32,000 nt of DNA, taken from assembly GCA_963704755.1 (NCBI GenBank), contig OY969938.1, forward strand, positions 3,810,001 to 3,842,000, in the 5' to 3' direction. This stretch comes from an uncultured Chloroflexia bacterium (lineage in GTDB: Bacteria; Chloroflexota; Anaerolineae; Anaerolineales; Anaerolineaceae). This document shows, one piece after another, positions 1 to 32,000 of the stretch. A program made the translations under genes and the position numbers. Position 1 is the stretch's first letter. Each line of letters opens with the position of its first letter. The notes beneath the pieces are model-generated. The model did not search any database. It was not told where the DNA came from and saw nothing but the letters and a program-made list of their open reading frames with translations.

Positions 1-1591
1 ATATCTTGCCCATGCCCTCGCCGGCCAGGCCCCAGCCGGAGATGAACACGTGGCTCCAGGGCAGCTTGCCCAAATGATAGGCCGATTTGACGATAGTGTA
101 AAAGGCCCAGGTGCGGATGATTTCATGCGCCTGCGGGCGCATGGAGAAGGGAAAAACCTGACCGAACAGACCCGGATCGTCCTGCCAGCCGGAAACGATC
201 TGCGGGCTGAGGGAGGAAGTCGCCCAGGTGTCCATCACATCGGTCTCCGGCTCGAATTCAGACGAGCCGCACGAACAGTTTTCGGCTGGCGAGGCCTGAG
301 CCGGATCGACCGGCAGGCGGTCGGATGAGGCCAGAGTCGGCCGGCCGCATTTTTTGCAATACCAGAGCGGGAAAGGCACGCCAAAATAGCGCTGGCGAGA
401 GATGCACCAATCCCAGTTCAAGTTTTCCACCCAGGAACGGTAGCGCGCCCCCATATGTTCTGGGTGCCAGTGGATCTGCTCGCCGGCATCCAGAAAGGCC
501 TGGCGGTTTTCCAGCACGCGGATGAACCACTGGCGGGTAACGATCGTCTCGACCGGGGTATCGCAGCGCTCGTGAACCCGCACCGATTGGGACAGGCTTT
601 CGCGCTTGAGCAGCAGGCCGTTTTCTTCCAGCAGGGTCTTCATGCGGGCGCGAGCCTGGACGACCGTCAGCCCTTGCAGCGGCCCGGCGACCACCGTCAA
701 CCGCCCCTGTCGATCGATCGCCTCGATCAGCGCCAGGTGATGGGTGTACCACCAGGCTACGTCGGTCTGGTCGCCGAAGGTGCAGCACATGACTGCCCCG
801 GTGCCTTTGTGGGGATCGGCGGTCGGGTCGGCCAGGATGGGGACGGCCTGGCGGTAGAAGGGGGTCAGCGCCTGGCTGCCGATAAAGGCTTGATAGCGGG
901 TATCCTCAGGATGGACAAAGACGGCTACACAGGCGGCCAGCAGCTCGGGCCGGGTAGTGGCGATGGGCAGCAGCGAGCCATCCGGCAGGGTGAAGGGGAT
1001 GGTCACAAACTCGGTCTCGCGCTGCAAGTCCTCCAACTCGGCCTGGGCGATGGCGGTGCGGCATTCCGGGCACCACAGGCTGGGCGCTTCGCGCCGGTAT
1101 ACCAGATCCTGGCGGTACAGGTCCAGAAAGGAGGCCTGGGCCAGGCGGCGGGAACGTTCATCGATGGTGCGGTAGGTGTGGCGCCAGTCTATCGACCGCC
1201 CCAGGCGCTGCCACAGCGCGTGATATTCCTTTTCTTCTTCGTCGCTCACCTGGAGGCACTTTTGGATGAAATCCGTCCGGCCGACCTCGGCCGCCCGCAC
1301 GCCCAGGCGCTTTTCGACCAGGCGCTCGGTTGGCAGGCCGTTGTCGTCGAAACCCATTGGGTAAAACACGGCGTATCCCTGCATGCGTTTGTAGCGGGCG
1401 ATGAAGTCGGCCTGGCTGTAGGAATAAACGTGGCCAAGGTGCAGGTGTCCACTGACCGTCGCCGGCGGCGAATCGATGGAAAACACCGGCTTTCCCTGGC
1501 CGGGGTCGAACCGGTAGATGGCTTTTTCTTGCCAGTACTGCTGCAGGGCCGGCTCCTGCTCGGATGGGGTAAATCGTTTTGGTAAGGGCAT
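1..1591 (-). CDS. valS: valine--tRNA ligase, N-terminal ~530 codons (3' end lies beyond the window start)
   Basis: Manual minus-strand translation from ATG 1591-1589 gives MPLPKRFTPSEQEPALQQYWQEKAIYRFD...SIDSPPATVSGHLHLGHVYSYSQADFIARYKRMQGYAVFYPMGFDDNGLPTERLVEK (class I HIGH-type HLGH). Later it reads WDWCISRQRYFGVPFPLWYC and GMGKI at the window edge (start of the KMSKS region). GGAGG SD at 1600-1596 and a Val T-box upstream. It is absent from the ORF track only because the window truncates it. The + ORF 455..1585 is its antisense shadow. Confidence 0.9.
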   Translation of the reverse strand, partial: MPLPKRFTPSEQEPALQQYWQEKAIYRFDPGQGKPVFSIDSPPATVSGHLHLGHVYSYSQADFIARYKRMQGYAVFYPMGFDDNGLPTERLVEKRLGVRAAEVGRTDFIQKCLQVSDEEEKEYHALWQRLGRSIDWRHTYRTIDERSRRLAQASFLDLYRQDLVYRREAPSLWCPECRTAIAQAELEDLQRETEFVTIPFTLPDGSLLPIATTRPELLAACVAVFVHPEDTRYQAFIGSQALTPFYRQAVPILADPTADPHKGTGAVMCCTFGDQTDVAWWYTHHLALIEAIDRQGRLTVVAGPLQGLTVVQARARMKTLLEENGLLLKRESLSQSVRVHERCDTPVETIVTRQWFIRVLENRQAFLDAGEQIHWHPEHMGARYRSWVENLNWDWCISRQRYFGVPFPLWYCKKCGRPTLASSDRLPVDPAQASPAENCSCGSSEFEPETDVMDTWATSSLSPQIVSGWQDDPGLFGQVFPFSMRPQAHEIIRTWAFYTIVKSAYHLGKLPWSHVFISGWGLAGEGMGKI

Positions 1592-1602
1592 GGGACCTCC
1601 GT

Positions 1603-1760
1603 GGGGAAAAAGAGAGTAGAGAATAGTAAATAGAGAATGGAGAATAGAGAATAGAGAATGGTTCTTTGGTTGCGTCGCTACCTTATTGATTGATCGCCTC
1701 GTTGTCCGAATTACTAATTTCTATTTACTACTCTCTACTCTCTATTTTCTAATTTCTGCC
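1603..1760. repeat. foldback repeat element R1 (heptamer arms around a ~50-bp core)
   Basis: Seven tandem 7-bp units sit at 1612-1660 (GAGAGTA GAGAATA GTAAATA GAGAATG GAGAATA GAGAATA GAGAATG). Seven inverted units sit at 1711-1759 (TTACTAA TTTCTAT TTACTAC TCTCTAC TCTCTAT TTTCTAA TTTCTGC). 1612-1643 is complementary to 1742-1711 with a few mismatches. The 18-nt motif GAGAGTAGAGAATAGTAA (1612-1629) recurs in R2. Confidence 0.85.
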
Positions 1761-1761
1761 T

Positions 1762-2048
1762 TAAAACAAACAACCTTCCGCCTCTATGAGGACGAAAGGT
1801 TATCTTCCGCGGTACCACCTCAATTCGTAAGCAATTATGGCTTACGCTCTCGTTCCCGGACGATCATCCGGGTTACGCGTTAACGGGCTTACCCGTACCG
1901 GTCTACTCTCCCAAGGAGGGATTTCTTCGGTAAATGAGCCAAACGACTTCAGCCGCTGCATTTGCTGGGGAGGTTTTCAGCCGGTGACGCTCCGTCTCTG
2001 TCAGCCTACCAGGGGCTTACTCCTTTTGGCGGGAGTGGATATTCGATT
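1762..2048 (-). promoter_or_regulatory. T-box riboswitch leader with valine specifier codon GUC
   Basis: Read on the minus strand. Stem I is closed by GCCAAAA (2030-2024) / GUUUGGC (1944-1938). The specifier loop has AGUA on the 5' side and GAA-GUC-G on the 3' side (GUC = 1947-1945). Also present are an AGAGA bulge, F-box CCGUUA (1886-1881) and the T-box sequence GGUGGUACCGCG (1819-1808), followed by a terminator. It lies directly upstream of valS. Confidence 0.85.
1772..1801 (-). terminator. intrinsic terminator of the T-box leader
   Basis: Minus strand reads AACCUUUCGUCCUC-AUA-GAGGCGGAAGGUU (13 bp with one bulged U), followed by GUUUGUUUU (1771-1762). Its 5' arm overlaps the T-box antiterminator region. 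Confidence 0.8.
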
Positions 2049-2054
2049 AAGGAG

Positions 2055-2083
2055 ATTATAGCGAGTATTTCTGCTCGCGTCAA
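2055..2083 (-). promoter_or_regulatory. sigma70-type promoter for the valS T-box leader
   Basis: Minus strand reads TTGACG (2083-2078), a 17-nt spacer, then TATAAT (2060-2055). Confidence 0.75.
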
Positions 2084-2104
2084 TTCTATGATCTGAGCAG
2101 GTGA

Positions 2105-2167
2105 GAATCCCGAAAAAGAGGCATTTGCGGTGGCTTCGCCACCGCAAATGCCTCTTTTTCGGGATTC
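2105..2167. terminator. perfect 29-bp-arm hairpin, bidirectional intrinsic terminator architecture
   Basis: GAATCCCGAAAAAGAGGCATTTGCGGTGG-cttcg-CCACCGCAAATGCCTCTTTTTCGGGATTC, with no mismatch. The inner 16-bp stem is flanked by A5 upstream and T5 downstream on both strands. It lies between the VOC gene 3' end and the valS promoter. Confidence 0.8.
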
Positions 2168-2203
2168 CTCCACGGGGCCCCGAGCGGTTACAAAAATATC
2201 ATT

Positions 2204-2626
2204 TTATTTTCTAGAATCTCCTCTGAAAATCCATTGAACGCCAAATCGATCATAGAACTGGCCATACAATCCAAACGGCATGTCGTGCAACTCTTGAAAT
2301 CTCTCTTTTTCTGCTCCATCGGCAAGTTTGTCAAAGACTGTCTTCAATTCATCATAGGAGTTACCAACTACAAATATTGCAGACATGTTGCCCAGAATTG
2401 GATCGAAGGCGGGCGAAGCCATCCAATCTGCGGCAGAGATTTCAATATTTCCGCTGGTTAATTGGGCATTTATGATTCTGTCATGCTTTTCCACTGGAAA
2501 CTGAGCTTTCATGGGTGTGTCTTCGAGCCTGGTTAGGATGAGCTTTCCCCCGAGGCACTGGTGATAAAACGTCATTGCCTCCGCACAGTTTCCATCGAAT
2601 AGTAGAAAGGGAATACCTCGTAACAT
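2204..2626 (-). CDS. VOC/glyoxalase-fold family protein (PhnB/YjdN-like)
   Basis: 140-aa ORF. Its N-terminus IPFLLFDGNCAEAMTFYHQCLGG and C-terminal FGVQW resemble the 3-demethylubiquinone-9 methyltransferase-like/PhnB VOC family. The region looks locally lower in GC by eye. Confidence 0.7.
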   Translation of the reverse strand: MLRGIPFLLFDGNCAEAMTFYHQCLGGKLILTRLEDTPMKAQFPVEKHDRIINAQLTSGNIEISAADWMASPAFDPILGNMSAIFVVGNSYDELKTVFDKLADGAEKERFQELHDMPFGLYGQFYDRFGVQWIFRGDSRK

Positions 2627-2632
2627 TCTGCT

Positions 2633-2641
2633 ATTGTACCA
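2633..2641 (-). promoter_or_regulatory. extended -10 element (TGGTACAAT) 6 nt upstream of the VOC gene ATG (possible leaderless mRNA)
   Basis: Minus strand reads TGGTACAAT-GCAGAA-ATG. There is no SD between the -10 and the start codon. Confidence 0.4.
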
Positions 2642-2692
2642 AAAATGAAATTCCCAGGCTATACGTGGATTTCACTACCGACCTGTGCTAAA

Positions 2693-2845
2693 AAGGAGAC
2701 CCACGCAGGTGGGTCTTTGTGTATTTGTAGGTGCAGCTTTAGCTGCCACGGCCTTCGAAAGCCGGGCTTCGCGTGGGCTTATGCCTGCCGGCGACCGAGG
2801 TCGCTGCAACAAAAACACGAAGACCCACCTGCGTGGGTCTCAACC
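2693..2845. repeat. foldback (MITE-like) element, copy 1 inside the tandem array
   Basis: The ~40-bp inverted termini match at about 38 of 43 positions: AAGGAGACCCACGCAGGTGGGTCTTTGTGTATTTGTAGGTGCAGC vs the reverse complement of GCTGCAACAAAAACACGAAGACCCACCTGCGTGGGTCTCAACC. They include 20-nt palindromes at 2697-2716 and 2821-2840. Confidence 0.75.
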
Positions 2846-2982
2846 ATTTACGAGGAGCGCGACGTGACCCGGTTTTCAAAGGTGCGAGGACAGGAGAGGC
2901 TTGGACGGTGTAGCTCGGGTTTCGAACCCGAGAAAAGCGCCGGGGAAACAGTATCTCGTCTCCGGGGCCGACTTATGCTGAA

Positions 2983-3135
2983 AAGGAGACCCACGCAGGT
3001 GGGTCTTTGTGTATTTGTAGGTGCAGCTTTAGCTGCCACGGCCTTCGAAAGCCGGGCTTCGCGTGGGCTTATGCCTGCCGGCGACCGAGGTCGCTGCAAC
3101 AAAAACGCGAAGACCCACCTGCGTGGGTCTCAACC
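2983..3135. repeat. foldback (MITE-like) element, copy 2
   Basis: Identical to copy 1 except for one substitution (A to G in AAAAACACGA / AAAAACGCGA). Palindromes at 2987-3006 and 3111-3130. Confidence 0.75.
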
Positions 3136-3272
3136 TTTTACGAGGAGCGCGACGTGACCCGGTTTTCAAAGGTGCGAGGACGGGAGAGGTTTGGGCGGCG
3201 TTGCTCCGGTTTCGAACCCGAGAAAAGCGCCGGGGAAACAGTATCCCGTCCACGGGGCCGACTTATGCCGAA

Positions 3273-3330
3273 AAGGAGACCCACGCAGGTGGGTCTTTGT
3301 GAATTTGTAGGTGCAGCTTTAGCTGCCACG
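3273..3330. repeat. foldback element, truncated copy 3 (left terminus only)
   Basis: Matches the copy 1/2 left end through GCTGCCACGG with one mismatch (GTGAATTTG), then diverges. Confidence 0.7.
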
Positions 3331-3346
3331 GGCCAGTCCAGAAGGA

Positions 3347-3389
3347 CCGGGGTTTTTATTGGGTGCGAAGCACCCAATAAAAACCCCGG
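3347..3389. repeat. perfect 19-20-bp-arm hairpin just 3' of the VIT1-family gene
   Basis: CCGGGGTTTTTATTGGGTG(C)-gaa-(G)CACCCAATAAAAACCCCGG. The T-tract lies in the 5' arm and the A-tract in the 3' arm, so it is not a canonical stem-plus-U-tract terminator. Confidence 0.8.
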
Positions 3390-3426
3390 TTTCTCCATAG
3401 TAGCTGAGTTTTTACAGGCGTCTCAT

Positions 3427-4599
3427 TTATCCAACGACCGGCCCAAAAAGGATCCCCAGCCCGTAGGTGATTAGGGCTTCGCCCAGGCCGATGACGGTCA
3501 TTTCGCCACCACTCTTCCAGGGGCTCAGGCCGGTCACCACCGTCTTGGCGGCGCCGATCAGGAAGTGCGATAATGTGCTTATCCCGAAGGAAATGATGAT
3601 GGCCGGATAGCCGTGGGTGAAGAAGAACGGGATGATCGGGATGAAAGCACCTGTGGCAGTCGATAGTGTGGCCGAAATAGCCGCAACCCAGGGATTGGGG
3701 AAGGACTCTTCGGAAAGGCCCAATTCTTCGTTGCCCAGGGTTTTGAGCGCCGTCTCGGGTTGGGCGATCAGGTGAGCGGCCAATGTTTCGGCTTCTTCTT
3801 TGGGTACACCTTTGAGCTGGTAGAACAGGGACAGTTCTTCCTGCTCTTCTTCGGGGTGTTCCTGCAATTCCTCGCGCTCCCGGCGGAATTCGGCTTCCTG
3901 GACTTCACGCTCGGTCTTGGTGGCCAGGTAGGCACCCGAGCCCATCGACAGGGCCGAGGCCATCATGCCGGCCAGCCCGGCGATCAGCACGGCCGGCCCG
4001 CCGGCGGTTGCGCCGGCAACACCGGTGACGATCCCGAAGACCGAGCCCAGCCCGTCGTTAGCGCCGTAAATAGCCTGGCCGATCCAGCCGCCGCCGTGCT
4101 GGTGCCAGCTTTCGCGGTGCAGGATCGTGTCGAGCTGGGCCTGCGGGCTGCCGGCGATCGGGCCGGCGCTCATGGTGTTGTTTTTGTTCATGGCACCGCT
4201 GTGCATTTCTTCATCGTGCAGCACGGCCTTGACCGCGGCGCGGTCTTCTTCAGTCGGTGCGATGGCGGCCATATCCTCATACATTTCGGTGTCGTCATCT
4301 TCATTGCTCTCGATGCGCTTGAGGGCGTTATCGGTGCCACTCTGGACCAGCACCCAGCGCCAGACGCGTTCGCCGAGGGTTTCTTTTTCGGACGGGACTT
4401 TGGCCCCCAGTTCTTGCAGGCGTTTCGACCAGCGTCCACCGTGACCGCTCTCGGCTTCGGCCAGGCTGAGTAATACCTGCCGGCGGGCTTCATTGGTCTC
4501 TCGTTTGGCCAGGTCTTGATAAATTCGCTGGCTGGCGCGTTCTTTGCGTAATGCTATCTGTAAGCTTTTGATAAATTTAGATTGGTTGTTAGATTCCAT
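3427..4599 (-). CDS. VIT1/CCC1-family iron/manganese transporter with N-terminal ferritin-like (rubrerythrin-like) domain
   Basis: N-terminal ferritin-like helices (ERASQRIYQDLAKRE...EAESGHGGRW, HDEEMHSGA). The C-terminal membrane domain carries GANDGLGSVFGIVTGVAGA, typical of VIT1/CCC1. I start at ATG 4599 (MESNNQ), preceded by AGGAGAAG, rather than at the track's GTG at 4620. Confidence 0.8.
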   Translation of the reverse strand: MESNNQSKFIKSLQIALRKERASQRIYQDLAKRETNEARRQVLLSLAEAESGHGGRWSKRLQELGAKVPSEKETLGERVWRWVLVQSGTDNALKRIESNEDDDTEMYEDMAAIAPTEEDRAAVKAVLHDEEMHSGAMNKNNTMSAGPIAGSPQAQLDTILHRESWHQHGGGWIGQAIYGANDGLGSVFGIVTGVAGATAGGPAVLIAGLAGMMASALSMGSGAYLATKTEREVQEAEFRREREELQEHPEEEQEELSLFYQLKGVPKEEAETLAAHLIAQPETALKTLGNEELGLSEESFPNPWVAAISATLSTATGAFIPIIPFFFTHGYPAIIISFGISTLSHFLIGAAKTVVTGLSPWKSGGEMTVIGLGEALITYGLGILFGPVVG

Positions 4600-4643
4600 A
4601 TTCTTCTCCTGAAAAAACACTCGCGCCGGGACAAATGCTTCTT

Positions 4644-4689
4644 ATTATGAGGCGTTTGCGGGTCTATGGACCCGCAAACGCCTCATAAT
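4644..4689. repeat. perfect 21-bp-arm hairpin (TTTGCG...CGCAAA family)
   Basis: ATTATGAGGCGTTTGCGGGTC-tatg-GACCCGCAAACGCCTCATAAT, with no mismatch. Confidence 0.85.
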
Positions 4690-4977
4690 TGGTTCTCCCC
4701 GCAGATATGTCGATGGGGCGTATTATCCCGTCACAGGGTTAATTAAATCACAAGTTGGCGAATGGAGTGGAAATGAGATTGGAGAGATTTTAGTGAGACT
4801 GGTCTGGTGATTTTTCGTCTCTTTACCTTCCTTCGGCGAGAAGGAGTTAAGCAAGATGATTCCAAATTTAACTTTGGGATAGTTTCTGTATATGGGGGCA
4901 TTTGGTTTTCAAATCCGTTTTATTAAAAATAAAAACCTACTGTCATTTGCTTTCGAAGCTCCATTCTGGCATTGCAA

Positions 4978-5151
4978 AGAATCCCCCCTTCGTCCCCCCT
5001 TGCTGAGGCTGTGAAGAACTTTCAGACCCATGTTCATTGCCATCGGAGAACGGATTTCCAGGAATTCGTCGCGTATCCGCAGTTCTTCACAGCCTCCAAG
5101 GGGGGTATGGTCGCCGTTTCTTGCCCCCTTCCCAAGGGGGGTGGGGGGTTC
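4978..5151. repeat. compound inverted repeat in a gene-free gap
   Basis: GAGGCTGTGAAGAACT (5005-5020) pairs perfectly with AGTTCTTCACAGCCTC (5081-5096). CCCCCTTG pairs with CAAGGGGG just outside these. The outer C-tracts (GAATCCCCCCTTCGTCCCCCC) face G-tracts (GGGGGGTGGGGGGTTC). Confidence 0.7.
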
Positions 5152-5360
5152 TTGATTTTGGCCTGGAAACCAGCCATTCGAATGACGCGTTTTATTTCTA
5201 AGCGTCCAACCCAACCGGGATGAGATTGGCGCCGGCTAATCCAAATTTCAGCGAATCCAATATAAATCGTCCCTTGATCCCGGTATTGATCGGTTCTAGA
5301 AATCGAGGATCCTTCCTCCCCTGACGCTTTCCCGGTTCTTAAAGCCAGGCCACGCCAAAA

Positions 5361-5382
5361 AGCCCAGGAGGATTCCTGGGCT
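5361..5382 (-). terminator. intrinsic terminator after the DUF4190 gene
   Basis: Minus strand reads AGCCCAGGA-AUCC-UCCUGGGCU followed by UUUUGG. It lies 35 nt downstream of the stop at 5417. Confidence 0.7.
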
Positions 5383-5416
5383 ATGCTCATGATTGAATTG
5401 TCCAACGGCGGCCGGT

Positions 5417-5749
5417 TTACTGGAAGAAGCGCCGGTCGATGATATTGTTGAAAACGCCCGAGTTGATGAGGCTGTTGCGGGCTATGAGCCAGACGATCGA
5501 AAGAATAATGCCCAGGGCCGAGAGCGCGATGCCGGTGATGGCCATCCAGCGTTTGCTGGACCTCATCCCCAGAATGCCGGTCACGACCCCGCCGGCGGCG
5601 ATGACAAATCCGCAGATCGGGAAACACCAGGCAAACAGGTTGACGATGCCGATAATAAACGAAGCCAATGCCACACCTTTGTGGTCCTTGGGCTCCTGGC
5701 CGGTGATTACGGCGTCCGGTTGGATAGGGGGAATGGGTTCTTCATTCAT
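5417..5749 (-). CDS. DUF4190-like small membrane protein
   Basis: 110 aa with two hydrophobic helices (ALASFIIGIVNLFAWCFPICGFVIAAGGVVTGILG, ITGIALSALGIILSIVWLI), the typical DUF4190 layout. GAGGAG SD. Confidence 0.65.
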   Translation of the reverse strand: MNEEPIPPIQPDAVITGQEPKDHKGVALASFIIGIVNLFAWCFPICGFVIAAGGVVTGILGMRSSKRWMAITGIALSALGIILSIVWLIARNSLINSGVFNNIIDRRFFQ

Positions 5750-5767
5750 AAGATCTTCTCCTCGGTT

Positions 5768-6730
5768 TTATTCCACTGGTGAATTTTCGAGAATTGCATC
5801 GATCTCTTCCAACACATCGTTGGTCAGTTTTTCCACGGCTTCAGCCGCGGCCAGATTTTCATCGAGTTGCTCCAGGCGGGACGCACCGGTAATAACGCTG
5901 CTGACTTCCTTGCGCCGCAGAATCCAGGCGATGGAAAGCTGGGCGGTGGTCAGGCCCAACTCGCCGGCCAGGTCGGTCAGGCGGCGGACCACGTCGATCC
6001 GCTCCGGGGTAATGTACTGGTTGATCCAGGCCTGGCCTTCCAGGGTGGCCCGGCTTCCGGCCGGGATACCTTCGTTGTATTTGCCGGTCAAAATACCGTA
6101 ATACAGCGGGCTGAAACTGATCAAGCCCAGACCCAGGTCGTGGCTGACCGGGAAAATTTCGTCTTCTACCCGGCGGCGATGAAACAGGTGATAGCGGGGC
6201 TGTTCCATGGTGGGGGGCACCAGGTTCAACTCCCGGCAGACACCAAATAACTGCGAGATCTGGTAGGCCTCCCATTCGGAGGTGCCCCAATACAGAATTT
6301 TCCCGCGGTGAACCAGATCGTCCATCACCCGGGCGGTCTCTTCCAGAGGAGTATCCGGGTCGAAACGATGGCAGAAATACAAATCGATATACTCTACCCC
6401 AAAGCGTTTCAACGAGGCATCGATCGATTCGGTGATATGTTTGCGCGACAACCCGCGCCCATTGGGACCGGGCATGGTCGGCCAGAAGACCTTCGAAGAA
6501 AGGATCAGGGCTTCGCGCGGTAAACCGCGGATGGCCTTGCCCATGATCGTTTCCGCCTGGCCGTTGGCATACATATCGGCATTGTCGAAAAAGTTCACCC
6601 CTTGCTCGTAAGCGCTATTGATCAGATCCGAGGCGGCTTTTTCGTCGACCTGGCTGCCAAAGGTGATCCAAGAACCCAGGGATATTTCGCTTACTTTCAA
6701 GCCAGAATGGCCTAACCGGCGATAGTGCAT
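5768..6730 (-). CDS. aldo/keto reductase (Kv-beta/AKR6-like subfamily)
   Basis: MHYRRLGHSGLKVSEISLGSW..., FFDNADMYANGQAE, LYFCHRFDPDTP and YWGTSEW. I start at ATG 6730 after AAGGAG. The track's longer ORF (to 6862) reads into repeat element R2. Confidence 0.85.
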   Translation of the reverse strand: MHYRRLGHSGLKVSEISLGSWITFGSQVDEKAASDLINSAYEQGVNFFDNADMYANGQAETIMGKAIRGLPREALILSSKVFWPTMPGPNGRGLSRKHITESIDASLKRFGVEYIDLYFCHRFDPDTPLEETARVMDDLVHRGKILYWGTSEWEAYQISQLFGVCRELNLVPPTMEQPRYHLFHRRRVEDEIFPVSHDLGLGLISFSPLYYGILTGKYNEGIPAGSRATLEGQAWINQYITPERIDVVRRLTDLAGELGLTTAQLSIAWILRRKEVSSVITGASRLEQLDENLAAAEAVEKLTNDVLEEIDAILENSPVE

Positions 6731-6754
6731 TGATTCTCCTTGGAAAGGAAGAGA

Positions 6755-6962
6755 TTGGTAAAGAGAGAGTAGATAATAGTAATAAGGCGATAAGGCGATG
6801 AGGCGATGAGGCGATGAGGCAACGAGGAAATGAGGCGATAAGGCAACGAGGCGATAAGGCAACGAGGCGATAAGGCAATGAGGAACGAGGGTGTCACCTC
6901 ATTACCTCATTACCTCGTTGCCTTGTTGCCTTATTACTATTCTCTACTCTCCATTCTCTGCC
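6755..6962. repeat. foldback repeat element R2 (octamer array with heptamer-type arms)
   Basis: Thirteen tandem 8-bp units at 6782-6885 (ATAAGGCG, ATGAGGCG, ACGAGGCG, ATAAGGCA and similar). Five inverted units at 6897-6936 (CCTCATTA x2, CCTCGTTG, CCTTGTTG, CCTTATTA). The arms are GAGAGTAGATAATAGTAA (6765-6782) and TTACTATTCTCTACTCTC (6934-6951). Confidence 0.9.
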
Positions 6963-8311
6963 TTCTCCACCTTCTCCGCCTTTTCTCCATCCCCAATTCC
7001 CAGGGGTTTCCATTTATCCTGGTTGGCGCGCAGGCGGTGTTGGCCGCCGCCGCGATTGTGCAGCAGGTCGAACCCTTCGGGTTTGATGAACATTTCTTCG
7101 CCATCCAGCAGTCCGGTCAGGCCGGACTGGCCGGGTTCGGGACGCTTGTTCTGGCAATATTTGCAGGTTTTGGGGTCGTGGGGTTTGTAACTGACCGGCT
7201 CTTCGTAAGTGGTCACGTAGCCTTCGTAATTACGCAGAATCACCTTGTGGTCCGAGGCGCTGATCTGGTAATTGGGCATCACCGGGATCTTGCCGCCGCC
7301 GCCAGGGGCATCCACCACAAAGGTGGGCACGGCGTACCCGGAAGTGTGCCCGCGCAGCCCTTCGATGATCTCGATCCCTTTGGCCACCGGGGTGCGGAAA
7401 TGGCCCGCGCCTTCCACCAGGTCGCACTGATATAAATAGTAGGGACGCACGCGGATGCGTACCAGCTTCTGGACCAGCTCGCGTTGAATATGGACACAGT
7501 CGTTGATGCCGGCCAATAGCACCGACTGGTTGCCCAGCGGAACACCGGCTCGCGAAAGCCGGTCACAGGCGTCGGCTAGCTCCTGGGTGATCTCGTTGGG
7601 ATGGTTGACGTGGATATTCATCCACAAGGGATGGTATTTTTGGAGGGTATCGCAAAACTCCGCGGTGATGCGTTGGGGCATGAAGACCGGCACACGCGAG
7701 CCGATGCGGATGATCTCGATATGGGGGATCTCACGCAGGCGGGCCAGCAGCTCGTCCAGCAGCTTGGGCGCCAGGGTGAGCGGGTCGCCGCCCGAGAGGA
7801 GCACGTCCCGTACTTGAGGCGTGTTCTTTAAATATTCAATTTGTAAGTCGAAATCGTGGCGCGAGAAGTTGGCCGTCGGGTCGCCGACGATGCGCGAGCG
7901 GGTGCAGTAGCGGCAGTAACTGGCACACTGGGTGGTGACGAGCATCAGCACCCGGTCTGGGTAGCGGTGGACCAATCCGGGCACCGGGGAATGGCGGTCT
8001 TCGGCCAGCGAATCCTCCATCATGCCCGTAAACGGCGTGATCTCATCCGCGGTCGGCATGACCTGCAACCGGATCGGGTCGTTCGGGTCATTTGGGTCGA
8101 TCAGCGAAGCGAAATAAGGGGTGATATCTACCCGGAACAACCCTTGCGTGGATAATGCTTTTCTTTCACTATCGGTAAGGGGGAACAGCCGCTCGAATTC
8201 TTCGACGCTATTGAGGCGGTGGCTCAACTGCCAGCGCCAGTCATTCCATTTTTCGTCCGGTACATCTGCATAAACAGGGGCGCGCTTAGAAATAAAGGGT
8301 GTGGGGCTCAT
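6944..8311 (-). CDS. kamA: lysine 2,3-aminomutase (radical SAM, KamA family)
   Basis: CASYCRYCTRSR (CxxxCxxC) radical-SAM motif, a KamA-type N-terminus (EKWNDWRWQLSHRLNSVEEFERL), and SGGDPL. I start at ATG 8311 (MSPTPFISK) after AAGGAG. The last ~14 codons lie in repeat R2. Confidence 0.85.
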   Translation of the reverse strand: MSPTPFISKRAPVYADVPDEKWNDWRWQLSHRLNSVEEFERLFPLTDSERKALSTQGLFRVDITPYFASLIDPNDPNDPIRLQVMPTADEITPFTGMMEDSLAEDRHSPVPGLVHRYPDRVLMLVTTQCASYCRYCTRSRIVGDPTANFSRHDFDLQIEYLKNTPQVRDVLLSGGDPLTLAPKLLDELLARLREIPHIEIIRIGSRVPVFMPQRITAEFCDTLQKYHPLWMNIHVNHPNEITQELADACDRLSRAGVPLGNQSVLLAGINDCVHIQRELVQKLVRIRVRPYYLYQCDLVEGAGHFRTPVAKGIEIIEGLRGHTSGYAVPTFVVDAPGGGGKIPVMPNYQISASDHKVILRNYEGYVTTYEEPVSYKPHDPKTCKYCQNKRPEPGQSGLTGLLDGEEMFIKPEGFDLLHNRGGGQHRLRANQDKWKPLGIGDGEKAEKVEKAENGE

Positions 8312-8393
8312 TTGCCAGGCTCCTTGAGCAAATTTCGGAGATAAATTGCGTTTGCCCGGCGAACAATAATTGGGATAGTCCTGCCAGAGCAGT

Positions 8394-8408
8394 TGCAATT
8401 AAATTGCA
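8394..8408. promoter_or_regulatory. perfect 7-1-7 palindrome TGCAATT-A-AATTGCA, candidate operator upstream of kamA
   Basis: Additional AAATTGC half-sites at 8343-8349 and 8423-8429. All lie within about 120 bp of the kamA start. Confidence 0.4.
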
Positions 8409-8448
8409 TTTGTCAGGAACAAAAATTGCAGAAAAAGATTAAATATCG

Positions 8449-8559
8449 GTAACCGCTCAACCGCAAGGGTAAGGGCCTTGAAATTAGGTGCTCACAAGAG
8501 GTTCGCCCCCTTTAACACCACAATTCCGGGAGCTGCACAGCACGGGCTTGAGCAGATAC
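8449..8559. repeat. 111-bp nested-palindrome element, degenerate copy
   Basis: GTAACCGCTCAACCGCAAGGGTAAGGGCC...GCTTGAGCAGATAC aligns end to end with the 19605-19716 element. The central hairpin is decayed. Confidence 0.65.
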
Positions 8560-8879
8560 AAATATTGTATGCTTTATTGTAATCATTAATAGCGCTAATT
8601 CTATAATCGAGCCAAAAGTCGTTTATGAATTTGCGTTATGAAGTTATTGTACGAACAAATAAATCTGAGGTCAATCAGAAAAATCGAGGGATCAGGGGAA
8701 TTGCATCATGAATTAGTCTGCGATAATAATTTTTGTGGTGTGTACTTCCAGAAGAACGTCTCGCAGCGACACTTACCCGCCTTCGAAAAGAGGAACACAA
8801 GGCTGGATAGGTTGTCCGAAAGGAGCCGCGTATGCCCTGGTGGAGATACGTTCGTGTAAACTCGCCAGCAACGCTGCTT

Positions 8880-9008
8880 ATTAAATTAACGTCAATTCGG
8901 GATAAGAATTTTTTAGTGTGTTTTTATTCGTGGCGGCGCAGCCGCCACGAATAAAAACACACTAAAATTACCTTTCTTTTCTTTCATCCCGAATTCAAGT
9001 TAAATTAG
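8880..9008. repeat. nested palindrome containing a perfect 27-bp-arm hairpin (8911-8967)
   Basis: Core is TTTTAGTGTGTTTTTATTCGTGGCGGC-gca-GCCGCCACGAATAAAAACACACTAAAA, perfect. The outer arms are TTAAATTAACGTCAATTCGGGATAAGAA / TTCTTTCATCCCGAATTCAAGTTAAATTA, imperfect. Confidence 0.85.
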
Positions 9009-9010
9009 AA

Positions 9011-9062
9011 TCGAACCGGCCCTGGACCTTATGGGTTGGCATGGGGTCCGGAGCCGGTTCGA
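9011..9062 (-). terminator. hairpin 3' of the PNPOx-family gene
   Basis: TCGAACCGGC (9011-9020) pairs with GCCGGTTCGA (9053-9062), plus GGACC/GGTCC. On the minus strand it is followed by a T-rich TAATTTAAC. Confidence 0.5.
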
Positions 9063-9089
9063 ATTATTTTAGACCGCAGAGACCTGAGG

Positions 9090-9497
9090 TCAGGCGATCT
9101 GCTTGCCCGCATTCGGACCACTGGATTGGTCAAAAATGGTCGCCTCGGTAATGCGAACCACCGCGTGAGGTGTGGGTAACTTTGGATTCATTTTCTTGAC
9201 CCATTCGACAGTCTGGTCAAAAAGCAAGCCCGCGGTAATCGGTTCGGCGGTGCCTTTGAAGAGATAGGATTTGCGTACCTGATCGTCATAGACCATGACG
9301 GCCACCTGGGGGTTTTCGCTCAGGTTTTCCTGGGTCTTTTTGGAGAAAAGGTCGGCAAACATCAGGTGTTCATCATCCAACAGCCGCAGGGAACCTTTGA
9401 TAGCAATGTTGGGCATCCCATCTTTGGATGCTGTGGCCACCCATCCCTGTTTACCCTGGAGAAATTGCTGGATATCCTCCGGTATTTTTACAGCCAT
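9090..9497 (-). CDS. pyridoxamine 5'-phosphate oxidase family (FMN-binding split-barrel) protein
   Basis: 135 aa. WVATASKDGMPNIAIKGSLRLLDDEHLMFADLFSKKTQENL is typical of the PNPOx-like split-barrel family. GGAGG SD. Confidence 0.7.
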   Translation of the reverse strand: MAVKIPEDIQQFLQGKQGWVATASKDGMPNIAIKGSLRLLDDEHLMFADLFSKKTQENLSENPQVAVMVYDDQVRKSYLFKGTAEPITAGLLFDQTVEWVKKMNPKLPTPHAVVRITEATIFDQSSGPNAGKQIA

Positions 9498-9753
9498 GAT
9501 TTACCTCCGTTGAAATTTCTTTTCGACTTTATGCACAACTTGGAACATTGCCAGTATAGCGCCTTGGGCCGGTTTGGAGAACTAACGAATTGCATATTCC
9601 TGAAAACGAACGGGTGATTTTTGAAAAGAAACCTGAATCGAGGGATTTGGCGGGATAAAGCAATAAAACCAACCCTTTCAATTGCGGTAATTGAGCAGCC
9701 GCAGGTAATCGTGCATATAGTATAAGAAAAGTATATGAACCGATCAACGATTC

Positions 9754-9782
9754 TTGACTGACGATTAACGGCATGGTATCAT
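9754..9782 (+). promoter_or_regulatory. sigma70-type promoter of the hrcA operon
   Basis: TTGACT (9754-9759), a 17-nt spacer, then TATCAT (9777-9782). Confidence 0.7.
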
Positions 9783-9798
9783 GATGCAATAGTGTGTT

Positions 9799-9825
9799 TT
9801 AGCACTCTCGAGCCGAGAGTGCTAA
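9799..9825 (+). promoter_or_regulatory. CIRCE operator (HrcA binding site)
   Basis: TTAGCACTC-N9-GAGTGCTAA, a perfect match to the CIRCE consensus, between the promoter and the hrcA ATG. Confidence 0.95.
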
Positions 9826-9838
9826 TAATGAGTAGACA

Positions 9839-10906
9839 ATGAATGAGTTAACCGAACGGCAGAAAGTTATCCTAACCCTGGTGATCCACGAATACATCCG
9901 CGACGCAGTTGCGGTGGGTTCAAACACGCTGGTTTCCCGGTATAAACTAGATTACAGTTCGGCGACGGTGCGCAATGAATTGGCCGCACTGACCGAGATG
10001 GGTTATCTGCGCCAGCCGCACACTTCTGCTGGGCGGATCCCCTCGGAGGAGGGCTACCGGTATTTCGTCACCCGGCTGATCCGGGCCAGCGACCTGCCGT
10101 ACACCAATCGCCAGACCATCAGTCACCAGTTTTACCAGATCCGGAACGATGTCGAACAGTGGGTGCACCTGGCGGCTTCGGTGTTGGCGCGCCAATCGCG
10201 GGTGGCTTCTCTGATCACTTCGCCGCATCCGGAACGGGCCAGGCTCAAACATGTCGAGTTGATTGCGACCCGTGGCCGGCAGATTTTGATGGTCCTGGTC
10301 ATGGTGGGCGGTGAAATCCACCAGCGGATCCTTTCGCTGGATGAGCCGGTCACCCAGGAGCAGCTTTCGCAGTCGGCGAACCGGATCAACCAGTTCTTTC
10401 AAAACCTGGATGCGGACGAGATCAAAGCCCGCCGCTCCCAGTTAAACGGACTGGACCTGGATATTGCCGATTGGCTGAGTGAGGACATGCAGCAAGCCGA
10501 TGCGATGGTCGCCGGCGAAGTAATCGTCGATGGATTGACCAACGTGCTCTCGGAGCCGGAATTTACCGGATCGGACGATGCCCGCAAAGCCCTGCGTTTA
10601 TTGGAAGAACGGACTCTGCTGCAAGACCTGGTGGCCCGGACGAACCAAAATGGCGGCCAGGATGGCGTGCAGGTGCTCATTGGCGGCGAAGGCAATTGGG
10701 AAGAACTGCGCCAGTGGTCGATCGTGCTGGGCAGGTACGGCCTGCCGGGTTTCGCGACCGGCACCCTGGGCGTGTTAGGCCCGCTGCGTATGTCCTATGG
10801 GCGAGCAATTTCTACGGTAAGGTTCTTATCCGGGGTGCTCAGCGACCTGGTCGCCGATACCCTGGTTGACGATATCACGACACCTACAGACGAGGTGAAT
10901 TTATGA
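9839..10906 (+). CDS. hrcA: heat-inducible transcription repressor HrcA
   Basis: LTERQKVILTLVIHEYIRDAVAVGSNTL...VRNELAALTEMGYLRQPHTSAGRIPS, with a CIRCE operator upstream and grpE downstream. Confidence 0.95.
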   Translation: MNELTERQKVILTLVIHEYIRDAVAVGSNTLVSRYKLDYSSATVRNELAALTEMGYLRQPHTSAGRIPSEEGYRYFVTRLIRASDLPYTNRQTISHQFYQIRNDVEQWVHLAASVLARQSRVASLITSPHPERARLKHVELIATRGRQILMVLVMVGGEIHQRILSLDEPVTQEQLSQSANRINQFFQNLDADEIKARRSQLNGLDLDIADWLSEDMQQADAMVAGEVIVDGLTNVLSEPEFTGSDDARKALRLLEERTLLQDLVARTNQNGGQDGVQVLIGGEGNWEELRQWSIVLGRYGLPGFATGTLGVLGPLRMSYGRAISTVRFLSGVLSDLVADTLVDDITTPTDEVNL

Positions 10907-11517
10907 CTGAGGAGAAAAAGAAACGCACCCGGCGTCCGGCCAGCCCTTCGACCGAAGGGGTGGAAACACCAGAGACCGGGCCGGTTTCAGAGACCATGCA
11001 ACCAGAAGAACAATCTGCCGAAAACCCGGCTGTAGCTGACCTTCAGACAAACGAAGTTGAGTTGTTGAAAAATGAATTGACCGAAGCACAGGGCAAGTGC
11101 AAGGAATATTTCGAAGGTTGGCAACGGGAACGGGCCGACTTCGTAAACTATAAGAAGCGTGTGGAGCGTGACCAAACCCAGCTTCACCAGGTGATCACGG
11201 CCAATATCATCAAAAAGTTCCTGACAGTTCAGGATGATATGATCCGGGCAATCAAAAACAAGCCGGAAGGTGTCGAGGCCAACGAGTGGTGGTCGGGCGT
11301 CGAATTGATCACCCGCAAGCTCCAGGGCATCCTGGATGCTGAAGGGGTCCAACCAATAGCCCGAGAGAACGACGATTTCGATCCGAACCGGCACGAGGCC
11401 ATCTCTCACGAAGATCATCCCGAGATCGAGAGCGGCAAGGTCATCGAAGTGGTCCAGCAAGGGTACGCAATTGGTGATCGTATTATCCGCCCGGCGTTGG
11501 TACGGGTGGCCCGTTAA
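10903..11517 (+). CDS. grpE: nucleotide exchange factor GrpE
   Basis: ATGA overlap with hrcA. Motifs RERADFVNYKKRVERD and FDPNRHEA...GYAIGDRIIRPALVRV. Confidence 0.95.
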   Translation: MTEEKKKRTRRPASPSTEGVETPETGPVSETMQPEEQSAENPAVADLQTNEVELLKNELTEAQGKCKEYFEGWQRERADFVNYKKRVERDQTQLHQVITANIIKKFLTVQDDMIRAIKNKPEGVEANEWWSGVELITRKLQGILDAEGVQPIARENDDFDPNRHEAISHEDHPEIESGKVIEVVQQGYAIGDRIIRPALVRVAR

Positions 11518-11571
11518 ATCCGAGAAATTTTAAAGAGTTTATTCCTTGATAAACTTTGCAGGAGGAATCGT

Positions 11572-13488
11572 ATGGGAAAGATTGTTGGCATTGATTTAGG
11601 TACGACAAATTCCGTGGTAGCGGTGATGATGGGCGGAGAGCCGACGGTGATCCCTTCCGCTGAAGGCGAACGCCTGGTTCCCTCGGTGGTGGCAGTCAAC
11701 AAGAATGGTGAACGTCTTGTCGGGCGAGCTGCCCGTAACCAGGGCATCGTCAACCCTGAAAACACCATTTTTTCGATCAAACGGTTGATGGGGCGTAAAT
11801 ATGACGACCCAGAGGTTGCCCGCACGATCAGCCGGGTACCTTATAAAATAACCAAGGCCCCGAATGGAGATGCGCGCGTCGTGATGGGCGGGCGGGATTA
11901 CTCACCGCAGGAAGTTTCCGCCATGATCCTGGCGAAACTTAAAGCCGACGCCGAAGCCTACCTGGGTGAAAGCGTTACCCAGGCGGTGATCACCGTGCCG
12001 GCTTATTTCAATGATGCCCAGCGAAACGCCACCAAAGACGCCGGAAAAATCGCCGGGTTGGAAGTCATGCGGATTATCAATGAACCGACCGCCTCTTCTC
12101 TGGCTTATGGGTTGGATAAACGCAAGAATGAAGTCATTGCGGTATACGACCTGGGTGGTGGTACCTTCGATATCTCGATTCTGGATGTCGGCGACGGCGT
12201 TTTCCAGGTCAAATCGACCAGCGGCGATACCTTCTTGGGCGGCGATGACTTCGACCTGCGCCTGATGGATTACCTGATCGATGAGTTCAAGAAGGAATCC
12301 AGTATCGATCTGCATCAAGATCGCCAGGCTTTACAGCGTTTGAAAGAGGCCTCCGAAAAGGCCAAAATCGAACTTTCCAGCGTTATGCAAACCGAAATCA
12401 ACCTGCCCTACCTGACCGCCGACGCCAGCGGGCCAAAACATATGGTCAAGAACCTGACCCGTGCCAAACTGGAACAGTTGACCTCTGACCTGGTGGACCG
12501 CTCGTTGCAGCCGGTGCGCCGGGCCCTTTCCGACGCCGGTTTGAAAGCAGCCGAGATCAACGAAGTGGTCCTGGTGGGTGGAATGACCCGTATGCCGGCC
12601 GTGCAAGAAGCCGTCCGGCGTGAATTCAACCGGGACCCGCACAAGGGCGTCAACCCGGATGAGGTCGTGGCAGTCGGCGCAGCCATTCAGGCGGCCGTAC
12701 TGGGCGGTGAGGTCAAAGACGTTATCCTGGTGGATGTGACCCCCTTGACCCTTTCGGTCGAGACCTACGGCGGCGTGGCCACCCCGATGGTTGAACGCAA
12801 TTCGGCCATTCCGACCAGCAAAACTCAGGTATATTCGACCGCTGCCGATGGGCAGACCCAGGTGGAAATTCACGTGCTGCAGGGCGAGCGTCCCATGGCC
12901 ACGGATAACAAATCCCTGGGCCGCTTCATCCTGGACGGAATTCCGCCAGCCCCGCGGGGTATGCCCCAGATCGAAGTTACCTTCGACATTGACGCCAACG
13001 GTATTTTGACCGTAACCGCTAAGGACAAGGCCTCGAACCGCAGCCAGCATATCACCATCACCGCGTCTTCCGGCCTGACTGATAACGAAGTGGAAAAAAT
13101 GCGTAAGGAAGCCGAAAGCCACGCGGAAGAAGACCGCAAGCATAAAGAGCTGGTCGAAGCCCGCAATTACGCCGACAATACGGCCTACACTGCTGAAAAG
13201 ACCTTGAAAGATTACGGCGATAAAGTCTCCGCGGACTTGAAGGACCAGGCGCAAAAAGGCATCGATCATCTCAAATCGCTGATGCAAAGCGATAACAGTG
13301 AAGAAATTCGCAAGGCAACTGAGGACCTCGGCCAGATCATTCAGAAGATCGGCGGCTCGATGTACCAGCAGCCAGAAAACCCGGCTGCCGGTCCAACCGG
13401 TCCAACCGGCCCTGCCGGCGAACCCGGTCCTGGCGATCAGAAACCCGGCGGCGATGACGTCGTCGAAGGCGAATTCAAGGAGCAATAA
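11572..13488 (+). CDS. dnaK: molecular chaperone DnaK (Hsp70)
   Basis: [43 protein letters not shown]. Confidence 0.98.
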
Positions 13489-13526
13489 ATCCGCTCATCG
13501 CAGCAGGAAATTCGTGTAATGCAAAA

Positions 13527-13567
13527 ATGTGGAATGTTCCGGCACCTCGTGCCGGGCCATTCCACAT
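13527..13567 (+). other. imperfect 19-bp-arm hairpin between dnaK and dnaJ
   Basis: ATGTGGAATGTTCCGGCAC-ctc-GTGCCGGGCCATTCCACAT with 2 mismatches and no U-tract. It may be an attenuator or processing site. Confidence 0.5.
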
Positions 13568-13662
13568 ACCGCTATGCAGGGGGGATGGGCAAAACATGTC
13601 TTCGGGCTTATTTGTAACCCTATCGGAGATTCGGGATAGATATTGGATTGATTGGATGATTC

Positions 13663-14784
13663 ATGGCACAGCGTGATTACTATGAGGTGTTAGGTGTAGC
13701 CCGGAATGCAAGCGCGGATGAGATTAAGTCAGCGTTTCGTGGTTTAGCGCGCAAATTTCACCCGGACGTCAATAAAGAAGCCGGGGCGGAGCAGATGTTC
13801 AAAGAAATCAACGAGGCCTACGCCGTTCTTTCTGACACCGAAAAGCGGGCTGCTTACGATCGCTATGGTCACGCCGGCTTGAACGGAATGGGTGGCGTTC
13901 CCGATTACTCCACCGTCGATTTTTCGGACATCTTCGAGGAGTTCTTTGGTTTTGGTATGGGCGGCAGCAGCCGTGGGCGGCGCAGAAACACCCCCCGGCG
14001 GGGAGCCGACCTGAGTTATACCCTGAACCTGAACTTCGAAGAGGCAATTTTTGGGGTAGAAAAAGAAATCGAGATCTCGCGCGATGAAGAGTGCGCAACC
14101 TGTCATGGCACCGGGGCAGAACCGGGTACTTCGCCGACGCGTTGCTCCACCTGCGGTGGGCGCGGCGAAGTCCGCCAGACCCGCCAGACATTCCTGGGCT
14201 CGATGGTGCAGGTCATCACCTGCCCGGCTTGCGGCGGTACCGGCGAAGTGATTGTCACTCCCTGCCATACCTGCCACGGACGCAGGGTAGAGCACAAGAC
14301 GATCAAGAAAAACGTCTCTATCCCAGCCGGTGTGGATAATGGTAATCAAATCCGCCTGTCGGGCGAGGGGCAGCCGGGTGAGAACGGCGGGCCGAACGGG
14401 AATCTGTACCTGGAGGTTCACGTCAAGGATCACAAATTCTTCCGGCGTAAAAATGACGACTTGATCCTGGATTTGAACATCAATATTGCCCAGGCTGTAT
14501 TGGGGTCCGAGATCGACGTGCCCACCATCGATGGGTCAACCAAATTAACTGTGCCGTCCGGTACACAGCCCGGACGGATTTTTCGCTTGAAGAACCGCGG
14601 CGTACCCAACGTACACAGCGGCCACAAAGGCGATGAAGTCGTGGTCGTTAACGTGGAAGTACCCAGCAAACTAACTGCCGATCAGCGCAAGCTTTTTGAA
14701 CAGTTAGCGCAAACCCTGGGGACTGAGGTACGTCCACAGGAAAAGAGTTTCCTGGACGTTCTAAAAGAGGTATTGGGTGGCTGA
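13663..14784 (+). CDS. dnaJ: molecular chaperone DnaJ (Hsp40)
   Basis: J-domain DYYEVLGV...HPD, a G/F region, and four CxxCxGxG zinc-finger repeats. Confidence 0.97.
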   Translation: MAQRDYYEVLGVARNASADEIKSAFRGLARKFHPDVNKEAGAEQMFKEINEAYAVLSDTEKRAAYDRYGHAGLNGMGGVPDYSTVDFSDIFEEFFGFGMGGSSRGRRRNTPRRGADLSYTLNLNFEEAIFGVEKEIEISRDEECATCHGTGAEPGTSPTRCSTCGGRGEVRQTRQTFLGSMVQVITCPACGGTGEVIVTPCHTCHGRRVEHKTIKKNVSIPAGVDNGNQIRLSGEGQPGENGGPNGNLYLEVHVKDHKFFRRKNDDLILDLNINIAQAVLGSEIDVPTIDGSTKLTVPSGTQPGRIFRLKNRGVPNVHSGHKGDEVVVVNVEVPSKLTADQRKLFEQLAQTLGTEVRPQEKSFLDVLKEVLGG

Positions 14785-15697
14785 AGCACACTGGCTAGAA
14801 GTTTCGTTATCCGTGGAAGGGGAGCTTGCGGAAGCGGTTGCAGACGTGATTGGTCGGTATACCTCGCAAGGGGTCGTGATGGAACAGGCAGTGATGTATA
14901 CCGGCGCCTGGGATCCGGGCACACCGGCCGGACCGGTCCGGGTATTTGGGTATATCGTCATTGATTCGACCCTGGAGCAAAAACGCGAGCATTTGGAAGA
15001 GGCGCTCTGGCATTTGGGCCAGATCCGACCGCTGCCGGCTCTGGAGTATCACACCGTAGAGGATCAGAATTGGATGACGGCCTGGCGGGAGCATTATCAC
15101 CCCATCCCGGTCGGGCAACGGCTGTTGATCCTGCCAGCCTGGCTGGAATCGACCTATCCAGAACGAATATCGGTTAAAATAGATCCCAGTATGGCTTTTG
15201 GCACAGGGACACATCCTACCACTCAGCTTTGTCTGGCGCTGTTGGAAAAATATATCCGTCCTGGCCAGGGAGTAATCGACGTTGGCTGCGGATCGGGTAT
15301 TCTATCTATTGCCGCGGTCAAATTAGGGGCCAAATCGTCGCTTGGGGTAGACATCGATAACGCCGCCATCCGTTCCACCAACGAAAACGCTCGTGCGAAC
15401 GGCGTAGAAGATGCGATCGTTTGTGGGGTTGGCTCGGTAAGCGATATCATCCAGGGGCAGTTCATCACCCGCCAGGCTCCGCTGGTGCTGGCCAATATTT
15501 TAGCCCCGGTCATCGAGCGCATGTTCGCCGAAGAAGGCCTGGCCGACCTGATTAGCCACAAAGGATATATCATCCTTTCCGGCATCCTGGTCGAACAAGC
15601 CCCAGAAATTCAGGCCGAGGCTGAAGAACGCGGCTTGATTTTCGTCGAAAAAATGGTGAGCAATGATTGGGTAGCCCTGGTCTACCAGAGGAAGTAG
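14777..15697 (+). CDS. prmA: ribosomal protein L11 methyltransferase
   Basis: GTG start overlapping the dnaJ end. Motifs AFGTGTHPTTQLCL and VIDVGCGSGILSIAA. Position after dnaJ matches the Firmicutes-type operon. Confidence 0.9.
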   Translation: MAEAHWLEVSLSVEGELAEAVADVIGRYTSQGVVMEQAVMYTGAWDPGTPAGPVRVFGYIVIDSTLEQKREHLEEALWHLGQIRPLPALEYHTVEDQNWMTAWREHYHPIPVGQRLLILPAWLESTYPERISVKIDPSMAFGTGTHPTTQLCLALLEKYIRPGQGVIDVGCGSGILSIAAVKLGAKSSLGVDIDNAAIRSTNENARANGVEDAIVCGVGSVSDIIQGQFITRQAPLVLANILAPVIERMFAEEGLADLISHKGYIILSGILVEQAPEIQAEAEERGLIFVEKMVSNDWVALVYQRK

Positions 15698-15702
15698 GGT
15701 TT

Positions 15703-15757
15703 TTTCAGCGGATAAAAAAAGAAGCGGCCCAGCCGCTTCTTTTTTTATCCGCTGAAA
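15703..15757. terminator. perfect 26-bp hairpin, bidirectional terminator between convergent prmA and lspA
   Basis: TTTCAGCGGATAAAAAAAGAAGCGGC-cca-GCCGCTTCTTTTTTTATCCGCTGAAA. The inner GC stem is flanked by A7 and T7 on both strands. Confidence 0.85.
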
Positions 15758-15774
15758 TATCAGACGAGAAAAAT

Positions 15775-16287
15775 TCAAGCATGGGTGGAACTGCCTTTGA
15801 AGCTCGTAATGAGGATCAAGGCAATACCCACCATGATGGCCAGGTCGGCCAGGTTGAAGACGCCTGTTTGTAAAATCCAGACTTTGATGAGCATAAAATC
15901 GGTGACCTCGCCGTGGAACAAGACCCGGTCGATCAGGTTGCCGATCCCGCCGCCGGCGACCACCGAGAGCGCCACCAACAGCAGCCTATCCACCTGTTGG
16001 GAATGATAGATAAAGTAAAACAGCGCTACCAGGACGGCCACGACGAAAACGACGAAAATAAGGAAGCGCACGGTGGCCGACAGGGCAGCGCCCATCCCCA
16101 GGAAAGCGCCCGAGTTTTGAGTAAATATCAGCCAGAATGTATTGCCCAAATACCCGGTCGCGGGCTTTTGAGCCAGGCTCTGGCGCGCCAGCACCTTGGT
16201 GACCTGGTCGAGGATCACGATGATGGTCACAATGATAGCTGGGTAAAGGATACGTCCGGCGCTCTGGTGGGTTTCGGTGGACTCCAT
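15775..16287 (-). CDS. lspA: lipoprotein signal peptidase (signal peptidase II)
   Basis: ILDQVTKVLA, FTQNSGAFLGMG, GGGIGNLIDRV, FNLADLAI. Confidence 0.9.
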   Translation of the reverse strand: MESTETHQSAGRILYPAIIVTIIVILDQVTKVLARQSLAQKPATGYLGNTFWLIFTQNSGAFLGMGAALSATVRFLIFVVFVVAVLVALFYFIYHSQQVDRLLLVALSVVAGGGIGNLIDRVLFHGEVTDFMLIKVWILQTGVFNLADLAIMVGIALILITSFKGSSTHA

Positions 16288-16293
16288 CCTGAT

Positions 16294-17634
16294 TTACCAG
16301 ACTCTTTCCAGGTCGGGGTTATCCAATGCTTCCCGTCCGACCTTGGCCATGTCGGTCCATTCGCCATCGATCTTGATGCGCACCACATCGGCCGTATAAT
16401 CGGTGACGGTCGAATTGTGGTTGTCGAATAAGGCCGAGCCAACCGCATAAATGTCCACCGGGACGTTCAGCTTCTCGAAGCGGGTAATTTTTTCGGGGTT
16501 AAACCCGCCGGATACGACGATCTTTACTTCCTGGCAGTATTTTTGGGCGGGGACGATCCATTCGGGGGGCAGAATCCAATCCGCCCAGGCATTGTCCAGG
16601 GCTTTACGCACGTTGAACACCAGGCGCGGGTTGACGCCCATATCCAGGGCCGGGTCGCCCAACGGCTCCAGGCTGAAATCGCGCAGGCTGGCGCTGGTAT
16701 CCAGGCGCACGCCGTACAGGCGGTAGCGATCGGCTTCCTCGGTTTGCCCGGCTTCGACCAGGCTGCGGTAGCGCGCGAACATGGCCTGGCAGGTCGCAGC
16801 CGAATCGGCAGCGCAGTTGTTGTTGAAATCCACCAGGGCAATCCGCGGCACGGAAGGCGGCAGCACCTGGGCGAAGGCCAGCATGGCTTCGGCGGTATCC
16901 CCCAGGAAACAGGCGATGGCCGCATGGGCAACGGTTCCGCCGCCGGAGCCGCCCCACCAATCACCCTGGGCGTCGGTGGAAACGAACGGCCCGAGGGTGC
17001 CGGCGTGATCGAGGTTGTAGCGCTGCACGGCGATCTGGTAAGCGTAGCCGTCGGCGGCCTGGACCTCGTGCAGATCGAAACGGGCCGGGAAGAACAGGAT
17101 CGGTTTGCCTCTGGCGGAGATCAACGTTTCATATACATTAGTAGCCACCCGGCTGGCGCGGGTAAGGATGCCCAGGGTGGGGGTTTCGAGCAGGGCAAAA
17201 TCGCGGTAGCGGCCGCGAACCCGCATCACCGGCTGGACGGTCAGGGGGTTGCCGTCCGACTCGACCGTGGCGCCATCCTGGAGAGCCCAGACCTGTAGCT
17301 GGTCGGCCGTATTGACGAAGGCTCCATCCGAGAAATAGCCGGAGCTGCTGCGTAAAATGGACAGGGCTTTGTCCACGCCGACCACCAGGGTTTTGCCCGG
17401 CCGGCGGGTGAACCACTGCATCTCGACTTCCAGGTCGCCGCAGGCGAGCTGGGCAGAGAGATCTTTGGGCAGGCGGGAGTTCTGCCCGCTATAGTGATAG
17501 CCTTGTTTGGAGAGGACTTCTAACATTAAGGCGATGTTCCCAAAATATTTATCCGAGTACCACCCCTGGCGCATGCGTTCGATATCCAGTTTGAATGTCT
17601 CGTTCGTTAATCTTTTACCATCAAAAATGCTCAT
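16294..17634 (-). CDS. nicotinate phosphoribosyltransferase family protein (type II PRTase fold)
   Basis: N-terminal WYSDKYF, then GGTVAHA, YGVRLDTS and VVSGGF. The stop is 6 nt before the lspA start, so the two are probably co-transcribed. Confidence 0.75.
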   Translation of the reverse strand: MSIFDGKRLTNETFKLDIERMRQGWYSDKYFGNIALMLEVLSKQGYHYSGQNSRLPKDLSAQLACGDLEVEMQWFTRRPGKTLVVGVDKALSILRSSSGYFSDGAFVNTADQLQVWALQDGATVESDGNPLTVQPVMRVRGRYRDFALLETPTLGILTRASRVATNVYETLISARGKPILFFPARFDLHEVQAADGYAYQIAVQRYNLDHAGTLGPFVSTDAQGDWWGGSGGGTVAHAAIACFLGDTAEAMLAFAQVLPPSVPRIALVDFNNNCAADSAATCQAMFARYRSLVEAGQTEEADRYRLYGVRLDTSASLRDFSLEPLGDPALDMGVNPRLVFNVRKALDNAWADWILPPEWIVPAQKYCQEVKIVVSGGFNPEKITRFEKLNVPVDIYAVGSALFDNHNSTVTDYTADVVRIKIDGEWTDMAKVGREALDNPDLERVW

Positions 17635-17679
17635 TGATCTCTCCCTGGCCTGGTCAGTCTATATAGTGTATAAACAACA

Positions 17680-17708
17680 CTTATACACCGGTCGAAAGGG
17701 GTTGTCAA
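17680..17708 (-). promoter_or_regulatory. near-consensus sigma70 promoter for the NAPRT-lspA unit
   Basis: Minus strand reads TTGACA (17708-17703), a 17-nt spacer, then TATAAG (17685-17680). The palindrome GTGTATAA-N7-TTATACAC (17667-17689) overlaps the -10. Confidence 0.65.
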
Positions 17709-17727
17709 GGAAAAGGGGAGAGGCGTG

Positions 17728-19039
17728 TATGGCTTTCTCAAGAAAGGGATTTACCAGCCAGAAGGAGGGCAAAAGCCTGGGAGAGGTGGCCCTCGAACCA
17801 GCGGCGGCCTTTGGCAGCATTGGAAAAGCCTGCCCGCTTGAGCAAGCCAAGAATCAAATTATGAATAATTGCCAGGATTCTTCCGGCCGGACCAATCGTC
17901 ATTCGAGTGGCATCCTCATGAAACGTCACATCGCGACGATAATGCAGCCCAGTCTCAATTTGCCAGTGTTGGCGACGAATGCGGAGCACCTTACCCGGAG
18001 CAGCTTGCTTACGAGATAGGCTGGTAATGCCATACTCAACTTCACAGCTATTTCTGTAGAATTGACCCTGGCGCAACCAAAAAAACTTACGTTCCAGACG
18101 ATAAACCTGGCTCAACCCCGGCCAATCCAGATATTCATTCAGCATTTCACTGGTCTGGATGGCACGGATTTCCAGGCGACCGTGACCATAACTCACCTGC
18201 TTTGCAGTCTGGAAATCGGTCGCAATCTTGCCAAATCCAGGCTTAGGATGATCAGGAGCAAACAAGTCTTGGATGGCTTGATACATTTGGGGTTGATTTT
18301 CCTTGACCGGCCACAAATAATCCCCTTGGCCTTTGAGAATTTGTTCGGAAACGGCCCGTTGGGTGTGCATGGCGTCTCCGGTGACGATTTTCCCGGACAA
18401 ATTGACCCGTTCCAAGGCTTTAGGAGCTGCTACAATCTCGTTTTCCTTGTTTCCAACCACTTCTTGAACCTTGACTTGCTGGGTTTGGCCAGCATAAATA
18501 CTCAAAACATACTCACCGCAAAGTTCTCCACCAGCCCGTGTGCCTCGCAAGGCTTTGCCGTCCATGGCCAATGTTTCTCCACTTTCATCTGTATCCGACC
18601 GATGGTACGCTTCCATCAGTCGTTCAAACTCCTCTTCGCTGACAATATTCTGGAATACGCGTCGGTAAGTATTGTGATGGGGCATCCAACTTCGCTGCAA
18701 CCCCAATAACTGTGTCAACTCTTCTGCCTGGTTCTTCGCCCAATCGGCTATTTCCACCGGTCGATCTTTTCCGCACAGTTTCGCCAGAAAGATTAATACT
18801 AACAAGGTGACTAGGCTATACCGTTTCCCCTTCGCTTTGCGTGGATCATCTAGCCGTTGAAAATAGTCATACAAGCTCCCCAGCGAATACACAACCCCAT
18901 TTGCACTTTCTTCTTGCCACGGTTCCAGCGTGCTATACTCCATCTTGATCCTCCTCGGTTATTTTGGCTGTTTGGCGACACCAATTGTACCGAAGAGGGT
19001 CTTTTTGTCTATCTGTCAACCTTTCTTGAGAACGCCATA
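17728..19039 (-). mobile_element. ISAs1-family insertion sequence, 1312 bp, apparently intact
   Basis: The 20-bp terminal IRs are TATGGCTTTCTCAAGAAAGG (17728-17747) and CCTTTCTTGAGAACGCCATA (19020-19039), 19/20 complementary. They are flanked by a perfect 10-bp direct repeat GAGAGGCGTG (17718-17727 and 19040-19049). Confidence 0.9.
17738..18943 (-). CDS. ISAs1-family DDE transposase (H-repeat-associated type)
   Basis: N-terminal DDPRKAKGKRYSLVTLLVLIFLAKLCG, then MDGKALRGT, TGDAMHTQRAV and HWQIETGLHYRRDVTFHEDATR. These correspond to conserved blocks of ISAs1/YhhI-type transposases. Confidence 0.9.
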   Translation of the reverse strand: MEYSTLEPWQEESANGVVYSLGSLYDYFQRLDDPRKAKGKRYSLVTLLVLIFLAKLCGKDRPVEIADWAKNQAEELTQLLGLQRSWMPHHNTYRRVFQNIVSEEEFERLMEAYHRSDTDESGETLAMDGKALRGTRAGGELCGEYVLSIYAGQTQQVKVQEVVGNKENEIVAAPKALERVNLSGKIVTGDAMHTQRAVSEQILKGQGDYLWPVKENQPQMYQAIQDLFAPDHPKPGFGKIATDFQTAKQVSYGHGRLEIRAIQTSEMLNEYLDWPGLSQVYRLERKFFWLRQGQFYRNSCEVEYGITSLSRKQAAPGKVLRIRRQHWQIETGLHYRRDVTFHEDATRMTIGPAGRILAIIHNLILGLLKRAGFSNAAKGRRWFEGHLSQAFALLLAGKSLS

Positions 19040-19350
19040 GAGAGGCGTGGGCTACCGCTGCGCTCCGCACTTAATCCCGCGCTGCTGGCGGGTGGAACTT
19101 ACCACCACCTCCCGTTCTCCCAGGGGAGAATGTTGGGATGAGGGTAAAAGCTGGCTAACCCGGGCGGAAAAGGGACTATTGAAAGCCTGGCTTTACGAAG
19201 GAGAAAAAATAAAAACACCACTCTTTTTTACGGTAGCCGAGCAGTTTCGAAATATATTTATAAGGTAACTACTTCAACTTCTTAACCGGCCAGAGCAGTT
19301 ACTTTATAAGTACCCTCTCACCTTACGGTAGAATCAAAGCGAGGAGCGCC

Positions 19351-19584
19351 ATGCAAAACCTGGAAACATTAGGACGCTGGATATTGATCATTGGAATCAC
19401 GATCACAGTCGTGGGTGGATTGGTTTGGGTTTTGGGTAAGCTGACCGGGCTGCGCTCTTTGCCGGGGACACTCAAACTCGAATTTTCAGGGGTGACCTGC
19501 CTGATCCCTATTCTGGGCTCGATCGTGTTGAGTGTCCTTTTAACGGTGGTGCTCAACCTTGTTCTTCGCTGGCTCAACCGTTGA
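19351..19584 (+). CDS. DUF2905 family small membrane protein
   Basis: 77 aa. LIIGITITVVGGLVWVLGKL...LPGTLKLEFSGVTCLIPILGSIVLSVLLTVVLNLV matches the DUF2905 pattern. GAGGAG SD. Confidence 0.75.
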   Translation: MQNLETLGRWILIIGITITVVGGLVWVLGKLTGLRSLPGTLKLEFSGVTCLIPILGSIVLSVLLTVVLNLVLRWLNR

Positions 19585-19604
19585 GCCGCGAGACAGCCTC
19601 TTTC

Positions 19605-19716
19605 GTAACTGCTCGGCCAAACGGGTAAGAACCCAGAATTTGAGGTGTTTGCGAGGGCGAAGCCCTCGCAAACACCTCAAATTCTGGGAATCTTTGATAG
19701 GAGCCTGAGTAGTTAC
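19605..19716. repeat. 112-bp nested-palindrome element, intact copy (perfect 27-bp-arm core hairpin at 19632-19688)
   Basis: GTAACTGCTCGGCCAAACGGGTAAGAA + CCCAGAATTTGAGGTGTTTGCGAGGGC-gaa-GCCCTCGCAAACACCTCAAATTCTGGG + AATCTTTGATAGGAGCCTGAGTAGTTAC. The termini are inverted. Confidence 0.9.
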
Positions 19717-19920
19717 CTTTTTTCTAGCTAAAATTATTGCGTGCACACCCACCCCCGGCCCTACCCCTCGAGGGGCGGGGAGAAAGAGAAAAGGGGGTGT
19801 TTTTAAGGCACTTTGCGCCTCCAAAACACTCCCAAGAGAGCGGAGACCATGACAGCGGCTTTTATCACCCGGCAGGCGGGCCTGAATATGGTAAACTAGT
19901 GAGTTGTCCGGAAAGTAATT

Positions 19921-19969
19921 TTTGAGTGTTTGTTTTGGGTGTCAAAGACACCCAAAACAAACACTCAAA
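19921..19969. repeat. perfect 23-bp-arm hairpin upstream of the PRTase gene
   Basis: TTTGAGTGTTTGTTTTGGGTGTC-aaa-GACACCCAAAACAAACACTCAAA. Confidence 0.85.
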
Positions 19970-20003
19970 GGGATTTCCGCATCATCCAGCTAGGAGAACA
20001 ACC

Positions 20004-20558
20004 ATGACCGATCAGCGAGAAACATACACCATCGAGCTGGCTGGCTTGCCTCGCCAGTTGACTTTGTTCGAGGTAAAGCCGGGTTTGAAAATCGCATTAC
20101 TGAATATCCTGGGCGATACGGAACTGGTGGAAGCCTGCGCCAACGCCCTGGTCGAGAAGACCCGCTCCAGCGACTACGCCGTAATCGTCACTGCCGAGAC
20201 CAAGAGCATCCCTCTGGCGCACATCCTGTCACTCAAGACCAACAAACCCTACGTCGTTTTGCGCAAGAGTTACAAGTTCTATATGGGCCGGGCGCTCAAA
20301 GCCGATACCCTATCGATCACGACCGGCGCCCCCCAAACCCTGTTTCTGGACGAAAAAGACCACGAATTGATCCAGGGCCAACGGGTGATGATTCTGGATG
20401 ATGTGGTCAGCACCGGCTCAACCCTGGAGGGCATGCGTGCTCTGATGAATCAGGCCGGGGCGATCATCGCTGTCGAAGCAGCCATCTGCACCGAAGGGGA
20501 CGATGATGCCTGGAGCGAGATCGTGGCTTTAGGACACCTGCCGCTGTTCACCGAATAG
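20004..20558 (+). CDS. phosphoribosyltransferase family protein (adenine/purine PRTase-like)
   Basis: PRPP-binding motif VMILDDVVSTGSTL. I start at ATG 20004 (MTDQRETY) after TAGGAGA. The track's start at 19926 would read through the 19921-19969 hairpin. Confidence 0.75.
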   Translation: MTDQRETYTIELAGLPRQLTLFEVKPGLKIALLNILGDTELVEACANALVEKTRSSDYAVIVTAETKSIPLAHILSLKTNKPYVVLRKSYKFYMGRALKADTLSITTGAPQTLFLDEKDHELIQGQRVMILDDVVSTGSTLEGMRALMNQAGAIIAVEAAICTEGDDDAWSEIVALGHLPLFTE

Positions 20559-20563
20559 ATAGT

Positions 20564-20616
20564 CCCGAATTTAGGTATTTGCGGGGGCTTGGCCCCCGCA
20601 AATACCTAAATTCGGG
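20564..20616. repeat. perfect 25-bp-arm hairpin between the convergent PRTase gene and galK
   Basis: CCCGAATTTAGGTATTTGCGGGGGC-ttg-GCCCCCGCAAATACCTAAATTCGGG. Confidence 0.85.
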
Positions 20617-20651
20617 GTTCTGCCAAGTTGGGCGCAGTTACAGGGGGATTG

Positions 20652-21803
20652 TTAACCAATGCGTTCGACTTCGACGCCCTGGTGGGCGTGGCAAAGATAG
20701 ACGTTGGCGTCTTTGCCGGTCTTGTGGGCGTATTTCGACTTGAGCGTCTGGATGAAGGCCTCGGCCTGGGATTCTTCGACCAGGTTGACCGTGCAGCCGC
20801 CAAAGCCGGCGCCGGTCAGGCGGGCGCCCCAGCAGCCGGGGATGCCGCTGGCCAGCTCGACCAGCAGGTCCAATTCGGGCACGCTGACCTGGTACAGGTC
20901 GCGCAGCGAGGCGTGGGTGGCATACATGGTCCGGCCAAAGCCGGCCCGGTCGCCGGCGTCCAGGCAGCGCACGGCTTCTGCGACCCGCGCGATCTCTTCC
21001 ACGATGTGGCGGGCACGCATGCGCACCACTTCGGGCAGGTCGCTTTCGTAGCGATACAAATCCTCCGGGCTGACGTCGCGCAGTGACTCGATGGCCGGCA
21101 GGTGTTTCTTGAGGATTTGCACGGCCGTTTCACACTCACGGCGGCGCTCGTTATAAGCCGAGGAGGTCAGGGAGCGGCGCACGGTCGAATCGGCGATCAC
21201 GATGGCCGTATTAACCGGCATCGGCACAGGGCGGTACTCCAGCGAGCGCACGTCGAACAGCAAGACGTGCCCCTCCACACCGCAAGCGCAGGCGAACTGG
21301 TCCATCAGGCCGCAGTTCATGCCCACGTATTCGTTTTCAGCTTTCTGGCAATATTGGGCCAGTACCAGGCGGTCCAGGTCCCAACCGCCGGCGGCCTGCC
21401 AGAGCGAAGCAAACCCAACTTCCACCGCGGCCGAAGAGCTCAACCCGGCGCCCATCGGCACAGTCGAGCTAAAGGCTGCCTCGATCCCCTTTACCAGCAG
21501 CCCTTTCTGTTGGAGCACGTAAGCTACCCCGGCCGGGTACTCCGCCCAGGAAGGCAGCGGTTGTCCATTGGTACCAATCTTTTTTTCCAGGCCGGCTAGC
21601 GAAAACTCTGATTCCTGAGCGAGGTCAATGGCGTGCAGGCGGACGATGGGCTCATCCAGCAGCCTGGCTTGCATGTGGATGGTCCGGTCGATAGCGGCCG
21701 GCAAGACGATACCCTGGTTGTAATCGACGTGTTCACCCAGTAAATTGACACGCCCGGGCGAATGAACGTCGATTTGGGGGTGCGGAATCAGTTCAGGAGT
21801 CAT
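20652..21803 (-). CDS. galK: galactokinase
   Basis: GRVNLLGEHVDYNQG signature and the GHMP motif PMGAGLSSSAA. Confidence 0.95.
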   Translation of the reverse strand: MTPELIPHPQIDVHSPGRVNLLGEHVDYNQGIVLPAAIDRTIHMQARLLDEPIVRLHAIDLAQESEFSLAGLEKKIGTNGQPLPSWAEYPAGVAYVLQQKGLLVKGIEAAFSSTVPMGAGLSSSAAVEVGFASLWQAAGGWDLDRLVLAQYCQKAENEYVGMNCGLMDQFACACGVEGHVLLFDVRSLEYRPVPMPVNTAIVIADSTVRRSLTSSAYNERRRECETAVQILKKHLPAIESLRDVSPEDLYRYESDLPEVVRMRARHIVEEIARVAEAVRCLDAGDRAGFGRTMYATHASLRDLYQVSVPELDLLVELASGIPGCWGARLTGAGFGGCTVNLVEESQAEAFIQTLKSKYAHKTGKDANVYLCHAHQGVEVERIG

Positions 21804-22080
21804 CGGAAGATACCTCAGCGTAAGATTGGACCAAACGGATCTTTTGAGTGCGCTTCATGTGCTTGATTTGAAGCTCGCGCTGCATGGCGGCTTTGCGGTC
21901 GCCTACTTCTTCTACATAAACTAATTTGACCGGCCGGTGCATGCGGGTGTACCGAGCCCCCTGTCCCTGGTTATGCTGGCGAGTGCGCCTATCCGGGTCA
22001 GTGGTGAGGCCGGTGTACAGGCTTCCATCGCTACACTCGACCATGTAACAAAAATAGACCACGCTTTCACGACCGTTCAA
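21793..22080 (-). CDS. GIY-YIG nuclease superfamily small protein
   Basis: YFCYMVECSDGSLYTGLTTDPDRRTRQHNQG...RPVKLVYVEE. The start is uncertain: TTG 22080, GTG 22062 or ATG 22044. Confidence 0.8.
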   Translation of the reverse strand: MNGRESVVYFCYMVECSDGSLYTGLTTDPDRRTRQHNQGQGARYTRMHRPVKLVYVEEVGDRKAAMQRELQIKHMKRTQKIRLVQSYAEVSSDDS

Positions 22081-23069
22081 TTCTTAGTCGATGTATCTTT
22101 TTTTCGTTTTGCCGGGTTGAAAATGCCCAATAAACTTTGTTTTGTCGTGGGAACATCGATTTGTTCCATCCGAGCCCATTTGGCTTCCTTGCGAGCGGCC
22201 GTCCACTGGCTGCGGTTTTCGGTCGCTTCCTTGAAGGCTTTATGGACCGCTTCGGCGTCTTTTCCGGCGATCATGGCTTGCAATGTTTTGAGTTCCGTGA
22301 TCAGGTCGCCAAGTAAACGAGCGGTATTTTCGCTGTTCATCAAGGTGTCCAGGCCGGGTTGGCGCTGGCTGACCTGGGCTAACAAAGCCTGGGTGGCAGT
22401 GCTGAACTCGCTGCTGGCAATCTTTTGACTCTCGCGCCAGCCGGGCTGGCTGTTTACGGTGCGCATCAAGGCCAGGGCGCTCAAGGTAGGCAGCAGGTTA
22501 GCCATGGCGATCAACCCGTCGGCTTCGTAGGGGTCGGTGTAAAGTGGGTGGGCGCCCAGCAGCGCGACCAGGTCGCCGGCCAGCCGGAGGGCATCCGGGT
22601 GTGTTTCCGGCAGGGCCGAAACCAGGATGGTGGTGTGGTAGAACAGGTCCGCGCAGGCTTTCTCAGGGTCCATTTCGACCGTCTGGATGTGCTCGGGGTT
22701 CAAGCTGGGAATAAATTTGAGCAGATGGCGGTCGGCCGGCAGGTTTTGGGTTGCCCATTCCAGAATCGGCACCGTCACGGGGGAAGTATCGATCACCACT
22801 GCGCCGGGTTTCAAGTCGTCCTTGATGATCTCGAGCAAGGCTTCGACCTGGTCAACGGGAACACATAGCATAACCACGTCGGCATCCTTAACCGCGTCCG
22901 ATATGTTGTGGACACAGCGATCGAAGGCTTTGAGCTTGTTGGCCCTTTGTTCGGCTGAAAGTTCGATGTCCGCACCAATGCGAATGATTTCCTGAGAATT
23001 ATCTTGTAAGGCCAGGCCCATCGAAAGGCCAATCCGGCCCAATCCGATCACAGATAGCTGGGTAGCCAT
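22077..23069 (-). CDS. tyrA: prephenate/arogenate dehydrogenase family protein
   Basis: Rossmann N-terminus LSVIGLGRIGLSMGLAL, then DADVVMLCVPVD and VVIDTSPV. I start at ATG 23069 after GGAGG, sharing 1 nt with the upstream gene's stop. Confidence 0.6.
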   Translation of the reverse strand: MATQLSVIGLGRIGLSMGLALQDNSQEIIRIGADIELSAEQRANKLKAFDRCVHNISDAVKDADVVMLCVPVDQVEALLEIIKDDLKPGAVVIDTSPVTVPILEWATQNLPADRHLLKFIPSLNPEHIQTVEMDPEKACADLFYHTTILVSALPETHPDALRLAGDLVALLGAHPLYTDPYEADGLIAMANLLPTLSALALMRTVNSQPGWRESQKIASSEFSTATQALLAQVSQRQPGLDTLMNSENTARLLGDLITELKTLQAMIAGKDAEAVHKAFKEATENRSQWTAARKEAKWARMEQIDVPTTKQSLLGIFNPAKRKKDTSTKN

Positions 23070-23722
23070 CAGGCACCTCCAACGAGTAAATGCCACAGGC
23101 TTGGCATGGCCGGCACCATCATCCAGGAAAGCACATCCACACCAAAAAACTGCGGAACGAACAGGATGACCAGCAGCAGCATCGGGCCATAGGGCCGGAT
23201 GAAATCCAGGGCCTGGGCCATCCTGGGCGGGGCAAAGTAGTCGTAAATTTTGTCGCCGTCCAGCGGCGCGACGGGCAATAGATTGAACAGCATCAGCAGC
23301 AGGTTTATGCTGACGAAATCAACCAGGAAATTGTAGGGGGTGGGCAGCAGTGAGCTGGATGAAAAGGAATTGAAGGGAGTCACCAGCCCAAGCCGGAGAG
23401 GCACCGCAGCCACCGCAGCCATCAGAAAATTCGACAGCGGACCGGCCAGGGATACCCACATGACCGCCGCAGGTGAACGGCGCCGTAAAGCCGAAGGGTT
23501 GATGGGTACCGGTTTTGCCCAACCAAAACCGGCCACGATCAGCAAAAGTGAGCCGAAAAAATCGAGATGACTCAGGGGGTTGAGGGTCAACCGGCCGTTC
23601 TGGCGGGGTGTTTCATCGCCAAACAGGGTCGCCGTGAGCGCATGGGCGAATTCGTGAAAGGTAAAGGCGATGATAAGGGTAATCACCCGGCTGATAATGG
23701 TGGGCGTATCGAGGTTGAGCAT
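23069..23722 (-). CDS. site-2 protease family (peptidase M50) membrane metalloprotease
   Basis: HEFAHAL (HExxH) in the first TM helix, NLLPVAPLDG, and multiple TM segments. Confidence 0.85.
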   Translation of the reverse strand: MLNLDTPTIISRVITLIIAFTFHEFAHALTATLFGDETPRQNGRLTLNPLSHLDFFGSLLLIVAGFGWAKPVPINPSALRRRSPAAVMWVSLAGPLSNFLMAAVAAVPLRLGLVTPFNSFSSSSLLPTPYNFLVDFVSINLLLMLFNLLPVAPLDGDKIYDYFAPPRMAQALDFIRPYGPMLLLVILFVPQFFGVDVLSWMMVPAMPSLWHLLVGGA

Positions 23723-23732
23723 CTTGCGAACG

Positions 23733-23754
23733 ATTATAACATGGGTGGTATAAT
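23733..23754. promoter_or_regulatory. back-to-back extended -10 promoters in the 38-bp gap between divergent start codons
   Basis: Plus strand reads TGGTATAAT (23746-23754), then 6 nt, then ATG 23761. Minus strand reads TGTTATAAT (23741-23733), then 10 nt, then ATG 23722. Neither gene has an SD. Confidence 0.5.
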
Positions 23755-23760
23755 GCGGGC

Positions 23761-23973
23761 ATGCTGCCGGATCTGCGCCTGAACGACATCCTCCGCCTGC
23801 GCAAACCGCACCCTTGTGGAAGTTACGAGTGGAAAGTGGTTCGATTGGGGGCAGACATCGGGCTGGAATGTTGCGGCTGTCAGCGGCGAGTTATGCTGAC
23901 CCGGCGAGAACTCTCCAATCGTATGAAAACTATTCTGCAACGGGGTGAAGATGTCTCCGACCCTGGGCAATAA
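23761..23973 (+). CDS. DUF951 family protein
   Basis: LRKPHPCGSYEWKVVRLGADIGLECCGCQRRVMLTRREL matches the DUF951 Cys pattern. Confidence 0.8.
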   Translation: MLPDLRLNDILRLRKPHPCGSYEWKVVRLGADIGLECCGCQRRVMLTRRELSNRMKTILQRGEDVSDPGQ

Positions 23974-25126
23974 ACCACGGATCTTATTCCTTTTTTCGGA
24001 TACCGGCGGCGGCCATCGTAGCGCGTCCGAGGCCATCATCGAGGCGATCAACCTGGAATTCCCAGACCAGATCAAAACCGAGATGGTGGACATCTTTTTG
24101 CAATACGGCCCTCCGCCAATCAACCTGGCACCGCGAATTTACCCAACCCTCTCGCGTATGCCCAATATGTGGGGCTGGGGTTACCGCATCAGCGATAATC
24201 CGCGCCGTACACGGGTGGCCTATTCGATGTTGTGGCCATACGTACGCCGCTCACTGGACCGGCTGATCGTAGAACACCCCTCTTCCTTAATTGTGTCGGT
24301 GCACCAATTGATCAACAACCCGGTGTCTCACATTGCCGCCAAATACCATATTCCCTTTGCGACGGTGGTGACCGACCTGGTCTCTACTCATGCGGCCTGG
24401 TATTGCAACCGGGCCGCGCTGGTTGTCGTTCCAACGCTGGCGGCTCAACGGCGGGGTTTGGAAGCCGGTTTGCGGCCGGAGCAGATGCGCCTGGTCGGCC
24501 TGCCGGTGGCGGAGCGTTTTCGCCAGGTTGGAGAAGACCGGTTCGCCCTGCGCGAGCGGCTAGGCTGGCGCCAGGACCTGCCGGCGGTGGTGCTGGTGGG
24601 TGGCGGAGAGGGCATGGGCCCATTGGGTGACATGGCCCGCGCGATCAACCAGGCCTGCCTGCCCTTGCAAATGATCATTGTGGCCGGGCGCAACCAGGCC
24701 CTGCATACCCAGCTCGAAAATTATTCCTGGAACATCCCGGTCAAGGTGTATGGATTTGTCCGCAATATGCCCGATTTCATGCAGGCGGCGAACGTGCTGG
24801 TCACCAAAGCCGGTCCGGGTACGATCAGCGAAGCCTTTATCGCCGGTTTGCCGATTATTCTCTACAGCCGGCTGCCCGGTCAAGAAGAGGGCAACGTCGA
24901 TTATGTGGTGGACGAAGGAGCCGGTATCTGGGCACCGGAACCACGCAAAGTTGTGGCCGCCTTGCAGAACTGGCTGGATCACCCGGATGAGCTTCAAAAA
25001 GCTTCGCAGACCGCGCTGCATCTGGCCAGGCCGGACGCTGCGCGCCAGATCGCCAGGCTGCTGGTGGAGAAGGCCGTGGTGCCTCAAAATAAAATGTTAC
25101 TTTGGGATAATCGTTGCCTCAAATAG
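23945..25126 (+). CDS. MGDG-synthase-type glycosyltransferase (GT28 family)
   Basis: PRILFLFSDTGGGHRSASEAI at the N-terminus and a GT28-like C-terminal domain (VTKAGPGTISEA). The start is GTG 23945 or ATG 23951. The last 17 codons from 25075 (VVPQNKMLLWDNRCLK plus the stop) are encoded by the IS terminal repeat. Confidence 0.8.
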   Translation: MKMSPTLGNKPRILFLFSDTGGGHRSASEAIIEAINLEFPDQIKTEMVDIFLQYGPPPINLAPRIYPTLSRMPNMWGWGYRISDNPRRTRVAYSMLWPYVRRSLDRLIVEHPSSLIVSVHQLINNPVSHIAAKYHIPFATVVTDLVSTHAAWYCNRAALVVVPTLAAQRRGLEAGLRPEQMRLVGLPVAERFRQVGEDRFALRERLGWRQDLPAVVLVGGGEGMGPLGDMARAINQACLPLQMIIVAGRNQALHTQLENYSWNIPVKVYGFVRNMPDFMQAANVLVTKAGPGTISEAFIAGLPIILYSRLPGQEEGNVDYVVDEGAGIWAPEPRKVVAALQNWLDHPDELQKASQTALHLARPDAARQIARLLVEKAVVPQNKMLLWDNRCLK

Positions 25127-26368
25127 AAATGTTACCGGAGAATTCTTAACAATTGATTGACCTTTTTATTGATACTGGCCTGTAAGGACACAGGGTTCAG
25201 ATGAACATATTGGGCAGTAAGACTGGCCTTGACTTTCAGGGGAAGAGAGTCCTGGGCTAAGACCCGGCGATAGGGGGTCTTGGCCAGATCATACTTACGG
25301 ATCGTCTTGCCGTCAACGGTTTCTTTAGCAATCAGTTTGAGAACTGGCTGGAAAAAATTGATGTAAAGACGCAAATCGGAGTAAATGGATTTGAGCAAGG
25401 CAAGTTCTTGTGGGGTTTCGAAGCGGTCATAGCCAATGGTATGTCGAACAACCGACCAATTCTTCTGTTCCACATGAGCCTGATCATTCTTGTGGTAAGG
25501 CCGCGAACGCGTAAAGGTAATGAGTTCGCTCTGGCAGTATCGCAAAAGTGTATCGTTGATGAATTCACTGCCATTGTCTGAATCCAATCCCAAAAGAGGA
25601 AAAGGCAGGTTATGGCGCAATTCCTCAATGGCTTGAGAGACAGCTGTCTGGGTTTTGTTGGCCAGGCCCAGGCACTCGGTCCAGCCGGTGGCTAAATCGG
25701 TTGCAGTGAGGGTATTGAGGTAGGTACCCTCGGTGGTTGTACCACAATGGGCCACCAGGTCGATTTCCAGAAAGCCTGGCTTCTCGTCCTCCCAAGGGGT
25801 AAAGGTGCGGATGGGAATGGCTTGTTTGAGCAAACTGCCCGGTTTGGTAGTCCCAAGCCCACGTGGGGTGGGGGCGAGGCGTGCCTTTTTCAAACAGCGA
25901 TCTATGGTGGCCCGGCTCAAGCTCAACAAAAGCGCTTTGGTTTCCTCGCTCAACTCTATTTCCTGCCAGCGCTCTAAAACATCCACCATTTCAGGAATAA
26001 AAGGCTGTAGTCGTTTTGAGCAGATGCACCCACTAACTTCCCAAATCTTTTCCAGAGCCACGACGACTTCCCCGTTGTATTTCTTCCGTCGCCCGGCTTT
26101 CTTCAACCCCTTTGGCTTGGAACCATGCTTCAACAGCCGAATAGCGTATTTACGATGATATCCGCTTGTGGCGATAAATTCATCCAGAATCTGTTTCTTC
26201 TCGGCTTTCCTGGCTTTCAAATAGCGCGGACGAATGCTTTCTAGCATCTCCCGCCGACTGCGTTGACTCATCATGAGCTCCCTCTGCGGTGCTTTATTCC
26301 GCGTTAGGGTAACATTTATTTTGAGCCAACGTTATTTCGCAAAGTAAGATTAATTGTGAGGCAATTCG
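25075..26368 (-). mobile_element. insertion sequence with rve-type DDE transposase (IS481/ISNCY-like), about 1.29 kb
   Basis: The ~55-bp imperfect terminal IRs are at 25080-25136 and 26308-26363. Each holds two copies of a TGCCTCAAAATAAAATGTTAC-like motif. A candidate 5-bp TSD AAGGC sits at 25070-25074 and 26369-26373. The exact ends are uncertain by a few bp. Confidence 0.75.
25132..26274 (-). CDS. DDE integrase-core (rve) transposase
   Basis: N-terminal HTH region, then EIDLVAHCG (D), GLDSDNGSEF (D) and HVEQKNW (E), with about 35 residues between the second D and the E. Confidence 0.85.
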   Translation of the reverse strand: MMSQRSRREMLESIRPRYLKARKAEKKQILDEFIATSGYHRKYAIRLLKHGSKPKGLKKAGRRKKYNGEVVVALEKIWEVSGCICSKRLQPFIPEMVDVLERWQEIELSEETKALLLSLSRATIDRCLKKARLAPTPRGLGTTKPGSLLKQAIPIRTFTPWEDEKPGFLEIDLVAHCGTTTEGTYLNTLTATDLATGWTECLGLANKTQTAVSQAIEELRHNLPFPLLGLDSDNGSEFINDTLLRYCQSELITFTRSRPYHKNDQAHVEQKNWSVVRHTIGYDRFETPQELALLKSIYSDLRLYINFFQPVLKLIAKETVDGKTIRKYDLAKTPYRRVLAQDSLPLKVKASLTAQYVHLNPVSLQASINKKVNQLLRILR

Positions 26369-26409
26369 AAGGCTAAGTCGCCTGGATGAAAGCGGGTATA
26401 ATTTGAGAG

Positions 26410-26904
26410 ATGCCCATTCTTGACTCTCACACCTTGGAATTCTTCAGCCGCAGCTCCGAGCAAACCCGGCGCCTGGGTATGCGCCTGGGAAGTTTGCTGC
26501 AAAAGGGGGACGCAGTGTACTTGCAAGGTGATCTGGGCGCGGGCAAGACCACTTTCGTCCAGGGGGTAGCCCAGGGTTGGGGGTCGCTGGACCCTGTTTC
26601 CAGCCCGACATTTGTCCTGGTCAACGTGTACCGCCGCCCGGACGGGCAGAACCTCAGTCATTTGGACGCTTATCGCCTGGCCGGGGTGGATGAGGCGATC
26701 GATCTCGATTTGGATTACTTGATCGAGCAAGGCGCCCTGGTAGTGGAATGGCCCGAACGGATCCAGGAAGCACTGCCGAAAGAATATATGTTAATTAAAT
26801 TACGCTACATCGCTGAAGAACAACGCGGGATGGTTTTTTTAAGTGTTGGCGAACGCTACGAGAACCTGGTGAACGAGTTCCGCCAGCGAGTATTGGGAGG
26901 TTAA
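26410..26904 (+). CDS. tsaE: tRNA t6A37 biosynthesis ATPase TsaE
   Basis: Walker A LQGDLGAGKTTFVQG, SPTF, and the HLDAYRL motif. Confidence 0.9.
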   Translation: MPILDSHTLEFFSRSSEQTRRLGMRLGSLLQKGDAVYLQGDLGAGKTTFVQGVAQGWGSLDPVSSPTFVLVNVYRRPDGQNLSHLDAYRLAGVDEAIDLDLDYLIEQGALVVEWPERIQEALPKEYMLIKLRYIAEEQRGMVFLSVGERYENLVNEFRQRVLGG

Positions 26905-26906
26905 GC

Positions 26907-27575
26907 GTGCTACTGGCTTTAGATACCTCTACGCAAATGGTCGGAATGGGCCTTTACGATGGAGCTCAAATTATCGGTGAGATGGTCTGGAAGACTCAAA
27001 ACCATCACACGATTGAAATTGCGCCGTCGGTGAGCGGGCTGCTTTCACGCTGCGGCGTTCATCCAACGGATCTGGAAGCGATTGGGGTTGCTTTGGGACC
27101 AGGCTCGTTCACGAGTTTGAGGATTGGCCTGGCGGTGGCCAAGGGCATGGCATTGGCTTTGCGGATTCCTATTGTCGGCATTCCTACGCTGGATATCCTG
27201 GCAGCAGCCCAACCGATGCGCGAATTTCCACTTGCAGCAGTTTTGCAATCCGGGCGGGGGCGGCTGGCAATCGGTTATTACAAAACGGGAAAAACGGGTT
27301 GGGAGAAACAGGGGGAACCAAAGATCAGTGATATCGAGAGTTTTTCGGAAGAAATTCAATCCACAACCATCGTCTGTGGTGAATTAACCGCTGTCGAGCG
27401 GCAAGTATTGGCCCGTAAGCGCCGGGCAGTGATCCTGGCCTCACCGTCACTCTCTTTGCGCCGGCCTTCATACCTGGGAGAGCTGGCCTGGAAACGTTGG
27501 CGCGCTGGCAAAGTGGATGAGGTGATCAGCCTGGCACCTATCTATCTCAGCACGACGGAGCTGCCTACTCCGTGA
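26907..27575 (+). CDS. tsaB: tRNA t6A37 biosynthesis protein TsaB
   Basis: GTG start, LLALDTSTQ..., GPGSFTSLRIGLAVAKG. Lies between tsaE and rimI, the classical order. Confidence 0.9.
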   Translation: MLLALDTSTQMVGMGLYDGAQIIGEMVWKTQNHHTIEIAPSVSGLLSRCGVHPTDLEAIGVALGPGSFTSLRIGLAVAKGMALALRIPIVGIPTLDILAAAQPMREFPLAAVLQSGRGRLAIGYYKTGKTGWEKQGEPKISDIESFSEEIQSTTIVCGELTAVERQVLARKRRAVILASPSLSLRRPSYLGELAWKRWRAGKVDEVISLAPIYLSTTELPTP

Positions 27576-28132
27576 CCGGTCCCGGTATGTCAACCCAGAT
27601 TATTGTCCGCCCGATGGCACTGGATGATATTCCCCAGGTGAGGAATATCGACCAGATTTCTTTTTCTTTACCCTGGCCGGAACGGTCCTACCGGTTCGAG
27701 ATTACCGAAAATACGTCTTCGCGGGCCTGGGTCGCCGAACAGGTTCAGGAAAATGGAGAGCGGCAAATCGTGGCCATGATTGTGGCCTGGCTGATTTTGG
27801 ATGAGACCCATATTGGTACATTTGCTGTGCATCCCAATTTCCGGCGAGCGGGGGTTGGCCGCTTGTTGATGGCTAAAACTCTGTTAACCGCCTATGAAGA
27901 TGGCGCGCGCATTTGCTATCTGGAGGTCCGGCGCTCGAACCAGCCGGCCATCCGGCTTTATGAGATGTTTGGGTTTATCCAAACCTCGGTCCGGGCGCGT
28001 TATTATCGGGATAACAACGAAGATGCCTTGTTGATGACCCTCGATCCGATCGTTCCGGAAAAAATTCAGGCGCTGCTGGAGCGGCCGGTACCCGACGGAC
28101 ATTCCGGAGAAACCCTGGATTCGCCGGTCTAG
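27572..28132 (+). CDS. rimI: ribosomal-protein-alanine N-acetyltransferase (GNAT)
   Basis: GNAT motif FAVHPNFRRAGVGRLLM and LEVRRSNQPAIRLYEMFGF. The start is GTG 27572 (GTGA overlap) or ATG 27587. Confidence 0.85.
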   Translation: MTGPGMSTQIIVRPMALDDIPQVRNIDQISFSLPWPERSYRFEITENTSSRAWVAEQVQENGERQIVAMIVAWLILDETHIGTFAVHPNFRRAGVGRLLMAKTLLTAYEDGARICYLEVRRSNQPAIRLYEMFGFIQTSVRARYYRDNNEDALLMTLDPIVPEKIQALLERPVPDGHSGETLDSPV

Positions 28133-28220
28133 GACGTTTTGAAAGGTCCCTTCCGGGTTACAATGGCGTACCGTACAAGAGTGGGATCGACGATAAAACT
28201 CTCGCTTAAAGGAGGCGGTT

Positions 28221-28874
28221 GTGGATAGTAAGGAAGTTTTAAGCAGAGTCGCTGCGGAAGTTTCAGCCTGCCAAAAATGCCAGTTGAGTTATTCTCGAAA
28301 AAAGTCAGTGCCCGGCGAAGGCCCGCTGAACGCCGAAATGATGTTCATCGGCGAAGGACCTGGCTTTTATGAAAACGAACAAGGCCGTCCATTCGTAGGC
28401 GCAGCTGGACAATTTCTGGACGAACTGCTTGGAAAAGCCGGTTTCAAACGCGAAGCCGTATTCATTACCAATGTGGTTAAGTGCCGGCCACCGGGAAACC
28501 GTGACCCGCTGCCGGAGGAACTTTACGCCTGCAATTCCTACCTGGACGAGCAAATCCAGGCGATCAGCCCCTGCGTTATTGTCACCCTGGGGCGCTATTC
28601 GATGGCCAAATTTTTGCCCAACGTGCGCATCAGCGATGTTCATGGGCGGTCCTATTGGGTCAACGATCGCCTGATCGTGCCGATGTTCCACCCGGCGGCG
28701 GCACTGCATCAGCCTTCCTTGAAAGGGGCGGTGATCGAAGATTTCGGGCGTTTACCCGGTTATGTTAACCAGGCGCGCCAGAATCGCGATAAAATCCATC
28801 CTGTACTGGAATCCAAAGTAGAGGATGAGCCGCAAAGCAATGAGGATCAACCCACCCAATTGAGCCTGTTTTAA
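28221..28874 (+). CDS. udg: uracil-DNA glycosylase, family 4
   Basis: CQKC...GEGPGFYENEQGRPFVGAAGQFL, NVVKCRPPGNRDP and HPAA. GTG start after AAAGGAGG. Confidence 0.9.
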   Translation: MDSKEVLSRVAAEVSACQKCQLSYSRKKSVPGEGPLNAEMMFIGEGPGFYENEQGRPFVGAAGQFLDELLGKAGFKREAVFITNVVKCRPPGNRDPLPEELYACNSYLDEQIQAISPCVIVTLGRYSMAKFLPNVRISDVHGRSYWVNDRLIVPMFHPAAALHQPSLKGAVIEDFGRLPGYVNQARQNRDKIHPVLESKVEDEPQSNEDQPTQLSLF

Positions 28875-28906
28875 GAAAATTTGCGAAAGTGAAACAGAAC
28901 AAAATG

Positions 28907-29017
28907 ATTACTGCTCAGCCAAACGGGTAAGAACCTCGAATTTGAGGTGTTTGCGAAGAATTCGTCTCCGCAAACACCTCAAATTTAGAAACTTCCTGCA
29001 AAGGACTGGGCAGTTAA
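28907..29017. repeat. 111-bp nested-palindrome element, slightly decayed copy
   Basis: ATTACTGCTCAGCCAAACGGGTAAGAACCTCGAATTTGAGGTGTTTGCGAAGA-attcg-TCTCCGCAAACACCTCAAATTT...GGACTGGGCAGTTAA. The left ~50 bp match 19605-19655 with only a handful of mismatches. Confidence 0.85.
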
Positions 29018-29020
29018 AAA

Positions 29021-30370
29021 ATGTCCACCAGTAAAAGGAAACCGACAATGGCCAATGAAATATTCAACGAATTGGTAAATAAGCTTCAAAGCAAAACAGC
29101 TTGCGTTGCCGTTTTAGGATTGGGGTATGTGGGATTGCCCCTGGCCGTAGTTTTCGCCGAAGCGGGTTTTGAAGTCACCGGGATCGACCCGATCCAATCC
29201 AAGGTCGATGCGGTCAATCGCGGTGAAAGCTACATCCAGGATGTGCCTACCGAACAGGTACATGAGCTGGTGAAAAACGGCCGTTTGAAGGCCACCACAG
29301 ATTACTCCATTCTGAAGGAAATGGACGCCGTCTCGATTTGCGTACCGACACCGCTGCGCAAGACCGGGGACCCCGACCTTTCTTTCATCATCAACGCGGC
29401 CAACAGCCTGTCACCCTACGTTCACAAAGGTATGGTGGTGGTGCTTGAATCCAGCACCTATCCCGGCACGACTCGTGAGCTGGTCCTGCCGGCCATGACA
29501 GAAGCCTCCGGGCTGAAAGTCGGTGAAGATATTTTTGTGGCCTTTTCACCCGAGCGGGTGGACCCCGGTCGGACCGATTGGACGACCTACAACACCCCCA
29601 AGGTGGTTGGCGGGATCACTGCACTGTGCAGTGAAGTTGCCTCGACCTGGTACTGCCAGGCTTTGCAGACGGTGGTGCCGGTCACTTCGACCGAAGTGGC
29701 CGAAATGGCCAAGCTGCTGGAAAACACCTTCCGCATGATCAACATCGGGCTGGTCAACGAGCTGGCCATCATGTGCGATCGCCTGAAGGTGGACGTCTGG
29801 GAAGTCATCGATGCGGCGGCTACCAAGCCGTTTGGCTTCATGAAATTCACGCCAGGGCCAGGCCTGGGCGGTCACTGTATTCCGATCGACCCGCTGTACC
29901 TTTCCTGGAAACTGAAATCACTCAATTACAACGCCCGCTTTATCGAGTTGGCTTCGGAAATCAATACCAACATGCCACGTGTTGTCCTCGAACGGGTGCA
30001 GGATGGCCTGAACGGCCAAATGAAACCGCTCAAGGGCAGCCATGTATTGGTCTTGGGGGCGGCTTACAAACCCGATATCGATGACCTGCGTGAGTCGCCG
30101 GCCCTGGATGTAATCCACTTGCTGCGCGCAAAAGGCGCCCTGGTGGAATACCACGATCCCTACGTTGCCAGCCTGATTTCTGATGATATCGTGATGAAAT
30201 CGGTCCCCGATTTGATGACAGCGGTCCGGGATGCGGATTGTGTGGTGATTGTAACCAACCACAAAAAATACGATTACAATGCCATTTTGGAAAATGCTCG
30301 TTTGGTTATTGATACTCGAAATGCCCTGGGTAAACAAGGGCGGGACAATCCCAAAGTTGTGAGGCTGTAG
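29021..30370 (+). CDS. UDP-N-acetyl-D-hexosamine (nucleotide-sugar) 6-dehydrogenase family protein
   Basis: VAVLGLGYVGLPLAVVFA Rossmann motif, GGHCIPIDP catalytic Cys motif, and the UDPG_MGDP_dh architecture. ATG 29048 (MANEIF, after AAGGA) is a plausible alternative start. Confidence 0.85.
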   Translation: MSTSKRKPTMANEIFNELVNKLQSKTACVAVLGLGYVGLPLAVVFAEAGFEVTGIDPIQSKVDAVNRGESYIQDVPTEQVHELVKNGRLKATTDYSILKEMDAVSICVPTPLRKTGDPDLSFIINAANSLSPYVHKGMVVVLESSTYPGTTRELVLPAMTEASGLKVGEDIFVAFSPERVDPGRTDWTTYNTPKVVGGITALCSEVASTWYCQALQTVVPVTSTEVAEMAKLLENTFRMINIGLVNELAIMCDRLKVDVWEVIDAAATKPFGFMKFTPGPGLGGHCIPIDPLYLSWKLKSLNYNARFIELASEINTNMPRVVLERVQDGLNGQMKPLKGSHVLVLGAAYKPDIDDLRESPALDVIHLLRAKGALVEYHDPYVASLISDDIVMKSVPDLMTAVRDADCVVIVTNHKKYDYNAILENARLVIDTRNALGKQGRDNPKVVRL

Positions 30371-30372
30371 TT

Positions 30373-31353
30373 ATGGCAGGAAATTATCTCGTAACCGGCG
30401 CCGCCGGTTTTATCGGCTCGCGGGTCTGTGAAATGCTGCTTGAATCCGGGAACAAAGTGACCGGAGTGGATAATCTATGTGATGCATACGATGTGCGCAT
30501 CAAGCACTGGCGCCTGGAGCAGCTACGCGGGCAAAAGGATTTCCGCTTTTTGCGGGCCGATATTGCTGACCGGAGTTTGTTGGATGATCTTTCCAACTCC
30601 CCCGAGAAATACGATGGGGTGATCAACCTGGCTGCACGGGCCGGGGTACGCGCTTCGGTGGAAAACCCGTGGGAGTTTATCAATACCAACACCACCGGTA
30701 CCCTCAATTTGTTGGAACTTTGCCGGCGGCGGGATATTCCCAAGTTTATCCTGGCTTCCACATCCAGTATCTATGGGCAGGATGCGCCTCTACCCACCGA
30801 CGAAACGGCCTCCAGTGACCGGCCGCTCCAGCCTTACGCAGCCACGAAAAAAGGCGCCGAGGCCATGTGCCACGCCTACCATTTCCTCTATGATCTGGAT
30901 GTGACTGTGTTCCGTTTCTTTACGGTCTATGGGCCGGCCGGCCGGCCGGATATGGTCATGTTCCGCTTCGCGCAATGGATCAACGAAGGGCGGCCGGTGC
31001 ATTTGAATGGCGACGGCAACCAGACCCGTGGGTTTACCTACGTGGATGATATCGCCCGGGGTACCATTGCCGGCCTGCGCCCGTTGGGATATGAGATTAT
31101 CAACCTGGGCGGGCATGAAGTGATCAGCATCAACGAAATGATTGCCCGCCTGGAAAACCTGATCGGCAAAAAAGCGAATGTGGTGTATCACCCGCCGGTC
31201 AAAGCCGATATGTTAACCAATCAGGCTGATGTCAGCAAAGCGCGCAGGCTGTTGGATTGGGCGCCGCAAGTCGGTATGGACGAGGGGATGAAACGTCTGG
31301 TGGATTGGTACCTGGCCGAACGCGAATGGGCGCGCCAGGTGATCACTGAATGA
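30373..31353 (+). CDS. NAD-dependent epimerase/dehydratase (UDP-glucuronate 4-epimerase-like SDR)
   Basis: VTGAAGFIGS, STSSIYG, and the YAATKKGAE (YxxxK) motif. Confidence 0.85.
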   Translation: MAGNYLVTGAAGFIGSRVCEMLLESGNKVTGVDNLCDAYDVRIKHWRLEQLRGQKDFRFLRADIADRSLLDDLSNSPEKYDGVINLAARAGVRASVENPWEFINTNTTGTLNLLELCRRRDIPKFILASTSSIYGQDAPLPTDETASSDRPLQPYAATKKGAEAMCHAYHFLYDLDVTVFRFFTVYGPAGRPDMVMFRFAQWINEGRPVHLNGDGNQTRGFTYVDDIARGTIAGLRPLGYEIINLGGHEVISINEMIARLENLIGKKANVVYHPPVKADMLTNQADVSKARRLLDWAPQVGMDEGMKRLVDWYLAEREWARQVITE

Positions 31354-32000
31354 AAATTAGTCCGGCCTGGTGGAAGGAATGGCGAGAAGACTCGGTGTTG
31401 CGCAGGGTACTGCGTAACACCGGTTATATGTTAAGCGGAAATGTCCTCACCACCGGGATGGCGGCCGTACAGAGCATTCTGGCCGCCAGAATTTTGGGCA
31501 CAGAGATGTTCGGCGTCCTGGGTATTGTGACCAGCTTTGCCAGTACGATCAATCGCCTCTTTTCATTTCGTATGGGCGAGATGGTGGTCAAATACCTGGG
31601 CGCAGCGCTGGCCGAGGATGAGAAGGAGAGAGGCGCAGCGATTGTCAAGCTGGCCGGCCTGGCCGAGGGGATCACTTCGATCATTACCTTCGTCGCCCTG
31701 GTCCTCCTGGCACCTTTAGCGGCCCGCTTCCTGGCCAAAGATATCTCCTATAGAGATATTTTTATCTTTTATGGCATCTTCATCCTGGGCAATATCGTCA
31801 ATGAGACTTCTACCGGCATCTTGCAGGTAGGCGGCCATTTCCGCAGCCAGGCGGCCCTAAACGTGGGCAGCAGTGTGCTGACCCTGGCCATTACAATCAT
31901 CGCGATGATTTCCGGCAGCGGATTGTCGTTGATCGTCACGGCCTACCTGTGCGGCAAGTTGGTCGTCGGAGTTGGCATTATGGTCCTGGCCTGGGTCCGC
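31350..32000 (+). CDS. polysaccharide biosynthesis/MOP-family flippase, N-terminal 217 codons (continues beyond the window end)
   Basis: Manual translation from ATG 31350 (ATGA overlap with the epimerase stop) gives MKISPAWWKEWREDSVLRRVLRNTGYMLSGNVLTTGMAAVQSILAARILGTEMFGVLGIVTSFAS... It is open to position 32000 with multiple TM helices. The window end truncates it, so it is not in the ORF track. Confidence 0.7.
   Translation, partial: MKISPAWWKEWREDSVLRRVLRNTGYMLSGNVLTTGMAAVQSILAARILGTEMFGVLGIVTSFASTINRLFSFRMGEMVVKYLGAALAEDEKERGAAIVKLAGLAEGITSIITFVALVLLAPLAARFLAKDISYRDIFIFYGIFILGNIVNETSTGILQVGGHFRSQAALNVGSSVLTLAITIIAMISGSGLSLIVTAYLCGKLVVGVGIMVLAWVR

Follow-up and report, generated by a model that had tools for sequence, protein, structure and literature searches.

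Several families of MITEs are known in bacteria, among them the Correia or NEMIS elements of Neisseria, the ERIC or IRU elements of enterobacteria, and the RUP elements of Streptococcus pneumoniae. The family that we describe here resembles them in being noncoding, intergenic, about 100 to 150 bp long, and high in copy number, and in having long hairpins, terminal inverted repeats, target-site duplications, and deletion derivatives. It is unlike the known bacterial MITEs in that the central 53 nt are free of mismatches in most copies, the arms covary, and the loop flips freely. The kind of element is already known, and this family of Anaerolineae is a new member of it. A literature search that combined MITE with Chloroflexi or Anaerolinea found no description of such a family among the ten best-ranked matches.

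REPINs are the other repeats to which these elements are close. They too are abundant extragenic palindromic doublets with long hairpins and compensatory changes, and the compensatory changes in the REPIN hairpin have been ascribed to selection (PMC3116915). However, REPINs are thought to be moved by a Y1 transposase and to have neither terminal repeats nor target duplications, and our family has both.

A different line of work concerns inverted repeats in which replication switches template from one arm to the other. This process, known as quasipalindrome correction, homogenizes the arms and inverts the spacer (PMC5941160, PMC7202029, PMC8604942). In that work, as in our family, the arms are homogenized, the spacer is inverted, and perfect inverted repeats are more conserved than expected under neutrality. 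The earlier studies deal with single loci or short dispersed inverted repeats, whereas here there are hundreds of copies of one mobile family. In addition, the terminal repeats of these same copies are not homogenized and serve as an internal control.

The window, by which we mean the whole 32-kb stretch of DNA that was analyzed, is ordinary chromosome and includes an hrcA-grpE-dnaK-dnaJ-prmA cluster. It comes from an Anaerolineae bacterium: its PrmA is 72 to 76% identical to those of the closest relatives, and the relatives that carry a source name are called Bellilinea. A preliminary description had listed nine long hairpins in the window and joined them into one superfamily. An inverted-repeat scan recovered all of the hairpins on that list, as follows.

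Positions 2105 to 2167: mismatch-free hairpin with 30-bp arms.
Positions 3346 to 3390: mismatch-free hairpin with 21-bp arms and the loop GAA.
Positions 4644 to 4689: mismatch-free hairpin with 21-bp arms and a 4-nt loop.
Positions 8911 to 8967: mismatch-free hairpin with 27-bp arms and the loop GCA.
Positions 15703 to 15757: mismatch-free hairpin with 26-bp arms.
Positions 19632 to 19688: mismatch-free hairpin with 27-bp arms.
Positions 19921 to 19969: mismatch-free hairpin with 23-bp arms and the loop AAA.
Positions 20564 to 20616: mismatch-free hairpin with 25-bp arms.
Positions 28939 to 28985: hairpin with 95% complementary arms, 5 arm mismatches, and a decayed apex.

The eight perfect hairpins are therefore real, with arms that are 100% complementary and 21 to 30 bp long and with loops of 3 to 4 nt. 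Most of the arm lengths reported earlier were confirmed, except that the arms are 30 rather than 29 bp long at 2105 and 21 rather than 19 bp long at 3346 to 3390. The hairpin at 28939 to 28985 had been called slightly decayed, and its 95% complementarity agrees with this. Weaker hairpins are also present at 13527 (after dnaK) and at 9011. By an arithmetic estimate, chance alone would produce fewer than 1e-7 palindromes of this kind in 32 kb. When folded as single-stranded DNA, the perfect hairpins had z scores of -9 to -14.5 relative to shuffled sequences. Rfam returned nothing for the hairpins at the gathering threshold, and at an E-value threshold it returned only spurious matches to microRNA families.

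We ran a family HMM on the window with nhmmer. The hairpins at 2105, 4644, 19632, 20564, and 28939, which had been said to share the core GAGGYRTTTGCG...CGCAAAYRCCTC, do share it and matched the HMM with E values of 2e-9 to 9e-24. The hairpins at 3346, 8911, 15703, and 19921 gave no significant match, although 3346, 8911, and 19921 had been regarded as diverged relatives. The superfamily of nine is thus reduced to five hairpins, to which two unlisted copies are added. The earlier reading also missed that the hairpin is the inner 53 nt of an element of about 111 nt that has terminal inverted repeats and target-site duplications.

To define the spread of the family, we scanned one genome per prokaryotic species with the pattern GAGGYRTTTGCG-N9-15-CGCAAAYRCCTC. 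This core pattern was present at no fewer than 84 loci in the species-representative genomes, versus fewer than one expected by chance (arithmetic estimate). Among the matches listed, one Anaerolineaceae MAG, DAIQPZ01, accounted for about three-quarters (about 62 of the first 80), and the other listed loci belonged mostly to further Anaerolineaceae or Chloroflexota MAGs. Seven listed matches fell outside the phylum; they have short arms and lack the family flanks. In metagenomes, the core pattern occurred in at least 120 stretches, and the pattern GCCAAACGGGTAAGAACCNNNAATTTGAGG, which represents the subfamily of the window lineage, had no match. We collected 319 family copies from 1.3 Mb of Anaerolineaceae DNA, and there are 7 copies in the 32-kb window.

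The copies were oriented by their slightly asymmetric flanks, and the resulting consensus reads GTAACTGCTCAGCCATGnGAAGAAAGTTG / CCGAATTTGAGGTGTTTGCGGGTGC / ttc / GCACCCGCAAACACCTCAAATTCGG / GTCTTTTTCACAnGGGCCTGAGCAGTTAC. It shows conserved outer arms and 12-bp terminal inverted repeats, GTAACTGCTCAG at one end and CTGAGCAGTTAC at the other. The first half of the element is made up of the terminal repeat GTAACTGCTCAG, an asymmetric outer arm of about 17 nt, a 25-bp arm, and the 3-nt loop. The second half contains the opposite 25-bp arm, the other outer arm, and the other terminal repeat. With a modal length of 111 nt, the element is too short to encode a transposase, and in most copies its central 53 nt form a mismatch-free palindrome.

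Among 79 full-length copies, 22 have identical 8-mers on the two sides of the element, and at least six of the eight positions match in 45 of the 79. Examples of identical flanking 8-mers in single copies are AAATCCCT, GACTCCTC, GAAATAGT, and TAAAATAG. As a control, the next 8 nt outward in the same 79 copies match at four of eight positions at most. There are also copies that have no center but retain intact ends and the target-site duplication, and further small elements (91, 135, and 172 nt) have the same ends and an 8-bp duplication around other interiors. The family thus consists of short noncoding elements with terminal inverted repeats and 8-bp target-site duplications in many dispersed copies. 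These ends and duplications identify it as a classical MITE rather than a REP/RAYT unit or a plain terminator. The proposal of a REP-like mobile unit in the preliminary description was right about mobility, as seen from the dispersed copies with these ends and duplications, but the same two features speak against its REP-like nature. We also considered that the arms might be the ends of a larger insertion sequence, which would leave solo arms. None was found; all 14 apparent cases were paired copies with indels or copies cut by the end of a locus. We consider it likely that the hairpin family consists of nonautonomous MITEs, that the hairpins are their central perfect palindromes, and that the arms are kept alike by template switching.

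The copies in the window range from full length to a small remnant.

Positions 19605 to 19716: full-length MITE copy (112 nt); nhmmer match at 19603 to 19717, E = 9e-24, model positions 2 to 115.
Positions 28907 to 29017: full-length MITE copy (111 nt); nhmmer E = 1e-22.
Positions 2103 to 2191: MITE copy with one end kept; nhmmer match at 2103 to 2193, E = 2e-13, model positions 26 to 116.
Positions 20555 to 20641: MITE copy with one end kept; nhmmer E = 2e-14, model positions 22 to 114.
Positions 4627 to 4697: core-only MITE remnant; nhmmer E = 2e-9, model positions 19 to 90.
Positions 8449 to 8559: full-length MITE copy (111 nt), decayed; nhmmer match at 8448 to 8562, E = 3e-4, model positions 3 to 115.
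Positions 19265 to 19302: internally deleted MITE mini-copy (38 nt), GTAACTACTTCAACTTCTTAACCGGCCAGAGCAGTTAC; found by a search with the terminal repeat.

The copy at 19605 to 19716 starts 20 nt downstream of a 77-aa membrane-protein ORF (19351 to 19584, plus strand). It has the terminal repeats GTAACTGCTCGG and CTGAGTAGTTAC, a perfect inner hairpin (19632 to 19688), and flanking 8-mers, CCTCTTTC and CTTTTTTC, that are identical at six of eight positions. It folds with -44.5 kcal/mol (z = -12.3). The outer segment GCCAAACGGGTAAGAACC is common to this copy and the copy at 28907 (76-nt direct repeat D5). The latter sits between the UDG and UDP-glucose dehydrogenase genes.

In the copy at 2103 to 2191, the remaining terminal repeat, GAGCGGTTAC, ends at 2191; the opposite end is lost, and the hairpin is perfect. 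The copy is flanked by the stop codon of a glyoxalase gene (2204, minus strand) and by a promoter-like site (2083 to 2055, minus strand). Beyond this site, on the same strand, lie a T-box leader (81 bits) and then a gene for a class I aminoacyl-tRNA synthetase. The hairpin at 2105 is thus between tandem minus-strand units and not between convergent genes. The copy at 20555 to 20641 has a perfect hairpin with 25-bp arms and a single terminal repeat, GCGCAGTTAC, that ends at 20641. It fits tightly between convergent genes identified by Pfam, for a phosphoribosyltransferase (plus strand) and a galactokinase (minus strand). Terminal repeats were not recognizable in the copy at 4627 to 4697. The copy at 8449 to 8559 runs from GTAACCGCTCAACC to CTTGAGCAGATAC between the flanks AAATATCG and AAATATTG; its inner palindrome has degenerated and folds no better than shuffled sequences (z = -0.23). 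The 8-bp duplication on either side of the mini-copy at 19265 to 19302, TTTATAAG, is perfect.

Three syntenic loci of relatives, in which gene order is kept over 6 to 21 kb, contain no family member. Except for the CIRCE operator, these three loci also contain no perfect hairpin with arms longer than 14 bp. Therefore, all of the long hairpins in the window are lineage-specific gains.

We then examined the two arms. Between the hairpins at 19632 and 20564, two substitutions and two 1-nt indels had been noted, and we found that every one of these is mirrored in the opposite arm. The mirroring holds across the family. Base pairs were counted in 49 copies of 111 nt that align without gaps. In the helix formed by the inner arms, 97.2% of the cells are paired (a value that is inflated at the two 12-nt cores, because most copies were ascertained with both cores exact), and there are 81 both-side changes, 12 wobble cells, and 34 unpaired cells. 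In the terminal-repeat helix of the same 49 copies, 81.5% of the cells are paired, with 12 both-side changes, 31 wobble cells, and 109 unpaired cells. Compensated cells therefore outnumber uncompensated cells in the inner helix (81 versus 46), and the relation is reversed in the terminal repeats (12 versus 140). The observed covariation was reached by none of 500 shuffles. At the 13 pairs outside the search pattern, 54 cells are compensated and 29 are not, and a separate count gave 93 compensated versus 46 uncompensated. Variants seen only once in the basal 8 pairs were compensated in 10 cases and uncompensated in 5; part of each genome was sampled, and compensated singletons may have unsampled siblings.

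In some copies (L044, L082, and L075), the perfect palindrome is extended outward, with one outer arm mirroring the other, and this occurs in either direction. Such an extension amounts to several adjacent changes at once. The sense strand has 10 G·U-type mismatches and the antisense strand has 11, and there is no sign of RNA-level selection on the arms.

We also compared 44 orthologous copies obtained from the metagenome loci, in which the same insertion is present in the MAG and in JGI contigs and the flanks are 99.6% identical. Twenty-seven of the pairs are identical. Six of the 44 differ by an inverted loop; these inversions are seen between assemblies, so that assembler choice or within-population polymorphism may contribute to them. 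Per nucleotide, the loop differs at 14.7%, versus 0.42% for the flanks, a 35-fold difference. In the pair L199:88 and L043:5558, the loop inversion also shifts a 1-nt bulge to the opposite arm, and a C-G at pair 31/81 of one copy corresponds to an A-T in the other. The pair L077:4824 and L208:122 consists of a copy with a mismatch and a perfect copy that has the nonconsensus base on both arms. Arm homogenization and spacer inversion were thus both found between related copies, as represented in assemblies rather than in reads. The orientation of the loop is random with respect to the asymmetric outer arms: the 64 robustly oriented copies include 20 with TTC and 18 with GAA, and 6 with TCC and 6 with GGA. 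We had the impression by eye that loop orientation follows element orientation, and this count ruled it out.

We propose that the inner arms of the palindrome evolve in concert at the DNA level. In this scenario, the nascent strand would switch template between the two arms during replication, as in quasipalindrome correction. A change in one arm would then be erased or copied onto the opposite arm, and the switch would also invert the unpaired loop. The concerted evolution of the arms is an observed outcome, and template switching is probably its mechanism, given the signatures that it has left. The preliminary description had offered two explanations for the mirrored differences, selection on the structure or a templating of one arm from the other. 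The arms are indeed kept complementary beyond chance, and DNA-level templating is the most likely explanation. Selection could also play a part, with the hairpin favored as a substrate of transposition or for a function in the host. Homogenization does not always win, as can be seen at the decayed copy at 8449 to 8559 and at the apex of 28939.

In the relatives, the family is strictly intergenic. Only 1 of 97 copies lies within a called ORF; it is a copy in the window, and the ORF is spurious. In the relatives, 72 copies could be classified by gene context, with 47 between tandem genes, 17 between divergent genes, and 8 between convergent genes. These frequencies match the background of 464 intergenic regions (320 tandem, 74 divergent, and 70 convergent), so the enrichment at 3' ends that had been proposed as a check is absent from the relatives. 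Of five divergent cases checked with Pfam, four have real genes on either side. The orientation of the element does not track gene direction (19 versus 25). The claim that the hairpins lie at 3' ends or between convergent genes is therefore loosely true in the window but false for the family as a whole, with 17 of 72 copies between divergent genes. Even in the window there are exceptions, because 19921 is upstream of a start codon and 4644 is directly upstream of the start of the VIT gene.

These data bear on whether the hairpins might be ordinary intrinsic terminators, often bidirectional, with perfect pairing that results from selection for folding on both strands and with a family likeness that is incidental. 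Most of the window hairpins are just past a stop codon or between convergent genes, the A-tract/stem/T-tract layout reported earlier is present at 15703 and 2105, and the family consensus is followed by GTCTTTTTCAC at one end and by CAACTTTCTTC at the opposite end. The hairpins at 15703, 2105, and 20564 are like bidirectional terminators in having a GC-rich stem with A- and T-rich flanking tracts between gene ends. However, convergence could not produce hundreds of copies that share more than 100 nt, terminal inverted repeats, and 8-bp duplications. In addition, divergent regions are occupied at the background frequency (17 of 72 versus 74 of 464), there is no orientation bias relative to transcription, the sense strand shows no G·U tolerance, and the hairpins are missing at the same gene ends in syntenic relatives. 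Unlike bidirectional terminators, these hairpins have arms that are far over the needed length, and they are dispersed repeats that also occur in promoter-side intergenic regions. A simple terminator scan flagged only 4645 and 19968 as terminator-like, and it is uninformative here because the T tracts sit inside the long stems. We therefore find it unlikely that the hairpins as a group are terminators; this is the best reading for 15703 alone, which is at the 3' ends of transcription units, as the family is not. It is nevertheless tempting to speculate that copies that have lost an end and have a perfect hairpin at gene ends (2105 and 20564) may act as bidirectional terminators or insulators. 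The role of RNA 3' stabilizer that the preliminary description had also offered may likewise apply.

The hairpins might instead be REP/REPIN-type units that are moved as single strands by a RAYT (Y1 HUH) enzyme, whose need for a hairpin selects compensatory changes. In favor of this, our elements are extragenic palindromes with many copies and covarying arms, and compensatory changes across the REPIN hairpin are common (PMC3116915). Our copies, however, carry 12-bp terminal inverted repeats and perfect duplications of an 8-bp target site, none of the window ORFs encodes a Y1 transposase, and no copy in the loci examined stands out as flanking a conserved gene. REP/RAYT and IS200/IS605-type transposition are not known to make either target-site duplications or terminal inverted repeats, and we give this explanation very little credence. 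A closer alternative is a MITE whose inner palindrome is kept by selection, because the hairpin is needed for transposition or by the host, and whose variants reflect subfamily masters. Compensated variants that are common to many copies (about 12 with the GCTTAC apex and about 15 with GTA) are inherited subfamilies and fit this idea, as does the existence of decayed copies. Against it, orthologous copies of near-identical strains show loop inversion, bulge transfer, and both-arm change, which are changes in place; selection for a hairpin leaves the random loop orientation unexplained; and the palindrome has been extended outward by multiple nucleotides in single copies. Selection as the sole keeper of the palindrome thus seems improbable to us. 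We attach a similarly small probability to a bolder proposal, in which either transposition of the elements involves a hairpin intermediate that can be resolved from either side or the units have been domesticated as the main portable bidirectional terminators or insulators of Anaerolineae. Such an intermediate would be similar to the flip-flop of parvoviral termini; it would give rise to loops in both orientations and would restore a perfect palindrome with every move. The apex GC-GAA-GC matches d(GCGAAGC), a very stable DNA mini-hairpin, and about 78% of the loops are GAA or GGA on one strand. Together, this apex and the loop bias hint that single-stranded DNA hairpins matter. We therefore favor MITEs with arms homogenized by template switching.

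Four perfect hairpins in the window could not be assigned to the family. We searched all of the loci examined for relatives of 3346, 8911, 15703, and 19921, and only the 17-nt apex of 3346 was matched. The hairpin at 3346 to 3390 begins 37 nt downstream of the stop codon of the VIT/rubrerythrin gene. Its 15-nt apex, GGGTGCGAAGCACCC, is identical to the family apex, and its flanks, GTAGCTGAGTTTTTAC, resemble the terminal repeat, so it is possibly a diverged family member.

Positions 8884 to 9008: imperfect palindrome of about 125 nt, with the perfect hairpin 8911 to 8967 at its center and the outer arms TAAATTAACGTCAATTCGGGAT and ATCCCGAATTCAAGTTAAATTA.

This palindrome folds with -43.2 kcal/mol (z = -13.6). 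It has a MITE-like architecture with a different sequence and is present as a single copy in all of the DNA examined. The hairpin at 15703 to 15757 consists of A7, a GC-rich stem, and T7 between convergent prmA (plus strand) and lspA (minus strand), and by its sequence it looks like an ordinary bidirectional intrinsic terminator. The hairpin at 19921 to 19969 lies 36 nt upstream of the start codon of the phosphoribosyltransferase gene (ATG at 20005).

At the level of sequence, target-site duplications together with terminal inverted repeats are the signature of DDE-type cut-and-paste or copy-and-paste transposition. From the 8-bp duplication, we infer that a DDE-type transposase supplied in trans must move the MITE. 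Apart from the small MITE variants, we found no element of 0.06 to 4 kb with these ends and the duplication in 1.3 Mb that could be an autonomous partner. Two elements in the window were considered as parents, an ISAs1-like element (17728 to 19039) and an rve element (about 25084 to 26330), and both were rejected because their terminal repeats are unrelated. The terminal repeats of IS66 start with GTAAGCG and are accompanied by 8-bp direct repeats (PMC11946415). The MITE family and the IS66 family thus both have ends that start with GTAA and an 8-bp target duplication, but beyond GTAA the MITE terminal repeat GTAACTGCTCAG differs. No IS66-type transposase was seen next to MITE terminal repeats in the loci examined (1.3 Mb). 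A kinship with IS66 would fit the shared features, and we regard it as a lead and not as a finding.

In annotation, hundreds of hairpins per genome might be taken for terminators, small-RNA genes, or palindromes with a regulatory role when they are really insertions. Perfect palindromes of this kind are also error-prone sites for assemblies and polymerases. The family provides a large natural data set on the perfecting of palindromes and the inversion of loops, with the terminal repeats as a control. It also includes orthologous copies that differ in place, and it could serve to measure the rates of template switching outside model organisms. In addition, the presence or absence of insertions and the orientation of their loops are potential strain markers for the Anaerolineae of bioreactors and sediments.

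The apex of the hairpin at the center of the MITE family reads GC-GAA-GC, as at window 3361-3375 and 19654-19666. The same sequence forms the d(GCGAAGC) DNA mini-hairpin, which is very stable. GAA or GGA, read on one strand, makes up about 78% of the family's loops.

At the left end of the window, a T-box match lies upstream of a synthetase gene:
1785-2036, minus strand, full-length match to the T-box leader (81.2 bits, E=1.6e-17, short of the Rfam gathering score of 93)
1 to ~1591, minus strand, class I aminoacyl-tRNA synthetase gene with an HLGH motif, truncated by the left window edge

Given the leader and the synthetase gene, the plus-strand ORF at 455-1585 is spurious. A pair of related structures, each about 160 to 210 nt, is found at 1604-1760 and 6757-6966. 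In both, short tandem repeats are followed by an inverted version of the array, which yields a long imperfect hairpin. The repeat units are GAGAATA/GAGAATG in the first and GATGAGGC/GATAAGGC in the second; at their outer ends (repeat families D6 and D7) the loci are 82 to 88% alike. The first array is located between the T-box and its synthetase gene, and the second between aldo-keto reductase and lysine aminomutase genes.

Another tandem array (2678-3331; 290-nt unit, 2.25 copies, 95% alike) had no Pfam match. Both orientations of the small hairpin GGAGACCCACGCAGGTGGGTCTTT are present in each unit. The perfect hairpin at 3346-3390 begins 15 nt past the end of this array.

The window also carries two insertion sequences, both missing from the syntenic relatives:
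17728-19039, ISAs1-like, with DDE_Tnp_1 and DDE_Tnp_1_assoc and 20-bp terminal repeats TATGGCTTTCTCAAGAAAGG
~25084-26330, rve-integrase type, with repeated TGCCTCAAAATAAAATGTTAC motifs at its ends

Repeat debris is clustered at 19200-19970 and includes the following:
19232-19248, lone remnant GGTAGCCGAGCAGTTTC, like the right-hand terminal repeat of the MITE, immediately before the internally deleted mini-copy
19793-19833, decayed hairpin GGGGGTGTTTTTAAGGC...GCCTCCAAAACACTCCC, between the MITE and the 23-bp-arm hairpin at 19921

At 31392-31423, 39 nt past the epimerase gene, TCGGTGTTGCGCAGGGTACTGCGTAACACCGG forms a roughly 14-bp hairpin with imperfect pairing that is unrelated to the MITE family.

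A second palindromic repeat family, (GGTGAATCCCCG)CATTTTGGGGTGTGAGCGCGCGT | ACGCGCGCTCACACCCCAAAATG, was seen in the same MAG as MITE copies. Its loops are 0 to 4 nt, and the majority of copies are perfect:
L004:520-565
L013:7108-7177
L049:6294-6339
L060:609-660
L067:~3880-3930

Small elements with MITE-type ends were found at three fetched loci:
L047:3434-3524
L046:3497-3631
L184:1568-1739

These elements share the GTAAC...GTTAC ends and 8-bp duplications of the MITE family; their interiors differ. The 91-nt element has a hairpin of its own, GGGGGGTGCGGGGTGTCTTGGGCGTGC-gaa, with one arm mismatch. Several MITE types were probably moved by one transposase.

What the first reader, a model, noticed from the sequence alone, without database searches (positions are those of the whole stretch)
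2679..3330. Exact 290-bp tandem array of a nearly identical foldback element plus a diverged CU-rich spacer, which could be a multi-copy sRNA locus or a MITE-driven duplication
AAAAGGAGACCC starts at 2691, 2981 and 3271, an exact 290-bp period. Each unit is a ~153-bp foldback element plus a 135-bp spacer. The foldback's ~40-bp inverted termini contain the 20-nt palindrome AGACCCAC-GCAG-GTGGGTCT and its reverse complement. The two full units differ at 1 of 155 positions in the foldback part but at 11 of 135 positions in the spacer. So the two halves of one repeat unit have very different histories: recent insertion, gene conversion or selection on the foldback, against an older duplicated spacer. 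Hairpin A is followed by TTTGTGTATTTG on the + strand. Hairpin B is followed on the - strand by TCGTGTTTTTGTTG, so each spacer is bracketed by outward-facing terminator-like hairpins. The minus-strand version of the spacer is pyrimidine-rich with anti-SD-like runs (CCUCUCCUGUCCUCGCACC, GCUCCUCG) and ends at the B hairpin plus U5. This layout recalls multi-copy tandem regulatory sRNAs. The ORFs crossing the array (2645..3157, 3007..3474 and others) are Arg/Cys-rich and mutually overlapping and do not look coding. I could not find a convincing promoter, so the sRNA idea is only a hypothesis.
Basis: partly seen in the sequence, partly recalled or inferred. Interest (0 to 1): 0.7.

Follow-up and report, generated by a model that had tools for sequence, protein, structure and literature searches.

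The report
Orphan tandem array of terminator hairpins
A 290-bp stretch of non-coding DNA between two genes of an Anaerolineae-type bacterium has been copied 2.25 times in a row; it is built around the same terminator-like hairpin in alternating orientation, has no relatives anywhere we could search, and most likely is an ordinary local duplication acting at most as a transcription stop, not a proven small-RNA or mobile-element locus.

Summary
It is a 290-bp tandem repeat, 2.25 copies, at 2678-3331. It carries five identical copies of the palindrome AGACCCACGCAGGTGGGTCT in alternating orientation, each with a T-rich tail on one strand. The low-divergence tract is 2691-2891 (2/201 differences, against 12/89 elsewhere; permutation p=0.003) and runs 50 nt past the foldback.

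- No Rfam family matched.
- No sigma-70-like promoter lies inside the array on either strand.
- The spacer RNA is no more structured than shuffled sequence.
- There is no target-site duplication and no other copy in the window.
- No relative turned up in GTDB genomes, JGI metagenomes, IMG/VR, plasmids or phages.
- Orthologous loci of the nearest relatives I could fetch lack the array.

Best reading: a lineage-specific tandem amplification of an intergenic module made of inverted hairpin-plus-T-tail units, with an architecture like a BIME or REPIN cluster. One tract was probably later homogenised by gene conversion. The array sits between the VIT1 gene's terminator and the promoter of a probably horizontally acquired VOC gene, and would act as stacked two-way terminators. 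A tandem sRNA, a type-I-toxin-like small ORF and a low-copy mobile element remain unrefuted minority readings. Interest is low to moderate.

The parts
2678..3331 (.). Tandem array: 2.25 copies of a 290-bp unit (2678-2967, 2968-3257, and a partial third copy 3258-3331)
   Evidence: TRF; the repeat finder; alignment A1
2695..2718 (+). Hairpin A1 (GGAGACCCAC-GCAG-GTGGGTCTTT) followed by GTGTATTTGT; terminator-like on the + strand
   Evidence: -16.2 kcal/mol
2985..3008 (+). Hairpin A2, identical to A1
3275..3298 (+). Hairpin A3; its tail carries one change (T to A at 3302)
2820..2841 (-). Hairpin B1: the same unit inverted. On the - strand it is followed by CGTGTTTTTG and is terminator-like
   Evidence: -15.7 kcal/mol
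3110..3131 (-). Hairpin B2; its tail carries one change (A2817 in unit 1 is G3107 here)
2729..2808 (.). 80-nt interior of foldback 1. It contains four small hairpins and is identical to interior 2 (3019-3098)
   Evidence: z = -2.25 / -2.80 when folded with the T-rich tails
2842..2984 (.). Spacer 1; its homolog is spacer 2 at 3132-3274. They differ at 10-11 positions, and neither strand shows excess RNA structure
2691..2891 (.). Low-divergence tract, paired with 2981-3181: 2 differences in 201 nt. It starts at the A-tract of hairpin A and ends 50 nt past hairpin B
   Evidence: maximum-likelihood segmentation, permutation p=0.003
2892..2980 (.). High-divergence tract, paired with 3182-3270: about 11-13% different
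2709..2867 (+). Candidate 52-codon ORF. AAGGAG at 2693-2698 lies 10 nt before the GTG start. The product is VGLCVFVGAALAATAF followed by a basic tail. A second copy lies at 2999-3157; the third copy is altered (V5E, different C-terminus). Probably a by-product of the T-rich/A-rich inverted repeat
   Evidence: codon score -0.14; no Pfam hit or homolog
3346..3390 (.). Perfect palindrome (21-nt arms, 3-nt loop), 36 nt after the VIT1 stop codon and 14 nt from the right end of the array
   Evidence: -42.3 kcal/mol
2638..2646 (-). Extended -10 element TGGTACAAT of the VOC gene, with 5 bases (AGCAG) between it and the ATG. The mRNA probably has almost no leader, so the array lies upstream of this promoter and not in a 5' UTR
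   Evidence: and direct reading
2204..2626 (-). VOC/glyoxalase (PhnB-like) gene, 140 aa, with atypical codon usage
   Evidence: score -0.013
3427..4599 (-). Gene for a VIT1/CCC1 iron transporter with a rubrerythrin-like N-terminal domain

Best explanation
The array is a local, lineage-specific tandem amplification of a 290-bp intergenic module.

The basic building block is one 33-42-nt unit: an 8-10-bp GC-rich hairpin with loop GCAG, followed by a T-rich tail. It is present five times in strictly alternating orientation, separated alternately by an 80-nt and a 143-nt linker. This is the architecture of BIMEs and of tandem REPIN clusters on a larger scale.

Inferred history: unequal recombination or replication slippage between direct copies produced 2.25 units. 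The units then diverged by about 11-13%. A later gene-conversion event, or a few, re-homogenised a roughly 200-bp tract (2691-2891 with 2981-3181).

Inferred function: on the + strand the three A hairpins, and on the - strand the two B hairpins, act as stacked intrinsic terminators. They would insulate the VIT1 transcription unit from the VOC gene, which has its own promoter, and block antisense transcription in both directions. The array need not have any function beyond that.

Shown here: the anatomy, the terminator-like features, the divergence pattern, the absence of homologs, and the absence of promoters. Inferred: the order of events, the gene conversion, and actual termination.
For: - Repeat anatomy and alternating orientation of one asymmetric unit (stem, GCAG loop, T-tail).
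- Terminator-like scores and stable hairpins.
- Position: the array lies between the VIT1 terminator palindrome (3346-3390) and the VOC extended -10 promoter at 2638-2646(-).
- No internal promoter.
- Spacer RNA is unstructured, and its only hairpin shared by both copies acquires a mismatch in copy 2.
- No coding signal.
- The low-divergence tract 2691-2891 is asymmetric relative to the foldback and has arbitrary-looking end points, as expected of a conversion tract.
- Relatives with 85-88% identical VIT1 lack the array, and homology stops at the stop codon. The same holds at the start codon of the VOC gene in the one VOC-homolog locus fetched (83% protein identity).
- Published precedent for tandem reiteration of palindrome dimers together with their flanks: PMC3116915 (REPIN clusters, read), PMC3733652, PMC2817692 (abstract).
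Against: - Termination was not measured. The U-tracts are interrupted (UUUGUGUAUUUGU; UCGUGUUUUUG), so efficiency is uncertain.
- Zero changes across 5 x 20 nt of palindrome and 2 x 80 nt of interior could equally reflect purifying selection on something not recognised here.
- Gene conversion is inferred from only two and a quarter copies.
- REP/BIME families are defined by many dispersed copies, and no other copy was seen.
- The 2.25-copy number needs either a pre-existing 74-bp direct repeat or a later deletion.
Confidence: 0.5

Rival explanations
1. The foldback, or the single hairpin unit, is a low-copy mobile or REP-type element (MITE, REPIN or Correia/ERIC-like). Other copies would exist elsewhere in the 4.87-Mb genome, and this array would be one of its tandem clusters.
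For: - Inverted termini of 33-42 nt flank an 80-nt core, giving a total of about 150 nt.
- Each terminus is itself a palindrome, as in REP doublets.
- Tandem REPIN clusters that include flanking DNA are documented (PMC3116915; PMC3733652).
- The window does contain another dispersed palindromic family and two transposase genes, so this genome tolerates repeats.
Against: - No other copy lies in the remaining 31 kb, even with 3 mismatches allowed or by sensitive BLAST. That argues against a family of more than about 500 copies.
- Only single chance hits to the 20-mer, in unrelated taxa, were found in 185,579 species genomes and in JGI metagenomes; there were none in IMG/VR.
- There is no target-site duplication.
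- GTAG is 11 nt from the stem in unit A and is GTTG in unit B, so the REP tag is not met.
- No Y1/RAYT transposase is present in the window.
- The young tract overshoots the foldback by 50 nt.
Confidence: 0.17
2. The array is a multi-copy regulatory sRNA locus. One version is a CU-rich minus-strand RNA from each spacer ending at hairpin B plus U5, possibly released from VIT1 read-through. The other is a purine-rich plus-strand RNA ending at hairpin A.
For: - Terminator-like hairpins close the spacer on both strands.
- The 50 nt immediately upstream of hairpin B on the - strand, containing CCUCGCACC and GCUCCUCG, belong to the low-divergence tract.
- Tandem sRNA genes are a known kind, for example 12 copies of NsiR1 (PMC9045159).
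- On the - strand the VIT1 palindrome is followed by CCUUCUGGACU, which by my reading is not a clear U-tract. Read-through into the array is therefore possible.
Against: - There is no promoter-like site in any unit on either strand. The region where a - strand promoter would have to lie is the most variable part of the unit, whereas each NsiR1 copy has its own conserved promoter.
- The spacer is no more structured than shuffles, and its predicted fold differs between copies.
- No Rfam family matched.
- There is no homolog in relatives or in any collection.
- The 80-nt interior, which such an sRNA would not need, is conserved as well.
Confidence: 0.13
3. Each unit is a type-I toxin-antitoxin-like module. 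It would consist of a 52-aa peptide with a hydrophobic N-terminus and a basic C-terminus (2709-2867, 2999-3157), whose Shine-Dalgarno sequence and GTG are locked in hairpin A, and a convergent antisense RNA ending at hairpin B.
For: - AAGGAG-N10-GTG precedes the ORF, and two intact identical-length copies exist.
- 12 of the first 15 residues are hydrophobic, which passes the rule of at least 10 of 15. The length is under 70 aa, the C-terminus is polar, and the ORF is repeated in tandem in one intergenic region. These are the screen criteria of Fozo et al. 2010 (PMC2887945).
- The whole ORF lies within the low-divergence tract.
Against: - The hydrophobic-then-basic pattern follows automatically from translating a T-rich tail and then its A-rich inverted copy.
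- The codon score of -0.14 is 3.4 SD below that of real genes.
- There is no Pfam hit and no homolog in 5.8 billion proteins.
- There is no promoter for the mRNA or for an antisense RNA.
- Hairpin A plus its U-rich tail would terminate any transcript coming from upstream, before the ORF.
- There is 1 synonymous and 1 non-synonymous change, which is uninformative.
Confidence: 0.05

Closest known systems
BIMEs and tandem REPIN/REP clusters (E. coli BIME-2; Pseudomonas fluorescens SBW25 REPIN clusters; GTAG/CGTC REP dimers reiterated in tandem)
   Same: One short, oriented palindromic unit is repeated in alternating orientation at regular spacing. Pairs of inverted units can fold into one long hairpin. 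Whole dimers plus flanking DNA are reiterated in tandem. The location is intergenic, at gene ends (PMC2817692, PMC3116915, PMC3733652).
   Different: The linkers are much longer (80 and 143 nt, against 20-100 nt for most REP dimers; from my own knowledge, roughly 10-70 nt in BIMEs). No dispersed copies are known. There is no GTAG or CGTC tag at the foot of the stem, and no RAYT in the window. The units carry T-rich tails like true intrinsic terminators.
Foldback MITEs of bacteria (Correia elements of Neisseria, ERIC/IRU, RUP). The comparison is from my own knowledge, not tested against their sequences
   Same: Size of about 150 bp, long terminal inverted repeats, ability to form a long hairpin RNA, and terminator- or promoter-like ends.
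   Different: Those elements are dispersed in tens to hundreds of copies with a target duplication (TA for Correia). Here the copies are only tandem, there is no duplication, and the low-divergence tract does not coincide with the element.
Tandem multi-copy sRNA genes (NsiR1 x12 in Nostoc, PMC9045159; also PrrF1/2, LhrC1-5 and OmrA/B, from my own knowledge)
   Same: Direct repeats of a few hundred bp in one intergenic region, each ending in a hairpin plus a U-tract.
   Different: In those loci every copy has its own conserved promoter and the RNA is conserved in related species. Here no promoter, no conservation and no excess structure were found.
Tandemly repeated type I toxin-antitoxin loci (ldr-rdl LDR repeats, ibs-sib, zorO-orzO; PMC2887945)
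   Same: A short ORF with a hydrophobic stretch and a polar C-terminus, duplicated in one long intergenic region. The ribosome-binding site is sequestered in a hairpin. An antisense RNA with its own terminator is possible.
   Different: There is no promoter, no homolog and no coding signature. The ORF's properties are explained by the inverted T-rich/A-rich repeat.

Membership tests
REP / BIME / REPIN cluster | Short (20-40 nt) palindromic unit with an asymmetry that gives it an orientation | tested here: met
   A 20-nt perfect palindrome with an asymmetric GCAG loop and a T-rich tail on one side only. The 33-nt units are 91-94% alike in inverted orientation.
REP / BIME / REPIN cluster | Units regularly spaced in alternating orientation; dimers reiterated in tandem with their flanks | tested here: met
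   The order is A,B,A,B,A with 80-nt and 143-144-nt linkers and a 290-bp period.
REP / BIME / REPIN cluster | Many dispersed copies in the genome (tens to hundreds) | tested here: inconclusive
   There is no copy outside the array in the 32-kb window. No Anaerolineae hit appeared in the genome, metagenome or viral scans. The rest of the 4.87-Mb source genome could not be read.
REP / BIME / REPIN cluster | Conserved GTAG or CGTC tetranucleotide abutting the stem | tested here: not met
   In unit A, GTAG lies 11 nt 3' of the stem. Unit B has GTTG at that place (criterion from PMC3733652).
REP / BIME / REPIN cluster | Cognate RAYT (Y1 transposase) gene in the genome | not testable with these tools
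   There is no PF01797-type hit among 30 window ORFs scanned. The remainder of the genome is not available.
MITE | Terminal inverted repeats | tested here: met
   33 nt at 94% ungapped, or 42 nt at 88% with a 3-nt gap.
MITE | Target-site duplication flanking each copy | tested here: not met
   The flanks are ...AAAAG| and |AACCATTT (unit 1) and ...GAAAAG| and |AACCTTTT (unit 2), with no direct repeat.
MITE | Element boundaries coincide with the boundaries of the young (nearly identical) sequence | tested here: not met
   The low-divergence tract is 2691-2891. It overshoots the right end of the foldback (2841) by 50 nt (P=0.024).
Tandem multi-copy sRNA genes | A promoter in every repeat unit | tested here: not met
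   No -10/-35 or extended -10 match lies inside 2678-3331 on either strand under relaxed criteria. Caveat: an E. coli-type consensus was applied to a Chloroflexota-type genome.
Tandem multi-copy sRNA genes | Intrinsic terminator at the 3' end of each unit | tested here: met
Tandem multi-copy sRNA genes | Discrete transcripts | not testable with these tools
   No expression data are available.
Tandem multi-copy sRNA genes | Conserved sequence or structure in related genomes, or membership of a curated RNA family | tested here: not met
   Rfam gives nothing at gathering thresholds and only sub-threshold hits, mostly to eukaryotic/viral miRNA precursor models. Relatives lack the region. Spacer z-scores are about 0.
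Type I toxin-antitoxin (tandem-repeat class) | ORF of 16-70 aa with at least 10 hydrophobic residues in a 15-aa stretch and a polar C-terminus, repeated in tandem in one intergenic region | tested here: met
   VGLCVFVGAALAATAF has 12 of 15 hydrophobic, followed by a basic tail. There are two intact 52-aa copies (criteria from PMC2887945).
Type I toxin-antitoxin (tandem-repeat class) | Evidence that the ORF is coding (codon usage, homologs, purifying selection) | tested here: not met
   The codon score is -0.14, against 0.385+-0.154 for real genes. There are no homologs and no Pfam hit. Changes are 1 synonymous to 1 non-synonymous.
Type I toxin-antitoxin (tandem-repeat class) | Toxin mRNA and antisense sRNA transcripts; toxicity | not testable with these tools
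   No promoters were found, and there are no expression or phenotype data.
Integron attC / cassette array | R'' (RYYYAAC) and R' (GTTRRRY) core sites at the ends of an imperfect palindrome | tested here: not met
   Direct reading: neither core motif occurs at the foldback ends. The arms are perfect local palindromes, unlike attC sites.

The most novel reading that the evidence does not exclude
The 201-bp low-divergence tract (2691-2891 and 2981-3181) is kept identical by selection and not by gene conversion. It would be a previously undescribed, lineage-restricted gene module present in two copies. It would combine a 52-aa membrane-active peptide, whose ribosome-binding site and GTG start are locked in hairpin A, with a convergent CU-rich antisense or 3'UTR-derived sRNA ending at hairpin B. 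That would make it a new type-I-toxin-antitoxin-like or tandem-sRNA family in Chloroflexota.
Probability: 0.08. Interest if true: 0.55.

Novelty: new member of a known kind. Interest (0 to 1): 0.25.

Why it matters
If the best reading holds, this is one more example of how bacterial intergenic palindromes grow into ordered arrays by local duplication and gene conversion. It comes from a phylum (Chloroflexota, Anaerolineae-type) where such elements are hardly described. It would be useful as an annotation note and as a natural set of stacked bidirectional terminators, but it would not change any concept. It would matter more if transcript data showed that the conserved 200-bp module is expressed. 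That would add a new small-RNA or small-toxin family in a poorly studied lineage, and would explain the zero divergence of the hairpins and the 80-nt core.

Tried and rejected
- **Known RNA family:** Rfam at gathering thresholds over the whole window gave 0 hits. At E<=10 over 2550-3450 it gave only sub-threshold hits, mostly to miRNA precursor models and all far below their gathering scores. ARAGORN found no tRNA or tmRNA, despite a T-loop-like UUCGAAA hairpin on the - strand.
- **Homologs of the palindrome:** the scans returned 5 single hits in GTDB species genomes, 4 single hits in JGI metagenomes and 0 in IMG/VR. All hits extend no more than 25 nt; the named GTDB hits are in unrelated taxa (Atopobium, Burkholderiales-type, Planctomycetota).
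- **Interior and spacer 20-22-mers:** none in IMG/VR.
- **Whole unit:** no match against plasmids or phages in distant BLAST mode.
- **Spurious-ORF trick:** translations of five array ORFs on both strands, joined into one query, gave nothing at E<=1 against 5.8 billion proteins.
- **Synteny:** VIT1 loci of relatives (88%, 86% and 85% identity) and one locus of a VOC homolog (83% identity) were fetched. Homology ends exactly at the gene borders and there is no array. The source genome's own records were not retrievable.
- **Coding repeat:** rejected. 290 is not a multiple of 3, the codon scores are non-coding, and about 7 of 10 changes in the open frame from GTG 2864 alter the amino acid (read by eye).
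- **DGR template/variable repeat:** rejected. The changes are not adenine-specific on either strand (one search list).
- **attC/integron array:** rejected, because the core sites are absent.
- **CsrB-like GGA sponge on the + strand:** by my own count there are 6 GGA in about 170 nt, against roughly 3 expected from base composition. That is not convincing, and there is no promoter.
- **Ancient inverted relationship between spacer and interior:** the local alignment is not convincing (p=0.04 and 0.69).
- **MITE derived from the two IS elements in the window:** no similarity to them.
Full report
**1. The observation**

The region was read directly. Tandem Repeats Finder reports a single long-period array at 2678-3331: period 290, 2.3 copies, 95% matches, no indels. 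The repeat finder gives units 2678-2967 and 2968-3257 at 95% identity, and a third partial copy of 74 nt at 3258-3331.

The palindrome AGACCCACGCAGGTGGGTCT occurs five times without a mismatch (2697+, 2821-, 2987+, 3111-, 3277+). It occurs nowhere else in the 32-kb window even with three mismatches allowed, and shuffles give 0.00 expected.

The inverted arms are 33 nt at 94% ungapped, or 42 nt at 88% with a 3-nt gap. The loop GCAG and the T-rich tail lie on the same side in both orientations. So A and B are true inverted copies of one oriented unit of the form GAGACCCACGCAGGTGGGTCTTYGYGWWTTTGT. They are not merely two palindromes.

**2. Divergence pattern**

Units 1 and 2 differ at 14 of 290 positions, 10 of them transitions. 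One difference falls in the 147-nt foldback and 13 in the other 143 nt (Fisher p=0.0007).

A maximum-likelihood two-rate segmentation places the low-divergence tract at 2691-2891 (2/201), against 12/89 for the rest (permutation p=0.003). The tract starts at the A-run of hairpin A but extends 50 nt beyond hairpin B. At the rate of the variable part (10.8%), one or fewer differences in those 50 nt has P=0.024.

The boundary, however, is not the boundary of the foldback. Within the foldbacks, the only two changes (2817 A/G; 3302 T to A in the third copy) fall in the T-rich or A-rich tails and are not compensated.

**3. Context**

The array fills most of an 800-nt gap between two minus-strand genes.

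- **Right flank.** A VIT1/CCC1 iron-transporter gene with a rubrerythrin-like domain lies at 3427-4599. It is followed after 36 nt by a perfect palindrome with 21-nt arms at 3346-3390 (-42.3 kcal/mol). The array ends 14 nt from that palindrome.
- **Left flank.** A 140-aa VOC/PhnB-like gene lies at 2204-2626. Its ATG lies 5 bases (AGCAG) downstream of an extended -10 element, TGGTACAAT (2638-2646, minus strand). The mRNA therefore probably has almost no leader, and the array lies upstream of this promoter, not in a 5' UTR.
- **VOC origin.** The VOC gene has atypical codon usage for this genome: score -0.013, against 0.25-0.47 for most genes. Its best homologs, at 78-84% identity, include Gemmatimonadota proteins. 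It was probably acquired horizontally.
- **Host.** The host is Anaerolineae-like. The named VIT1 homologs (74-76% identity; the closer ones carry no taxon name) are from Anaerolineales or Anaerolineae, and the identical protein sits on a 4.87-Mb contig. The rest of the window is ordinary chromosome: hrcA-grpE-dnaK-dnaJ-prmA, lspA, galK, tsaE and others, plus two transposase genes.

**4. What it is not**

*Known RNA family.* Rfam gives nothing at gathering thresholds and only sub-threshold hits, mostly to miRNA precursor models. No tRNA or tmRNA was found.

*Coding sequence.*
- The period is not a multiple of three.
- Every frame across the array scores as non-coding: -0.11 to -0.24, against 0.385+-0.154 for 52-codon pieces of real genes.
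- No ORF has a Pfam hit at E<=10.
- A query joining five array ORFs from both strands found nothing at E<=1 among 5.8 billion proteins.

*Promoter-bearing repeat.* The standard scan finds no promoter-like site inside the array. A relaxed scan (at least 4/6 in the -10 with A2 and T6, and at least 3/6 in the -35 or an extended TG) finds only the VOC promoter and one site at 3402 outside the array.

*Structured spacer RNA.* Spacer copies fold no better than dinucleotide shuffles on either strand (z = 0.11, -0.82, +1.38, -0.49). The two copies get different minimum-energy structures. The one hairpin they share (CUCGGGUU/AACCCGAG) acquires a C.C mismatch in copy 2.

**5. Relatives**

- The 20-mer has only isolated hits extending no more than 25 nt: five in 185,579 species genomes (the titled ones in unrelated taxa), four in JGI metagenomes, and none in IMG/VR.
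- The whole unit has no match in plasmids or phages.
- Interior and spacer probes found nothing in IMG/VR.
- Loci encoding VIT1 proteins 88%, 86% and 85% identical, and a VOC protein 83% identical, were fetched. DNA homology stops exactly at the gene borders, the neighbouring genes differ, and no array is present.
- The source genome's own records could not be retrieved. It therefore remains unknown whether other copies exist elsewhere in that genome.
- Zero extra copies in 31 kb argues against a family of more than about 500 copies, but not against a low-copy one.

**6. Mechanism**

The hairpins are good candidates for intrinsic terminators.
- Hairpin A on the plus strand: 10 bp, -16.2 kcal/mol, tail UGUGUAUUUGU.
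- Hairpin B on the minus strand: 9 bp, -15.7 kcal/mol, tail CGUGUUUUUG.
- Hairpin A read on the minus strand also has a short U-run (CCUUUUU in copy 1).

The array is therefore a stack of three plus-strand and two or more minus-strand stops between the VIT1 unit and the VOC promoter.

This architecture is one oriented palindromic unit in alternating orientation with two alternating linkers, reiterated in tandem together with its flanks. [quoted passage not shown]

I therefore read the locus as a local tandem amplification by unequal recombination or slippage. Divergence followed, and then one or a few gene-conversion events restored identity over about 200 bp. The asymmetric, arbitrary-looking end points of the identical tract fit conversion better than a later insertion of the foldback into older spacers.

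The order of events, the conversion, and real termination are inferences.

**7. Rivals**

*(a) Low-copy mobile or REP-type element.* The terminal inverted repeats and the size fit. There is no target duplication, no GTAG/CGTC tag at the stem, no RAYT in the window and no other copy, and the young tract does not coincide with the element.

*(b) Tandem sRNA.* The terminators fit, and the 50 nt upstream of hairpin B on the minus strand (with CCUCGCACC and GCUCCUCG) are in the conserved tract. There is no promoter, and the place where one would have to lie is the most variable part of the unit. By contrast, the 12 NsiR1 copies each have their own promoter (PMC9045159). A VIT1 3'UTR-derived RNA ending at B2 is possible, because the VIT1 palindrome lacks a U-tract on the minus strand.

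*(c) Type-I-toxin-like ORF.* AAGGAG-N10-GTG opens a 52-codon frame in units 1 and 2: VGLCVFVGAALAATAF followed by a basic tail. The frame is altered in unit 3. It formally passes the tandem-repeat screen of Fozo et al. (PMC2887945). However, the hydrophobic-then-basic pattern is what translation of a T-rich tail and its A-rich inverted copy must give. There is also no coding signal, homolog or promoter.

**8. Verdict**

Nothing found here lifts it above a BIME/REPIN-cluster-like local duplication of terminator hairpins.

Novelty: a new member of a known kind. Interest 0.25.

The most novel reading not excluded is an expressed, selected 200-bp sRNA or small-toxin module. I give it about 8%.

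Noticed in passing
window 2105-2167, 3346-3390, 4644-4689, 8911-8967, 15703-15757, 19632-19688, 19921-19969, 20564-20616, 28939-28985: Nine long palindromes (arms 21-30 nt, loops 3-5 nt; eight perfect, one 95% complementary) sit at or near gene ends. That is far longer than ordinary terminator stems. Only some have terminator polarity (A-run 5', T-run 3'); others have the T-rich half first. Five share a core like GAGGYRTTTGCGRGGGC.
   Followed up: partly
window 19608-19683 and 28910-28985: A 76-nt dispersed direct repeat (84% identity) that includes one of the long palindromes. It is evidence for a REP-like dispersed family in this genome, unrelated in sequence to the array hairpin.
   Followed up: no
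window 1606-1757 and 6765-6951: Short-unit tandem repeats ((AGAGAAT)n; (AGGCGATG)n) each face a run of their own complement 23-85 nt away. They form large imperfect foldbacks (52-55-nt arms, 73-84% complementary) in intergenic DNA. The second one creates a spurious N-terminal extension on the aldo/keto reductase ORF.
   Followed up: no
window 2204-2646 (- strand): The VOC/PhnB-like gene has an extended -10 element (TGGTACAAT) with only 5 bases (AGCAG) between it and its ATG, so its mRNA probably has almost no leader. Its codon usage is atypical for the window (score -0.013), and its close homologs include Gemmatimonadota proteins, which suggests horizontal acquisition. The source annotation appears to call a shorter, 123-aa product, whereas homologs are 140 aa.
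   Followed up: partly
window 17738-18943 (-) and 25132-26274 (-): Two transposase genes (DDE_Tnp_1 with DDE_Tnp_1_assoc; rve integrase core) lie among housekeeping genes. Neither shows similarity to the array.
   Followed up: partly
L008 5968-6147 (the same VIT1 gene is carried by L009, whose contig ends 11 nt after the gene): In a relative (VIT1 85% identical), the DNA right after the VIT1 stop carries a 126-130-bp direct repeat of a CATTGCGAG...CGAAGCAATC motif, and both contigs end 11-207 nt after the gene. This is a non-homologous repeat at the equivalent position.
   Followed up: no
window 455-1585 (+) / 258-788 (-): A high-GC (63%) stretch has long overlapping ORFs on both strands and no Pfam hit for the ORFs tested. 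The true gene content here is unclear.
   Followed up: no
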